Part shown: one piece after another, positions 1 through 64,000 of the stretch
How the letters are laid out: every line of letters starts with the position of its first letter
Position numbering within the stretch: position 1 is the stretch's first letter
DNA from: an uncultured Verrucomicrobiae bacterium
GTDB lineage: Bacteria > Verrucomicrobiota > Verrucomicrobiia > Chthoniobacterales > Chthoniobacteraceae
NCBI GenBank assembly: GCA_963769025.1
Contig: CAVYKI010000006.1
Span: 631,986-695,985, forward strand
Direction: 5' to 3'
DNA length: 64,000 bases
The notes under the pieces: generated by a model
What the model saw: the letters and a program-made list of their open reading frames with translations, nothing else
The model's database searches: none
Told to the model about the DNA's origin: nothing
Position numbers and translations under genes: made by a program

Positions 1-1564
1 CCTGCGTGTGATAATACCAGGCGTAGAGGTCCGCGCTGTCCCCATGGTATTTCACCGGCATTCGCGTCTCGGTTTGATCGAGCAGCCATTCCATGCCTTT
101 GCGGAGCGCGGCGCGGTCGGCGCGCCAGAAGAGCTGACAGAGGATTCCGACGCCGGTGAGGCTGTACTTGTCCCCGGCCTCGCGGTATCCGTATCCGCCT
201 CTCGGGCCGCGCACGCGCTCAATGTAGGCGATGGCCTTGTCGAGCGCGACATCGACTCCGGCGATTTTGATCTGGCTGAGGTGCGCGGCCTTGAGCGCCT
301 GGATCTGCCAGCCGCTCACCGAGAGGTCGTCCTCGCTTTGGTCGTAGGAATACATCCACCCGCCGCCGGGGCCCTGGCCTTGGACGATGTAGCCGATGGC
401 CTGCTTGAAAAGTGCGGCGACGCGTTCGTCCTTGGTCATCGTGTAGTACTCACCGAGCGCGTAGGCGCAGATGGCGTGCTCATAGACGCCGGACTGATTG
501 AAGGAACTGGCCATGTGCAGCCGGCCTTCGTGCTTGGTGCCGTTGTCGAGGATCCACTGGACGGCACTTTTCACCGTCGAGCCGAATCCCGGCGACGTCG
601 GCGTTTCGCCATGCCCGAGGAAGCAGAGCAGGCCGAGGCCGGTCATCGCTCCCTTGTTGCTGTCGCCCCACGAACCGTCCGCGTTCTGGTTCTGCATCAG
701 CCAGACGAGGCCGTTCAGGACCGCCTGCTCGGACTTGGGCTTCATACCGTTCAGCGCCATCGCCTTTGCCATGCCGACGCCGGTGCGGCCACCCATGGCG
801 CCGGGGAGGCTGCCGGCAAATCCCCGCGCCGCCGCGACCCTCACCTTCACTTGCGGGATGGCGACCTTGAAATTGCTGGCCGGGGTCGCGGTGGTGATCA
901 CGTTCACCGTCGGCGCGTCGAGGTTCGGCGTCGGTTGCACGACCTTCTCCGTGGGCACCGAGTCAGCGGGCGTCTCCGGCGGTGCCAAAAGGTCGTCCGT
1001 CGACGCAATCAGCCCGTTTCCACCCTCGGCGACGAAATCCGGCGGCTCCACGGCCACTTTGTAAAAGACGAACGTCCCCGCGAGAATCACGATGATCGTA
1101 TGGATGACCAGCGAGAGCATGAAGTAGCGCGACTCGGCGAGAGTCTGCTGCAGCCGTTGCGCAAAGGTCAGCGACTCGACCGGTTCGATCGGTTCGATCG
1201 GCTTGACCGATTCGGCGCGTTGCTCGGCCTTCGCGGTGACCGGGATGGGGGGCGGCATGTCCGCGGCGGACTGCTTTTCGCGGCGGTAATAGCAGACGAT
1301 CGGGCCAAAGCGAATCTCGTCTCCCTCCGAGAGCGGCGCTTCGCTGATCCGTTTCCGGTTCAGTTTGGTCCCGTTGGATGACGTCAGATCCCGGAGCAGC
1401 GTCTTGCCGTCCTTGGTGGTGACTTCGGCGTGAAAAATCGAAACGAACTCGTGATCCAAGACGACGGTGTTCTTCGGATGGCGCCCGATGGAAATCAGAT
1501 CACCAGCGACCGGAAAGGTCCGGGATTTGCCGGTGTCAGATTCGAAAACTAGCTGGTGGGCCAT
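1..1564 (-). CDS. FHA domain + prenyltransferase/squalene-oxidase (QW-repeat) membrane-anchored protein; runs off the window start
   Basis: Not in the ORF track. Manual minus-strand translation from ATG at 1564: [48 protein letters not shown]...[13 protein letters not shown] (FHA GR/SxxH/SxNGT motifs), a hydrophobic segment, then [15 protein letters not shown] and [15 protein letters not shown]-like repeats. Confidence 0.8.
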
Positions 1565-1811
1565 ACGAGGGGCGTATGAGAGTCATGAATTCAGCCGTCG
1601 AGGAAGCGAACGCAACCGAAATATCCCGCACGAGTCGCGGGAACGGCGGACGCGTCATGGGATGGTTGCGAAGGGCTGGCCGTTCGCCCGCGCAACCGTG
1701 CAGGAGATCAGCATCAAGTTCGCCGCGCGGCTTTGCGACAAGCCGCGGGCGCCACGCGATGCCATCCATGTCGGCCGACTTCGGAGGCAACTCGCTCATC
1801 GGCGCCATGAC

Positions 1812-2408
1812 GCCGCGGCGCTGTCGCAGGTGCCGATGTTGCCGGATGAATTTGCGGCGCAGAAGGATCTCTTCCCGGAGGGGCGCCTCGACCAGGACAT
1901 GCAGCAGGTCGATCTGCGCGAGCGCAACTCATGGCGGCTCATGCTCGCCGAGGTGCCGGCCGTGGAACTGCTGGAGGTCCAGCTCGTGAATGCCATCGCG
2001 CCTTTCATCCTGAACGCCCGGCTGAAGCCGCTCATGCTGCGGTGCCCGGAGCGCGACAAGCACATCGTGAATGTCTCCGCCGTCGAGGGGCAGTTCTACC
2101 GCAGTTTCAAGACGACGCGGCATCCGCACACGAACATGGCCAAGGCCGCGCTCAACATGATGACGCGCACTTCGGCCACGGATTACTTCGCCGATGGCAT
2201 CCACATGAACAGCGTGGACACCGGCTGGGTGACGGACGAAGACCCCGCGCACATCGCTGCGCGCAAGGTCGAGGAACACCGCTTCCATCCGCCGCTCGAC
2301 ATCGTGGACGGCGCGGCGCGGATCGTGGACCCGATCATCGCCGGCTTTAACACTGGCGAGCACGTGTGGGGAAAATTCCTGAAGGACTACAAGCCCGCAC
2401 ACTGGTAG
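1812..2408 (+). pseudogene. C-terminal fragment of an SDR-family oxidoreductase
   Basis: [29 protein letters not shown] and MNSVDTGWV motifs; no N-terminal TGxxxGIG Rossmann motif, and only ~250 bp lie upstream before the divergent FHA gene. Confidence 0.65.
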
Positions 2409-2570
2409 CAGGGCGGGGATACCAGATTTGCGGGCAGCGTAATCTGAGATACACGACGTTGTACCGCCAAACGCACTCCTTCCTCGCAACCGTGAACCAT
2501 ATCCGACACGAACTGTTCCTCACATGGCGCCCGACCAATGAAGCGGGCGACTTCGATTCAGTTTTTGACA

Positions 2571-3002
2571 ATGAGCATGTTCGCTTGGAATTGGGAAAAT
2601 AGCGCGTTGCAGCTTGGAAAGCTGCTCGCGGCTTTCGTCGTGACGCTGCCTGTGGCTTGGAATCGCGAGCGCGCAGATCGCGTAATGGGGTTGCGGACGT
2701 TTCCGCTCGTTGCGATGGCGAGCTGCGGGTTTATGCTTCTTGCGGAAAGTGCGTTTGCCTCCCATCCGGACGCTCAGGCGCGGGCTCTCCAAGGAATCAT
2801 AACCGGGATCGGATTCATCGGAGCGGGCGCGATTTTGAAGCAGGACGGGAGCGTGAAAGGGAGCGCTACGGCGGCGAGCATTTGGAACGTTGGAGCGATC
2901 GGAGCGGCGGTTGCGCTCGGGCGCTATGAGATCGCAGTCCTGCTTGGCTTGGCCGATTTTCTCATCCTTCGTTACCTGTCGAAGTTGAAGCATGAAAAAT
3001 AG
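2571..3002 (+). CDS. MgtC/SapB family membrane protein
   Basis: GLRTFPLVA, QGIITGIGFIGAGAILK and GSATAASIW motifs. Confidence 0.9.
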   Translation: MSMFAWNWENSALQLGKLLAAFVVTLPVAWNRERADRVMGLRTFPLVAMASCGFMLLAESAFASHPDAQARALQGIITGIGFIGAGAILKQDGSVKGSATAASIWNVGAIGAAVALGRYEIAVLLGLADFLILRYLSKLKHEK

Positions 3003-3066
3003 ACGTTCGCTGCTTCGCATCCTGAAGGGTGAGGGAAGACCTGGATGCGGGTCGAGGAAACCGATC

Positions 3067-4527
3067 ATGCGAGAGCTTTTGCGGGTTGTTTTTGTGTGCG
3101 GCTTGTTGGCCTCCGCGGGTTCGGCTCAGGTGCCCGGAGCCAAGCCCGGCGAGCCGCCATCACCCACTTCCGCGAAGGAAGAACTTTCGCTGGCTCCGGC
3201 GAAGGTGGTCGTCAACCCCGTGGCGCGGGACGAAGAAATTCGCAAACGTCTCCAGAGTGTCATGGATGCAACCGAGTGGTTCACCGTGCCGGAAGTCCGG
3301 GTCCAGGAGGGCGTCGTTTTTCTCAAGGGGAGGGCGGCAACCGCGGAGCTTAAAAAGTGGGCCGGCGATCTGGCTCGCAACACGCAGGACGTCGTCGCGG
3401 TCGCCAATCGGATGGAAGTGGCGGAGCCATCGACTTGGGATATGAGTCCAGCGTGGAATGGCCTTCTCGCACTCTGGCGTGATTTCCTCCGCTCGCTTCC
3501 ATTGCTTGCTTTCGGCATCCTTATCCTCGCCTTGTCTGTGGGGGCGGCTATCTTTGCCACACGGAAATCGCGTTCACTTTTAGTGGAGCGCATTCAGGCC
3601 AAACTCCTCCGGAATGTCGTCGCAGGAATCATTGGCGCGTTCGTGTTTCTTTTCGGGACCTACATCGTTCTCAGGGTCTCCGGTCTGACCCAGCTGGCAT
3701 TGACCATCATAGGTGGAACGGGCCTCGTTGGGTTGGCCGTGGGTATCGCCTTCCGGGACATTACTGAGAACTTTCTGGCCAGCATTTTTCTGAGCATCCA
3801 GCGGCCTTTTGAAATGGGCGACCTCGTTGAGGTCTCGGGGGTGACCGGTTACGTGCAGCAATTGAATGTGCGCACGACGATCTTGATGACCCTTGATGGC
3901 AACTTGGTGCAGATCCCAAACGCCAGCGTTTACAAGAGCAACCTTCGCAACTTCACCACCAACGCCAATCGTCGGGAGGTCTTCGACGTCGGGATCGGTT
4001 ACGATGACTCGATTGGTGAGGCGCAGGAGATTGCGCTCAAAGTGCTCACGGACCATCCGGCTGTATTGAATGACCCCGAGCCGTCGGTGCTGGCCGAAAG
4101 CCTGGGGAAAGCGACCGTCAACCTCCGGGTTTATTTTTGGGTCAACGGCCGCGAGCACAGTTGGATGAAAGTACGATCTTCGCTCATCCGCCTCGTGAAA
4201 CGGGCGTTTCAAAAGCATGGCATCTCGATGCCCGACGAAGCCCGCGAGGTTGTCTTTCCCCGTGGAATTCCGGTCACGATGCTGAACGCGAAACCAGAGG
4301 AGGAGGCTGATGGCGCGACGGAAAAAAGCCCCAAGACCGGGCCAACGGCTGAAGAACCTGAGGCGACTTCCACGAAAGCGGAAGCCGGCTTGTATAGCGA
4401 AGAGGGCGTCATCAAGGAACAGGCTCGCCAAGCTCAACCACTGCCTGCAGCGGACAATCTTTTGGCCGGTGCACCGGACGCGCCTCCTCGTCGGGAACCG
4501 GATCCTCGAGGTTCGCGAGCTTCGTAG
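3067..4527 (+). CDS. MscS-family mechanosensitive channel with N-terminal BON domain
   Basis: Signal peptide; BON-like VRVQEGVVFLKG...VVAVANRMEV; GLAVGIAFRDITENFLA, RPFEMGDLV and IPNA MscS motifs. Confidence 0.9.
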   Translation: MRELLRVVFVCGLLASAGSAQVPGAKPGEPPSPTSAKEELSLAPAKVVVNPVARDEEIRKRLQSVMDATEWFTVPEVRVQEGVVFLKGRAATAELKKWAGDLARNTQDVVAVANRMEVAEPSTWDMSPAWNGLLALWRDFLRSLPLLAFGILILALSVGAAIFATRKSRSLLVERIQAKLLRNVVAGIIGAFVFLFGTYIVLRVSGLTQLALTIIGGTGLVGLAVGIAFRDITENFLASIFLSIQRPFEMGDLVEVSGVTGYVQQLNVRTTILMTLDGNLVQIPNASVYKSNLRNFTTNANRREVFDVGIGYDDSIGEAQEIALKVLTDHPAVLNDPEPSVLAESLGKATVNLRVYFWVNGREHSWMKVRSSLIRLVKRAFQKHGISMPDEAREVVFPRGIPVTMLNAKPEEEADGATEKSPKTGPTAEEPEATSTKAEAGLYSEEGVIKEQARQAQPLPAADNLLAGAPDAPPRREPDPRGSRAS

Positions 4528-4760
4528 CAGTGGTCGTGGGGCGGATTTTCTGGCTGTCATCGACCAGCCGAGCAAACGAAAAGGTGTCCCGCCGCTCCGA
4601 CTGGCCATTCCGAAGGGATGAGCCCTGACGCCTGTCGCGAGCAATCTCGAAACGGAGCAGTGGTGGGACGAAAACAGGGTGTAGTGGCGCCGCGACAGTG
4701 ATGTCGGATTTCACGACGATTTTCCAGCTGCCTGCCTCGGTCCTACAGGGTAGCGGGCGC

Positions 4761-4777
4761 TTGGCACGGGGAACGCA
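4761..4777 (+). promoter_or_regulatory. Putative sigma54 -24/-12 promoter
   Basis: TTGGCACGGGGAACGCA: GG at 4763-64, 10 nt, GC at 4775-76; 35 nt upstream of the ECF sigma ATG at 4812. Confidence 0.55.
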
Positions 4778-4811
4778 AAGGACGGAAGGCGAACCCAAAA
4801 CCCAACCATTT

Positions 4812-5525
4812 ATGCTCCATTCATTCGAACAAGCTTGCGGTAAAAGTCTCGTCACCCTCGTCATCGGACCGACCGACGAGCAGCTCATGGAACGTATCCA
4901 GCAAGGAGACGAAACGGCCTTGGCGGCCCTTCATCGTCGGCATCGCGCGCTCATTCGCACGATTATCGGCCGCATGATCTACAACGACCACGATGTTGAC
5001 GAACTCGTTCAGGATTGTTTCCTCGATCTTTGGCGCCATGCGTCCAATTTCGACGGCACGAAAGGCCAGGTGCTGGGTTGGATCGTGACGCTTGCCCGCC
5101 GTCGGACGATCGATCGCATCCGTCGCAAGTCGGCCTACTCTAGGGCGCAGGATCGTTTCCGCGAGGAATGCTCAATGACCTGTGAAAGCGAACATGGGGG
5201 GGCCGATGAAGAAGCCGCCGGCAGTGATCGGGCCGAGGCGGTATCCCGCCTGATCGGCCGGCTTCCGGAAGCGCAGCAGGAGGCGGTGCGCCTTGCGTTT
5301 TTCAATGGCATGACCCAGCGCCAGATCGCCGCCCATACCGGCATCCCGCTCGGCACGATCAAGACGCGGCTTGAACTCGCCCTCCGGAAACTCCGCTCGT
5401 CTGTCCTCGCCTTCGGGGAATTGCATGATCCGGTCCGGACCCCGGCGGTTCGTCCGCAATGTCACGCGCACCAGAACGCCGGAAGCGCGCCTGAGGCATT
5501 GGATGTGGAGCTGGCAGCGGCTTAA
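4812..5525 (+). CDS. ECF sigma-70 family RNA polymerase sigma factor
   Basis: DEQLMERIQQGDETAL, DELVQDCFLDLWR and WIVTLARRRTID (region 2); GMTQRQIAAHTGIPLGTIKTRL (region 4). Start uncertain. Confidence 0.9.
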   Translation: MLHSFEQACGKSLVTLVIGPTDEQLMERIQQGDETALAALHRRHRALIRTIIGRMIYNDHDVDELVQDCFLDLWRHASNFDGTKGQVLGWIVTLARRRTIDRIRRKSAYSRAQDRFREECSMTCESEHGGADEEAAGSDRAEAVSRLIGRLPEAQQEAVRLAFFNGMTQRQIAAHTGIPLGTIKTRLELALRKLRSSVLAFGELHDPVRTPAVRPQCHAHQNAGSAPEALDVELAAA

Positions 5526-6913
5526 GCAGACAGTCCGAATTGTCGGAGCTTCGCGTAGACCGTCGCGCGATGAATGCCGAGAAGCCGGGCGGCGTGCGCC
5601 TTGTTGCCGTTTGCGCGGCGCAGCGCCTCGATCAAGGTTTCACGCGCTGCGTCGGCGAACGAGACCGGGGATGCCGCGCGGACCAGCGGCAAAGGCGCAA
5701 GGTCGGGCCGCTGGATTTCCCGTGGGAAATGGCGAGGGCTCAATATCGGTTCATCGCAAAGCACGAGCGCGTGCTCGATGGCATTTTGAAGTTCCCGCAC
5801 GTTGCCTGGCCAGGGATATCCCCGCAGCATCTCGAGCACTTCGAGATCAAGCTTCGGCGGCACTTTGCCCAGTTGCTTTGCGAACCGACGCAGGAAAGTG
5901 TCCGTGAGCTTTGGCAGATCTTCCCAGCGTTCGCGCAGTGGCGGAATCTCGATTTCGAACGTCTTCAATCGGAAATACAAATCCTGGCGGAGCCTGCCTT
6001 CCTGCACGGCTTTCGCGGGAGGGCGATTGCATGCAGCGATGAGCCGGAAATCGACGGGTCGGCTCTTCGTGGTTCCGAGCGGCCGATACTCGCGATCCTG
6101 AAGCACGCGCAGGAACCGGGTCTGCAGTTCGATCGGCATCTCCGTGATCTCATCGAGAAAAAGCGTTCCGCCATTTGCTTCCGCGACCATGCCGGGAAAT
6201 GCCGACACCGCTCCGGTGAAGGCTCCCTTGGCGTAGCCGAAAAGTTCTCCCTCGATCATATTCGCGGGAAAGGCTCCGCAGTTCAGCTTCACCATCATGG
6301 CGCGCACCCGCGCGCTGCCCGCGTGCAGCCGGGCGGCGACGACTTCCTTGCCGACTCCGCTCTCACCCGTGAGCAACACATTCGAATCGCTGGGAGCGAT
6401 GCGGGCGACGAGCTGCTCGACTTCGCGCATCCTTCGGCTCAGCGCCACCGGCGCGAGCTGTTCTTCTGCCGCGCGCAGCTTTATCTGCAATTGCGCCTTT
6501 TCCTTTTCGAGCGCAGCCGTTCTTTCCACGAGGGCTCGTTGCTCCAGGGCACGGCCGCACAGGCTGACGAGTTCTTCCACCGCATACGGTTTTGCCAGAA
6601 AATGGAATGCTCCGAGCTTGATGGATTCCACTGCGTTCGCGAGCGAATCATGCGCAGTGAGGATCATCACCGGGACTTCCGGTTGCTCGGCTTTGAGGTC
6701 CTTCAACACAGCGAGCCCGTCCGCATCGGGCAGACCCAGGTCGAGCAGAACGAGGTCCGGCTTCAATTCCGCCACCTTCCGCCGGCCCTGCGCGGCGGTC
6801 GGGGCAATCTCCACGGCAAACCCATTGCGTCGCAGCACCGCCGTCAGCGTTGCCTGCGCATTGCGCTCATCATCGATGACGACAATCGTTGGAATTCGTT
6901 CATTCATGCGCAT
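5522..6913 (-). CDS. Sigma54-dependent NtrC-family response regulator (REC-AAA+-HTH)
   Basis: REC (DLVLLDLGLPD), GESGVGKE, GAFTGA, LFLDEI, WPGNVRELQN and a Fis-type HTH. Confidence 0.95.
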   Translation of the reverse strand: MRMNERIPTIVVIDDERNAQATLTAVLRRNGFAVEIAPTAAQGRRKVAELKPDLVLLDLGLPDADGLAVLKDLKAEQPEVPVMILTAHDSLANAVESIKLGAFHFLAKPYAVEELVSLCGRALEQRALVERTAALEKEKAQLQIKLRAAEEQLAPVALSRRMREVEQLVARIAPSDSNVLLTGESGVGKEVVAARLHAGSARVRAMMVKLNCGAFPANMIEGELFGYAKGAFTGAVSAFPGMVAEANGGTLFLDEITEMPIELQTRFLRVLQDREYRPLGTTKSRPVDFRLIAACNRPPAKAVQEGRLRQDLYFRLKTFEIEIPPLRERWEDLPKLTDTFLRRFAKQLGKVPPKLDLEVLEMLRGYPWPGNVRELQNAIEHALVLCDEPILSPRHFPREIQRPDLAPLPLVRAASPVSFADAARETLIEALRRANGNKAHAARLLGIHRATVYAKLRQFGLSA

Positions 6914-7027
6914 TGCGGGACTCGTCCGAAAGCTGTGGACGCCAATAGCGCGAACCGTGGCGCGAAGGGGAAGAAGGCGAGTGCTGTAACCTGCATGACC
7001 TACGGGAAGGAACCGAATGAAAGGTGA

Positions 7028-7068
7028 TAAAAAGAAAGCGGCGCAGACTCGTGCGAGACCGCGCCGCT
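7028..7068 (-). terminator. Intrinsic terminator downstream of csbD-like gene
   Basis: Hairpin AGCGGCGC...GCGCCGCT preceded by an A-run on + (U-tract on -). Confidence 0.55.
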
Positions 7069-7090
7069 GCTCCGAAACGAATGGACGAGA

Positions 7091-7276
7091 CTACAGCGCC
7101 TCAATTTCGTCGCGGATCTGGTCCTTCGTACGGCCGAGCTTCTTTTGCAGGCGTCCCAGCAACTCGTCGTCCTTACCTTCGGCGAACGTGAGATCGTCGT
7201 CGGTGAGGTTAGCGTATTTCTGCTTCAGCTTGCCTTTGAGCTCGTTCCAAGAGCCTTTGAGTTGGAGTTTATTCAT
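7091..7276 (-). CDS. CsbD/YjbJ family general stress protein
   Basis: [23 protein letters not shown]...[16 protein letters not shown]. Confidence 0.92.
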
Positions 7277-7337
7277 AGCAAACGTGGATCGCCACTCGCG
7301 CGCGGGATGGATGGGTGAAACTTTGCCGATGCTCCCG

Positions 7338-7526
7338 TCACGAACGTCGGGGGCTTTTCTTCTCTCCCAACTGCTTGCTTTCCTTCGTCAGTTTTTCCCG
7401 CTCGCGTCCGCTGGCGTGCTCGGCCTCGGCTTGCAGGTCGAGTGCTCGCTTTTGCCGCTCGGCGAGATGTCGGGTCTCACGAGGTTTGGACGCTCCAGTT
7501 CGTGTCGTCTCTTTTTCATCAGGCAT
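7338..7526 (-). CDS. Small hydrophilic hypothetical protein
   Basis: 62-aa charged ORF co-oriented with csbD; GGAG upstream. Confidence 0.4.
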
Positions 7527-7684
7527 AGCGCTCCGGGATCGAAATCAGCGCTCTGTTGGCCGTATGCAAATGGAGGATTTGCGGGTCCCCTGTCCGGTTT
7601 TGCCGCGATCGTGCATGCCGTTTTGGATCGTGAAATACGTCCAGGGCACGAGTCCCGGGCGATGGTACCAGAAAAGCCGCTCTT

Positions 7685-7939
7685 ATGACACCCAGAGGAG
7701 ACAAACGCAGCTACACCGCCAAACAGAAGCGTCAAGCCGAGCACATCGAGGAAGGCTACGAAGATCGGGGTGTGCCAAAAAAAGAAGCTGCCGCCCGCGC
7801 GTGGGCCACCGTGAACAAAATGGACGGTGGAGGAAAGAAGAGCGGCTCGGGCCGGGGTAAGAAAACCAACAAAGCACGGGCCAAAAAAGGCGGTCGCAAG
7901 GGTGGGCGCTCGGGAAGCAAGCGGAAGACCAAAGCTTGA
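7685..7939 (+). CDS. Small basic stress-associated protein ('plasmid stabilization protein'-annotated family)
   Basis: PRGDKRSYTAKQKRQAEHIEEGYE...AARAWATVNK...GGGKKSGSG motif. Confidence 0.8.
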   Translation: MTPRGDKRSYTAKQKRQAEHIEEGYEDRGVPKKEAAARAWATVNKMDGGGKKSGSGRGKKTNKARAKKGGRKGGRSGSKRKTKA

Positions 7940-9395
7940 ACCCGCGATCACTCAGGCAGAGCGCTCCGACTTCGGGGCTGCAAGATCGGCAACTGCCAGC
8001 GCTTATGAGTGGCCGCAGTTTGGGCGGAGGTTGGATGAGGAAAGTTTCATCGGACGAATACATCCAAAATCGGGACATTCTGCGTTCGGAGGTTGCTATG
8101 AAAAAGTCAACGCAATCCACCAATCCCGAACCCTCTCACGACGAAATTTCCGCACGCGCGCAGCAGATTTACGAAGAACAGGGCTGCCCATGCGGGAAAG
8201 CTGAGGAGCACTGGCGCGAAGCCGAGTGCCAATTGCGGGAGGCGAAGGCCAGTGACGCAGAGATGGGTGTTGTAGGTGCCCCGGCGCCGACAAAACCCGT
8301 GGCGGGCGCTTAACAGACCGGCCAGTTCGAAAACTTCTGCCAGCAACTCTCCGAGCAGAAGCCCGGAGTCTGCTTCTGGTCCCGCCAAAGCTGCTCAGCC
8401 AACACAGGCCGCGGCGCGGTGCGCCTCGGAATCTGTTGAAATGAGCCAACGCCAATTCTTCCGCCTATTTGGCCGCGAGCTGCGAATTCGTTGTGGATGA
8501 AATCACTTCCATCGATATTTCGGGACGCCTTCGCCTCGTGGATGGCGCACAAGGGTCCCAAAATGGGCGCGGCTCTGGCGTATTACACGGCGTTCTCGCT
8601 GGCACCTCTGCTCGTGCTTCTTGCGGGCATTTTAGGATTGGTGATTGATAATGATACGGCACGGACAGCGCTTGTGGGTCAGATTCACGACCTCATGGGC
8701 GACGAGGGCGGTGCAATGGTCGAAGCGATCCTCCAACGCTCAGCACCGCACGAAAAGGGCGTATTGGCGACAATCATTGGCTCAGTGGTCTTGCTGTTAG
8801 GGGCGTCCGGCGTATTTGTTGAACTGCACGACTCGCTGAACACCATCTGGGAAACCCCGCCGCGCTCCCGGCCATGGGTTGCATTCATCTGCGAGCGGCT
8901 GCTGTCGTTCGCGATGGTGTTCGCCCTTGGCTTCCTCGTGCTGGTGTCGCTCGTCGCGTCGGCGATCCTCGCAGCGGTAGGTTCCTACGTGAAAGGCTGG
9001 GCACCTGGATTCGAGGTGCTCTTGGAAGCCGCCAACTCGCTGGTGTCGTTCGTGGTGGTCACGATGCTGTTCGGGGGACTGTTTCGGTTCCTGCCGGATG
9101 TGAAGGTCGCATGGCGCAATGTCTGGGCGGGAGCGGTCATCACGGCGGCGCTCTTCATTCTCGGAAAATTCCTCATTGGGTTCTACATCGGACGAAGCAG
9201 TTTCGCATCGGCGTACGGTGCCGCAGGATCCCTTGTGATCGTCCTGGTGTGGGTTTTCTATTCAGCGCAGATTTTCTTTTTCGGCGCGGAATTCACCCGG
9301 GCATTCGCACGCACGAACGGAGGCGTTCGAACGGCTCGGCATTCTGACCGCACGACATCCCTCGCTGCGATGCCTGCAGCACCGGAGGGCAACTT
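7882..9395 (+). repeat. 1,514-bp direct repeat, copy 1
   Basis: Matches 18837-20350 at constant offset 10,955; differences seen at 7984/18939 and 9064/20019. Confidence 0.95.
8098..8313 (+). CDS. DUF2934 domain protein (copy 1)
   Basis: EISARAQQIYEEQGCPCGKAEEHWREAE motif; GGAGG RBS. Confidence 0.85.
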   Translation: MKKSTQSTNPEPSHDEISARAQQIYEEQGCPCGKAEEHWREAECQLREAKASDAEMGVVGAPAPTKPVAGA

Positions 9396-9399
9396 ATGA
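8497..9399 (+). CDS. YihY/virulence factor BrkB family membrane protein (copy 1)
   Basis: GAALAYYTAFSLAPLL, LHDSLNTIW and SAYGAAGSLVIVLVWVFYSAQIFFFGAE. Confidence 0.92.
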   Translation: MKSLPSIFRDAFASWMAHKGPKMGAALAYYTAFSLAPLLVLLAGILGLVIDNDTARTALVGQIHDLMGDEGGAMVEAILQRSAPHEKGVLATIIGSVVLLLGASGVFVELHDSLNTIWETPPRSRPWVAFICERLLSFAMVFALGFLVLVSLVASAILAAVGSYVKGWAPGFEVLLEAANSLVSFVVVTMLFGGLFRFLPDVKVAWRNVWAGAVITAALFILGKFLIGFYIGRSSFASAYGAAGSLVIVLVWVFYSAQIFFFGAEFTRAFARTNGGVRTARHSDRTTSLAAMPAAPEGNL

Positions 9400-10079
9400 A
9401 CCCAAATATCAATGGCGCATCGAAGCGGCTGCTCGTGGTGGACGCCCATCCGATCGTGCGATACGGCATCCGGCACATGTTCGAGCAAGTCCCCGAGGTG
9501 ACGGTCTGTGGCGAGGCCGAAAATGGACGGTCGGCGCTCGAGGCTATGCGGGCTTTGAATCCGGATCTCGTGCTGATGGAAGTCGCGATGCCAGGAATGA
9601 ACGGCATCGAACTCATAAAGCTCATGCTCTCTGAACGCCCGCTGCTGAAGATACTGATGCTCTCGAACCACGATGAGTCCCTGTATGCCCTCCGGGCCCT
9701 CCGCGCGGGGGCAAAAGGCTATCTTACCAAGGCGCAACCCCTCGAACATATCGGCGACGCCCTCCGCAGCATCATCGAAGGTGCTACCTACGTGAGCCGT
9801 GAGTTCAGTGAGAGGCTGGTGTTCAAAGCCGTGCAGGGGAGCGAGAGCGATCTGGGCACTCCGGTGGACAAACTCTCGGACCGCGAACTCGAGGTCCTCC
9901 AACTGCTCGGGTGCGGGAAAACGACGCGGGAGATCGCTGCCGAACTCCATGTGAGCGTAAAAACGATCGAGACCCATCGAGCACACATCAAGGAGAAGCT
10001 GGGCTTCAAGGATGCAAAGGAATTGGTGCGCTTCGCGACCGAATGGAGGGCCTCTGGCGAGGGTGTGAACGGCGGCTGA
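9396..10079 (+). CDS. NarL/LuxR-family response regulator with atypical receiver residues
   Basis: REC + LSDRELEVLQLL...SVKTIETHR HTH. Reads VVDAH (usually DDH) and LVLMEVAMP (Glu at the phospho-Asp position). Confidence 0.9.
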   Translation: MNPNINGASKRLLVVDAHPIVRYGIRHMFEQVPEVTVCGEAENGRSALEAMRALNPDLVLMEVAMPGMNGIELIKLMLSERPLLKILMLSNHDESLYALRALRAGAKGYLTKAQPLEHIGDALRSIIEGATYVSREFSERLVFKAVQGSESDLGTPVDKLSDRELEVLQLLGCGKTTREIAAELHVSVKTIETHRAHIKEKLGFKDAKELVRFATEWRASGEGVNGG

Positions 10080-10160
10080 AACTCGCAGCGGGTTCCGCTT
10101 TTCCGAATTCCAGGTTCCGATGCTCCCGCGCGGAGACCGATCAAGGCTGCGTTCCGGCAG

Positions 10161-12212
10161 TCATCCTGCGGGATTTTCATCGCGATTCTCCGTCACCCGC
10201 CGGATTGCTGCGATGAGCAGCGGGACTTCGATGGGCTTTACCAAGTGCTCGCTGAAACCCGCCATGCGGCTGCGGCGCACGTCCTCATCCATTCCGTAGC
10301 CGCTCATCGCGATGCAGGGGATGGCGCGGGTCGCCCGGATGCGCTGTATCAGTTCACACCCGCTCCCATCGGGCAGGCCGAGATCGCTCACTACCACATC
10401 AAAGTGTGCCTGCTCGGCGATGGCGAGAGCGTCGGCGACACTGCTGGCTCCGGTGACAAGGCAGCCGGCAGCGCGCAGGAGCCGGGTGAGCGTGCGAGCG
10501 GTGTCGGCGTGATCCTCCACCAGGAGCAGCCGGATGACTCCCGGGCGGCCCGCGGCCTCGGCCAATTCAGGCGGCAGACTTGCGGCAGTGGCATTGAGAC
10601 CCGGGAGTTCGATGACAAACGTCGCGCCGTGGCCCGGGCCGTCGCTTTCGGCGCGAATCGTGCCGCCTTGCAATTCGACCAGCGCACGGGAGATGGCGAG
10701 GCCGAGGCCCATCCCGCCGAAGCGTCGGGTGACACTGCCGTCGCCCTGCTCGAAGGCCTCGAAGATGCGTGGTAACGCATCGGGCGGTATTCCGATTCCC
10801 GTGTCGCTCACGCGTACTTCGCGGCGATCGTCGAGAAGCGCCGTGCTCACGCGGACGATGCCATCAGCGGGCGTGAACTTGACCGCGTTTTTGAGCACGT
10901 TCCAAAGCACCTGCTGGAGGCGGGCTGGGTCGGCCGCGACGAAACCGACTTCACCGGAAAATTGGGTTTCGAGGCGTACGTTTTGTTCGAGGAGCTGCTG
11001 GTGGCAGATGCCGCAGACACTGCGGATTGCGGCATTCAGATCGACGGCTTCAGTTTTCAATTCGATTTTCCCGCTGGCGATGCGGTTGAGATCCAGCAGG
11101 TCATCGATGAGCTTCGTCTCCAACTCGACGTTGCGCTTGATCATGATGATGTCTTCGCGCACGTCGGGCCGCAGGCCGGGATCGTGCTCCAGCGCACCTA
11201 CGGCCATGAGAACGGGCGTAAGCGGGGTTCTCAATTCGTGGCTGAGCACGGCGAGGAAGCGGTCCTTCGCCTGGTTCGCAGTTTCCGCGAGGTTCTTGGC
11301 CGCATGTAGCGCCTCCTCGGCGCGCTTTCTCTCGGTGATATCCCCGAAATAAACCGAGAGCCCGTCCTCCGATGGATAGCAGCGGCATTCGATCCACCGC
11401 GCGATGGGATCCGGGTAGAATTCCTCGAAATGGAGCGGTTGCCGGGTCTCCACGGCCCGGTGGAATTCCGCGAAGAACTTCCTCTCTTTCGCGCCCGAAA
11501 AAACATCCCACACGCACCCGCCGATCATGTCTTCGGGACTCACGCCGAGCAATTGCGCTCCTTGCTTGCTGAAATAGGAAAAGCGCCACTCCTTGTCCAT
11601 GACTGCGAGCCCATCGGTGATGCTGCCGAGCACGGTCTGCAGTCTGAGGTGGGCCTTGGCCAACGCCTCATCCGCGAGCTTGCGCCCGGTGATGTCGCGG
11701 ATGGCGGCGAGCCTGCCCACTGACTGGCCGGCGGTGTCCCGCAGCACGCTGACACTGGACTCCACATGCAAACGGCGACCATCCCGCCGGATGTGGATGC
11801 TTTCCCCCCGCCATTCGCCGTGTTCGCGCAACGCGTCGGTCGCAGCGGCCTCGTCCTCAGCGCGCAGCCAGCGGGTTTCGTGGATCCTCGCCACGTGGCG
11901 GCCGAGGACTTCGGAAGCTGTCACACCGTATTGCCGTTCGGCGGCGGCATTAAGGAAGGTCACGCGTTTGTCGTCATCCACTACGATGACGGCATCGCTG
12001 ACCTGTGCGAGGATCTCGCCGCGGAACCGGTTCGATTCTGCGTCCACGCCCTGGAGCGTGAAGACCCGCGGGCCCGACTCGCCGTCGATGACGAGCGCAT
12101 CCACCTCGCCGCAGCGGATGGCGCGCAAAGCCTCCTCCGCCTCTTCCAAGCGCGCGCGCAACTCCGCGTTCTCGGCGAGAAGCGATTGGTCGGGGGTGGC
12201 GTTTGCGGCCAT
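10161..12212 (-). CDS. Cytoplasmic PAS-PAS hybrid sensor histidine kinase with C-terminal receiver
   Basis: Two PAS domains (DITGRK, DITERK), H-box SHELRTPL, NVLKNAVKF, DTGIG, GMGLGL and a REC domain (VSDLGLPDG); no TM segment. Confidence 0.93.
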   Translation of the reverse strand: MAANATPDQSLLAENAELRARLEEAEEALRAIRCGEVDALVIDGESGPRVFTLQGVDAESNRFRGEILAQVSDAVIVVDDDKRVTFLNAAAERQYGVTASEVLGRHVARIHETRWLRAEDEAAATDALREHGEWRGESIHIRRDGRRLHVESSVSVLRDTAGQSVGRLAAIRDITGRKLADEALAKAHLRLQTVLGSITDGLAVMDKEWRFSYFSKQGAQLLGVSPEDMIGGCVWDVFSGAKERKFFAEFHRAVETRQPLHFEEFYPDPIARWIECRCYPSEDGLSVYFGDITERKRAEEALHAAKNLAETANQAKDRFLAVLSHELRTPLTPVLMAVGALEHDPGLRPDVREDIIMIKRNVELETKLIDDLLDLNRIASGKIELKTEAVDLNAAIRSVCGICHQQLLEQNVRLETQFSGEVGFVAADPARLQQVLWNVLKNAVKFTPADGIVRVSTALLDDRREVRVSDTGIGIPPDALPRIFEAFEQGDGSVTRRFGGMGLGLAISRALVELQGGTIRAESDGPGHGATFVIELPGLNATAASLPPELAEAAGRPGVIRLLLVEDHADTARTLTRLLRAAGCLVTGASSVADALAIAEQAHFDVVVSDLGLPDGSGCELIQRIRATRAIPCIAMSGYGMDEDVRRSRMAGFSEHLVKPIEVPLLIAAIRRVTENRDENPAG

Positions 12213-12244
12213 GGCGGTTCGGCGGATTTCGACGACGGAATTAT

Positions 12245-12607
12245 TTACTGAGGCCTGTCCTTGGCGGCCTTGCGAAGATCGAGCCCGAGGAGAATGCGTT
12301 CAGTCTGCGACATGTCTCCAATGAAGCGCCGCAGTGGAAGCGGCAGTTTTTTGATCAGGGTTGGGGCGGCGAGGATCTGTTCGCCTTTTGCCAGCGCGGG
12401 CTTTTTGGAGATGTCCACGACCTCGAGTTCGTAGCGGCCTTCCAGATATTCCTCGCAAATCTTGCGGATGTTCACGATCGCCTTTGCGGAATGTGCCGTC
12501 ATGCCAGTGATGTAGAGCAGCAACACGTAGCGCGAAGTGTCCTGCGCGACTGCGGCGGCCTCAAAGTCGGCGACGGCGCCCGGATCGCTGGCGGTCCTTT
12601 TCATCAC
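12245..12607 (-). CDS. kaiB: KaiB-family protein (second copy)
   Basis: LLLYITG...[20 protein letters not shown]...[24 protein letters not shown]. Confidence 0.93.
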
Positions 12608-12936
12608 TCCCTGTCCTTCAACGGCTGAAGGTTCAGGCCAACGAGTACCCGTTCCTCATTGGACAGGTCCCCGATGATCTTTTTGATCGGTTCGGGCAGC
12701 CGGCGCACGAGGGTGGGGACGGCGAGGATTTGATCGCCCGCTGCGAGTTGGGGTGTTTTCAGGAGGTCGATGACTTCGATGCGATACTTGCCGGCAAGGT
12801 GCGTTTCGCAGATGCGCTTGAGGTTCTTGAACGCCGCGAGCGATTTCGGAGTCTGTCCTGCGACGTAGAGCCGCAGCTCGATCTGCGATGGCATGGCCGC
12901 GGCCGCTCGTTTCATTTTGGAGGGGGTGTCGATCAT
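12604..12936 (-). CDS. kaiB: KaiB-family protein (first copy)
   Basis: [12 protein letters not shown]...LKRICETHL...[24 protein letters not shown]; start overlaps the kaiC stop (ATGA). Confidence 0.93.
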
Positions 12937-14678
12937 GGTTTTCCGTTGGTTCGTCGTTTGCCGTCCATTGCCCCGCCGCGCAAGCGGGCCATGGCTTCGG
13001 TGTTTTTCTGCTCGGCTTCTTCCTCCACGGCCTCCCGTGCGGTTGCGAGGGAGACATCGAGCGATCCCGCCTCCACTTCGGCCTGCAACGCCGCGATCTG
13101 TGCTTCGATTGCCTTCCGCTTTCCGGCGAACTGGCGCAACATCCGTTCGTGCTCCTGCCGGCGCAGGTCTGCAGCGGCGCGCTCCCGGCCTTGCTGCACG
13201 ACACGTGCGGTGCCAGTGAGCACCCGGTCCGCGCCGAGGTAGACATCCACGAGGTCGATGCCCTTGTCCGTCAGGACGAACTCCCGCACTTGATTCGAGT
13301 GGGCCATGCCGCGCGCCTTCAGGACGTAAATGGTGCGGTTGCGCTCGCCATTGGTTTCCACGTTCCGCAGCAGCAGCCAAGCATCCATGAGGGACGACAC
13401 ACCCACCTGCGAATCCTCAGGCGAAGCCGTCGCGCCGCCTCCGGTTGTCAGGCTGGTAAAAAGCGCGGTGATCTGCTGCTGCTTCAGAAAATCGATCAGC
13501 CGCATGAGCGTCGGCTTCACCTCCCATTCGCTGCGCTCGAGCGTGAGATTGCTGATCGGATCGACCGCGACCACGCTCGGGCGGAACGCGCGCACCGTGT
13601 CGTGCATCATGACGAGATGCTGCTCCAGCCCGTGCATCGTCGGGCGGGATGAATGAATCTGGAGAAGTCCCTTTTTCACCCACCGGGCGAGGTCGATGCC
13701 GATGGCGCTCATGTTGCGGATGATCTGCGCGCTGGACTCCTCGTAGGCAAAAAGGAGCGCCCGCTCGCCGCGCTTGCATGCGGTTTCCACGAACTTTGCG
13801 GCGATACTGCTTTTGCCGGTGCCGGGGGAACCGGAGATGAGCATGCTGCTCCCGCGGAAGATGCCCTTGCCGCCGAGCATCTCATCGAGCCGTGCGATTC
13901 CGGTGGGGATGCGCTCCGCCGGGGCTTTGTGATCGAGCTGAAGCGAAGTGATGGGCAGCACCGAGAGGCCGCGCTCACCGATGAGGAAAGGGTACTCATT
14001 CGTGCCGTGCGCGGTTCCGCGATACTTCAGCACCCGCAGGCGTCGGGTGGAAATTTGCTCCTGAAGCCGCTGGTCGAGGACGATCACACAATCGGCCACA
14101 TACTCCTCCAGCCCGAATCGCGTGAGCGAAGCCTCACCCTTTTCGCAAGTAATGACTGCCGTCATGCCCCGGTCCTTCAGCCAGCGGAAGAGCCGCCGCA
14201 ATTCCGCACGGAGGATGCCGTGGTTCGGAAGTCCGGAAAAAAGCGCCTCGAGAGTGTCGAGGACCACGCGTTTTGCGCCGATGGAATCAATGGCATGCGC
14301 GAGGCGGACGAAGAGACCTTCAAGATCGTATTCGCCGGTCTCCTCGATCTCGCTGCGCTCGACGTGAACGTGGTCGAGGACGATCTTTTTCCGGGCAACG
14401 AGCTTGTCGAGGTCGAAACCGAGCGAGCGGACATTGGCGGTCAGTTCCGCGGCGCTTTCCTCGAACATCATGAATACACCCGGCTGGCCAAACTCCGTCG
14501 CGCCGCGGATGAGGAATTCCATCGCGAGCATCGTCTTTCCGCTCCCGGCGCTCCCGCAGACCAGCGTGGGACGGCCTTTTGGCAGTCCGCCGCGGGTGAT
14601 TTCATCGAGGCCCACGATGCCTGTCGGCGCCTTTGGAAGGGTGGGGGGCTTATGCATTGTCTGTTTCTTGCCTTTCAT
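12933..14678 (-). CDS. kaiC: Double-domain KaiC (KaiC2-like) with C-terminal coiled coil
   Basis: Two RecA-like domains: [22 protein letters not shown] and [26 protein letters not shown]; phosphosite region GVSSLMD. Confidence 0.96.
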
Positions 14679-14845
14679 ATCGTGCTCGCTGGGAAATCGG
14701 TCGTCTCGGGGTTGGGGGCACCGTTGTTTGTGATTCGCCGGATCGCTGCGATGAGCTGGGAGACTTCGATCGGTTTTAGGAGATGCTCGGGAAAGCCAGC
14801 CTCCCGGCTCCGGTGAATGTCCTCATCCATTCCATAGCCGCTCAC
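14675..14845 (-). pseudogene. 3' remnant of a hybrid kinase receiver domain
   Basis: Translates SGYGMDEDIHRSREAGFPEHLLKPIEVSQLIAAIRRIT, paralogous to the C-terminus of 10161-12212; its stop overlaps the kaiC ATG. Confidence 0.8.
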
Positions 14846-14994
14846 GGGATCTCCGCAATTCCAAATCGAACGGTTTGCGCCCGATGGCTGCCACGGCGGA
14901 TGCCACGGCGGATGCGATGCCGACGATGCGACCCACCTTTTGCAGCAGGCGGCTGAGCTTGCGGGGCGCGGCCGGGGCGTCGTCGTTCCGCAGT

Positions 14995-15420
14995 TCAGTC
15001 CGGCAGTTGAGTTGGAGCGCGACCTTCATCTCCCGGCGCCCACGTAAAGTGACAGGAGGTGCAGTAGAACTGCCGTTCGGCGAGTCCGAGGGCCGCGGCC
15101 GCCGCGGGAATGAACGCCCCAACGATGGTGTTTCGCGAGAACTGCGGAAACTCCACCTGGGTGGAATTGCAGGAGGGACACTTGATGGCGAACTGAAGCC
15201 CCGAAGCCGCGGCGTCCATGGCGTGCAAGCGCGCCAAAGCTGCGTCCAGCTTGTCGGGAGGGACCAAGACATGCCATTGTCCGTGGGGGTGAGGATTGCA
15301 GAATCGGAGCAGTTGTTCAGCCGCATCGTTGTCTGTGATGGCGCCGAACCCTTCCTCGCAAAGCATGCGGGCGAGCTTCTCGGCAGGCGCGGAATCGTCG
15401 AAAGAGGCGATCGGAGTCAT
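14995..15420 (-). CDS. Hypothetical protein, DUF2007-like N-terminus plus Zn-ribbon (CPSC...CTSC)
   Basis: 141-aa ORF with two CxxC motifs flanking a hydrophobic segment. Confidence 0.6.
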   Translation of the reverse strand: MTPIASFDDSAPAEKLARMLCEEGFGAITDNDAAEQLLRFCNPHPHGQWHVLVPPDKLDAALARLHAMDAAASGLQFAIKCPSCNSTQVEFPQFSRNTIVGAFIPAAAAALGLAERQFYCTSCHFTWAPGDEGRAPTQLPD

Positions 15421-15531
15421 ACCCCTGTTTCGCCCGAATCAGGCGGTTTGGGCGTATGCGAAGTGCGCCGTTCTGCCGGTCTTATCGGGTTCGGGGCGTC
15501 CTGATGCGCACTAGAACGCGATACCCCGGGC

Positions 15532-16224
15532 ATGAAAACCTCCAGCCGGGACCCTGTATGCGGGATGGATGTGGACAAAGCCACCGCGGTCCGGACAACG
15601 CACGACAGGATCACCTTTTTCTTTTGCAGTGAAAAATGCCGACAGCAGTTTGAGCGTGACCCTGATGAGTTCGCAGGCGCGCCCGACGGCGAGAGAAAGC
15701 GAGGTCATGGCGAAAAGACGCGGCAGGAGGGGAGGGGCACGAAATTTTGGGACTACATCCCCCTCATAGTCGTTGTCGTTCTCACGTTGCTTTCGGCATG
15801 CGCGAAACAATACGCCTACGCTGGAGGATGGTGATGGATGGCATGGATGCACGATTTCATGGGCTTCTTCCTCGTCGTCTTTTCCATGTTCAAGTTCTTC
15901 AATATGGAAGGTTTCGCCGACGGCTTTCAGATGTATGACCTCCTCGCCAAACCCTTTCGTCCGTACGCATATTTTTACCCCTTCATGGAGGCCGCCCTCG
16001 GGCTGGGCTATCTCGCCCACTGGAATCCGACCTTTGTCTATGCGGCCACCGTCGCGGTGATGGTTGTCGGATCGCTCGGGGTCTTCAACGCGCTACGAAA
16101 AGGCCTCGATTTGGAATGCGCGTGCATGGGGACGGTGCTGCATGTCCCGCTTTCGACCGTGGCCTTGGTGGAAGACCTCGGCATGGCGGCGATGGCTGTC
16201 GGAATGCTCATCTTCGCGCATTGA
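15532..16224 (+). pseudogene. YHS-domain + MauE/DoxX-like membrane protein interrupted by one in-frame TGA (15832-15834)
   Basis: RDPVCGMDV...FFCSEKC (YHS) is in the same frame as MHDFMGFF...FQMYDLLA...ECACMGT; junction GGA TGG TGA TGG ATG. Confidence 0.75.
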
Positions 16225-16455
16225 GACGCCCCACAGCCAGGGCGAAGAACTGCAATCGCGGGCGTCGGCTTTGTGCGGAGCGCCGTATGGAAATCGGGAC
16301 GTCCACCGGCGACTTTGGCGGCGATTCATCAGCGACCCACATGAGAAAACATCCCCTCCTTCCGCGCCTCGATCCTCTTGGTCTCAAAACAGGAATCGAA
16401 CTCGCTGCCGGTGGGTTGGTGGCTTTGGTCCTGATGCGGTGGCTCGGGATGTAAA

Positions 16456-16651
16456 TATGAAGCGCATCGAATTCACCATCGCCGGCGAGGACGGCAAGTC
16501 CCTCCATGAGCCGGGATTCGTGGAAGATTGCACCGAATTGCCCGTGGCAGTGATGCGGGCCATGGAAGATTTTCTGGAAGCCCACAATGGACACCCACAC
16601 TTGCCAATTACAATCTTGGTGCGGCGCAGCATCGGAACAGCGACCTGTTGA
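16456..16651 (+). CDS. Small hypothetical protein
   Basis: MKRIEFTIAGEDG... ORF in a co-oriented run. Confidence 0.4.
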
Positions 16652-16661
16652 AACCCGGAGG

Positions 16662-16976
16662 GTGCCGCCGTCTGTGAAGGAATTCGACATCTACGTGCCG
16701 TGCCGGAAAAACGACGGAACGCTCGTTGAACTGGCCGATATCGAGTCCATCAAAAGCACTCTCATCAAGACGTTCGGCGGCTTCACCCATCTGCAACAGC
16801 GTAACAAGGGTGCTTGGAAAGTGGGAGGGACTACATTCCACGATGATGTGACCATTCTGCGCGTTTTGGACGACGGTTCCGCCGCTTTTGATATGCGGAA
16901 ATTCAAGGAAACTCTCGAACGCACGCTGAAGCAGGACAGCGTTTTGATCGTTGAGCGCGAGGTCAGATGTGTTTGA
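16662..16976 (+). CDS. Hypothetical protein
   Basis: KEFDIYVP..NDG...FGGFT...GAW...LERTLKQDSVLI; protein-like composition and upstream GGAG. Confidence 0.6.
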   Translation: MPPSVKEFDIYVPCRKNDGTLVELADIESIKSTLIKTFGGFTHLQQRNKGAWKVGGTTFHDDVTILRVLDDGSAAFDMRKFKETLERTLKQDSVLIVEREVRCV

Positions 16977-16997
16977 GGCGGCTTTTGCCAACCTACG

Positions 16998-17507
16998 ATG
17001 CGATGGTCCTACATGCGTGAACAGAATCACCCCAACGGGCCAGTGCGACTGAACCGCATCGAGGAAGATCCGAAGAGTGCGTTGCTCGCAAAACTGATGG
17101 ATTCGGCTTTCGTCGTTCCAGGGACCAAAATTCGATTCGGGGTGGACGCCCTTATCGGTCTGTTTCCAGGCGTCGGCGACTCGCTGGGTGCCCTTATTTC
17201 CACATTCATCATCGCCCAAGCCTCCCGAATGGGCGTGCCGCGGGTAATTCTGGCGAGGATGGCCATGCACATTCTCATTAACACCGTCGTGGGAGCGGTT
17301 CCCATCGTGGGTGACATGTTCTCAATGTTTTATCGTTCCAACCTGAAGAATTACGAGCTGCTACGCCGTTACGCGGGTCAGCGGCGAATTCCGACGGCCC
17401 GCGATTGGCTTTTCGTGCTGGGATTCGCCCTGCTAATGCTCGTGCTCGTGTCGGCGTTCGTCGCGGGTGCTGTCATAATCGCGAAAAAACTGATCGGAAG
17501 CTCGTGA
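16998..17507 (+). CDS. DUF4112 domain membrane protein
   Basis: LAKLMDSAFVVPGTKIRFGVDALIGLFPGVGD and GAVPIVGD motifs. Confidence 0.9.
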   Translation: MRWSYMREQNHPNGPVRLNRIEEDPKSALLAKLMDSAFVVPGTKIRFGVDALIGLFPGVGDSLGALISTFIIAQASRMGVPRVILARMAMHILINTVVGAVPIVGDMFSMFYRSNLKNYELLRRYAGQRRIPTARDWLFVLGFALLMLVLVSAFVAGAVIIAKKLIGSS

Positions 17508-17571
17508 AGTGGGGGGCGTAAAATGAGCAAAGCTTCCCGCCGGTCGGGGTGAGAATGATGCGCAAAAATCC

Positions 17572-17907
17572 ATGCACGCAGCCGATGTTGTAGAGCGATT
17601 CATTTTGAAGTTTATCCCCCCGAAAATGGAACCCGAACAAGCGTGCGAACAACTGGCCGGTGAATTGGAAGATGCCGCCCGTTGGTTGTCAGCAGGTGGG
17701 TTGAGCGAAAGGGAATTCTGCAACCTTTTATCCATTGTTGGAAAACGGAAGTTGAATGGGTCGGGCTTAAAGCTTGCAGGCTTCCGCGGCGGAGACGGGG
17801 GTGTACACTTCACGTTGAGGACTGCCGCCGATGATCTTTGCATCATCATGGATATGGACCCATGCACTGGCAGGCTGGTCACGCGATCACCGTGCTGGGG
17901 AGCGTAA
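17572..17907 (+). CDS. Hypothetical protein
   Basis: 111-aa ORF; no recognised motif. Confidence 0.35.
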   Translation: MHAADVVERFILKFIPPKMEPEQACEQLAGELEDAARWLSAGGLSEREFCNLLSIVGKRKLNGSGLKLAGFRGGDGGVHFTLRTAADDLCIIMDMDPCTGRLVTRSPCWGA

Positions 17908-18149
17908 ACTAAATTTCACAACGAATCAGTCTACGACCCCTCGGACTTGATCGAACACGGCGTTCTTCCCACTCAGTCGGTGCTTTTCGGATAACCGCGG
18001 GTTCCCGTAAAGGCCGCAATCGAGTAAACCAGAAGGGAGGGCTTACTCTCGCGTGTGCGGAACAGCATGAATAGCCACTTAATCATAATGCGCTTGTGTT
18101 CAGATCCTATTCGTTTCGGAAGGAGCGGACGGTTGCTCAGATTTCCATC

Positions 18150-18584
18150 TCAGGATTTCGACTTCATCGCCTGAATTGAGATTCGTGACGGGACCGAGGC
18201 AGCTAGCCGCGTCAAACGTTCAGAAAAGGCGATGTGGCACCTCGCCGAACAAAAGGAATTGAAAGGCCCCCGCTCGAAACGCCGGTATACGACCTCGTCA
18301 CTTGTGGGCGAAAGCGGTTTGCCGCAATTGTCACACGTGGTTTGGCTGTCGAGATGCGCGCCTCTCGCAATGGCGGCGGTGCCGTGGCCCCCAACGCATT
18401 GTTGGTGTGGATTGAGCAAGCGATGCGTTTCATCCGGTGCAGGTTCCCTCTCGGGGTGCACAAGTTTTGCGCTCCTAGTGAAAAGCCGCCAAGCGGCCAA
18501 ACCGAGCGCTGCTCCAACCCCGGCAATCGTCCAGAACGGAGATCGGGCTGAAATGGAGTGTGAATGGCCGAAGCGGTTTTTCAT
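18150..18584 (-). CDS. Hypothetical protein with N-terminal TM segment and TRASH-like Cys motif
   Basis: WTIAGVGAALGLAAW; CDNCG...FCSARC. Confidence 0.4.
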   Translation of the reverse strand: MKNRFGHSHSISARSPFWTIAGVGAALGLAAWRLFTRSAKLVHPEREPAPDETHRLLNPHQQCVGGHGTAAIARGAHLDSQTTCDNCGKPLSPTSDEVVYRRFERGPFNSFCSARCHIAFSERLTRLAASVPSRISIQAMKSKS

Positions 18585-18836
18585 CTCAACCGGCTATCGG
18601 TCTTCAATTCACGGATGCGGGTAACGATTTCCTTCTTTTTGCAGAACGCCACCGTGGCGAACGGGGATGGCGGGGTACGACCAGAAATCGGCGGGGGTTT
18701 CGGAATCTGGCGCTTTGGCGGCGGGCAGAACCTTTGAAGAACACACGCCCAAGTTTTGAGCGACGTGCGAACCACCCCCGAGAAAGCGATCCCCCACTCA
18801 TCCTGAGGATCGCAAACCTAAAATCAAAACCATGAA

Positions 18837-20350
18837 CAAAAAAGGCGGTCGCAAGGGTGGGCGCTCGGGAAGCAAGCGGAAGACCAAAGCTTGAACCCGC
18901 GATCACTCAGGCAGAGCGCTCCGACTTCGGGGCTGCAAAATCGGCAACTGCCAGCGCTTATGAGTGGCCGCAGTTTGGGCGGAGGTTGGATGAGGAAAGT
19001 TTCATCGGACGAATACATCCAAAATCGGGACATTCTGCGTTCGGAGGTTGCTATGAAAAAGTCAACGCAATCCACCAATCCCGAACCCTCTCACGACGAA
19101 ATTTCCGCACGCGCGCAGCAGATTTACGAAGAACAGGGCTGCCCATGCGGGAAAGCTGAGGAGCACTGGCGCGAAGCCGAGTGCCAATTGCGGGAGGCGA
19201 AGGCCAGTGACGCAGAGATGGGTGTTGTAGGTGCCCCGGCGCCGACAAAACCCGTGGCGGGCGCTTAACAGACCGGCCAGTTCGAAAACTTCTGCCAGCA
19301 ACTCTCCGAGCAGAAGCCCGGAGTCTGCTTCTGGTCCCGCCAAAGCTGCTCAGCCAACACAGGCCGCGGCGCGGTGCGCCTCGGAATCTGTTGAAATGAG
19401 CCAACGCCAATTCTTCCGCCTATTTGGCCGCGAGCTGCGAATTCGTTGTGGATGAAATCACTTCCATCGATATTTCGGGACGCCTTCGCCTCGTGGATGG
19501 CGCACAAGGGTCCCAAAATGGGCGCGGCTCTGGCGTATTACACGGCGTTCTCGCTGGCACCTCTGCTCGTGCTTCTTGCGGGCATTTTAGGATTGGTGAT
19601 TGATAATGATACGGCACGGACAGCGCTTGTGGGTCAGATTCACGACCTCATGGGCGACGAGGGCGGTGCAATGGTCGAAGCGATCCTCCAACGCTCAGCA
19701 CCGCACGAAAAGGGCGTATTGGCGACAATCATTGGCTCAGTGGTCTTGCTGTTAGGGGCGTCCGGCGTATTTGTTGAACTGCACGACTCGCTGAACACCA
19801 TCTGGGAAACCCCGCCGCGCTCCCGGCCATGGGTTGCATTCATCTGCGAGCGGCTGCTGTCGTTCGCGATGGTGTTCGCCCTTGGCTTCCTCGTGCTGGT
19901 GTCGCTCGTCGCGTCGGCGATCCTCGCAGCGGTAGGTTCCTACGTGAAAGGCTGGGCACCTGGATTCGAGGTGCTCTTGGAAGCCGCCAACTCGCTGGTG
20001 TCGTTCGTGGTGGTCACGTTGCTGTTCGGGGGACTGTTTCGGTTCCTGCCGGATGTGAAGGTCGCATGGCGCAATGTCTGGGCGGGAGCGGTCATCACGG
20101 CGGCGCTCTTCATTCTCGGAAAATTCCTCATTGGGTTCTACATCGGACGAAGCAGTTTCGCATCGGCGTACGGTGCCGCAGGATCCCTTGTGATCGTCCT
20201 GGTGTGGGTTTTCTATTCAGCGCAGATTTTCTTTTTCGGCGCGGAATTCACCCGGGCATTCGCACGCACGAACGGAGGCGTTCGAACGGCTCGGCATTCT
20301 GACCGCACGACATCCCTCGCTGCGATGCCTGCAGCACCGGAGGGCAACTT
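18837..20350 (+). repeat. 1,514-bp direct repeat, copy 2
   Basis: Matches 7882-9395; ends exactly at the IS left end. Confidence 0.95.
19053..19268 (+). CDS. DUF2934 domain protein (copy 2)
   Basis: Identical protein to 8098-8313. Confidence 0.85.
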   Translation: MKKSTQSTNPEPSHDEISARAQQIYEEQGCPCGKAEEHWREAECQLREAKASDAEMGVVGAPAPTKPVAGA

Positions 20351-20402
20351 GAGACCTCTGCGAAAAGCGAGTTTGCGCATGATAGGCAGGCATGAAAGCT
20401 AA
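19452..20402 (+). CDS. YihY/BrkB family protein (copy 2) with 16-aa IS-derived C-terminal extension
   Basis: Same as copy 1 except one M>L change; reads through into the IS end (RPLRKASLRMIGRHES). Confidence 0.85.
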   Translation: MKSLPSIFRDAFASWMAHKGPKMGAALAYYTAFSLAPLLVLLAGILGLVIDNDTARTALVGQIHDLMGDEGGAMVEAILQRSAPHEKGVLATIIGSVVLLLGASGVFVELHDSLNTIWETPPRSRPWVAFICERLLSFAMVFALGFLVLVSLVASAILAAVGSYVKGWAPGFEVLLEAANSLVSFVVVTLLFGGLFRFLPDVKVAWRNVWAGAVITAALFILGKFLIGFYIGRSSFASAYGAAGSLVIVLVWVFYSAQIFFFGAEFTRAFARTNGGVRTARHSDRTTSLAAMPAAPEGNLRPLRKASLRMIGRHES

Positions 20403-21543
20403 ACGGCGGAAATTTGCGGGCGGGGCTCGGCGCAGACGGAGTGGGAACAGCCGGACGGGTGGTGAAAAGCCAAGGTCATCGTCCCGGTGGGGGCGCTCCG
20501 GGGTGTGCGGCGGGTGGTTTTCATGCGGTGCACAGGGTCACGAGACGCTTGAGGTTCCAGGCCACGCTCTTGAGCTGGAGTTCGAGGGTGCCTTTGCGCA
20601 GGCCGGTGTAGCGCATCCGCCGCCAGCCGAGTACGCGCTTCCAGTGGCCGAAGATTTTCTCGATGCCGGCGCGCGTGGCAGCCAGCCAGCCGTTGACCTC
20701 CTGCTGCTCGTCGGTGAGCGGGCGGTTGCGGCGCGCGGGCTCCATCAGCCCGCTGTGGATGCCTCGGGCGGCCAGCCATGCCTCGTGCTCGGCGCTGTAG
20801 TAGGCTTTGTCGGCGATGGCCATCTCGGTGTCCGCCGGGCACACGTCCTTGAATTTTCGGCTGTCATGCACATTAGCTGCCGTCAGTTCCGCGGTGCGGA
20901 TGAGCGTGTGCTCCTCGTCGGCGGCGACGTGTGCCTTGAACCCGTAATAGGCCCGGCCTCCCTTGGTCGCGTAGCCGGCCTCGGGGTCGCCCTGCGTGCC
21001 GTCGGCGCGCTCGGCATGGGTGGGCTTGCGCCGCGCACTCTCGACGATGGTCGCATCCACGAGCGTGACGCTTTTGACCATCAGCCCGCGCGCTTCGAGT
21101 TGGGCATTCACCAGTCCGAGCAGCCGCGTGTGCAGCCCCCTCGCCACCAGCCGTGCGCGATACCGAACAAGCGCCGTCTCGTCCGGCACGCGATCCGCCA
21201 GGCCCAGCCCGCAGAACTCCCGGAAGCTGCGCCGGTCGGCCACCTGCGCCTCGCACTCCGGGTCGCTCAAGTCATAGAAGTGCTGCAGCAGCGTCATCTT
21301 GAACATCACCAGCGGGTCGTGCGGGTCGCGCCCGCGCGTGGCCGTGTATGCCTCACGCAGCGCTGCCTCGATCGGCGTGAAGTCCACCACACTCTCCAGC
21401 TTGCCGAGGAATCTCGCCGTGCGGTTGCCCCGGTTCTCACGGTTGGCCATCTCATCCACGAAGTTCATCTGACGTTCGCTTTTGCTCATGCGTTCTTCGA
21501 TCCCTCTCCCTCACATGCCTTGGGGGATTTTCGCAGAGGTCTC
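20351..21543 (-). mobile_element. IS5-family insertion sequence (~1.19 kb)
   Basis: Perfect 16-bp terminal inverted repeats GAGACCTCTGCGAAAA (20351-66) / TTTTCGCAGAGGTCTC (21528-43) around a single DDE transposase. Confidence 0.93.
20521..21489 (-). CDS. IS5-family DDE transposase
   Basis: LLQHFYDLSD, VPDET, VDATIV, YYGFKAH, ANVHD, ADKAY and RAGIEKIFGHWKR. Confidence 0.95.
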   Translation of the reverse strand: MSKSERQMNFVDEMANRENRGNRTARFLGKLESVVDFTPIEAALREAYTATRGRDPHDPLVMFKMTLLQHFYDLSDPECEAQVADRRSFREFCGLGLADRVPDETALVRYRARLVARGLHTRLLGLVNAQLEARGLMVKSVTLVDATIVESARRKPTHAERADGTQGDPEAGYATKGGRAYYGFKAHVAADEEHTLIRTAELTAANVHDSRKFKDVCPADTEMAIADKAYYSAEHEAWLAARGIHSGLMEPARRNRPLTDEQQEVNGWLAATRAGIEKIFGHWKRVLGWRRMRYTGLRKGTLELQLKSVAWNLKRLVTLCTA

Positions 21544-21545
21544 AG

Positions 21546-21779
21546 AATGTTTGCAAATATAGGGTTTTGCGCGGCATGACGCAGGAGGAGCTCGCGGCGA
21601 AGGCGGAAATGGACCGGAGCTACCTCGCGCGGATCGAGTCCGGCAATGCGAAGGCGTCGGTGGACCTCATCGAGCGCCTCGCGATGGGGCTGGAGGTCGC
21701 CCCGGAGAAATTGCTTCACGGCTATGCCCGGAGCGCCGGGGCCTTGCGGTCGCGGAATGGGAGCCATCAGCCGGCGTGA
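21546..21779 (+). pseudogene. XRE/Cro-family HTH regulator, 5' end cut by the IS
   Basis: In-frame NVCKYRVLRGMTQEELAAKAEMDRSYLARIESGNAKASVDLIERLA begins directly at the IS right end. Confidence 0.75.
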
Positions 21780-21879
21780 TCCCCGGGCCATGCGTTTCAT
21801 AGTGTCAGCCAATGGGAACGGGACGGGCGGGAACGGGGGGATTCCTGCGCAGGACACGCTGCTCCCCGGTCTCATTAGG

Positions 21880-22425
21880 CAATCATTCCTGAGGGATGGG
21901 AGGGTCCGGGTCGCGGCCGGACAATCGTTCCCGGCAGACAACTCGCTCCGGGAGGCGGGCAGACAATCGTTTTCAAGGGACAACCCGCTCCGGCATCCCG
22001 AAACACAATCGTTTTCGGGGGACGACCGGCTCCGGCGGGTGAAAACACAATCGTTCCTGAGAGTCACCCGGCTCCGGTCTCTCAGGAATGATTGTGTTTT
22101 GGCACCCGCCGCTCTCAGTCCCGTCAAAACGCAATCAGTCCTGAGAGTCCCCACCCTGCCGGGTGAGAAAAGACAATCGTTATTGAGAGTCCCGAGCCGG
22201 TTGTCTGCCAATTTTGATTGTCGGGCGAGGCTCCGGAGCGAGGTGTCTGCCAATCCGGATTGTTTCCTGAGGTCCCGGAGCGGGGTGCCCCCCGAAAACG
22301 ATTGTGTCCTGACGTTCCCGGGTCTCCTGCCGGTCAAAAATGATTGTTTTGCGGCGTTCCCAAGCGGGTCGCCGGTCGGGACGGATTGGTTTCCCGCCTC
22401 CCGGAGCCTTCCGTCCCCCGGGAAG
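21880..22425. repeat. 13-unit degenerate array with exact 42-bp period and dyad-symmetric orientation
   Basis: CAATC at 21880, 21922, 21964, 22006, 22048, 22132, 22174; GATTG at 22090, 22216, 22258, 22300, 22342, 22384; secondary motif GCTCCGG/CCGGAGC. Confidence 0.92.
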
Positions 22426-22540
22426 CTTTGCGGATCGGGAGGGTCCAGTCTCAAGACGGCCAGGACCGAAAGCGGATGCGGCGAACGGGACTGTGGCATC
22501 GGCGCGCAGGCGCGTGGCGCAGTGAAGCGTGGCGGAGCCT

Positions 22541-22675
22541 TTGGACTGCGGCGGCTTGACGCCGCTTTCCGTTTCGAGGCTTGCCGAGAAGCCGGTGGTG
22601 CGGGGCTTCCCGATGGCCTCCCACGCTCGCCAAGGCTCGCCATACCCAAAGCGGCGTCAAGCCGCCGCACTCCAT
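22541..22675. repeat. REP doublet (REPIN-like) module 1
   Basis: GGACTGCGGCGGCTTGACGCCGCTTT ... AAAGCGGCGTCAAGCCGCCGCACTCC inverted pair; spacer motifs shared with modules at 24.5-24.9 kb. Confidence 0.8.
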
Positions 22676-22717
22676 GGGCTCCGCCCATCCTGCCGCGTGC
22701 CCGTTTTCCACTCCGTC

Positions 22718-23746
22718 ATGAGCCGCTGGGATGATCCGTCCACGACGTGGGACTCCTTTTTCTGGGATGCGCCGGATGCCCCGGTGCCGCCCCCGACCAA
22801 ACACAGGAAAACAAACCGACGAACCATGAGCAGCAACCCCACCCCGGACAACAACGACATCCTCCGCGCCCTGGCCGATCGCATCGCGGACGGGTGCAAT
22901 ACCCATGAAACGGCCATCGGCATCAAGCAGAACACGGAGGCGGCCATCCGCGCGGCGCTCGCGGTCCTCGATGCGGCGCAGTACCAGCTCGGCCAGAAGC
23001 GGGCCGCGGTGGATGCCGGCTACGGAGCCATGCAGGCGGCGGATGTGGCCGGACAGACGACAGTCACGAACTGCAAGCTGCGCCTCCGGCAGAAGCTCGG
23101 CGAACGCTGGAGCGCGGCATGGGAGCCGACCGGCTTCCCGCACCAGTCCACCGCCGTGCCCGGCACGCAGGACGAGCGGTTCACGCTGCTCAAGAAGCTG
23201 AACACCTACTTCACCAATGTGCCTGCGAACGAAAGCGCCGACATGGGAGCGACCGCCGCGCTGTGCCTGGCGGCGTGGGACGCCCTCTCGAATGCCCGGC
23301 AGTCGGTGGCGGACGCCGAGGCCGCTGAGACCGGCGCCGCGAGCGCCCATGCCGCCGCCGCGGAAGCCCTTCGGAAGCGGGTGCGCGGGCTCATCAATGA
23401 GCTGGGCGGCCTGATCGAGGACGACGACCCGCGCTACGAGGCGTTCGGCCTGAACATCCCGGCAAACCCGAGCGCGCCGGAGCCGGTGTCCGGCGTCACG
23501 CTGGCGCCGCTGGGCAACGGGCGCTTCTCGGCGAGCTGGCCCTACGCGACGCGGGCGGTGCGGTTCCGCGTGGAGACATTAGTCATGGGCACGGATACGG
23601 AATGGCAGAACAAGGGGAGCTTCCGGGACCTGGAGGCGATCCTGAAGAACTTCGCCGCGGGGCAGACCGTGAAGGTGCGGATCGTCGCCGGAAACGACGG
23701 CGGCGACGCCGCGCCGAGCCCGGAGGGGAGCGTCGTCGTCGCGTAA
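22718..23746 (+). CDS. Helical/coiled-coil protein with C-terminal fibronectin type III-like domain
   Basis: N-terminal WDDPSTTWDSFFWD, Ala-rich helices, then PSAPEPVSGVTLA...FSASW...FRVE...W...GQTVKVRIVAGNDGGDAAPS. Alternative start at 22826. Confidence 0.75.
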   Translation: MSRWDDPSTTWDSFFWDAPDAPVPPPTKHRKTNRRTMSSNPTPDNNDILRALADRIADGCNTHETAIGIKQNTEAAIRAALAVLDAAQYQLGQKRAAVDAGYGAMQAADVAGQTTVTNCKLRLRQKLGERWSAAWEPTGFPHQSTAVPGTQDERFTLLKKLNTYFTNVPANESADMGATAALCLAAWDALSNARQSVADAEAAETGAASAHAAAAEALRKRVRGLINELGGLIEDDDPRYEAFGLNIPANPSAPEPVSGVTLAPLGNGRFSASWPYATRAVRFRVETLVMGTDTEWQNKGSFRDLEAILKNFAAGQTVKVRIVAGNDGGDAAPSPEGSVVVA

Positions 23747-23769
23747 CGACGGGGGCGGGGCGGGGCGGG

Positions 23770-23929
23770 GTGAGAGTTGAGGGTTGAGGGTTGAGAGATG
23801 AGAGGCTGACTCGGCCGGCTAACAGTCCCCTTCCCTTTCAATAGCCTGCGTCCATCTCCGCATTGCATCAGTTCCCAGCTTCCGCCTCCTAACTTCCGCC
23901 TCTCCACTCTTAACCCTCAACTCTCAACT
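23770..23929. repeat. Inverted pair of heptamer tandem tracts (GTTGAGR / YCTCAAC)
   Basis: GTGAGA GTTGAGG GTTGAGG GTTGAGA GATGAGA at ~23770-23803; CTCTCCA CTCTTAA CCCTCAA CTCTCAA CT at ~23900-23929. Confidence 0.75.
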
Positions 23930-23934
23930 GAAGA

Positions 23935-24534
23935 ATGTTCGACCCTTCCCTCCCCGCCGATGCCACCAAGGCCACCGCCGCAGAGATGCGCGCGCAACTC
24001 ACCGGGCTGAAGGCGGAAATCGACGCCATCCCGGGCATCACCTCGGCGGTGGTGGATTCGGTGACGACGACCGGTCCCGGCGAGCCGGCGACGGTGAGCG
24101 TGTCCGTGATCGGGACGGTGTTGCATATTAGCCTTGCGCTGCCGCGCGGGGCGGATGGCGTCCCCGGCATGCAGGGCGAACAGGGGTTGCAAGGTCCGCC
24201 ATTTGCCAGTGCGGTCATCGACAGCGTCGGCACGCTGAATCCCGGGGAGAATGCGACGGTGTCGGTGTCCTTCGACGGGAGCACGGTGCATTTCAGCTTT
24301 GGCATCCCGCGCGGGGCGCAGGGGGAGCAGGGCATCCAGGGCGAGTCGGGCCAGGTGACGACCGAGGCGCTCAACGGGGCGATTTCCTCTGCTCTCGCGG
24401 GCACCTCGAACAACACGAACGGGGTCGCCGCCATGGACACGCCTTTCACCAACGACCCGCCGACCCTGGCCGACCTGGAGCTGATGCGGGCGAACTACAA
24501 CCTGCTGGTCGCGGCGCTGCGCCGGCAGGTGTAG
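23935..24534 (+). CDS. Collagen-like (Gly-X-Y) protein with duplicated beta-rich module
   Basis: Two copies of SAV(V/I)DSV.T..PGE.ATVSVS..G..(L/V)H.S...PRGA, each followed by GxY triplets. Confidence 0.75.
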   Translation: MFDPSLPADATKATAAEMRAQLTGLKAEIDAIPGITSAVVDSVTTTGPGEPATVSVSVIGTVLHISLALPRGADGVPGMQGEQGLQGPPFASAVIDSVGTLNPGENATVSVSFDGSTVHFSFGIPRGAQGEQGIQGESGQVTTEALNGAISSALAGTSNNTNGVAAMDTPFTNDPPTLADLELMRANYNLLVAALRRQV

Positions 24535-24537
24535 CCC

Positions 24538-24880
24538 CTGGACTGCGGCAGCTCGCTGCCGCTTTCGGCTTCGAGGCTTGCCGAGAAGGGGGTGGGGCGT
24601 GTGACCGGATGCCACCCCGCGCTCGCCAAGGCTCGCCGGCCACAAAGCGGAGGCGAGCCTCCGCAGTCCAGGGCTACGCGACACCTTTGAAGTTCGGGTC
24701 GTCGATTCCCTTCAGCTCGCTGCCGCTTTCGGCTTCGAGGCTTGCCGAGAAGGGGGTGGAGCGTGACCTTCGGCACGCTTCGCAGGGCAAGTCTTGCAAA
24801 CGGAAACCCGGCCCGGACACCGCACCACGCTCGCCAAGGCTCGCCGGCCACAAAGCGGAGGCGAGCCTCCGCAGTCCAGG
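24538..24880. repeat. Two tandem REP-doublet modules enclosing a duplicated DUF1552 gene 3' end
   Basis: GGACTGCGGCAGCTCGCTGCCGCTTTC and AAAGCGGAGGCGAGCCTCCGCAGTCCAG (the latter twice, 208 bp apart). Confidence 0.8.
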
Positions 24881-24881
24881 G

Positions 24882-26279
24882 CTACGCGACGCCTTTGAAC
24901 TTCGGGTCGTCGATGCCCTTCAGCTCGCCGGTGCTGTCGGCGAAGCGGTCCAGCGGGACGCCGGCGCGCAGCAGCATCGAGTGCCATAGGTTCGCGAGCG
25001 GCGTTTTCTTTTCGTGGATGACGTGGCGGCCCGTGGCGATGGTTCCGCCGCCGCGGCCGGCGAGGACGATGGGAAGATTCTTCGGGCTGTGCGCGTTGCC
25101 GTCCCGGATTCCCCCGCCGAGCACGATCATGCAGTGGTCGAGCAAAGTGCCGGAACCTTCGCGGATGCTCCGGAGCTTTTCGACGAAGTAGGCGTACTGC
25201 TCGACGTGCCACTGGTTGATCTGCTGGTAGTGCGCCAGCTTGTCGGGCTTGTTTTCGTGGTGCGAAGTCTCGTGGTGGCCGCCGAAGTTCGCCCCGAGGA
25301 AGGCGAAGCTGCGGCTGCTCACGGCGTTGCCAAACATGAACGTGGAGATGCGCGTCGTGTCGGTCCAGAAGGCGAGCGCCATGAGGTCGAGCATGAGCCG
25401 CGTGTGCTCGGTGTGGTTGCCCGCGCGCTCGCTGAGGCGCGCGGGATCGGAATAGGCGTCGATGCGCCGGCCGAGATCATCGACCGCCGCGCGCGCCGCG
25501 GGATCTTCGTCCGCGTGCTCACGCTGCCTTTTCGCATCCCACTCGATGCGGCGTTCGACGGCACGGACGCTCTCCAGGTATTCGTCGAGCTTCGCGCGGT
25601 CGTTCGAGCCGAGCTTTTGCTGGAGGCGCTTCGCATCGCCGGCGACGAGGTCGAGCACGCTGCGGTCGCGGGTCGCCGCGAGGTCGGCGGCTGCGCGGCC
25701 GGTGGCCGCCTGCGGACGGAAGATGCGGTCGAAGGCGAGCTTCGGGTTGATTTCCTTCGCGAGCGGCGTGGTCGGCTGGCTCCACGAGATGTGCGCGCCG
25801 TAGAGCTGCGTGTAGCCGACGTTCGTATCGACGCCGGTCGCGGGCGGCTCGATGCCGAGTTCCAGCGACGGCAGCCGGGTGAGGATGCCCACGCGCTTCG
25901 CGGCGACCTGATCCATCGAGATGCCGTTGCTGTTCAGCTCGTCGCCGGTCGTGTGCGTGATCGTCGTGCTGGTGAGGTAGCCGCCGGTCTTCACGTAATG
26001 GCCGTCGCCGGTGTCGCTCGCGGCGTTCCACAGTTCGCTGAGCACGAGGATGTCGTCTTTCACCCCCGCAAGCGGGGCGAGCGTGGGCGAAAGCTCGAAG
26101 TCCGATCCCGTGCCCTTCGGCGTCCACATGCCGGGATGGACTCCATTGGCCATGTAAAGCTGCGCCATCCGCACGGGGAAGCGGGTGCTGGCGGCGGGGA
26201 GCATGGCCTCGAGCACGGGAAGCGCGAGCGTGGCCCCGAGGCCCTTGAGCAATGTGCGGCGGCTGATGGCTGGGTTCAT
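24882..26279 (-). CDS. DUF1552 domain protein with Tat-like leader
   Basis: SRRTLLKGLGATLALPVLEAM, LYMANGV, SMDQVAA, PSLELG, HHETSHH and GNAHSPKNLP. Confidence 0.9.
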   Translation of the reverse strand: MNPAISRRTLLKGLGATLALPVLEAMLPAASTRFPVRMAQLYMANGVHPGMWTPKGTGSDFELSPTLAPLAGVKDDILVLSELWNAASDTGDGHYVKTGGYLTSTTITHTTGDELNSNGISMDQVAAKRVGILTRLPSLELGIEPPATGVDTNVGYTQLYGAHISWSQPTTPLAKEINPKLAFDRIFRPQAATGRAAADLAATRDRSVLDLVAGDAKRLQQKLGSNDRAKLDEYLESVRAVERRIEWDAKRQREHADEDPAARAAVDDLGRRIDAYSDPARLSERAGNHTEHTRLMLDLMALAFWTDTTRISTFMFGNAVSSRSFAFLGANFGGHHETSHHENKPDKLAHYQQINQWHVEQYAYFVEKLRSIREGSGTLLDHCMIVLGGGIRDGNAHSPKNLPIVLAGRGGGTIATGRHVIHEKKTPLANLWHSMLLRAGVPLDRFADSTGELKGIDDPKFKGVA

Positions 26280-28149
26280 GGAACGATTGCAGTGACCGAC
26301 ACCTCGGCGGGTTTGCGAAACTGGAACGGCCGGCTGCGCGCGATTTCGAGCACGAGGCGCTGCGTCCGGTATCCGTCCTTCGCGACGGCGCGCGCGATTT
26401 GCCGGATGGTCAGCCAGTCGGTCTGCTCGACGCCGCGGCCGAGCGCGTAGCTGAACATGCGCTCGGTGACGTTGCGCGTGAACTCATCCTTGCGATCGAG
26501 CAGCAGGCGCTTGAGTTCCGCCGGGCCGGTGAACTTGCTGCCATCGGGCAGCTCGCCGGAGGAGTCCACGGCGACATTCGCGACCGTCGTCCTCCAGGCG
26601 CCGATGGGATCGAAATTTTCCAGCCCGAAGCCGAGCTGATCCATCGTCTTGTGGCATGCGGCGCACTCGGCCCTGCTGCGGTGCACCTCGAGTTGCTGGC
26701 GCAAGGTGAGGCCGTTGCGCGCCTTGTCGGATGTCGGCAGCGCCTTGATCATCGGCGGAGGCGGAGGCGGAGGAGTGCCGAGGATTTCCTCCATCAGCCA
26801 CTTTCCGCGCAGCACCGGACTGCTCCGGCGCGGGTAGCTCGTGAGCGTGAGCACGCCGGCCATCGTGAGCACGCCGCCGCGATTCCGATCCGTGACCGGC
26901 ACCCGCTGGAAGCCTTCGCCCTCCACCTCGCCGAAGCCGTAGAATTTCGCGAGCTCCGCATTCGCGTAGGTGTAGTCGGCGTCGATGCACTCGGTGAGCG
27001 GGCGGTTCTCGCGCAGCAGCGCGTGGAAAAATGCGACCGGCTCGCCGGCCATCGCGTCGCGCAGCGCGGGAGTGAAGCCGGGGAACCTGTCCTGTCGCCG
27101 GCCGGACGCTCGTCTGCAGTTCCCTCGTCCGCAGCCACTGGCTGGCGAAATTCTCCGCAAAGGTGCGCGCCTTCGGGTCCGCGAGCATCCGGCCCACCTG
27201 CGCCTCGAGGGTCGCGGCGATCCGAAAGTTTGCCGTCCTGCGCGAGCGCGAACAGCGGCTCGTCGGGCATCGAGGACCACAGGAAGTAGCTCAGGCGCGA
27301 CGCGAGTTCCCAATCGCTGATCCGCTGCGGCTGGATGCCCGGGCGATCCTGCTCGGCGCGGAAAAGGAACGATGGCGAGACCAGGAGCACGCGCACGCAT
27401 TGCCGCATCGCGTCCTCCCACGAGGCGCCCTGCTTGCGCGATTCCTCGTGGAGTGCGAGCAGCGGGGCGAGTTCGTCGTCCGCCACCGGACGGCGGAAGG
27501 CCCGCGGCGCCAGCCATGCGAGATTTTCCCGCGCAGCGGAGTAATCGTCCTTCCCCGCGCCCGGCCGCACGTGAAAGAGGCGCTCGGGCTTCGCCGCCGT
27601 GACGATGTCCGTCGCCGCGGCGAGATATTTCTCCATCAGGATGGGCGGGACGAAGAGCGTCGCGGCGTTGTTGTCGAATCCGCCGCCGCCGCCGGCGTCG
27701 GGCGGAAAGCGGTCCGCGGGATGCGATTCCACGCCGAGCAGGTCGCGCACGGTGTTGTTGTATTCGAGCCGGCTGAGGCGGTGGATGAGCTTGCGGCCGA
27801 CATCGGACGGCACCAGGAGCGGGTCAGGATTGTCCAGCGTCGAGGAAAGCCACGCCGTGACCAGCGCGCGTTCCGCAGGCGTCGGCTGCGCCTTTTTGGC
27901 CGGCGGCATCGAGGCGTCGCGGACGGCATTGAGCGTCTTTTCCCAAGTCTTCGGCTCGCTCCAAAACGCGCCCTTCGCCGACAGAGCCTCCAGATTCACG
28001 CCACCCTTCGCCGTGTCGTCATGGCAGCCGAAGCAGTAGTTTTGCAAGACCGGCAAGACATCCTTCCCGAAGTCAGAGGCGACGACTCCCCTCTGTAAGG
28101 CGCTCACCCCGAGCGCCGCCACTGACAGGATGAGGGTTGCTCTCGTCAC
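26276..28149 (-). CDS. DUF1592/1588/1585 (PSD) planctomycete cytochrome c-type protein; two apparent frameshifts (~27220, ~27090)
   Basis: YCFGCH, RLSRLEYNNTVRDLLG, ELASRLSYFLWSSMPD, FAENFASQWL, SPVLRGKW and CAACH spread over three frames. Confidence 0.8.
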
Positions 28150-28333
28150 GGGCGGAATCTTTGGGACTCCATTTAAGCTTAAAGTATGCGACCCGCGGAA
28201 AAAGGGAAGCGGAAACTTTGACCCTCCCGTTCCATCCGGCCAAGGGACAGGCACTTCCGATTATGAATTTTCCATAAGAAAAAATCTGCGTGTCATTTCT
28301 GCGACGAACCTGAACCGGGCCGACGGCCGCAAC

Positions 28334-30146
28334 CTACCGGTGTAACTCGTTGAAAACCCGTCCGAGCGCTCCCGTGGTCCAGATGAGCGGATAGAGCCGT
28401 TCGTGATACCACAGACGCGCGAAGTAAAAGCCGATCGGCGCCGGTTCGCGCCATTCGCCGGATTCGACACGCTCGATGAGCCAGCGCACGCCCCGTTCGA
28501 TGACTTCCCGGTGCGACGTCCCGGCCAGCGCCTCCACCGCGAGCGCCGTCTCCTCGACGCTCGAAGGCACGCCGCGCACGCCGCCCCAGCCGCCGTCGTC
28601 GTTCTGCGCCGCCGCAAGCCAGGCGGCCCCGCGCGCCGCGGGAGCCATCGCCGGCATCATGCCCGACTCCGCGAGTTCCCGGAGCGCGGAGACGACAAGC
28701 GCCGTTCCGTAGAGCGGATTCTCGTCGCCGGGGGCATGCTCATTCCCGAACCACAGCGGCACCCACGCGCCATCGTCGCGCTGCGTACGGATGAGATATG
28801 CAAGGCCGCGGTTCATCCCGCGCACAAGCGCGGGACGCGCACGCGGATCGACTTCGGTTCGCCATGCATTCCACGCGCGAAGCACATGCGCCGTGAGATC
28901 CTGCGAACTCCGATCAAACGGCAGCGCGCCCCAGCCGCGGCAGAATGTCGGGATGCCGCCGTCGCGATTTTGCAGCCCCATCAGCCATCGCACGCCCGCG
29001 AGCCCCGCGGCGTGAGTGGCCGGATCGAGTGGCCCGAGCCTTCGCAATGCGATCAACGCGCCCGGCGTGTCGTCCGCGTCCGGAACGCCGCCGGGCAGAT
29101 CCGTCCACGCCCAGCCGCCGGGCGCCGCGTGGGTGTAAGGATGCTCCACGCGCCACTGCTGGCCCAGCAGCCAACCGCGAAGCACGGCGCACTGTTCCGA
29201 TGCGAGCACATCGGCCTGATGCGCCAGCGCCTTGATCGCGAGCGTCGTGGTCCACGTCGCGAGATTGGTATCGATCGGCCAGCTCCCGTCGGCGCGCACC
29301 GACGCGACCAGAAACTCCGCACCTTTTTTCGCGACGATGTGCGAAGCATGCCCCATCGAGGCGAGGCTCATCGTGACGAATGACGTGAGCGGTGTTGCTT
29401 CGAGAAATCCCCCGTTCGGCGGCTGCAACGTCTCAAGCACACGCAGCGTCTTCTTTCGCGCCATCGTCGCGCAGCGCGCCGGTGAGCGGATTCCTCGTCG
29501 GCGCGTGATGGTGGATCGCCTGCCCGATCGCGATGAGCGCGGGCAATGCGTAGCTGACCACCGGCAGCCGGAGCGCGCCCCAGAAACGATGCGACATCGC
29601 GGCGAGCTCGAACGGCAGCTTCGGCACGAGGCGCCAGCCGTCCGGACCGAGGCGTCCGGAGAGCGCGAGCGTCATCAGGATCGGGACGGAAAAGGTGCGG
29701 TCCTTTCCGTAGCGCCGCGCGATGACTTCCGGCAGGAGAGCGGTGCGCCAGCCATCCTGCGAGGCCGGAGCCGGGGACTCGTCGGCTCCACATTGTCGCC
29801 GAATCCACGCCTCGGCGTTCTCAACGACCTTGGGGAAATCCGAGTCGGCGTCCGCGGCGCCGAGCGCGGCCCAGCAGAGTGCGGTGGTGGAGATGTTCGA
29901 CTTGCTGCGCGTCGTGTCGCCCCAGCCGCCGTCGGCGTTCACATTCTGCGCGAGCCACGCCAGCCCGCGGCGGATCAATTCCGCATGCCGCGCGCGATCC
30001 GCCGTCGCCAGCGCCGTCACGGCGGTCGCGGTCGAGAGCGCGCTCGCAGAGAGTTCGCCGGTCCAGTGCCCGGCGGGATTCATCTCCGCGAGCAAGGCGG
30101 AGGTCGCACGCTGCAACGCGGCGGCGAGCCGATCCCGGTCGGTCAT
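28334..30146 (-). CDS. Squalene-hopene cyclase-like prenyltransferase; apparent frameshift ~29460
   Basis: HWTGELSASALSTA, QW repeats (NADGGWG, QNRDGG, QRDDGAW, QNDDGGWG), GGWAWTDLPGGVPDADDT and IGFYFARLWY. Confidence 0.8.
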
Positions 30147-30210
30147 CGCGCGGATTGCGCGCCATTCCATCGCGCGGATTGCGCGCTACCCGATCGCGCG
30201 GATTGCGCGC
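30145..30210. repeat. Three 24-bp-period copies of ATCGCGCGGATTGCGCGC
   Basis: Copies start at 30145, 30169 and 30193; 6-nt spacers differ. Confidence 0.9.
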
Positions 30211-30213
30211 CGC

Positions 30214-31372
30214 TCATACCTCCAGCAGCAGTCGCGAAGGCTGTTCGATCGCTTCCTTCACCCGGACGAGGAACGTCACCGCCTCGCGCCCGTCCACGAC
30301 ACGATGGTCGTAGCTCAGCGCGAGATACATCATCGGCCGCACGACGACCGCGCCATTCACGGCGACCGGGCGCTCCTGAATCTTGTGCATCCCGAGGATG
30401 CCGCTCTGCGGCGGGTTCAAAATCGGCGTGCTCAGCAGGCTCCCGTACGTTCCGCCATTGCTGATCGTGAAAACTCCGCCGGACAGATCGTCGAGCCCGA
30501 TCTTCCCGTCGCGCGCCTTCGCGGCGTACGCGACGAGATCGCGCTCGATCTCGGCGAAGGACTTCCGGTGTGCGTCGCGGACGACCGGAACCATCAGCCC
30601 GCGCTCGGTGCCCACCGCGACGCCGATGTCGTAGAAATGGTTTTGCACGAGGTCATCGCCATCGACGCGCACGTTCACCTGCGGCACGGCCTTCAGCGCG
30701 GCGACGACGGCCTTGATGAAAAACGACATGAAGCCGAGCTTGATGCCGTGCTGCTTCTGGAAGTCCTCGCCCATCGACTTGCGCAGCGCCATCACCGCCG
30801 ACATGTCGGCCTCGTTGAAGGTCGTGAGGATCGCCGCGGTGTGCTGCGCCATCACGAGCTGCGCGGCGATTTTCCGGCGAAGGGGCGACAGGCGCTTGCG
30901 CGTGACCCGTTCGGTTTCCTGCGCGGCTGGCTTTTCTGAAATCACAGCGGGCTGCTGCCTCCTCGGCGGCGCTTTTCTCGGCAACGGGTGCCGCAGCCGC
31001 AGCTGGCGCAGGCTCAGGTTTCGCCGCTTCCTTCGCCGGCTTCGCCGCACCTTTCGCGGACTTCGCCGCCTCCTTCGCAGGCTTCGGCGCTTCCTTGGGC
31101 GCTTCCGCCTCGGCGGTTTTCGGTGCAGGTGCGGCTGCGCCGTCCTCGATGGTCCCGACCACTTCGCCGATTTTCACCTCCGCGCCAGCCTGAGCCTTGA
31201 TGCGCAGCGTGCCATCCGCATCGGCGGTGATTTCCGTGGAAACCTTGTCCGTATCGAGCGTCAGGAGCGTGTCCCCCTTGGCGACCATATCGCCATCATT
31301 TTTCAGCCACGCGGAGATCACTCCGCTCGTCACCGATTCGCCGACCGCAGGGATTTTGACTTCAAGACTCAT
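30214..31372 (-). CDS. sucB: 2-oxoglutarate dehydrogenase E2 dihydrolipoamide succinyltransferase; frameshift ~30960
   Basis: Lipoyl domain [42 protein letters not shown]. Confidence 0.93.
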
Positions 31373-31451
31373 GTGCTTCGCTTTGGATTGGGTCCGGAGC
31401 AATGCAGCATCGCCGCCGCCGTGACAAGCGCATCGTTTCCGCCGCTGCCGG

Positions 31452-34234
31452 TCACATCTCGAACGCCCGGCGCACGAGTTGCGCCTGTTCGAGGTCGCTG
31501 ATTTTCTTTGAGCCCACTGCCGTGCTCGCTGCCTCGTCGCGCCCGGCGTAAAACGGGCTTTGTCCCGCGAGGTGGCGCAGGCGCGGAGCGATGGTAGCGC
31601 CACGCGCCCATGTTCTCCGGTTCCTCCTGGCACCAGACGAATTTCTTCGCCTTCGGGTACTGCGCGATGGCGTCGGCAATCGCAGTCTCGTGCAGCGGGT
31701 AGAGCTGCTCGACCCGTACGAACGCCGTGCGGCTGATCTGGTTTTCGTCGCGGAATTTGATCAGGTCGTGGAAGACTTTCCCCGAGCTGAAAATGATGCG
31801 CGTCACGTCCTCCCGCTTGCAGTTCAGCGACTCGGTGCCGTCGAAAATTTCGTGGAAACGGCCGTCGGTGAAGTCGCCGAGTTTCGACGCGGCGGCATCG
31901 AGACGCAGCATGGACTTCGGCGTCATCAGGACGAGCGGCTTGCGGAATTCGCGCATCATCTGGCGGCGCAGAATGTGGAAGTACTGCGCCGACGTGGTGA
32001 GGTTCGCGACCTGGATGTTGTCCTCCGCGCAGAGCTGGAGGAAGCGTTCCAACCTCGCGCTGGAATGCTCGGGCCCCTGGCCTTCGTAGCCGTGCGGGAG
32101 CAGCAGGACGATGCCGCTCGGCCTTTGCCATTTGCTCTCGGCGCTCACGATGAACTGGTCGATGATCACCTGCGCGCCGTTTACGAAATCGCCGAACTGC
32201 GCCTCCCACTGGCAGAGCATCTCCGGGTAATTCAGCGAGTATCCGTAGTCGAACCCGAGCACCGCCGCCTCGCTGAGCAGCGAGTTGTAAATGCAGAGCT
32301 TTCCCTGTTTCCCGGGATTCAGCAGTTCGAGCGGGCACCAGCGCTGCTGCGTGTTCACATCGTAATAATACGCGTGCCGCTGGCTGAACGTGCCGCGGCG
32401 GCAGTCCTGACCGCTGAGCCGGATGTGTTTTCCCTCGAGCAGCAGCGAACCCCACGCGAGCGCCTCGGCGGTCGCCCAGTCAAAGCCTTCGCCGCGCTCG
32501 AACGCCTGCCGCCGCTTGTCGAGGACGAACGTCTTCACGCGCGGATGGATGTTGAAGCCTTCCGGAACCGTCGTGATGCCGGCGATGATTTTGCCGAGCA
32601 CGTCCTTCGGGACGGCCGTTTTCACCGGATCGTGTGTGTAGGGCGGCTGGAGCACGTAGTTGCTGCCCTCGAGCGTCGCGAGTTTCTTCTCCTTGCCCTG
32701 CTTGCGATCCTTCGCGGTCTCCTGCGCCTCGGCGAGCGCGGCTTCGAGGAGCGACCGGATCTTCTTTTGCTCGGCAACGGCGGCGTCCTCGGTGAGCACG
32801 CCCTCGGCGACGAGTCGCTCCTTGAAAATCGTGCCGACCGGCGGATGCGACGAAATCTCGCGGTACATGACCGGGCTGGTGAAGGCCGGCTCGTCGTTCT
32901 CGTTGTGCCCGTGGCGGCGGTAGCAGACGATGTCCACGACGACGTCGCGCTTGAACTCCTGCCGGAACTCGAACGCCAGCTCCGCGCAGAAGCGCACCGC
33001 GAGCGGGTTGTCGCCGTTCACGTGGAAGACCGGCGCATCGACCATCTTCGCGACATCCGTGCAGTACTGCGAGGAACGCGCATCCGCGGGCAGCGTGGTG
33101 AAGCCGATCTGGTTGTTCGAGATGATGTGGATCGTGCCGCCGACGTGATAGCCCGCGAGCTGCGACATGTTAAAAACCTCCGCCACGATCCCCTGCCCGG
33201 CCATCGCCGCGTCGCCGTGGATCAAAATCGGGACGACCTTGGAGCGTTCGGTCATGTCCTGCCGGTGGCGCTGGCGCGCGCGGGTCATGCCCATGACGAC
33301 CGGGTCCACCGCCTCGAGATGGCTCGGATTCGCGCTCAGGCGCACCTCGATTTGTGCCTTCGACGGCAGCACTTCGCGCGTGTTCACGTAGCCGAGGTGG
33401 TACTTCACGTCGCCGTCGCCGTACACGGAGTCCGGCATGAAATTCGGATCGAACTCCTGGAACATGAGGCGGTAGGGCTTCCGGAGAAACTGCACGATGA
33501 TCGCCAGCCGCCCGCGGTGCGCCATGCCCATGGTGATCTCCTCCACGCCGAGGCGCGGACAGTTTTCCAGCACGGCATCCAGCGCGGAGATGAGCGACTC
33601 GCCGCCCTCGACGCTGAAGCGCTTCTGGCCCTTGTAGGCGACCGTGTGCAGGAAGTTCTCGAACGCCTCGACCTCGTGGATATGCCGCAGCATCCGCGCC
33701 TTCGTCGGCGCATCCACGCTCCACTCCGCGCGGTTCTCGATGCGCTTGCGCAGCCAGCTCCTCACGCGCGGGTTCGCGATGTGCATGAACTCGAAGCCGA
33801 TGTCGTCCGAATAGATCGCCTCCAGCTTTTCGCGCAGTTCGCGCAGCGGCATCGCGGCGCCGCCGAGGAAGTAATTTGAGGCGACCACCAGATCGAGGTC
33901 CTTCTCCTCAAAGCCCAGTTCACGCAGGCTCAGCAGTTCATTCTCCGGGGCGCTGCTCCGCGAGCGGGTTCGTCCACGCGATCGTATGGCCGAGCGTCCG
34001 GTAGGCGTACACGAGGCCGTCCACGCGCGTTTGCAGCGAGGCGTCGCCGGCAGCGCGCTTCGCCTCCGGCGCCGAGCCATTCGCGCCCGGCGCATGATGC
34101 TCAAACTTTTCAAAGCCGAGCTGAAACCCCTCGCAGAACGCGCGGAGCGACGGCTCCACGGAGGCGGGCTCCTTCAGCCAGCGCTCATAGGTTTCCTCGA
34201 GAAGTTCCGCGTTTGGACGGGTCGCTAAGTTCAT
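31452..34234 (-). CDS. sucA: 2-oxoglutarate dehydrogenase E1; frameshifts ~33950 and ~31590
   Basis: GQKRFSVEG, GMAHRGRL, GDVKYHLG, HGDAA, RRHGHNE, WEAQFGDF and PHGYEGQGPEHSS. Confidence 0.95.
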
Positions 34235-34303
34235 TGCCTTGAAAAATGGACACGCATGCTAATGGCCGTCGCGCAAATTGCAATCTCCGCGCCCGGCGCC
34301 GGT

Positions 34304-34735
34304 TCACTCCTCCTCGCGGGAATCGCGGGGCGGGTAGCGGACCATCGAGGTGAACTTGTGCGGCCCGAAGCCGAACGACCGGTAAAACTCCTGCGCGTCG
34401 CGCGTGAACAGATCGATGCGGCAGCCGCGAAGCTCCGGGTGTTCGAGGATGCGGGTGAGCATCCACCGCCCGATCCCGGCGCCGCGGTACTCCTTTCCGA
34501 TCACGAAATCGCACAGGTAGCCGACCGTCGCCGCGTCCGTGACGACCCGCGCAAAGCCCGCGAGCTTCCCCTCGCGCAGCAGCGCAAAGGACAGCGACCG
34601 CCGCACGCTCCGCTCGATCACTTCGCGCCCGCGCGCCTCCGCCCAGTACGTGCCCCACAGCAGCGAGCACAGCTCGGCAAAATCAATCCGCCCGGGATCG
34701 TCGGTCAGAGTGAAATCGTCGCGGGTCCATTCCAT
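34304..34735 (-). CDS. GNAT family N-acetyltransferase
   Basis: GFARVVTD...YLCDFVI..EYRGAGIG...FYRSFGF. Confidence 0.88.
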   Translation of the reverse strand: MEWTRDDFTLTDDPGRIDFAELCSLLWGTYWAEARGREVIERSVRRSLSFALLREGKLAGFARVVTDAATVGYLCDFVIGKEYRGAGIGRWMLTRILEHPELRGCRIDLFTRDAQEFYRSFGFGPHKFTSMVRYPPRDSREEE

Positions 34736-34829
34736 GCCGGGCGACGCTGCCGCATCCCGCGCCGCGCGTCCATCCCGCAAAAAACACGGCGATTGCACAC
34801 CGCCGGCCCGCTCTGCCAGCGTGTGGGCA

Positions 34830-35615
34830 ATGAAAGTTCCCTACTTCCAAGTGGACGCGTTCACCGAGCGCCCGTTCAGCGGCAATCCCGCCGGCGTGTG
34901 CCTGCTCGACCGCTGGGTGCCCGATGCCGTGCTCCAGCAAATCGCCGAGGAGAACAACCTCTCCGAAACCGCATTCCTCGTCGGCGGCGGCAGCTCGTGG
35001 GATCTGCGCTGGTTCACTCCCACGGTCGAGGTGGACCTCTGCGGCCACGCCACGCTCGCCGCAGCCTTCGTCATTTTCACCGAGCTCGGCCATTCCGCCT
35101 CGGCGGTATATTTCAAGACCTCGAGCGGCGAACTCGGCGCCACCTTCGCGGACGGCGTGGTGATGATGGATTTCCCGTCGCGCCCCGGCCAGCCGTGCGC
35201 CGCGCCGCCGGGGCTCATCAGCGGCCTCGGCCACATCCCGCGCGAAGCGCGCAAGAGCCGCGACTTCCTCGCGCTCCTCGGCAGCGAGGAGGAAGTGCGC
35301 ACGCTCACGCCCGACCTCCCGCAGCTCGCGACGCTCGACTGCCTCGGCATCATCGCCACCGCACGCGGAAGCGACGTTGATTTTGTCTCCCGCTTCTTCG
35401 CCCCGCGCGCGGGCATCGCGGAGGATCCCGTCACCGGTTCCGCGCACTGCACGCTCATTCCGTATTGGGCGGAAAAGCTTGGCAAGCAGCGTCTCATCGC
35501 CCGCCAGCTCTCGCGCCGTGGCGGCACCATCCACTGCGAGATGCGCGGCGAACGTGTCGGCATCGGCGGAAGCGCAGCGCTCTACAGCCGCGCGCAGCTC
35601 CAGATTCCGGACTGA
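34830..35615 (+). CDS. PhzF family epimerase-like protein
   Basis: QVDAFT, GNPAGV, NLSETAF, EVDLCGHATLA and EDPVTGSAH. Confidence 0.93.
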   Translation: MKVPYFQVDAFTERPFSGNPAGVCLLDRWVPDAVLQQIAEENNLSETAFLVGGGSSWDLRWFTPTVEVDLCGHATLAAAFVIFTELGHSASAVYFKTSSGELGATFADGVVMMDFPSRPGQPCAAPPGLISGLGHIPREARKSRDFLALLGSEEEVRTLTPDLPQLATLDCLGIIATARGSDVDFVSRFFAPRAGIAEDPVTGSAHCTLIPYWAEKLGKQRLIARQLSRRGGTIHCEMRGERVGIGGSAALYSRAQLQIPD

Positions 35616-35631
35616 GCGGCCTCCTTGCGGG

Positions 35632-35668
35632 AAAAAAAGCGCCGCACCCATTTGCACAGGTGCGGCGC
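35632..35668 (-). terminator. Intrinsic terminator between convergent genes
   Basis: A7 followed by the GCGCCGCACC / GGTGCGGCGC stem. Confidence 0.7.
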
Positions 35669-35692
35669 CGTGGGAATCAGGAGAGCGGCTGG

Positions 35693-35971
35693 CTACTTCT
35701 TCTTGCCCTTGGCGGTAAACTCTTCCTTCGTGAGCTTGCCGTCGTTGTTCGCGTCCTTCTTGGCAAAGGTCGCAGCGGCCTTGTCCTTGTCCTTGGCGTT
35801 GGCGGTGAACTCGTCCTTGGTGACGGATTCCTTGCCGCCGGAGATCTTGGCCCATGCGGCCTCGGGATCGGCCTTTTTCTTTTCGCCCTTGGCGGCGTCC
35901 GCCGCGGAGGCGGTCTGGACAAACGCGATGCTGATGGCGAGCGCTGCAATCGTGGAGATGATACGTTTCAT
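35693..35971 (-). CDS. Small secreted EF-hand protein
   Basis: Signal peptide; FAKKDANNDGKLTKEEF. Confidence 0.8.
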   Translation of the reverse strand: MKRIISTIAALAISIAFVQTASAADAAKGEKKKADPEAAWAKISGGKESVTKDEFTANAKDKDKAAATFAKKDANNDGKLTKEEFTAKGKKK

Positions 35972-36163
35972 TTTCTTTTGGGGTTGTTGTTGATGTTGTC
36001 GTCGCCCGCGCCACCGCTTCAAACAGCAGCGGGATGACGTCGAGAGGGAAACCTTTCGCACGTCCGGCAGCAACAGACTAATTTGCCAAAAAGTTGCCCT
36101 CGCTTGTCCTAAACCTCTAACGTCCGGCTATCGCCTGACTTCCGATCCGAAGTGACCTGACCC

Positions 36164-37675
36164 GTGATTCCCGTGCGCGCCCTCCTCCCATTGCTCGCTG
36201 TTTTCGCCTCGGCGGAAGCACCAACGCTTTGTGCCGCCCCCCGTCCGCCCGTCCTGAAAGCCGAGCGCTTTGACCGGGATCCCGGCTGGGAGGGGCACAA
36301 CAACCGCATCGTTCCGAAAAGGACGCAGATGGTGAAACAGGACTTCGGCTACAGCGGGACGCACTTCGCGGGCAAGGCCGCGGGCGAAATGGGCGGCGTC
36401 ATCCAGCGCGCCACGACACCCGCGCAATACGCGGCCCCGCTCGCTCCGGCGAAGACGCTCGACGACAGGCTCACGGCTTCCGGGACGTTCGCCATCAGCG
36501 GCGCGACGCCGGGCGCGGGCGTGTTCTTCGGATTCTTCCATTCGCAGCAGCCCGGTGGCAGCGGCAGGCCCATCGGTTCGCTCGGACTGCATTTTGACTT
36601 CGAGGGGAAAGGCGGGCGCCTCGCCGTGCGACTGATCACCGGCTCGAACAAATCGTGCGGCACGTTCACCACGCCGTATCTCCCCGGCAAGTTCCGCCCC
36701 ACTCCGCTCAAGCTCGACGGCACGCGCTACCATTGGACGCTCGATTACGATCCGCAGGGCGCCGAGGGCAACGGGCGTTTCACCTTCACGATGCGCAGCG
36801 ACACGCATACGGCGCAGGACTACGGCCCGCTGCCGCCGGCATCGCAGAAGGAAGCGCAGGCGCGGTTTCCGAACACGAAGACCTTCACCGTGGACCTCAC
36901 GCCCGGATTGAAGATGGAAAACGCGACCTTCGACCGCTTCGGAGTGTGCAACATGATGAAGTCGGGCGGCACGGCGACGATGTTCTTCGACGACCTGCAG
37001 TTCAACGGACAGGCGCAGGATTTCTCCCATGACCCGGGGTGGATCGGCGCGGGCAATCGCGCGGGCTACGAGGATCGCGAAATCACCGGCGCGCACAACT
37101 TCGGCTACAGCGCGGAGACGAATTTCGCGGGCGGCGCGCCGGGAGAAGTCGGCGGCGGCCTGTGGCGCAGCGGCGACTTTGGCTACTACGCAGACCGCGT
37201 CGGCCCGCTGAATCTCGACCAGCGCCTGGAAGCGCGCGGAAGGGTGAAGCTCGTGACCGCCGGGCCGGATTCCGACATGCAAATCGGCTGGTTCAACAGC
37301 GCCGCAAAAGACAAGGGCGCAGGCGATGCGGAAAATTTCGTCGGCATCCACGTGGGCGGGCCGACGCGCATCGGCCATTATTTCATCCCCGCATGTGCGA
37401 CCGCGAAAGGAACGAAGGGCAAGGTGGACAAAGGCCCGATCCTCACTCCGGGAAAAGTCCTCGACTGGTCGCTCCTCTACGATCCCGCCGCGAACGGCGG
37501 CGGCGGCGAGATGCGCGTGACGCTCGGCACGGAGTCCGTGACGCTCGCGCTAAAGCCGGGCCAGAAGGCGCAGGGGGCGACGCTGGATCGCTTCGGCATC
37601 TTCACCTCCACCGCAGGCGGGCAGATGGTGAAAATCTACCTCGACGACTTGCAATACACCGCCGGCCGACCGTAA
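36164..37675 (+). CDS. Secreted hypothetical protein with two-fold internal domain repeat
   Basis: Signal peptide; DPGW.G..NR...FGYS...FAG...GE.GG and DRFG...DDLQ each occur twice. Confidence 0.75.
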   Translation: MIPVRALLPLLAVFASAEAPTLCAAPRPPVLKAERFDRDPGWEGHNNRIVPKRTQMVKQDFGYSGTHFAGKAAGEMGGVIQRATTPAQYAAPLAPAKTLDDRLTASGTFAISGATPGAGVFFGFFHSQQPGGSGRPIGSLGLHFDFEGKGGRLAVRLITGSNKSCGTFTTPYLPGKFRPTPLKLDGTRYHWTLDYDPQGAEGNGRFTFTMRSDTHTAQDYGPLPPASQKEAQARFPNTKTFTVDLTPGLKMENATFDRFGVCNMMKSGGTATMFFDDLQFNGQAQDFSHDPGWIGAGNRAGYEDREITGAHNFGYSAETNFAGGAPGEVGGGLWRSGDFGYYADRVGPLNLDQRLEARGRVKLVTAGPDSDMQIGWFNSAAKDKGAGDAENFVGIHVGGPTRIGHYFIPACATAKGTKGKVDKGPILTPGKVLDWSLLYDPAANGGGGEMRVTLGTESVTLALKPGQKAQGATLDRFGIFTSTAGGQMVKIYLDDLQYTAGRP

Positions 37676-37684
37676 GCGCTCCGC

Positions 37685-38674
37685 ATGAAATTCCCCGCCC
37701 TCGTCCTCACGCTCTGCACGCTGTTCGCTGCTGAAACAGTCATCGCCGATGATGCCCCGAAAGCGCTCTCCGCCACTCCGGGCGTCCGGATTCTGGAGGG
37801 GCATGGCAGCTCAGTGCTGGCCGTCGCCTTCTCGCGGGATGGAAAGACCCTGGCCACAGGCAGCCGCGACAAGACGATCAAATTGTGGGACGCGGCGACC
37901 GGGAAATTGAAACGCACCCTGACCGAGCACACGGGGGACGTGTATGATCTCGCCTTCTCTCCGGGTGGCGAATCGCTCGCGAGCTGCGGGACGGACAAAA
38001 CGATTCGCATTTGGGACGCGGCCACCTTCGAGACGAAGTCCGTGCTCGAAGGGCACACCGACATTGTCCGCTCGATCGCCTTTTCGCCCGACGGCAAACG
38101 CCTCGCGAGCGTCAGCCTGGACCTGACTGTGCGAGTGTGGGACGTGGCGGAGGCGCGCCTGGCGCAAACGCTCCCCGGCCACACGGCGCGGGTGAAATCC
38201 GTCGCATGGTCCCCGGATGGCCGCACGATCGCCAGTGCGAGCAGCGACCGGAGCATCCGCCTTTGGGATGCCGTGTCGGGCGGGCTGAGGTTGGAAATCA
38301 AAGGCCATAGCGGCGACTTGGAAGAACTGGCGTTTTCACCCGATGGCAAAACGATCGCGAGCAGCAGCAATGACACCACCGTCCGGCTTTGGGACGCGGA
38401 GACGGGCAAACCGGTGAGGACACTGGAAGGTCACACCGCCGAGGTGGATTCGGTGACATTTGCCCCGGACGGAAAAGTGCTCGTCAGCGGTTCCAAGGAC
38501 AAAACGATCAAGTTCTGGGACGCGGAGACGGGAAAATTGCTGCGCACGCTGACGGGCGCCACCGGCCGGATCGAGTCGCTCACTTTTTCTCCCGACGGGA
38601 AGATCCTGGCGACGGGCGGCGGCGGCGGCGACACGGCGGTGAGGATGTGGGATCTGAGCGGCACGCACGAATAA
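37685..38674 (+). CDS. Secreted WD40-repeat protein
   Basis: Seven GH...AFSPDG...D.TI.LWD repeats. Confidence 0.93.
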   Translation: MKFPALVLTLCTLFAAETVIADDAPKALSATPGVRILEGHGSSVLAVAFSRDGKTLATGSRDKTIKLWDAATGKLKRTLTEHTGDVYDLAFSPGGESLASCGTDKTIRIWDAATFETKSVLEGHTDIVRSIAFSPDGKRLASVSLDLTVRVWDVAEARLAQTLPGHTARVKSVAWSPDGRTIASASSDRSIRLWDAVSGGLRLEIKGHSGDLEELAFSPDGKTIASSSNDTTVRLWDAETGKPVRTLEGHTAEVDSVTFAPDGKVLVSGSKDKTIKFWDAETGKLLRTLTGATGRIESLTFSPDGKILATGGGGGDTAVRMWDLSGTHE

Positions 38675-38748
38675 GCCTCACTCCCAAACATGCGTCTCAT
38701 CGCGATTTTCGAAAGACGCCCTGAAAACTCATCATCCACATCGAACCC

Positions 38749-39417
38749 ATGAAAACCCCCGCCCTCCTCCTCGCGCTCTGCGCACTCGCCACCGCCGCCT
38801 TTGCGCAGACGCCCGCAAAACCCAACGCGCTCGCGCCGATCGAAGATCAGCCCGGCCTGCCGCGCGTGCTGCTCATCGGCGATTCCATTTCGATCGGCTA
38901 CACGCCGCCCGTGCGCGAACTGCTCAAGGGCAAGGCGAACGTCCATCGCATCCCGACGAACGGCGGCCCGACGAAGAACGGCACGGCCAGCATCGAGAAG
39001 TGGCTCGGGAACGGAAAATGGGACGTGATCCACTTCAACTGGGGCATCCACGATCTGAAATTCATGCCCGACGGAAAGCGGCAGGTGGAGCCCGAGGACT
39101 ACGAGAAAAACCTCCGCGCGCTCGTGGCACGGATGAAGGCGACCGGCGCGAAGCTCGTCTGGGCGACCACCACGCCGATTCCCGACGGCGAACTCAATCC
39201 GCCGCGTTCCTTTGGGAAGGTGCCGGAGTACAACGCGATCGCGAAAAAGGTGATGACCGAACATGCCGTCGCCATCGACGACCTCAACGCGGCCATCACG
39301 CCGCACCTCGCGAAACTTCAGAATCCCAAGGACGTCCACTTCAAGCCCGAGGGCTCGGCATTGCTCGCAAAGCACGTGGCCGCGAGCATCGAAGCCGCGC
39401 TGCAGCCGAAGAAGTGA
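38749..39417 (+). CDS. SGNH/GDSL hydrolase
   Basis: LIGDSIS, FNWGIHD and DVHF. Confidence 0.9.
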   Translation: MKTPALLLALCALATAAFAQTPAKPNALAPIEDQPGLPRVLLIGDSISIGYTPPVRELLKGKANVHRIPTNGGPTKNGTASIEKWLGNGKWDVIHFNWGIHDLKFMPDGKRQVEPEDYEKNLRALVARMKATGAKLVWATTTPIPDGELNPPRSFGKVPEYNAIAKKVMTEHAVAIDDLNAAITPHLAKLQNPKDVHFKPEGSALLAKHVAASIEAALQPKK

Positions 39418-39451
39418 CGCGCCTTGCGCGTCCGGGCTTGCGGATGTGGGC

Positions 39452-40168
39452 CTACAGTTCCAGCGACCGGAGCAGCTCCTTGTCCACCCTGCCGGTGACC
39501 TCCAGATTGTTCTCTTCCTGATAGGCGCGGATGGCAGTGCGGGTGTTCGCGCCGATTTCGCCGTCCACCTTGTCCGTGTAGTAACCGAGCTTCTTGAGCT
39601 TGCGCTGCACCAGGCCGACGATGGAATCGGAAGTCGTTTCCCTCGTCGAATACACGACCCGCGGCGCAACCGGCTCCGGCGGATGCGGCGGGATGATGAG
39701 CGTCAGCGGGTCACGGCGCGGACGCGGCGCGGGAATCGGCGGGCGCGGCTCAGGACCCGGGCCGGGATCGAATTGAGGACCGGGACGAATGGTGATCCCA
39801 AGCCCGCCGGGCCCTTGGATCGTCGCCGAGGGTCCGCCGGGGCGCTGAGGGGCCGTAGGTCCGCCGGGACGTTGCGTCGTCGTCGGGCCGCTGGGACGCT
39901 GCTGCGTCGGCGGGCCGCTTGGCCTTTGCGGGGCGGCCGGCGCGGACGGTGCCGCTGGCGCTGCTTGTCCTTGCCCCGGTGCCTGGCCTCGGCCTTGCGG
40001 CGCGGTTGGCGGCTGTCCTCCGGGTGCCTGACCCCGGCCCCGCGGTGCTTCCCCTTGGTTTCCCGGGCCGCCCGGGCCTCCCGGAGGCGGCTGGGCAAAA
40101 GAGAGGTTCGCGAGCGACACGGCTGCCAGACAGGAAGCCACACGGGTGAGGGCAAATTTGCGTTTCAT
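39452..40168 (-). CDS. Secreted Pro/Gly-rich protein with C-terminal peptidoglycan-binding domain
   Basis: VQRKLKKLGYY...VDGEIGANTRTAIRAYQ..NNLEVTG. Confidence 0.85.
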   Translation of the reverse strand: MKRKFALTRVASCLAAVSLANLSFAQPPPGGPGGPGNQGEAPRGRGQAPGGQPPTAPQGRGQAPGQGQAAPAAPSAPAAPQRPSGPPTQQRPSGPTTTQRPGGPTAPQRPGGPSATIQGPGGLGITIRPGPQFDPGPGPEPRPPIPAPRPRRDPLTLIIPPHPPEPVAPRVVYSTRETTSDSIVGLVQRKLKKLGYYTDKVDGEIGANTRTAIRAYQEENNLEVTGRVDKELLRSLEL

Positions 40169-40265
40169 GGCTGGAGCATAACACCATCGGACTGAACGGC
40201 AAACTTTCGATGCCGACCATTTTGAAAGAACGAACGCGCGCTCCCGCCGCCCGCCTCGGGCGCGG

Positions 40266-40820
40266 CTACTTTTTCGCCAGCGCGTCTTCGATTGCCTTCA
40301 CGAGCTTCGGGTCTTCGGGCTTCACGCCCGGCTCGAAGCGGGCGATGACGTTGCCATCGGAGCCGATGAGGAATTTCCCGAAGTTCCACTTCACATCACC
40401 GGGGAAGGCCGAGCCCGGGCCGGTGAGCTCCTTGTAAAGCGGATGCTGCTCGGGACCCTTCACGTGGAGCTTGTCCATCATCGGGAAAGTCACCGCATAC
40501 TTCGAGGAGCAGAACTCCTTGATCTCCGCATTCGTGCCGGGCTCCTGCGAGCCGAAGTCGTTGCACGGAAACCCCACGATCACGAAGCCCTTGTCCTTCA
40601 GCTTGTCCTGCAGCGACTGGAGGCCGGTGTACTGCTTCGTGTTGCCGCAGCGGCTCGCGACATTCACCGCGAGCACGACCTTGCCGGCAAACGCCTTGAG
40701 CGAAGTCTCCTTGCCGTCGATGTCCTTGAGCGGGATCGACTGGAGCTTCGATTCCCCCGCGAGCAGCGATGCGCTGAGGGTGAAGGTGGCGGTGAGCGTG
40801 AGGAGGGATGTGAGCTTCAT
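40266..40820 (-). CDS. Glutathione peroxidase family protein
   Basis: VNVASRCG, GFPCNDFGSQEPG and KWNFGKFLI. Confidence 0.93.
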   Translation of the reverse strand: MKLTSLLTLTATFTLSASLLAGESKLQSIPLKDIDGKETSLKAFAGKVVLAVNVASRCGNTKQYTGLQSLQDKLKDKGFVIVGFPCNDFGSQEPGTNAEIKEFCSSKYAVTFPMMDKLHVKGPEQHPLYKELTGPGSAFPGDVKWNFGKFLIGSDGNVIARFEPGVKPEDPKLVKAIEDALAKK

Positions 40821-41006
40821 GGTCTGTGGGAAGACCTGAAGCGCCCGATTCTTAGATGCGTCGCGCTCGCTCAACGACCCCACAAAGGCCGTCGCCGCCG
40901 ATCGGGCCGCGCAAGGCATCACCGCAAATCGCATCGCCCCCGGCCCCATTCTTCACCGACGCAAACCGCCACTGGATCCGCGAGCCGTGATCCGCTGAGA
41001 CCGTCA

Positions 41007-41816
41007 CTATCGAGAACGCCTAGTTTTGCCCGGGTTTGAGCTTGATGGCTTTCGCCTGTCGCCGTCTAAATTCGTGCGTCCGGTCTTCGGGGTTGCTTTT
41101 AAAACTTGGAATTCGGCCAATGCGGGAGCTTCGACTACGCTGATTTTTTCAGGATCGTTCCACGGGCCAGTCGCATCTACCTCCCCGTCATCGCCGGTTC
41201 CGGTTGAGTCATTGTAGTATTGGTCGACAATGCCTGGCGTCGGGGGAATCATTCCAATTGAGAGAGGCGGTTTTCCCAAGCTATCGAGAGCCTGCATGAA
41301 AGCTCGCATGTGCGTAATCTCGCGCGTCATCAGGAATTGCAGGGCCTCCTTTGTTCCGGGATCGTCGCAAAAATTGATCAACCGCTCGTAAACAATCTTT
41401 GCGCGCGCTTCTGCGGCGATGTTGCTTCGCAAATCCACGTCGAGCTCACCAGTGACTTTGAGGTAGTCCGCCGTCCATGCGTTGCCCATCGAGTTACAAA
41501 GAGCAACGCCACCGCCCCCCGCAATGGCAATGAGGGGATCGTGCTCGGCTGCCTCGGCGTCCTTTTTCATCGGTTTCAGGTGCATGCGTGCAAGGGTGCC
41601 GATAATCTCAAGGTGACTCAGTTCTTCGGTGCCGATATCCATGAGCAGATCCTTGCAGGCCATGTCCTCGCAGTTGATTCCTTGGATTGAATACTGCATG
41701 GCAGCGGCAAGCTCACCATTGGCTCCTCCGAATTGCTCAAGCAGCATATTGCCGAAGCGCGGATCGGGTTGGCCGACCCGGACAGTGAACATGAGTTTCT
41801 TGATGTGGTGATACAT
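41007..41816 (-). CDS. Manganese catalase family protein
   Basis: EQFGGANGELAAAMQY, DIGTEELSHLE, NIAAEARA and REITH. Confidence 0.93.
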   Translation of the reverse strand: MYHHIKKLMFTVRVGQPDPRFGNMLLEQFGGANGELAAAMQYSIQGINCEDMACKDLLMDIGTEELSHLEIIGTLARMHLKPMKKDAEAAEHDPLIAIAGGGGVALCNSMGNAWTADYLKVTGELDVDLRSNIAAEARAKIVYERLINFCDDPGTKEALQFLMTREITHMRAFMQALDSLGKPPLSIGMIPPTPGIVDQYYNDSTGTGDDGEVDATGPWNDPEKISVVEAPALAEFQVLKATPKTGRTNLDGDRRKPSSSNPGKTRRSR

Positions 41817-41917
41817 GAATGAGACGGGTTGAGTTTGGAATGGTTCCGGGAGTTGGGAGTGAATCGCCCGCGCTCGCCGCGTCGGTCGTGGGAACTTTGA
41901 TGTTTCGGTATGAACTG

Positions 41918-42130
41918 CTAGAGCCTGTCGTGCACTTTGACGGAAGAGGAATTGAGCATGAGAGAGGCGAAAGCCAGCCAATGCAGGCCGGCGAGCGAAG
42001 AGGCGAGTCGTTCATAGTCGCGGGCAAGGCGACGAAAGCGTGCCGCCCAGGCAAACGATCGCTCGGATCCCGCGCGCCGTGCCAACAGGACAAAACCACG
42101 TTTGATTTCCTGGAGTCTGATGACTTCCAA
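41918..42130 (-). pseudogene. IS5-family (IS1031-like) transposase C-terminal remnant with terminal IR
   Basis: KRGFVLLARR...ERSFAWAARFRRLARDYERL; ends at CTA|GAGCCTGT. Confidence 0.8.
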
Positions 42131-42174
42131 TCCGGTACCGCATAACCGAAGCAGCAGAGAAATCCGCGGAATGC

Positions 42175-42516
42175 TTGGAACGCAGGAACACCAATGCGCC
42201 TAATGTGACGCGGGCGGATTCGCCGGGGCCGGGAGGCTCGGGGAGGCCGGGCGGTGAATCGCGCCGGCGGATTCTCGTCGCGCTGGCGGATGGCAAGTTT
42301 CACATCGCGCGGGGTCTCAGCGGCACGCAGCCGAAGCACTACGACAGCAATCGGAAACATCTCGACGTGCTGGTGAAGGCCGGCCTGGTCGTGGCGGAGC
42401 CCGATCCGGCCGACCAGCGGCGGCAGCACTACAAACTCGCGCCTTCGGTGCTCGTGGCCGAGACGCCGGAGGGGCGCCGGACGATGGATTTCGGCTACTG
42501 CATGGTGCGCTGCTAG
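42175..42516 (+). CDS. Winged-helix (ArsR/MarR-like) protein, probably 5'-truncated
   Basis: RRRILVALADG...KHLDVLVKAGLV...DPADQRRQHYKL...DFGYCMVR. Confidence 0.55.
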   Translation: MERRNTNAPNVTRADSPGPGGSGRPGGESRRRILVALADGKFHIARGLSGTQPKHYDSNRKHLDVLVKAGLVVAEPDPADQRRQHYKLAPSVLVAETPEGRRTMDFGYCMVRC

Positions 42517-42761
42517 GAGCGTGTTGGAAAAGTCGGGTCCCGAGGATGTCTCAAGAACGCAGGAACTGCGGAAGGGCGCAGGCAAATGCGCTTCGGTTTC
42601 CTCGCTTCCCGCCTTCTGAAGATCCATTTTCCACATACTCCAAAAAGCGCGCCCGGGACGCGGTGTCACGCGGGCAATCCTGCCCGCGCACAAGAGACGC
42701 GGAGAGGATCGCTCCGCGTTGCGCCGCGCGCCACCTTTCAGCCATGCGTCCACGATGCCGC

Positions 42762-43571
42762 CTACCTGCCGCCGGCGGCCTGGTAGATCTCCATGGCCTT
42801 GGGGAGTTCCTTTTTCAGCCGGTCGATGCGCGTCTCGTGCGCGGGGTGCGTGCTGAGGAATTGCGGAGGCGCGCCTTTCCCCGCCTGCGCGGTCATGCGC
42901 TGCCAGAAGCGGACGGCTTCGCGCGGGTCGTAGCCGGCGCGGGCCATGTAGCGGAGGCCCACCGTGTCGGCCTCGGTCTCGTGGTCGCGGCTGAACGGGA
43001 GGACGAAGGCGATGTCCGTGCCCGCACCGATGAGGCCCATGATCTGGCGGCGCTGGTAGTAGTCCATGTCGCCGAGGGAAAAGTTCACGCCGGTGAGGAG
43101 GGTGTTTTTCGACTGCTGCTGGAGGACGCGCTCCGCGCCGTGGTGCAGCGTGGCGTGGGCGAGTTCGTGGCCCATGACGACGGCGAGGCCGCCCTCGCCC
43201 TGCGCGACGGGAAGGATGCCGGTATAGACGACGATTTTGCCGCCCGGCAGGCAGAAGGCATTCACCTGATCGCTCTGCACGAGCGAGACGGCCCACTGGA
43301 AGTCCTTCCCCGCGTCGCCGGTGGCGGCCGCGATCCGCTCCGCGCAGCGCTTCACCATTTCAAAATCACGCCCGCTCGTGATGGTGCGGCTCTTGGAGAG
43401 CACTTCCCGGTAGGCCTGCGCGCCGAGCGCCGTTTCCTGCTGCGCACTGAGGCCGAGGCGGACGGTGCGGCCCGCGTCGTTGACGATTTTCTCCGCCGTG
43501 CAGCGCTGGAAAAAGACGACCAGCACGGCGATGAGGATGGGAACGACGCGGATGAGGATGCGGCCTTTCAC
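42762..43571 (-). CDS. M48 family metallopeptidase
   Basis: NAFCLPGG, GHELAH, SRDHETEAD and FLSTHP. Confidence 0.92.
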   Translation of the reverse strand: MKGRILIRVVPILIAVLVVFFQRCTAEKIVNDAGRTVRLGLSAQQETALGAQAYREVLSKSRTITSGRDFEMVKRCAERIAAATGDAGKDFQWAVSLVQSDQVNAFCLPGGKIVVYTGILPVAQGEGGLAVVMGHELAHATLHHGAERVLQQQSKNTLLTGVNFSLGDMDYYQRRQIMGLIGAGTDIAFVLPFSRDHETEADTVGLRYMARAGYDPREAVRFWQRMTAQAGKGAPPQFLSTHPAHETRIDRLKKELPKAMEIYQAAGGR

Positions 43572-43920
43572 GAAGTGCGAAGGAAACGGAGGCACCCTCC
43601 GGGCGCAAATACATTCCGGGTGCGCGCATGAATGGAGCATTCAGGCGCCACCCTGAGGGCCCCCGCAAAAATCCGAAATGCAGACGCGCGGCGGTGAGGC
43701 AGCGCGGGAGCCGGCCGCATGGTGTCATTGTAATGACGTTTTTCTGGAAATTCCTTTGACGGCCCTCGTTTGCGTAACTAGATGTCGCGCCCTCATTTTC
43801 ATGTCACATGAATCCCGGCGCGCCTTTCCTCACTCTCCGACCCGTTTGCGGGTCGCGGTGCGCCGGTTTCTCCACTCGCAATGGCGGTAACCCCGTCCCT
43901 GCCCAACTCTCCGAAGCGCG

Positions 43921-44967
43921 ATGCTTAATGGCTTTCTCGGTATTTTCTCGAACGACATCGGAATAGATCTCGGAACGGCGAACACGCTCGTCTACGTCAA
44001 GGATCACGGCATCGTCCTGCGCGAACCCTCCGTCGTGGCCGTGCAGGCCGGGACGAACAAGGTGCTCGCCGTCGGAGACGAGGCCAAGCGGATGCTCGGG
44101 CGCACACCGGGAAACATTGTCGCGATTCGACCTTTGAAGGACGGCGTCATCGCGGATTTCGAAGTCACCGAGGCGATGCTGCGGCACTTCATCCAGAAGG
44201 TCCACGGCAAGCGCACTCTTTTCAAACCACGCCCGCGCGTTGTCATCGCGGTGCCCTCGGGCATCACGGAGGTCGAGAAACGCGCGGTGAAAGAATCGGC
44301 CCTGCACGCGGGTGCGCGGGAAGTCTACCTCATCGAGGAGCCCATGGCCGCGGCCATCGGCTGCGGACTTCCGGTGCAGGACGCGGCGGGCAACATGATC
44401 ATCGACATCGGCGGTGGCACCACCGAGGTGGCGTTGATCTCACTCTCCGGCATTGTCTTCAGCCGGAGTGTGCGCGTCGCGGGCGATGAGCTCGACGAGG
44501 CGATTATCCAGTACATGAAGCGGGCCTATAACCTGATGATCGGCGAACGCACAGCCGAGGACATCAAGATCAAGATCGGGAGCGCCTATCCGATCGAGAA
44601 GGAAACCACCATGGAGGTCAAGGGACGCGACCTCGTGGCGGGCCTGCCGAAGACGCTGAGCGTGACTTCCCAGGAAGTCCGCGAGGCACTGCTGGAGCCG
44701 ATTTCCACGATCGTGGATAATGTTCGCGTGACCCTGGAGCGATGCCCTCCCGAGCTGAGCGCCGACCTCGTTGACCGAGGCCTGGTGCTCGCCGGCGGCG
44801 GCGCGCTCCTGCGCGGGCTGGACCGCCTCCTCTCCGAGGAGACCGGGCTGCCCGTGCATGTCGCGGAGGATCCGCTCAGCGCGGTGGCCGAAGGGACCGG
44901 CCGCGCATTGAGCGAGATGAAATTCCTCCGGCAGGTCACCGCGACGGATCGGCAGTGGCGGAACTGA
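43921..44967 (+). CDS. mreB: Rod shape-determining protein MreB
   Basis: [25 protein letters not shown] and GGGALL. Confidence 0.97.
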
Positions 44968-45059
44968 TCCGCTGAACCGGCCCCGATGACCCGCCGCCAA
45001 CAGGCAACCGCGCCAAGAGAACCGCGGAGCCTCAGCGCTTCGTGCAGCCGCGCGAAACG

Positions 45060-45087
45060 TTCCGCATTCCGCATTCCGCGTTCCGCG
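45060..45087 (+). repeat. Heptamer tandem repeat (TTCCGCR)x4
   Basis: ttccgca ttccgca ttccgcg ttccgcg between mreB and mreC. Confidence 0.8.
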
Positions 45088-45107
45088 TTTATCCGGAGGT
45101 GTGCCCT

Positions 45108-45944
45108 GTGAACCGCCGCGCGAATCTCATCGCCGCAGCAGTCTTTGTCGCGATGCTCGTGGGCATCTTCATCCTCAGCCCGCACAACCGCCAGCGGCTG
45201 CAAAGCGCCTTCCTCGGAATCGTGTCGCCGTTTTTGAAAAAGGGATCCGAAGTGGACTCCCGCTGGAAGAGCTACCGCGCCGGGCTGAAGAAGCTCGATG
45301 AACTCGAGGCGGAGGCCCAGCGGCTGAAGGTCGAGAATGACCAGCTCCGCGCGACCAACCAGGCGCTCCGCGGCGTCGAGGCTGAAAACATCCGCATCAA
45401 GTCCGCGCTCGGCTACCAGGGCGGCTCCCCTTTTCAGCTCGTCCCGGCGCACGTCATCGGCCGCAGCCCGTCGAACTGGTGGAACACGGTCGTCATCGAC
45501 AAAGGTTCCGCCGATCTGCTGCAGGAGGAAATGCCGGTCGTCACGCCCGACGGCCTCGTCGGCAAGGTGGTGAGCCTGAGCGAGCATTCGGCGACCGTCC
45601 TGCTCGTGTCGGATGAAAACTGCAAGGTCGCCGGGACCGTTGAGGGCACGAAGGAACAGGGTATTGTGCGGGTGGAGGTGCGCGGCCAGCGCACATCCAC
45701 GAACATCCAGCCGACCATGACGCTCAATTATCTCTCCCGCTACGCACCGCTCCGCGCCGGCCAGAAAGTGTTCACCAGCGGCGCCGGCAGCATCTATCCG
45801 CCGGGCATTCTCATCGGGCAGATCGTCGAGTTCAAATCGCGCGAGCTCGACGGCCAGGCCATCATCGAGCCGTCCGTGGACATCGCCGCGCTCTCGGATG
45901 TCTTCATCATCACCGGCACAAAGGGAACCTCCAAGACGCCCTGA
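45108..45944 (+). CDS. mreC: Rod shape-determining protein MreC
   Basis: TM + coiled coil; IDKGS, GLVGKV, TSG.GSIYPPGILIG; synteny. Confidence 0.9.
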   Translation: MNRRANLIAAAVFVAMLVGIFILSPHNRQRLQSAFLGIVSPFLKKGSEVDSRWKSYRAGLKKLDELEAEAQRLKVENDQLRATNQALRGVEAENIRIKSALGYQGGSPFQLVPAHVIGRSPSNWWNTVVIDKGSADLLQEEMPVVTPDGLVGKVVSLSEHSATVLLVSDENCKVAGTVEGTKEQGIVRVEVRGQRTSTNIQPTMTLNYLSRYAPLRAGQKVFTSGAGSIYPPGILIGQIVEFKSRELDGQAIIEPSVDIAALSDVFIITGTKGTSKTP

Positions 45945-45947
45945 GCA

Positions 45948-46487
45948 ATGGTCACCATCTCCTTTATCGTCGCCATGTTCGCCGGGCTGATCCTCCAGCA
46001 CTTCGTCGGCGTCGTGCCCGGCTTCGGCAGCCAGATTCTGCTGCTGCCGGTGATTTTCCTGTGCGGGGCCGCGGCACTTCCCGTCCCGGGAATGCTCTGC
46101 CTCGCCTTCGTCGCCGGGCTCATGTGGGACTCGTTGAATTTCATTCCCGTCGAGGGACGCGTGGATTTTCCATTCGGCGGGACGATCCTGCTCTACGCCG
46201 GGATCGGCGCGATGATGAATGGCCTGCGTCCGCTCTTCCTCCGCGGCTGGTGGCCGCTTCACGCCGCCGTCGCCGGGATTCTCACCGCGGTCCTCGTGCT
46301 GGTGGAATTCCTCATCATCACATTCCGCCGCGAGCCATTCGCCCTCATCTGGCCGCGCGAGATCTGGCAGCGCGTCGGCGGCAGCGGGCTGGTGGCCGGA
46401 GTCCTGGCGGTGCCGCTTTTCATGGCCCTGAACTGGCTGGGCCGCCGCTCCGGGCTGTTTGACCCACGGAGGCGCGTCTCGCTCTGA
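45948..46487 (+). CDS. mreD: MreD-like membrane protein
   Basis: Five hydrophobic segments; located between mreC and mrdA. Confidence 0.7.
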   Translation: MVTISFIVAMFAGLILQHFVGVVPGFGSQILLLPVIFLCGAAALPVPGMLCLAFVAGLMWDSLNFIPVEGRVDFPFGGTILLYAGIGAMMNGLRPLFLRGWWPLHAAVAGILTAVLVLVEFLIITFRREPFALIWPREIWQRVGGSGLVAGVLAVPLFMALNWLGRRSGLFDPRRRVSL

Positions 46488-46489
46488 CC

Positions 46490-48796
46490 ATGAAAGCGCC
46501 ACGCCAGACTCCCAAGCTGAGTTCGCTCTCGAGTTCCACGATCCGCATCTACGTGCTCGCGTCCTTCATGCTCGGGATGCTCGGCGTGCTCTCGGCAAAG
46601 CTCTGGCACGAGCAGATCGGCAACGCGAAAAAATGGACCGACCGCGTCCGGAAAAGCTCCTCGGTCACCGTCCGCATTCCCAGCGTGCGCGGGGAAATCC
46701 GCGACCGCAACGGCATCACGCTCGTGGCGAACCGGTCGAGCTATTGCGTGGATTTCTACCTGCCGCAGATGGTGGAGGGCTTCCGCGAGTTCAACGACGG
46801 CAAGGTGCCCGTCTCGAGTTACCGCACAATGCGCGACGGGATGCTCAAGGACGTAAACACGGCGGACATCGTGGAAATCGTGAACCAGACAGTCATCCCG
46901 CGGTTCGAGGAGCTGAAGCTCGCGCGCGACTACAACGCCGGGCAGCTCGAACGCCACTACCGCACGAACGACCAGGTGCCGTACAGTTATCTCGACGACG
47001 CGGACTTCAACACCATCGCCAAAGTTTCCGAAAACGACATGGGCGTGCCGGGCGTGGAAATCTCGCTCCGCCCGGTGCGGCAATACCTCTACGGCTCCCT
47101 CGCGGCGCACATCCTCGGCTATGTCGGCGCACCCGAGGACATCAACAAGATGCCCGACATCAATCAATTCACCTACTACCAGCCCGAGGTGCAGGGACGC
47201 TCGAACGTCGAGCAGGCCTTCGACACCTATCTCCGCGGCAAGCCCGGCAAACGCGTGCTGGAACGCAGCGCGAAGAACAAGGTCGGCGCGGAACTTTCGC
47301 GCGAGGAACCATCGCCGGGGAACAACCTGTACCTGACCGTGGACGCGCGGATTCAGGCCATTGTCGAACAGACGCTCAAGCAGGCCGGAGTCGGACGCGC
47401 CGCCGTCGTGGTCGTGGATCCGCGGAATGGCGACGTGCTCGCGATGGCCAGCGTGCCGAACTACGACCCGAACATCTTCATCCCGAAAATCAGCGAGGAG
47501 GATTTCAACCGACTCGACGACGATGCGACGGACCCGCTCGTGAACCGCGCCGTGCAGGCGTTCGCGCCGGGCTCCACCTACAAGATCGTCTCGGCACTCG
47601 CCGGCCTCCTCGCCGGGCTGGAGCCGGGCCGCACGTACAACTGCGCCGGGGGCGTCACCGTCGGCAACAAGTTCATGAAATGCTGGATCGCGGACAAGGG
47701 CGGCGCACACGGCTCGCTGAACCTCGTCGCCGCGATCAAAAATTCGTGCAACAGCTTCTTCTATCAGTGGGGCCGCGATGCGAAGCTGATCAACTACGAG
47801 AAGGTCGGCGAAGCGCTCGGACTCGGCATGCGATCCGGACTCCCGCTCAGCGGCGAGAGCCCGGGCATCCTGCCGGGCCCCAAATGGCTGGCGCTGCGCG
47901 GCCTTTCCGCCCTCGAAAAATCCTGGGGCCACATCGCGAACACCTCCATCGGCCAAGGTTCCGTCCTTTCCTCCCCGCTGCAGATGGCCATGGTCTGCGC
48001 CACGGTCGCGAATGGCGGCACATCCTACTATCCTCGCCTCGTCTCGCGCATCGTGGATGCCGGCGGCAACGACGTGCGCGACGAGCAGGGAAATCTCGTG
48101 ATCCCCGTGGAGCCGATGGTCCACGCGAGTCTTCCCGCGATGGGCTTCAGCGCCTCGGAAATCGAATCAGTCCGCCAGGGCATGTGGAAGGTCGTGAATG
48201 AGCAGGGCGGCACCGGCTCGAAATCGCGCATCAAGGGCGTCGAGGTCGCCGGCAAGACGGGCACCGCGCAATTCTGGCGCCAGCAAGGCAGGGATCGCAT
48301 CAAGGACAACCACGTCTGGTTCATGTGCTTCGCGCCCTACAAGCAGCCACGGTTCGCAATCGTCGTGATGATTCAAGGCGCCAAGTCCGGCGGTGGCGTC
48401 GCCGCGCCGGTCGCACACAAAATCCTGGCGGAGAGCCTCGCCATCGACGGAGGCTACAACCCGCGCATCGCGTGGATGAACCCGATTCCAGGGCATCTCG
48501 CGCAGATCACGGAGATCACCCTCAAGGACGAGGGCGGCATCGAAATGCTCGTCGCCAATACTTTCAGGGGCACCGACCAGAGACCCGGCGCGCGCACCGC
48601 TTCCATCGACGAGGAAACTGCCGACCACACCGCGGCACCCGATCGATCCTCCGGCGCCCGCGAGCGCAACACCGCAAAGCCCGACGTCCGAGCCGCTGCG
48701 GATGAGCGAGGTCGCGTCGGCCGCGCCCCGGCAAAGCCCACCCTCTGGCAGCGCATTTTCGGCCCCGGAAAATCCAAGACTCCCCCACCCCGGTAA
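46490..48796 (+). CDS. mrdA: Penicillin-binding protein 2 (class B transpeptidase)
   Basis: RGEIRDRNG, PGSTYK (SxxK), SCN (SxN) and KTGTAQ. Confidence 0.92.
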   Translation: MKAPRQTPKLSSLSSSTIRIYVLASFMLGMLGVLSAKLWHEQIGNAKKWTDRVRKSSSVTVRIPSVRGEIRDRNGITLVANRSSYCVDFYLPQMVEGFREFNDGKVPVSSYRTMRDGMLKDVNTADIVEIVNQTVIPRFEELKLARDYNAGQLERHYRTNDQVPYSYLDDADFNTIAKVSENDMGVPGVEISLRPVRQYLYGSLAAHILGYVGAPEDINKMPDINQFTYYQPEVQGRSNVEQAFDTYLRGKPGKRVLERSAKNKVGAELSREEPSPGNNLYLTVDARIQAIVEQTLKQAGVGRAAVVVVDPRNGDVLAMASVPNYDPNIFIPKISEEDFNRLDDDATDPLVNRAVQAFAPGSTYKIVSALAGLLAGLEPGRTYNCAGGVTVGNKFMKCWIADKGGAHGSLNLVAAIKNSCNSFFYQWGRDAKLINYEKVGEALGLGMRSGLPLSGESPGILPGPKWLALRGLSALEKSWGHIANTSIGQGSVLSSPLQMAMVCATVANGGTSYYPRLVSRIVDAGGNDVRDEQGNLVIPVEPMVHASLPAMGFSASEIESVRQGMWKVVNEQGGTGSKSRIKGVEVAGKTGTAQFWRQQGRDRIKDNHVWFMCFAPYKQPRFAIVVMIQGAKSGGGVAAPVAHKILAESLAIDGGYNPRIAWMNPIPGHLAQITEITLKDEGGIEMLVANTFRGTDQRPGARTASIDEETADHTAAPDRSSGARERNTAKPDVRAAADERGRVGRAPAKPTLWQRIFGPGKSKTPPPR

Positions 48797-48818
48797 CCCA
48801 CCAAGACTCAACCCTCCA

Positions 48819-50423
48819 GTGCTCACCAAACTCGCTCAGAAAACCTTCTCCCTCATACATAAAGTGAAACGACTTATCGGACTCGGACCTCGCCAGACTG
48901 GCAACAAACTCATCATCACCGTCGAAAAACTCGAGAAGCGCGTCGCGCTCATGGAGAATGGCATCCTCGAGGAATACAACGTCGAGCGCGCCAACGACCG
49001 CAACATCGTCGGCAGCATCTTCAAGGGCCGCGTGCGCAACATCGAGCAGGGCCTCAAGGCCATGTTCGTGGACATCGGCTACGAAAAAAACGCGTTCCTT
49101 CATTTCTGGGACGCCCTTCCCGCCGCACTCGATGCAGGAGTCGAGGAAGTCGAGCGCACGAACAAAAAGCAGAAGCAGCGCATCACCTCGAAAGACATCC
49201 CGAGCATCTACCCGGTCGGCAGCGAAGTGCTCGTGCAGGTGACCAAGGGCCCCATCAGCACGAAGGGCCCGCGCATTTCCACGAACATCAGCCTCGCCGG
49301 GCGCTTCCTCGTGCTCATGCCCTACAGCGACCAGTGCGGCATCTCGCGGAAAATCGACAACCCCAAGGAGCGCGAACGCCTCCGGAAAATCCTGCGCGAA
49401 CTCAGCGTGCCCGAAGGCATGGGCGTCATCATCCGCACCGTCGGCGAAGGCCAGAAGGCGCGCTATTTCGTCCGCGACATCGCCTACCTCGTCGAGCAGT
49501 GGCGGAGCATCGAGCAGCAGATGAAGGAGAAGAACGCGCCCGCCTGCGTCTTCCAGGAGCCCGACCTCGTCGAGCGCACCGTGCGCGATTTCCTCACCGA
49601 TGAAATCGAGGAGGTCGTGTGCGATGACAAGACCAGCGTGGCGCGCATGCAGGAAATGGTCGGCCAGGTCAGCAAGCGCAGCGTCTCGCGCATCACGCAC
49701 TACACCGAGCCGGTGCCGATTTTCGAGCGCTACGGCGTGCAGAAACAGATCGAGGACGCGTTCCACCGCCAGGTGTGGCTGAAGTGCGGCGGCTACATCG
49801 TCATCGACGAAACCGAGGCGCTCGTCGCCATCGACGTGAACACCGGCCGCAACAAGGGCGCGCGCGACGTGGAGAAAACCATCTTTACGACCAACATCGA
49901 GGCCGTGGACGAAATCGCGCGCCAGCTCCGGCTCCGCAACATCGGCGGCCTCATCATCGGCGACTTCATCGACATGAAGAGCCGCAAGGATCAGCAGACC
50001 GTCTATCAGCGCATGCGCGACCGACTGAAGCGCGACAAGGCGAAGACGCACGTGCTGCCCATCTCGCCGCTCGGCCTCATGGAGATGACGCGCCAGCGCG
50101 CGCAGGAGAGCATCAGCGGTTCCGTCTTCCAGTCCTGCCCGTACTGCAACGGGCGCGGAAAGGTGAAGAGCCCGATGAGCATGAGCGTCGAGATCCAACG
50201 CGAACTCCATCGCGTGATGAAGTACTACGTGGACATCCACGAGGTCCGCGTGCAGCTCCACCCGCACGTCCTCGACCGTCTGCGCAAGGAGGACGAGGAA
50301 TTGCTCGTCGAGATCGAACGCAAATACGCCGGCAAGCTCACCTTCCGCCCCGACCCGACGTATCATCACGAAAAATTCAGCCTGCACGACGCCAACACCG
50401 GCGCGGAGATGAAGATCGTCTGA
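48819..50423 (+). CDS. rng: RNase E/G family endoribonuclease
   Basis: S1 domain, IDVNTG, RQLRLRNIGGLIIGDFIDM and CPYCNG. Confidence 0.92.
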   Translation: MLTKLAQKTFSLIHKVKRLIGLGPRQTGNKLIITVEKLEKRVALMENGILEEYNVERANDRNIVGSIFKGRVRNIEQGLKAMFVDIGYEKNAFLHFWDALPAALDAGVEEVERTNKKQKQRITSKDIPSIYPVGSEVLVQVTKGPISTKGPRISTNISLAGRFLVLMPYSDQCGISRKIDNPKERERLRKILRELSVPEGMGVIIRTVGEGQKARYFVRDIAYLVEQWRSIEQQMKEKNAPACVFQEPDLVERTVRDFLTDEIEEVVCDDKTSVARMQEMVGQVSKRSVSRITHYTEPVPIFERYGVQKQIEDAFHRQVWLKCGGYIVIDETEALVAIDVNTGRNKGARDVEKTIFTTNIEAVDEIARQLRLRNIGGLIIGDFIDMKSRKDQQTVYQRMRDRLKRDKAKTHVLPISPLGLMEMTRQRAQESISGSVFQSCPYCNGRGKVKSPMSMSVEIQRELHRVMKYYVDIHEVRVQLHPHVLDRLRKEDEELLVEIERKYAGKLTFRPDPTYHHEKFSLHDANTGAEMKIV

Positions 50424-50436
50424 CCCGCCCTCCCGG

Positions 50437-51558
50437 ATGCTTGCGCGGCTTAGCGGGATCCTCCTGCCACGGCGTGGCCATGTCTCACTGCTGATCGCAA
50501 TTCTTGCCTGTTCGGCCGCCTGGAATCCTGACGCACCGGCGGCAGAGAATTCCCGCCCCGTCGTCGGTGCGATCCGATGGGATGGCTGGCAGGCGGATGG
50601 TGTGGTGGGAGCAGCGGTGAGCAAGTCGCTCACGCCGCCGAAGTGGCGGAATCGCCTGCCATTTTTCGCCAAGCTTCGCGCGGACGGCTCGCCGGAATTG
50701 CGGGGCGATACCCCGGCGGTGATGACCGCCGAGATCGCCGCAGCAAAAACCGCGCACCTCGACTACTGGGCATTCCTCGCCTACGACGAAGCGGACCCGA
50801 TGAGCCGTGGCCTGCAGCTCTATCTGGCAGTTCCGAAGCGGGGCGACGTGAACTTCTGCATGATCAGCGAAACCGCCCGCTGGCAGCGGGGCAACGTGGC
50901 GGCGCAGGCGGAACGCTTCGCGAAGCTCATGTCCGAACCGGGCTATCAGCGCGTCGCCGGTGGCCGTCCGCTCTTTTACTTTCTGCACCACGACACCGGG
51001 ACGGTCGAAAAGTCCTGGGGCGGCGCCGGGGGTTTTCGCGAAGCAGCGGACAAACTCAAGGCGGCCGCCGCGGCTCGCGGGCTGCCTGCACCGTATCTGG
51101 TCGTGATGACCTACGATGTGACAGCAGCCAAGGCGCTCGTTGATGCTGCGGGACTGGATGCGATCAGCGCCTACGCCTTTCAGCGCGGCGATGACCGTGC
51201 GCCTTATGCGAAGCTCACGGCTGACTTGGAAAAGTTCTGGGAAATCCAGCGCTCCACGCGTGCTGCAGTCGTCCCCCTCGCGATGGCAGGCTGGGATCGC
51301 CGCCCGCGTGTCCAGAACCCCGTGCCTTGGGAGCACTTTGGCGGCACGATGAACAAGTATTATGAAACGGCCACTGCGGATCAGGTGGCCACTCACGTCC
51401 ACTCAGCGGTCAAGTGGGCGCAGAGCCACGCAGCGGACTGCCCTGCGCAAGCGGTGATCATCTACGCATGGAACGAGTTTGATGAAGGCGGCTGGCTTTG
51501 CCCAACGCTGACCGACGGCGATGCACGCGTCCGTGCCTTGGGCCGTGTGCTGAAGTGA
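50437..51558 (+). CDS. Secreted putative glycoside hydrolase (GH99/GH71-like)
   Basis: Signal peptide, GRPLFY, GWDRRPR and IYAWNEFDEGGWLCP. Confidence 0.6.
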   Translation: MLARLSGILLPRRGHVSLLIAILACSAAWNPDAPAAENSRPVVGAIRWDGWQADGVVGAAVSKSLTPPKWRNRLPFFAKLRADGSPELRGDTPAVMTAEIAAAKTAHLDYWAFLAYDEADPMSRGLQLYLAVPKRGDVNFCMISETARWQRGNVAAQAERFAKLMSEPGYQRVAGGRPLFYFLHHDTGTVEKSWGGAGGFREAADKLKAAAAARGLPAPYLVVMTYDVTAAKALVDAAGLDAISAYAFQRGDDRAPYAKLTADLEKFWEIQRSTRAAVVPLAMAGWDRRPRVQNPVPWEHFGGTMNKYYETATADQVATHVHSAVKWAQSHAADCPAQAVIIYAWNEFDEGGWLCPTLTDGDARVRALGRVLK

Positions 51559-51593
51559 ACGTGCGCCAGCCCCGCAGGAGCCGGGCAAGGCAG

Positions 51594-51611
51594 TTCACAA
51601 GATTGTGACAT
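51594..51611 (+). promoter_or_regulatory. Possible OmpR/PhoB-type operator
   Basis: TTCACA and GTGACA 11 bp apart (also a TCACAA-GA-TTGTGA palindrome), ~50 bp upstream of the regulator. Confidence 0.4.
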
Positions 51612-51659
51612 GACGCCGCTTGATGCCTCGCCGGAGCCAGCGACAGTGGCGACGCTTCA

Positions 51660-52358
51660 ATGAGCAAACCATCCAGCAAGAAAATCCTGGTCGCTGAGGA
51701 CGAAGATGACGTCCGGCGGCTCGTCTGCAACAGCCTGAAGAATGCCGGCTTCGCCACGCTGGAAGCCGGCGACGGCCCCGGCGCGCTCGAAGCCGCGCGC
51801 ACCCATCTCCCCGCGCTGCTCGTGCTCGACCTCATGCTCCCCGGCATGCAGGGCCTCGAAGTCTGTCGCGCGCTGAAAGTCGGCGCGGAGACGAAAGGCA
51901 TCCCCATCCTCATGCTCACCGCCAAGGCCGAGGAAGTGGACCGCATCGTCGGCTTTGAGCTCGGCGCGGACGACTACATGACGAAGCCCTTCAGCCCACG
52001 CGAACTCGTCCTGCGCGTGCAGAGCATCCTGCGCCGCGCCTCCGGCCAGCCCGCCGAGGATGCCGTCATCAGGCTCGGCGAAATCACCGTGGACCGCACG
52101 CAGCACAAGGTTTCCATCAAAGGCAAACCGCTCGAACTGACCGCCACGGAATTCAAGCTCCTCGCCACGCTCATGGAACGCCGCGGCCGCGTGCAGAGCC
52201 GTGACGTGCTCCTCAACGACGTGTGGAGCTACGAGAGCTTCATCGACACGCGCACCGTGGACACGCATGTGCGCCGCCTCCGCGAAAAACTCGGCAAGGC
52301 CGGCAGCTACCTCGAAACCGTCCGCGGTTTCGGCTATCGGATGGCGAACTTGCCGTAG
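51660..52358 (+). CDS. OmpR/PhoB-family response regulator
   Basis: LDLMLPG, GADDYMTKPF, LTATEFKLL, RTVDTHVRRLR and TVRGFGY. Confidence 0.95.
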   Translation: MSKPSSKKILVAEDEDDVRRLVCNSLKNAGFATLEAGDGPGALEAARTHLPALLVLDLMLPGMQGLEVCRALKVGAETKGIPILMLTAKAEEVDRIVGFELGADDYMTKPFSPRELVLRVQSILRRASGQPAEDAVIRLGEITVDRTQHKVSIKGKPLELTATEFKLLATLMERRGRVQSRDVLLNDVWSYESFIDTRTVDTHVRRLREKLGKAGSYLETVRGFGYRMANLP

Positions 52359-52373
52359 CGCTCGCCCAAAACT

Positions 52374-54815
52374 TTACTTTTTAAAGGCACGGAGCGCCTT
52401 GCCGTCCCCGACATTCCACACGCGCAGGACGCCGTCGTGCCCGCCGGCCGCGACGGTCTTTCCGTCGGCGGTGACCGCGCTCGCCTGCACGAAATCGGCG
52501 ACCTCCGGGAAGCTGCGGACTTCCTTCCCATCGAGCGCCAGCAGCCGGACTTTGCTGTCGCCCGAGCTGGTGATGAGTTGTTCGCCGGTGCCGGCGAAAC
52601 GTACGGAAGTTACCTCCTTGTCGTAGCCCTCGATGTTTTTCTTCCGGTCGCCGGTCGTAAAATCCCACACTTTGACAACGTTGTCCGCGCCAGCGGTTAC
52701 CAGCGTGCGACCGTCCGGGCTCCATGCGATACCGAGGATGTGATGGGTGTGTCCCTCGAACGACTTCGCGACTTTCCAGGATGCGAGTTCGATGACGCGC
52801 GCCACTTTGTCCGCTGCTCCGGAAGCGAGGAATTTTCCATCGGCGGAGAACGCGAGAGCGAGCACGGTGTCGCTGTGAATGTTCGGGAATTCGCGCGCTG
52901 CCTTTCCACTCTGGATGTCCCAGATCTTGATTTCCCCGCCGCGCGAAGGTTCGCCGCCGCCGATGGCGAGAAATTTTCCATCCGGGCTGAACGCGAGGGA
53001 CTCGACACGATCCACAAGCGGTGATTTCCCGTCCGCGCTGCCGATGACGCCTTCGAGCTTCCATACCGGCGCGAGATTCCACGCGAGCGACATGCCGTCG
53101 GCGGCGGTGGCGATCAATTCGCCCTTCGGCGCTCCCGGCGCGGATGGCGCCGGCGAGAAGGCTAGCGCGGTGACTGCCTCCGCATGGCCTTTCAGGACAT
53201 CGAACGCGGCACCGGTCTCCGCGCTCCACGTGTGAATCAGCCGATCGTCGCCAGCCGTGGCGATCGTCGAACCGTCCGGCGAAAATGCCGCAGTGCGAAT
53301 CGGCTGCTCGGCTGCAGTCACGGCCTCTCGCGCCGCCTTCGATGTGTCTTCCGCCTTTTTCCGCGCGGCTTCGACGGTGTCCACGACCTTCTTCGCCTCG
53401 GCAATGCCTGCGGTGATTTTTTCCTGCTCGGCCTTCGCGAGCCGCGCTTCCGTCTCGGCGGCGTCCTTTGCCACGATGGCCTTTTTTAACGCCTCCTCGG
53501 CATCTGTGAGCAGCTTGGCGGAGGGCGCGGCCTTGTCGGCGGCCTGCTTGTGTTGTGCTGCGCGTGCCTCGCGCTCGATGCGCAGCTTTGCCGCCTCCTG
53601 CAGCGCTGCGGATGCATCGGCCACGACTTTCGCCGAATCCACAGCGGCCGTGCCCTTGAGCGCGTCGGCGGCGGTTGTCGCAAGCTGCGCGGCCTTCGTC
53701 GCGGCTGCCTGCAAGGCATCATCCGCCTTCTTCAATTCGGCCTCCGCGTCGGCGATCGGCTTGTCGAACGCGGCCTTCGCGGCCTTCGCATCCGCCAGCG
53801 CCTTCTCCTTCGCGGTCACATCCTGCTGTTTCGGCGCGATGGCCTCGGCGGACTTCTTCGTGCGATCCTGTGCGGCCAGCAGCGACTTCTCGGCGGCCGC
53901 CACCGCAGCCTTTTGAAACGTCACGGTTCCCGTCGCGATCGCCAGTTCGCGTTCGCGCTGGTCCGCGAGTTCGCGCACGTGCCGGTTCCCGCGCAGCTCG
54001 GCGATCGCCTTGCCATCAGCGCCGAGCAGCTTCGCCACGTTGCCTTCGATCGTCACCGAGCGCTGGCCGTCGGAGCGCGCGACTTTTGCGCCCGCTTCCG
54101 GTGCTTTTGCAGCCTGCGCGGAAGGACGCCCTTCAGGAATCACGCGACGCCAGAGCTTCACCTCGCGATACGCGCCGGAGGCGATGAGCGTTCCATCCGG
54201 GTTCGCCGCGAGTGCGTTCACCTGGTCGCGGTGCGCAATTTCTTCCATGACCTTGGCGCCGGAAGGCAGGTGGTAAATCGCGAGACGGTTCGCCCGCGAG
54301 CACGCGGCAAACTGCCCGTCGGGCGTGACGGTGACGGAATGGATGGCGTTCAGGCTGTCGGGCAGCGGCTGCCAGGCGATGACGCGTTCGGTTTTTGGCG
54401 ACGGCTTCGCGCCTTGATCGATCCACAGCCTGAGCAGCGCGAGCTGCTGGCCCGTGAGGTCCTTCGCCTTCGCCTTGTTGTCGCGCGGCGGCATTTTCAA
54501 ATCATCGTCCTGATGCGCCGCGGCTTGGAGCACGAGGCTCTCCGCGCCCTTGCCCGGCTTCACGCCCGGCCCCGTGTCGCCGCCTTTGAGCATGAGCTCG
54601 GGCGTCTCCATGTTCAGCCCGCCCTTGGTCGTCGTCTTGCAGTGGCAGGAGAGGCAGTTGTCGCGGAGGAATGGCGCGACCTCGCGCTCGAAGTCCACCG
54701 GCGTCGAGCGGTCGAGCGGCGCGATCTCCAGCGGCGCGGCGAAGGCCCGGCCACTCAGCGAACAGGCGATGGCGATGGCGAAGGCGAAGGCGAATTTGGG
54801 AAGCAGGTGTTTCAT
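52374..54815 (-). CDS. Planctomycete cytochrome c domain + coiled coil + WD40 protein
   Basis: NCLSCH, KMPP, WIDQGA, long Ala/Lys coiled coil and WD40 repeats. Confidence 0.85.
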   Translation of the reverse strand: MKHLLPKFAFAFAIAIACSLSGRAFAAPLEIAPLDRSTPVDFEREVAPFLRDNCLSCHCKTTTKGGLNMETPELMLKGGDTGPGVKPGKGAESLVLQAAAHQDDDLKMPPRDNKAKAKDLTGQQLALLRLWIDQGAKPSPKTERVIAWQPLPDSLNAIHSVTVTPDGQFAACSRANRLAIYHLPSGAKVMEEIAHRDQVNALAANPDGTLIASGAYREVKLWRRVIPEGRPSAQAAKAPEAGAKVARSDGQRSVTIEGNVAKLLGADGKAIAELRGNRHVRELADQRERELAIATGTVTFQKAAVAAAEKSLLAAQDRTKKSAEAIAPKQQDVTAKEKALADAKAAKAAFDKPIADAEAELKKADDALQAAATKAAQLATTAADALKGTAAVDSAKVVADASAALQEAAKLRIEREARAAQHKQAADKAAPSAKLLTDAEEALKKAIVAKDAAETEARLAKAEQEKITAGIAEAKKVVDTVEAARKKAEDTSKAAREAVTAAEQPIRTAAFSPDGSTIATAGDDRLIHTWSAETGAAFDVLKGHAEAVTALAFSPAPSAPGAPKGELIATAADGMSLAWNLAPVWKLEGVIGSADGKSPLVDRVESLAFSPDGKFLAIGGGEPSRGGEIKIWDIQSGKAAREFPNIHSDTVLALAFSADGKFLASGAADKVARVIELASWKVAKSFEGHTHHILGIAWSPDGRTLVTAGADNVVKVWDFTTGDRKKNIEGYDKEVTSVRFAGTGEQLITSSGDSKVRLLALDGKEVRSFPEVADFVQASAVTADGKTVAAGGHDGVLRVWNVGDGKALRAFKK

Positions 54816-56936
54816 TGGATCGCGATGCGGATGGGCGGGGAATAGACCGTCACCGTGGTGTCCTTGTTCCGGTACTTCCCCTTGGTCTGGGTGGTGAAAT
54901 AGATCGTGCTCTCCCCTGCCGGAAGCTTGAGCGCCTGGAGGTCGAGCGTCGCGATGACGGTCGCAGCCTTCGGGTCCACATCGAGTTCCTTCATCGTTTC
55001 GACGGCGGCGAGTCCCGCAGCCTTGAGTTTGAGCGCTTCCTTGAATTCCGGAGCGCGGGTGATCTTCAGCGGAATCTCGATCTTCCCGCCTGCGGCCACC
55101 GCCCACGTCTTGTCCTCGGCTGGCTCGATGCGCAGCGGCGCGGCTTCCGCGTCGTTCACCGCGAGGAGCAGCTCCGCCGTGAAACGGGACTGCACCGCGT
55201 CGACGTTGTAATCGGTCACGCCCCAAATGACGCTCCCGCTGGAGGCGTGACGGCGCACTTCATTTCCGCCGATCTTCGCCTTTCCGATGACGCCAAATGC
55301 GACGCAGGCCTTGGCCGGCCTGTCACCGGCTGTGAGCAGGAGCAGCGCATCCGTTTTTCCAGCCTCGATTTTCGTAGGGATGCACCGCACGCCATCCGGG
55401 AGTCCTTCCGCGCTGAGCTCGATCTCACCCGCGAATCCATCGCGACGGACCGCGAGCACTTTCACCGTGGTCGTCTCACCCGCTCGAAGCAGCAGCCCGC
55501 GCGGGGCGGCACTGCGGTCGTCCTTTTTCGAAAGCGGCGCCTCCACAATCGCGACGAGCCGGAAATCCGGCGCCTCCTTGCGGATCGTGAGCCGGTAGGT
55601 GCTCGCGGGATTGTCGCGCGTAGCCCCGAGAAGGTCGCGCACGGACACGCGATACGTGCCGTCGTCCTTCGCCTCGAAGCGGAACGCGGGATCGTTGCTC
55701 ATCGTCGCGAACTTCTTCCCGCCCGGGTCCGCGTCCGAGGCATACACTTCCTTGATGTCGGCGCCTTCGCGCTGCACGAGCAGGAACGGACTCGTCACCC
55801 GGCCCGGGCGGTGGGAAATAACCTCCATCCAGTAAACATCGCCCTTCTTCGCGTCGAAGGTGTAGCAGTCCACATCCGCCGCCGGAAAAAACTGCGCGGC
55901 GACCTCGCACGGAACCGTGATTTTCTGCGCCTGCCCCGCCTTGTTGTTCGGCTCGGCCTCGCGGACGAGCGACGTGGTTGAGAATCCGATGAAGACGAGA
56001 TTCGAGGCTCCCTCCGGTCCGTTGAGGCGGTAGCAGAAACCATCGGCGACGGCGGACGCGGGTCGGCTGCAGCGATCTCTCGCCGCGGCTTCCAAGGATG
56101 GAATCGCGATTTCGACCTCCAGCTTTTCGAGCGGCTTTCGGTCGCCGGCGCTGAAGCCTGCCGGCTTACCGCCAGGGAGCCCGCGGCCGTAGAGCGTGAA
56201 TGTCGCCTTTGTGCCAGCGACGCCCGCGGGCGGGAAAATGAAATCCACCAGCGGTCCCTTGGAAATCTTCAGCCGGTAAAAATACTCCGGCCCTCCTGCA
56301 AACGTGAGATCGTGCAATTTCGCAAAGTACTGCCCGTCGGCCGGCACGGCAAAATCCAGCAGGCCGCCTTTGCGAACGGATTCGAGTTCCCGCGCGCTGG
56401 CGTCGAGCACGGCGATGACCGGAGTCATCCGCGAATCGATCTCTCGCGCGGCACATTCGATCAGGATGCGCTCGCCCTTCTTCGCGGAAAACCTGAACCA
56501 GTCTTCGATGGCTGCCGTCGCGTTCCCATTGAAAACGCTCCCAGACCGGCAGTTCGACCGCCGCCTCGGCCTTGTCGTGCGCCTTGGTGCGCGTGATTTC
56601 CGGACGTTCCCCCGCGACAAATGTGCGGGGATTGGAAACACCGAGGCGCCCGATCACGCGAACGTCGAAAATTCCCGCCGGAACCTCCGGCGCGATTTTG
56701 ACGAGAAAACGATTCGGCGCCTTCAGCGTCGCGGTGATTCCGGGATGCGAAAAATGGAGCCCGTTCGCCTCGTCCAGATCCGTCCCGGCGACGGTGACTT
56801 CGACTTCGCCACCGATCTTCCCACCCGGCGGCGTGACCGTCGTCAGCACGGCCACGGGCAGCTCGGCAAAACTTCCCGAAACGAAGGCCGCGATGCAGGC
56901 ACATCCGGCGAGAAACGAAAAGAGACGGCGGCTCAT
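54812..56936 (-). CDS. PPC-domain ('serine protease'-annotated) secreted protein; frameshift ~56545
   Basis: PPGGKIG, GVSNPRTF, EDWFRFSAKKGE, EAEPNN and DCYTFDAKKG. Confidence 0.75.
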
Positions 56937-56978
56937 GACACGACACAGAGGCCGGACTGCAGGTTCGGTCACCACGGC

Positions 56979-59458
56979 CTAGTGATTGAAAAGGAATTCC
57001 TTCGTGTTGAGGATCGCCCAGAGGACATCCTCGTAACCATCGCGCTTCGCCCGCAGCGGATCGAGCGGCTTGCCGTCTGCGCCGTTGCGCGGCTTTTCCA
57101 GATGCGCCCGCGCGAGGGAAATCTCCGCGGAATCCGGCTCGCGGGAGTAGGCGAGCTGGTAAAGTTCGCGCAGTTTTTCCTCGTCGCTGCGCGGGTCCGC
57201 GGCGAGTTGCGCGGAGCGGCCCGTGGCGGACGAAAGCTTGTCCTGGATGTCCTTGGCATTCAGCAGATGCAGGCACTGCGCGAGGCTGGCTTCCTGCGTG
57301 CGCTCGCATTCGCAGGCGCTCGATGACTCGGGCCTTCCAAACACGACGAGGAAATACGAACTCGCGTTGAAGCTGTTGTCCGGGAGCGAAATCGCACGCC
57401 TGTCCAGCGGGAAGCCCTGGGAAGCTGCTTGGGATATTCGTCAGGTGGTTCAGCGCGTCGAAGAGCACCTCGGCCGGCAGGCGGCGCGGATAGTAGCGCG
57501 AGAAGTTCTGCCGGTCGTTCTTGTTGAACTCATTCGGCAGCGCGCTGAACTGATAGGTCTGCGAGCGCGTCATCTCGCGGATGAGATCCTTCATGTCGTA
57601 GCCGCTTTCCACGAAACGCTTCGCCAGCGCGTCGAGCAGTTCGGGGTTCGACGGCGGGTTCGTCTCGCGCATGTCGTCCTCGGGCTCGACGATGCCGCGG
57701 TTGAAGAAGTGCTTCCAGTAGCGGTTCACGAGCGCCTTCGCGAAGAACGGGTTGTCCTTGTTGCTCATCCAGTCCGCCAGCACGAGCCGCGGATCGTCCT
57801 CCGGCGAGATTTCCTGCGGCACCGCGCCGAGTCCCGCGGGCTTCACGGGCTGCTTCGTCTTCTTGTTCACCGCCGTCGCCGCGCCGCGCTTGTGGAAAAT
57901 CATCTCGTTTTCCTTCGTCGTCGTGGCCTTGCGCCCCACCTGCGAGAAGAACGCCGAGAAGCTGTAATAATCCTGCTGGCTCCACTTCTCGTACGGGTGG
58001 TGATGGCACTGCGCGCATTGGAGTCGCATGCCGAGGAAAAGCTGCGCCGTGTCCTCGAGTTGTTGCTGCGAATCCTTCACCTGGCGGTACCACGCCACGG
58101 GCGGGTTTTCCTCGATCTCGCCGCTCGCGGCGACGACCTCGCGGACGAACTGGTCATACGGCTTGTTCGAGAGCATCGCGTCGCGAATCCACGCGTGGAA
58201 CGCGAACGTGCCGCGCGCCTCGGCCGGCTTCGTGCGCTTGTTGCGGAGCAGCGCACTCCATTTGCCCGCGAAAAAGTCCGCGTATTCCGCACTGGCGAGC
58301 AGTGAATCGATGAACTTGTCGCGCTTCTTCGGATCCGCGTCCGCGACGAAGCGGCGGGTTTCCTCCAGCGTCGGGATGCGGCCTGCGATGTCGAGGCTCG
58401 CACGGCGGATAAAGGTCGCGTCGTCGCACAGCGGCGAGGGCGGCATGCCGATGGTCTTGAGCTTTGCGAAGACGAGCTCGTCGATGAAGTTCGTGGGCTT
58501 CGGGAGATTCTCCACGGTCACACCGAGCGGCGCGGTCGCGTGGAAAACCGCGACTTTCCCCTGGTAGCGCACCATCACGCCGACATCGCCGGGCTGGTCG
58601 AACATCGTCACGCGTCCGTCCTCCTCCGCCTTCGCCATGCTCTTGTCGTTCGGTTCGTAGAGCGCGCTGCGGGTGACATCCTGCATCGAGCCGTCGCTGT
58701 AGCGCGCGAGCACCACGAGCTGCTGCTCACCGTTGAGTGTCATCGTGCGCTTCTTCGGCAGCACTTCGACGGATGCGATCACCGGGTCCGTTTCCTTGCC
58801 GTAGGGCATGCCCTGCGCAATCCAGCTCACGAGCAGGCGGTGTTCGTCGGAATTCGGTTCGAGCCGCTTGCCGCCGCCGTGGGGCGTCACGCCGAATCCC
58901 TTCAGGAGCAGCAGACTGTTCTCCGGCGATGCGGGGAAAATGCGGCGTCCGCGGGCCTCCTTCACGAGATGCTCGTAGTCTTCGGCCGGCTCGAAGCCGA
59001 GCAGCGAGAGCTTGAATCCATTCTGCCCGCTCGCCTTGCCGTGGCAGCCGCCGGAGTTGCAGCCCGCCTTCGTGAAGATCGGCACGATTTGATTCGGGAA
59101 ATTGATCGGCTCGACGATGCCGGATTTCTCGACCTTCACCGCCAGCGATGTGGAGACGCCGTCCGATGTCGCGGTAATCGTCGCGGTGCCGTCAGCCACC
59201 GCGGTCACGAGGCCGGATTCATCCACCGCCACGATGCCTGCGGGCGCGGCGCTGTATTTCACGCGTCGCGTGAAGTCGCGCTCGGCGTGATTTTCAAACG
59301 CCGCGGTCACCAGCACCTGCTGCCGCGCATCTTTGCCGCGAAGCGTGAGTGTCGCGGCGCCGGTGGAATCAATCCGGAGACTCTTGAGGCTTCCGTCGCC
59401 AGACGTTGCAGCGAGGGCAGAAGGCCGATGAAAGGAGGAGGGCGATGAGGAGTTTCAT
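56979..59458 (-). CDS. DUF1549/DUF1553 protein with Ig-like (Big_2) domains; frameshifts ~59425 and ~57400
   Basis: GCNSGGCHG, FIRRASLDIAGRIPT, CAQCHHHP, VNRYWKHFF and FGRPESSSACECER. Confidence 0.85.
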
Positions 59459-59462
59459 GGTT

Positions 59463-60809
59463 CTAGATGAGTTCTTTCATGGGCTGCCAGCCGTCCACCA
59501 GGTACTGTGGACGACCAGAGAGATCGGGGAGCGTGACGCTGGCGAGATCGAGTCCGAGCCAGTGGTAAAGCGTCGCGAAGACCTCGCCGAAATGCACGGG
59601 GCGCTCGGTCGGTTCTCCGCCGAGGCGATCTGTCGCGCCGATGACCTGGCCGGTCTTGAATCCGCCGCCGGCGACGACGCCGCAGCCGACGCGCGGCCAG
59701 TGGTCACGGCCCGCGTCCTTGTTGATCTGCGGCGTGCGGCCAAATTCACCCCACGCGACAACGGCGACATCCTTGTCGAGCCCGCGCTCGTGGAGATCCT
59801 CGATGAGCGCGCTGTAGCCCTGGTCGAACAGCGGGAGGTGCGTGAGCAGTTCGCTGTGGTTGCGCGAATGGAAATCCCATCGGCCGAAATTCATCGTCAC
59901 GCAGCGCGCGCCGGCCTCGACCAGACGGCGTGCGACGAGGAAGTGCTCGTTGTTCCGCGGAGCGCCGTCGCCGTAATTCTTCGTGTCGCCCTTGCCGTAG
60001 CGCTCGCGCGTCTTCGCGCTTTCGCGGCTCACGTCGAGCGCCTCAAGGAGCTTGCTGGAGGTGAGCACGCCGAACGCCTGCTGGTTGAAGGCGTCGAGAC
60101 CGTCCATCAGCCCGCTCGTATCCATGTCGCGGCGGAAACGGTCGAAGCCTTCGAGCAGCGCGCGGCGATCCGTGAGCCGGTCGGCGGTGACGCCGTTGAG
60201 CGTGAGGTCGCCGGTGGCGGCGCCATTCGGACGGAACGCGGAAAACGCCGGCCCGAGAAATCCCGGATGTCCCGGCGAGCCGTACGGCGGATGCCCGGCA
60301 TTCGGCGCGAGGCCGACGAAGGGCGGCACGTCCTTGGATGTCGCGGGGATGAGCTTTGCCATCGTCGAGCCGATGGACGGCCAGCCGCCCGGCGGCTTCG
60401 CCTCGCCCTTTGCCGAATGGCCCGTGTAGCAGATGTGCGAATCGTGATCGCCCGTGACCGAGCCGACCATCGAGCGGATCGGCACGAGCTTGTCCATGAT
60501 GCGCGCGCAATGCGGCATGTGCTCGGAAATCTGGATGCCCGCCACGTTCGTCCCGATCGGCTTGTACGGGCCGCGGTATTCGAGCGGCGCATCCATCTTC
60601 AGATCGAAGATGTCCTGATGCGGCGGCGCGCCCGCCATGTAGATCATGATGACCGACTTCGGCGAACGCCGGACGCCGGACTGCGCCTCGGCGTGCAGGA
60701 GTTGCGGCAAGCCGATGCCGCCCATCGCGAGGCCGCCGATTTTGATGAAGTCGCGCCGGGAAACCCCGTCGCAAAATTTGCCGCTGCGGGCGCCGGGGAT
60801 TGTCAGCAT
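59463..60809 (-). CDS. DUF1501 domain protein
   Basis: [36 protein letters not shown] and GRDHW. Confidence 0.92.
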   Translation of the reverse strand: MLTIPGARSGKFCDGVSRRDFIKIGGLAMGGIGLPQLLHAEAQSGVRRSPKSVIMIYMAGAPPHQDIFDLKMDAPLEYRGPYKPIGTNVAGIQISEHMPHCARIMDKLVPIRSMVGSVTGDHDSHICYTGHSAKGEAKPPGGWPSIGSTMAKLIPATSKDVPPFVGLAPNAGHPPYGSPGHPGFLGPAFSAFRPNGAATGDLTLNGVTADRLTDRRALLEGFDRFRRDMDTSGLMDGLDAFNQQAFGVLTSSKLLEALDVSRESAKTRERYGKGDTKNYGDGAPRNNEHFLVARRLVEAGARCVTMNFGRWDFHSRNHSELLTHLPLFDQGYSALIEDLHERGLDKDVAVVAWGEFGRTPQINKDAGRDHWPRVGCGVVAGGGFKTGQVIGATDRLGGEPTERPVHFGEVFATLYHWLGLDLASVTLPDLSGRPQYLVDGWQPMKELI

Positions 60810-60810
60810 G

Positions 60811-62164
60811 TCAGGCGAGCTCCTTCATCGGCTCGCAGCCGGGCGCGACGAGGTATTGCGGCCGCCCGGTGAGGTCGTCCACGGTCGTCTTGTTCACGTC
60901 GATGCCGAGGTTTTGATAGAGCGTCGCGAAGACTTCGCCGAAGCGCACGGGGCGCTCCGTCGCCTCGCCGCCGAGGCGGTCCGTCGCGCCGATGACCTGG
61001 CCGTGGCGCATCCCGCCGCCCGCGAGCAGCGCGCACGAGACGCGCGGCCAGTGGTCGCGACCCGCGTCCTTGTTGATGGTCGGCGTGCGGCCAAATTCGC
61101 CCCACACGACGACCGAGACATCCTTTTCCAGCCCGCGCTGGCGCAGGTCGGTGAGCAGCGCGGTGAGGCCTTGATCGAGCAGCGGCAGATCCTGCCGCAG
61201 CGCGTCGAAATTTTTCCCGTGATGATCCCAGCGGCTGAACGCCACCGTCACGCAGCGCGCTCCCGCCTCGACGAGCCGGCGCGCGGCGAGGAAATGCTCC
61301 ATGAGCTTCGGCCCGCCGTCGTCGCGGTTCTTCGGGTCACCCTTGCCGTAGCTCTCGCGGACGCGGGTGTCCTCCTTGGAAATGTCCAGCGCGTCCAGCA
61401 GCTTGCTCGACGTGAGGACGCCGAACGCCTGCTGGTTGAAGGCATCCATGCCGTCCATCGCCCCGCTCTTGTCCACGTCGCGGCGGAAGCGATCGAAATT
61501 CGTGAGCAGCGAACGCCGGTCCGCGAGGCGGTCGAGCGTCACGCCTTTGAGCGTCATGTCCTCCAGGCCGCTGCCCTTGTTCGGCTCAAAAGGCGCGTGC
61601 TTCACGCCGAGAAAGCCCGGTTCGCCGGTGCGCGCCCATTCCATGTGCCCCATCTTCGGCGCGAGGCCCACGAAAGGCGGCACCGCCGGATCGAACGCGC
61701 CCTGCACCTTCGCCACGACGGAGCCCAATGCCGGCCAGCCACCCTGCGGCTGATTTTTGAAATCACGCCCGGTGAGGCATTGGAAGGCATCGTGCCGCGT
61801 GTCGCAGTCGCTCATCGAGCGGATGAGCGTGCAGCGGTCCATCATCTTCGCGAGCTTCGGCAGATGCTCGCGTGATCTGGATGCCCGGCACATTCGTCCC
61901 GATCGGCTTGAACTCCCCGCGGATCTCGGAGGGCGCGTCCATTTTCAAATCGAAGATGTCCTGATGCGACGGCCCGCCCGGCAGGAAAATCATGATCACC
62001 GCCTTGTGCGAACGCCCCGCTTTCGCAGCACCGCTCACGGCCTCCGCGCGCAGGATCTGCGGCAGGCTCAGCCCGCCAAGCGCGAGCCCGCCGATGCGCA
62101 GAAAATCACGCCTCGAAAAACCGTCGCAGAATCGTCCGTTCGATTGGCCGTTGATGGTGAGCAT
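60811..62164 (-). CDS. DUF1501 domain protein (tandem paralog); frameshift ~61875
   Basis: Same motifs as 59463-60809, split across two frames. Confidence 0.88.
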
Positions 62165-62421
62165 GGTCTGTTTGGGATGGAGAGGGGCGGGTCGCACGTG
62201 ACTACCCGCACACACCGGAAAACTGAGGCCCCTTTTTCCAGCCAAACGCCTGAGGCCGAACAGCGTCGGCGACCGAGTCGGCCATTCGTACATTCCAACC
62301 GGAAGAGGAATTCGCCGCGCCCGACCGCGGTCCCGCCTGACGCTCCGGTGCATTTCAACGAACCCGGCGGTGAAAGCGCTTGCCAAGCGGCGGCGGCTCC
62401 TCATATTTCGCGGCCCGCAAC

Positions 62422-62493
62422 GCCAGAGTAGCTCAGTGGTAGAGCAGCGGTTTCGTAAACCGCAGGTCAAGGGTTCAATCCCCTTCTCTGGCT
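62422..62493 (+). tRNA. tRNA-Thr(CGT)
   Basis: Acceptor GCCAGAG/CTCTGGC, D-arm GCTCAGTGGTAGAGC, anticodon stem GCGGT-TTCGTAA-ACCGC, T-loop GGTTCAATCC; CCA not encoded. Confidence 0.95.
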
Positions 62494-62622
62494 CCCTAAC
62501 TCTCAACGAGTTACGGATTTTGGGATTCCGCCATGTGCCCGAATGTCGCCCGAATCGGACGAAGATGCGGCACAAACAGCATGGCGAAGTATCCGGCCTG
62601 TGACACATTTCCGCCTCGTACC

Positions 62623-62881
62623 ATGCCAGACAACTTCACGAATATCCCGCCGGACGATCTCCAAACCACCGAGGAGATTGCGGCGTTTCTTAAAGGTGGA
62701 TCCGAAGACTGTGTTCAATTGGGCGAAGGTCGGAATTATTCCGGAAGCGTTCCGAGTCGGCAAAACCGCCCGGTTTTCCCTTGAGGCGGTGAAAGGCCGG
62801 CCTGAAGATGAAATGTCCGGACTTGGGCAGATCCAAGCGCTCTATCGAAGACATCGTGCGTCTCGCATTCACGATGATTGA
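62623..62881 (+). CDS. Excisionase-like HTH_17 protein; +1 frameshift at ~62690
   Basis: [14 protein letters not shown] | [32 protein letters not shown] across two frames. Confidence 0.65.
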
Positions 62882-63110
62882 TCACGAATTGTTTCCTCCC
62901 CCCAGTTGGATGTTGTTTGAGAAGGACATGGATCCAAGGGACACCGATCACGCACGGCGCATGACTGACCAATATCGAAAAGCCGTCGAAACCCAGAACA
63001 GCACGACGTTGAAGCTCGCCTATTTCCAAGGGGTTCTCGACTGGGCGGCGATGATGGAGGCCGAGGGTGAAACCGTGACAGGCTTTGAGGAGCCCATGGC
63101 GACCCGATAG
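62808..63110 (+). CDS. Hypothetical protein
   Basis: 100-aa ORF with protein-like composition. Confidence 0.5.
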   Translation: MKCPDLGRSKRSIEDIVRLAFTMIDHELFPPPSWMLFEKDMDPRDTDHARRMTDQYRKAVETQNSTTLKLAYFQGVLDWAAMMEAEGETVTGFEEPMATR

Positions 63111-63259
63111 CGACCGCCGCAAACCGATACCGCGGCCCGGATGCGGGTGGCCTCCGGGATGTCACGACAGCGACAAGGCTCCGCCGTTTTTCGTGGTCAG
63201 CAGCTTGATCTCCGCGACGAAATGCTGGCGTGCCATTTGCGGTTGTTCCCAGCGGCGAC

Positions 63260-63538
63260 GTGATGACGATGTCCCTGCTCGACAAGCGGCTGGAAGTCCG
63301 GCGCTACGCGCTCCGCGAAGCTGTGGAGCAGATGGACTTCAACCTCATCCATCAGCTCGCCGAGAAGGCGATTGCCACGCGCGAGCGAATCGCCACCGAG
63401 CAACTGAGGACGTCCGAAGGATCGCGAAGCGACCTGCCTCTGCAAGTCAGGCAGCCTCCGAACGACTGGGAAAACTTGGTCCCTGTTAACGCACCGGTTC
63501 GGACCCGGCCTGATCGGCGAAGGCGACCAGCATCCTGA
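63260..63538 (+). CDS. Hypothetical protein
   Basis: LLDKRLEVRRYALREAVEQMDFNLIHQLAEKAIA helical segment. Confidence 0.45.
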   Translation: MMTMSLLDKRLEVRRYALREAVEQMDFNLIHQLAEKAIATRERIATEQLRTSEGSRSDLPLQVRQPPNDWENLVPVNAPVRTRPDRRRRPAS

Positions 63539-63634
63539 AGTAGCCGGTTCGGACGGTTGACCGCCCTGTGCAATTCCCTCCCTCTCTGTGTCATAATAAG
63601 ATGACAAGGCCCAAGAGCCACAAGTCATCAAATT

Positions 63635-63680
63635 GAAGCAGCCCGCCCCGGTCCAGTCCCGTGGCGGGCTGCTTCGTTTT
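63635..63680 (+). terminator. Intrinsic terminator-like hairpin
   Basis: GAAGCAGCCCGCC / GGCGGGCTGCTTC followed by GTTTT. Confidence 0.65.
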
Positions 63681-63705
63681 CAACACAACCAACACCAACA
63701 CATCC

Positions 63706-63966
63706 ATGAATCACCTCCTCAAACACAACGCCCATCCCTGCCAGCCATTCTGGCGATCCCGTAGCCGCCCATATCGGAAGCCGTTTCTGACGTCGCTCGC
63801 GCTCGCCGGCTTGCCGCTGACCTGCGTTTCCTGCTCGGAATCAAAACCGACTCCTGCGCGCGTCACTGTCACCGATACAGCTCCTGTCGGCGAGGGGCTC
63901 AAGGTCATCGGCTTCGCCGTGCATGGCGCAGCGGTCGTCGGTGTCCTCGGACGCATGCTCAGGTGA
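63706..63966 (+). CDS. Small membrane/lipoprotein-like hypothetical protein
   Basis: LALAGLPLTCVSC and a C-terminal hydrophobic GLKVIGFAV.GAAVVGVLG segment. Confidence 0.5.
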   Translation: MNHLLKHNAHPCQPFWRSRSRPYRKPFLTSLALAGLPLTCVSCSESKPTPARVTVTDTAPVGEGLKVIGFAVHGAAVVGVLGRMLR

Positions 63967-64000
63967 TTCACAGCCATGACCTTCAAAGGACTGCTCAGGC

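Follow-up and report, generated by a model that had tools for sequence, protein, structure and literature searches.

An array at this locus raises the question of what kind of element keeps 13 units in exact 42-bp register while several of them are inverted. The question was addressed in the window, i.e. the whole 64,000-nt stretch of DNA that was analysed, and in loci carrying homologues of the 342-aa protein (P342) encoded downstream of the array. The array is best explained as the window's copy of a cis-acting DNA element that is conserved ahead of P342-family genes in Verrucomicrobiota.

Layout of the array and its gene neighbourhood

A total of 13 CAATC/GATTG cores lie at 21880+42k (k=0 to 12), through 22388, with zero indels and in the order FFFFFRFFRRRRR. 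The strict core spacing and the orientation order F F F F F R F F R R R R R, both proposed by an earlier sequence-only reading, were thus confirmed. The two 5-mers occur in 90 copies in the window, where the longest 42-bp run outside the array is 1. Of 200 mononucleotide shuffles of the window, 182 had a longest run of 1 and the other 18 one of 2; none exceeded 2. No second 42-periodic stretch was found within the 64 kb. At one mismatch the core motif has 15 matches in the window versus 9.7 expected; 8 of the 15 are inside the array, and outside it the motif is not enriched. Tandem Repeats Finder detects no more than 2.8 copies (21937-22055), a consequence of the low similarity of the window units (about 66%). 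Table 1 gives an overview of the array and the adjacent features.

Table 1 Features of the array region (positions are those of the window)
Feature	Position	Strand	Remarks
IS5-family insertion sequence	20350..21544	-	transposase ORF 20521-21489
XRE-family helix-turn-helix regulator gene	21567..21779	+	Pfam HTH_3 1.6e-11
42-bp-periodic array, 13 units	21880..22425	.	units 1-5, 7 and 8 forward; 6 and 9-13 reverse
Central junction, long near-perfect palindrome	22042..22100	.	inverted repeat; unit 5 (forward) and unit 6 (reverse)
Degenerate 14th unit	22426..22457	.	core CTTTG, box CCAGTCTCAAG; in register with L004 unit 16, 29/42
REP/MITE-like palindromic element between array and gene, separate from the array	22531..22685	.	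38-nt arms, 92% complementary
P342, conserved 342-aa protein	22718..23746	+	only gene always linked to such arrays
Collagen-like, tail-fibre-like 199-aa protein	23935..24534	+	partner gene in the closer subfamily

Two inverted matches noted earlier were recovered. The segment 22006-22035 agrees with the reverse complement of 22275-22304 at 26 of 30 positions, and the stem of about 22 bp suggested for units 5 and 6 is an inverted repeat (I6) of 22 nt, 95% complementary, with arms at 22042-22063 and 22079-22100 and 15 nt between them. The sequence of this central junction is also found in two related arrays, at the orthologous locus L004 (units 7/8) and at L051 (rows at -490/-448). All three arrays follow one two-armed plan, with a forward left arm, a reverse right arm and one central junction. 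This much of the mirror symmetry claimed before stands; its exact form, unit i against unit 14-i about a centre at 22134, is not conserved. The L004 array has 17 units, two of them extra on the left side compared to the window.

The IS5 element was assigned by its transposase (Pfam DDE_Tnp_1 6.7e-26 and DUF772; NCBIfam IS5 family transposase 9.6e-72) and has terminal inverted repeats of about 17 nt at 20350 and 21544, as judged by eye. It abuts the regulator gene and replaces the former upstream context of the module. The regulator gene is probably 5′-truncated by the insertion: its residue 2 already aligns to position 8 of the HTH_3 profile, where the match begins, and its frame is open into the insertion sequence. 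In relatives, HTH ORFs on the + strand precede the arrays, and 18 of the 22 tested match Pfam HTH_3/HTH_31. A local HTH HMM matches 38 of 42 loci of the closer subfamily, a circular figure, as the HMM was built from these same ORFs. In the distant subfamily, none of the 25 loci showed an XRE gene ahead of the array. The REP/MITE-like element has relatives at 24536-24673 and at about 24700-24881.

P342 comprises a disordered W/D-rich N-terminus, a long helical hairpin bundle (residues 46-243 approximately) and a C-terminal FN3 domain (AlphaFold2 model, pLDDT 84.1). It has 314 relatives at E≤1e-3 among 8000 scored candidates. Foldseek (PDB, BFVD), a PDB profile search and the ESM Atlas returned the FN3 domain or unnamed clusters only; no family was found in Pfam, PHROG, NCBIfam or PADLOC, and tblastn against phages and plasmids gave zero relatives. 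The 199-aa protein matches Pfam Collagen weakly and below cut-off (3.6e-4) as well as PHROG tail-fibre and minor-tail families, and its 981 relatives at E≤1e-3 are all named 'hypothetical'.

In closer relatives the module has the order XRE regulator, array, helical+FN3 protein, collagen-like protein. The collagen-like gene lies downstream in 42 of 51 closer loci versus 1 of 25 distant ones. According to this, the linkage of the array to both downstream genes, as first proposed, holds for P342 and fails for the 199-aa protein outside the closer subfamily. The nearest large upstream gene is Cas9, Cas12b or a restriction gene in 24 of 34 closer loci, and a Cas9 or Cas12b operon is the upstream neighbour in 15 of the 34. 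Arrays adjoin restriction systems as well, and in the distant subfamily no defence gene is nearby.

A conserved 42-bp period and 21-bp dyad lattice

Regions up to 1.1 kb upstream of P342 homologues were searched for arrays of four or more units, i.e. at least 168 nt of 42-periodic DNA. Such arrays are present in 63 of 74 regions, compared to 1 of 61 and 0 of 52 control regions. Periods of 36, 39, 40, 41, 44, 45 and 48 bp were detected in none of the 74 regions and a period of 43 bp in one. The unit sequences are unrelated between loci and the period is kept nevertheless, which makes unit length the conserved property. A single genome can hold up to five of these chromosomal loci. In 1.11 Mb of examined loci three 42-periodic stretches exist beyond these arrays, unrelated or unexplained, and the sole further candidate array is located in L029 (20331-20750). 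Many family members are situated at the ends of contigs of 1-3 kb, probably because short-read assemblies break at the 42-bp repeat.

The loci have a common unit plan, in which a variable palindrome (P1) and a conserved palindrome (P2) have their centres 21 bp apart. P1 is locus-specific and has arms of 5-9 bp and a centre of 1-3 nt (13-19 bp in total). P2 reads GAG-N-CTC, often GGAG-N-CTCC, throughout the family. Each window unit carries a partly palindromic site, with P1 arms flanking the asymmetric CAATC core, and 21 bp away a P2 box degenerate to one half (CCGGAGC/GCTCCGG). The window dyads are weak (P1 1-6 of 8, P2 0-3 of 4). Most related arrays consist of units that share 80-98% identity along all 42 bp and have no variable segment.

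Dyad spacing was evaluated in 34 arrays of distinct consensus in which a perfect P2 box occurs once. The mean dyad score at offset 21 was 6.0 of 8, versus 1.5-2.8 at the other non-zero offsets, and the best dyad lay at exactly offset 21 in 23 of the 34 arrays. Since 42 bp correspond to four turns of B-DNA, dyad centres every 21 bp place all sites on one face of the helix, and flipped units stay in register. The idea of 42 bp as a helical-phase unit, which had been raised for the window, therefore fits these 34 independent arrays.

The arrays show little strand bias. Their GC skew amounts to 0.04 ± 0.15, with positive values in 37 of 63 arrays, and purines make up a fraction of 0.503. How an array is oriented with respect to the gene can be detected only weakly (leave-one-out 27/38), a directional signal too weak for calling a 'canonical' orientation of the window units. 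Other identities of the unit elements were considered and rejected. P2 does not serve as the Shine-Dalgarno sequence of the gene, as the pyrimidine-rich leaders (0.63) of the closer subfamily have no GGAG near the ATG and the distant genes have their own Shine-Dalgarno sequence directly after the array. Sigma-54 -24/-12 elements fit by spacing in one array only (by eye), and ECF-type promoters (GGAAT...GTCT) were dropped since the direction of the asymmetric centre differs from array to array.

Window and L004 arrays align unit by unit without gaps, with 72% identity over 14 units. Identity is 80-83% in units 5-7, and inverted units 11-12 agree at 32-33 of 42 positions. The 4-fold sites of the neighbouring gene are only 63% identical (90/142), and this difference suggests that the array is under constraint. 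Single orthologous units agree at 23-35 of 42 positions, so the segments originally called variable are not fast-changing spacers. Array substitutions are distributed over the codon phases as 48/58/59 (p=0.51), versus 55/43/102 in the adjacent gene. Judged by these substitutions the array is non-coding, and the initial proposal of a constraint at the nucleotide rather than the protein level is supported.

Possible modes of action

We tentatively prefer the reading, to which we would give somewhat less than an even chance, that the array is a helically phased lattice of candidate protein-binding sites controlling the downstream operon. Dimeric DNA-binding proteins would occupy the P1 and P2 sites cooperatively, candidates being, in the closer subfamily, the XRE regulator encoded next to the array and, for P2, some other factor. 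The bound proteins would build an extended nucleoprotein structure which sets transcription of the P342/collagen-like operon, and the number of units (2 to 13) might tune the response. We infer protein binding, the identity of the binder and the regulatory outcome from the arrangement of sites and genes.

Cro/CI-type operators measure 14-18 bp. P1 matches them in size, and in the closer subfamily the XRE gene ends just upstream of the array. P2, a palindrome of 7-9 bp with a single central base, cannot form an RNA hairpin and corresponds to a normal dimer site. The strand symmetry described above, including the weak orientation signal, would also count for a DNA lattice, as would the lack of a significant excess of G.T over A.C in P1 (165 vs 120 counts, 19 vs 13 arrays). 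Paralogous modules of one genome differ in P1 (e.g. L004/L007/L046 and L014/L041/L044), as might be expected for non-cross-reacting sites. As the dyad lattice maps onto itself when reversed, inversion of an array segment about a dyad would leave register and site spacing unchanged. On this reading such an inversion took place in the array ancestral to those of the window, L004 and L051 and produced the flipped core in the same register.

The weak dyads of the window itself speak against the lattice. Furthermore, good P1 and P2 sites are retained in the distant subfamily, where an upstream XRE gene is absent (0/25), thus the XRE product is not the general binder. P1 does not follow the regulator either. 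The same P1 is found beside unrelated HTH proteins (L002 vs L011/L014, similarity 0), the inner 3 bp of P1 are swapped in a compensatory way between L014 and L016 with 91%-similar HTH proteins, and overall HTH and P1 similarity are uncorrelated (Spearman 0.05, p=0.46). Pairs of similar HTH proteins mostly have P1 in common (mean identity 0.71-0.80 vs a background of 0.35), in a comparison that leaves shared descent uncontrolled.

The main rival, which we regard as unlikely though it has to be taken seriously, is a transcribed array forming the 5′ untranslated region or an intercistronic spacer of the P342 mRNA. Each unit would fold into a P1 hairpin, with GGAG-N-CUCC linkers between the hairpins, and the array would control mRNA stability, translation or transcription read-through, perhaps via a protein binding the module. 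The array is probably transcribed, since arrays reach to about 20-40 nt from the start codon (L023, L065, L068, L070, L075) and a scan of the window region for sigma-70-like promoters found none. As for cis-acting leaders, the gene that immediately follows is its only invariant partner, and for the distant subfamily this linkage would be explained more simply by a cis-acting RNA than by XRE binding. P1 stems turn over fully between loci and keep their pairing: Watson-Crick pairs make up 74-86% at distances 2-6 from the centre and 47% at distance 1, a triloop-like profile. Among the P1 double changes inside arrays 19 of 34 restore Watson-Crick pairing, which favours selection for pairing as such, and the L014/L016 difference is again a compensatory swap of an inner stem.

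Nevertheless, an RNA leader gives no known reason for units of exactly 42 nt with 21 nt between centres across unrelated sequences, nor for a P2 that is palindromic yet unable to form a hairpin. Sense-strand G.U is not significantly favoured over A.C, strand composition is not skewed, and an Rfam scan of the window at gathering score left the array without a match (the sole match is a tRNA at 62422-62493). The long structured RNA suggested by the sequence-only reading is not supported by the whole-array fold: since the arms are inverted copies of each other, either strand folds equally well (z -9.9 and -10.7).

It is doubtful, but conceivable, that the XRE gene, the array and the two fibre-like proteins constitute an undescribed defence-island module of Verrucomicrobiota with the array as its nucleic-acid component. 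The array might, for instance, be a many-site switch that holds a surface-fibre or receptor-masking operon silent until the repressor is lost upon infection or DNA damage, with a coupling in cis to CRISPR-Cas or restriction loci nearby.

We consider it quite unlikely that the array acts as a variable-number repeat whose expansion, contraction or inversion via internal palindromes changes downstream expression, or alternatively as a landing site for mobile defence cassettes. Copy number does vary among arrays of equal P1 (5.0 vs 10.8, 4.5 vs 9.3, 6.9 vs 4.7), inverted arms exist in the window, L004 and L051, and the defence genes just upstream in the 24 of 34 closer loci are of several unrelated kinds. 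However, window and L004 share the same inverted layout despite 27% protein divergence, which points to an old, stable arrangement and not to switching. Inverted units were detected in only 1 of 55 other arrays checked, by a method that also missed the L004 flips. A conserved recombinase is absent beside the arrays, and the 21-bp dyad lattice is left unexplained.

A centromere or anchoring site like sopC, loading a partition-type or nucleoid-organising protein, is very improbable. As far as the repeat layout given for sopC goes (PMC3177203), the likeness is close, but no ParA/ParB-type gene was found among the Pfam-scanned neighbours, the loci are chromosomal and multiple, P342 has no plasmid or phage relatives, and blastn of the array against phages and plasmids gave zero matches.

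We give hardly any credence to a guide array of constant repeats and variable guide segments processed into 42-nt units, which was one initial suggestion: the regular spacing and the Cas9/Cas12b operons upstream in 15 of 34 closer loci would count for it, but the same cas loci own ordinary CRISPR arrays (36-nt repeats, 65-72 bp spacing), most 42-bp arrays have no variable part, that of the window is conserved between species, and arrays also occur beside restriction systems or, in the distant subfamily, without a nearby defence gene. The accompanying judgement that the array is neither CRISPR nor an ordinary homogenised tandem repeat is supported. Equally improbable is a protein of 14-residue repeats (QSF.../NDC...) encoded on one strand: the stop-free frames reported on both strands do exist (ORFs 21646-22734 on the + and 21486-22688 on the - strand) and the indel-free period is a multiple of three, but codon periodicity is missing against L004, neither ORF has a Pfam match or is continuous with P342, no peptide can be conserved across flipped units, and open frames are common anyway at 63% G+C.

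Significance and relation to known systems

The element is conserved and non-coding and apparently undescribed; no description was found in the open-access literature searched (Verrucomicrobia 42-bp/tandem repeats, Cas12b, XRE, defence islands). A strict 42-bp grid with 21-bp dyads is kept in more than 60 loci of otherwise unrelated unit sequence. Length and phase rather than sequence are the properties under selection, a situation seldom encountered away from centromere-like sites. Two large unannotated protein families (314 and 981 relatives) are marked by the element, and its 42-bp signature offers a simple finder for the module. In the closer subfamily arrays lie directly beside class 2 CRISPR-Cas or restriction operons and may therefore bear on the regulation or organisation of immunity loci. 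If the defence-module reading were true, the array would be a new periodic non-coding element of such loci, beside CRISPR arrays and retron RNAs. Should the sites be orthogonal repressor-operator pairs, they would provide a ready-made set of non-cross-reacting parts.

CRISPR arrays resemble the element in regular spacing, partial palindromes and nearby cas genes. They differ by their unique spacers and their longer period, genuine CRISPR arrays flank the same cas operons at the opposite end, and 42-bp arrays persist where cas genes are not nearby. REP/BIME elements of enterobacteria are extragenic palindromic units, sometimes alternating in orientation and arranged as tandem clusters within operons. 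This is similar to the layout found here, but REPs exist in hundreds of copies of one sequence dispersed over the genome, whereas the arrays differ in sequence from one another, accompany a single gene family and, in the window, have a core motif that is not dispersed.

Cooperative repressors offer a further parallel. The omega repressor of pSM19035 binds cooperatively, and its heptad repeats work in both orientations; for a symmetric binder of the omega or Cro/CI type the orientation of the site is irrelevant. The closer subfamily shares with operators of Cro/CI (XRE-family) proteins a small HTH gene beside palindromic sites of operator size. Known operator regions contain 2-6 irregularly spaced sites, in contrast to the 5-13 units on a strict 42-bp grid, and unlike Cro/CI operators the distant-subfamily arrays have no adjacent XRE gene and P1 does not track HTH similarity.

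The sopC site of the F plasmid consists of 12 direct 43-bp repeats, each with a 16-bp inverted repeat bound by SopB (PMC3177203). With respect to the layout described there, both are non-coding tandem arrays of units of about four helical turns with an inverted-repeat site, here the P1 palindrome in each 42-bp unit. The sopC repeats are near-identical and contain one palindrome each, follow sopAB on a plasmid and act in segregation. The arrays described here, in contrast, carry two palindromes per unit at a 21-bp offset, are chromosomal and multi-copy without ParA/ParB genes, and always lie upstream of one gene family with a different site sequence in every locus.

The 42-bp array in the window and upstream of P342 genes

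The element upstream of the gene for P342, a protein of 342 residues, is an array of helically phased palindromes; it is conserved, does not code for protein and is tied to an uncharacterised Verrucomicrobiota gene family. The pentamers CAATC (F units) and GATTG (R units) occupy 13 consecutive positions in exact 42-bp steps (21880, 21922 ... 22384), arranged as F F F F F R F F R R R R R. Both 5-mers together have 90 copies in the window, and outside the array the longest 42-bp run was 1; in 200 shuffles it was 1 in 182 and 2 in 18. Thus, the strict periodicity with a flipping core, as described in a sequence-only reading, was borne out. The same applies to the match of 22006-22035 to the reverse complement of 22275-22304 (26/30), to the stem of units 5/6 (a 22-nt inverted repeat, 95% complementary) and to the long open frames on both strands. 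Tandem Repeats Finder reported just 2.8 copies, because the units are about two-thirds alike.

That reading had also proposed a search for 42-bp arrays beside P342 homologues. Among 8000 candidates scored, 314 P342 relatives were found at E ≤1e-3, many of them on contigs of 1-3 kb. An alignment of 25 relatives was used for a profile scan of genome contigs, yielding 80 loci (L001-L080), several per genome. The 1.1 kb 5′ of each homologue was scored as positive if 42-periodic DNA covered 168 nt or more; seven loci were left out because their upstream sequence was shorter than 200 nt, giving 74 cases (73 loci and the window). Such DNA was present in 63 of 74 cases, compared to 1 of 61 control regions 2.3-3.4 kb downstream and 0 of 52 control regions 2.2-3.3 kb upstream. 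Periods of 36, 39, 40, 41, 44, 45 and 48 gave 0/74, and period 43 gave 1/74 (L063). The ≥168-nt stretch was absent in 11 cases (L005, L034, L036, L053-L057, L063, L069, L078), including four with shorter 42-periodic stretches of 133-149 nt (L034, L036, L057, L069). Arrays comprise 2 to 13 units (median 7.7). The array is real and more general than seen from the sequence alone. No description of the element was found in the open-access literature searched.

In the 1.11 Mb of loci plus window just three other 42-periodic stretches were detected (see table). The array-like one in L029 is situated 10 kb downstream of the module in that locus and has a different unit without a clear copy of the P2 box described below; its downstream gene falls outside the sequenced stretch examined.

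Features of the array region and of selected loci (window coordinates unless a locus is named)
Feature	Position	Remark
BrkB-family gene	19446-20402	leftmost of region; last codons supplied by IS5 element
IS5-family element	~20350-21544	between BrkB-family gene 3′ end and XRE gene
XRE-type HTH ORF	21567-21779	70 residues
42-bp array	21880-22425
REP/MITE-like palindrome	22531-22685	155 nt; between array and P342 start
P342 gene	22718-23746 (+)
Separate inverted repeat	23775-23929	fills gap between P342 and collagen-like genes; arms 35 nt, 86% complementary, 85 nt apart; made of GTTGAGG-like short repeats
Collagen-like, tail-fibre-like protein	23935-24534 (+)	199 residues
REP/MITE-like, further copy	24536-24673
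REP/MITE-like, further copy	about 24700-24881
Other 42-periodic stretch 1		7-bp microsatellite
Other 42-periodic stretch 2	in L056	probably coding
Other 42-periodic stretch 3	L029 20331-20750	second true-looking array, ten units
CRISPR arrays	L019 1-722; L029 30-855; L032 2251-3679; L033 6-613	9-21 repeats each

Unit anatomy, inversions and constraint

Unit sequences are unrelated from locus to locus; the plan is common to all. Each unit contains a variable, locus-specific palindrome (P1; arms 5-9 bp, centre 1-3 nt) and, 21 bp away, a family-wide GAG-N-CTC box (P2), often GGAG-N-CTCC. Dyads were scored in the 34 arrays whose consensus was distinct and contained a single perfect P2 box. The mean score 21 bp from the P2 centre was 6.0/8, with 1.5-2.8 at other non-zero offsets, and offset 21 held the best dyad in 23/34 arrays. 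Thus, dyad centres follow one another every 21 bp, and the array forms a lattice. As this lattice maps onto itself on reversal, inversion of a unit or block about a dyad leaves the 42-bp register intact, which explains the flipped cores in the same register. In the window lineage P1 is centred on the asymmetric CAATC and P2 is intact in one half only (GCTCCGG or CCGGAGC), so that inversions become visible; the arms flanking the core are alike on the + strand in F and R units.

Of 68 distinct consensus units, 34 contain GANTC (9.2 ± 2.7 in shuffles), a methylation-type site that clusters within P2 and at the centre of P1. In L004, the locus with the array orthologous to that of the window, three cores read GAATC/GATTC in place of CAATC/GATTG. 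A methylation-sensitive switch at these sites would be conceivable.

With 17 units, the L004 array precedes a P342 homologue that shares 73% identity with the one in the window. The two arrays align unit by unit without gaps, with 72% identity over 14 units (34-35/42 in units 5-7, 32-33/42 in the inverted units 11-12, 23/42 in units 9-10). The adjacent gene shows 63% identity at four-fold degenerate sites (90/142), a figure itself inflated by codon bias. Most of the array is thus under purifying selection, and this extends to the unit-specific parts. Array mismatches were distributed over the codon phases as 48/58/59 (p=0.51), and those of the adjacent gene as 55/43/102. The lack of phase bias agrees with the earlier claim of a constraint on nucleotides, not on a peptide; the array is not translated.

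The F-to-R switch and the F-R-F-F centre are identical in the window and L004, and L051 has the same central junction between arms of opposite orientation. A consensus test revealed a flipped unit in 1/55 other arrays (L051), but this test also missed the L004 flips, which are visible in the register listing alone. The two-armed design is therefore an old, stable variant of one sub-lineage and not a general rule. Of the proposed mirror symmetry, the two-armed layout stands; the exact mirror about 22134 is incidental, because L004 carries two extra left-hand units. The mirror-like look in the window is a lineage-specific inversion, harmless owing to the dyad lattice.

The P342 module and its neighbours

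P342 homologues of the closer subfamily (about L001-L052, identity ≥46%) have a small + strand ORF that ends right before their array. Locus numbers separate the subfamilies only roughly, as L058 and L060 match partially and are of the closer kind. Among 22 such ORFs tested, 18 match HTH_3/HTH_31 (two below Pfam's cut-off), one has a GerE-type HTH, one a weak TrmB match and two have no match. A local HMM of these ORFs matched in 38/42 closer loci, a count that is circular for this group, and in 0/25 distant loci. The collagen-like gene follows downstream in 42/51 closer loci and 1/25 distant loci. The invariant core therefore consists of the array and the P342-family gene.

In 50 loci, the closest upstream gene encoding ≥280 residues was compared to PADLOC models (E ≤1e-10). 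This gene matched in 25 (24/34 closer, 1/16 distant), counts that are not independent, several loci being orthologous contexts in related MAGs (BLAST clusters). The 24 closer matches comprise Cas9 (nine), Cas12b (six), type I/IIG restriction-modification (seven), an Aga-type REase and an Hhe/Mko-like helicase-nuclease; Pfam added McrBC in L014 and cas1, cas2 and cas4 beside the effectors. Past those cas genes come ordinary CRISPR arrays with 36-nt repeats spaced at 65-72 bp. The loci cover three or more CRISPR contexts as well as several restriction contexts. Thus, in one subfamily the array is embedded beside CRISPR-Cas and restriction loci. In L019, L029, L032 and L033 the CRISPR arrays lie beyond cas2 of Cas12b/Cas9 operons pointing away from the module; the class 2 loci of these Verrucomicrobiota MAGs are complete.

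The window has a G+C content of 63%, and the best-matching relatives of its proteins come from MAGs of Verrucomicrobiota with the labels Chthoniobacter, Prosthecobacter and Verrucomicrobiaceae. Its upstream side consists of the IS5 element and the BrkB-family gene, and Pfam-type domain annotation revealed no defence gene upstream of the array. The IS5-family element has probably cut short the XRE gene, since the domain match begins at profile position 8, and its insertion probably displaced the module's original upstream neighbour. Upstream of the array region a KaiC-family double-domain ATPase gene (12933-14678) adjoins a PAS histidine kinase/response-regulator hybrid gene (10161-12212). The three copies of the REP/MITE-like element (~155 nt) surround both module genes (arms 30-38 nt, 87-92% complementary, ~79 nt between arms); by eye, similar sequence lies directly 5′ of the P342 start in L004 and L007.

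P342 is predicted by AlphaFold2 (pLDDT 84.1, pTM 0.66) to start with a disordered, W/D-rich segment, to continue as a long helical hairpin bundle and to end in an FN3 domain. Structure and profile searches matched the FN3 part alone, the family libraries searched gave no assignment, and no relatives were found in phage or plasmid collections. Leaders of the closer subfamily are pyrimidine-rich (0.63 vs 0.51 in the distant one) and have no Shine-Dalgarno sequence, whereas distant leaders carry GGAGG. Some loci have short direct repeats between array and start codon: heptamers containing CAATCC in the final 40 nt of the L004 and L007 leaders, and copies of a CTCCAAGTCTCC-like motif, one half of P2, in the final 60-100 nt of those of L006, L018, L019, L022, L034, L037 and L052.

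Possible roles and comparison with known systems

We rank first, tentatively and at somewhat less than an even chance, that the array is a DNA-level lattice of putative protein-binding sites. The exact 42/21-bp grid corresponds to four/two helical turns and is kept across unrelated sequences, and P2 is a palindrome with a one-base centre that precludes an RNA hairpin. Strand symmetry (GC skew 0.04 ± 0.15, purines 0.503) and a very weak orientation signal (27/38) also favour DNA, as does P1, which is operator-sized, adjoins the XRE gene and differs among paralogues of one genome. Also in favour of DNA, P1 shows no significant excess of G.T over A.C (165 vs 120; 19 vs 13 arrays).

An RNA leader ranks second and is rather unlikely. 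It would fit that the downstream gene is the sole constant partner of the array, that the distant subfamily has no adjacent regulator and that the array reaches to ~20-40 nt from the start codon in several loci. Moreover, P1 turns over in sequence while its pairing stays, with the position beside the centre unpaired in half of the units, and compensatory double changes amount to 19/34 (about one third expected). Unrelated HTH proteins can accompany identical P1 sequences, and two HTH proteins of 91% similarity have P1 sites that differ by a compensatory swap. Since each unit comes close to dyad symmetry, its inversion would hardly change the RNA, so that inversion tolerance does not discriminate between DNA and RNA. 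A role in copy number or recombination, for which ~two-fold differences in unit number between arrays of the same P1 would speak, ranks third and is improbable.

The array shares regulator type and site size with Cro/CI-type operator regions, but those have few sites and no strict grid. REP/BIME clusters are likewise built from extragenic palindromes, but these are scattered and share one sequence. A CRISPR array is excluded on the defining features of CRISPR, and the guide-array interpretation once suggested for the element found no support. Formally, the array comes closest to sopC of plasmid F, which comprises 12 direct 43-bp repeats, each with a 16-bp inverted repeat bound by SopB (PMC3177203); the array differs from it in having neither par genes nor the replicon context of sopC.
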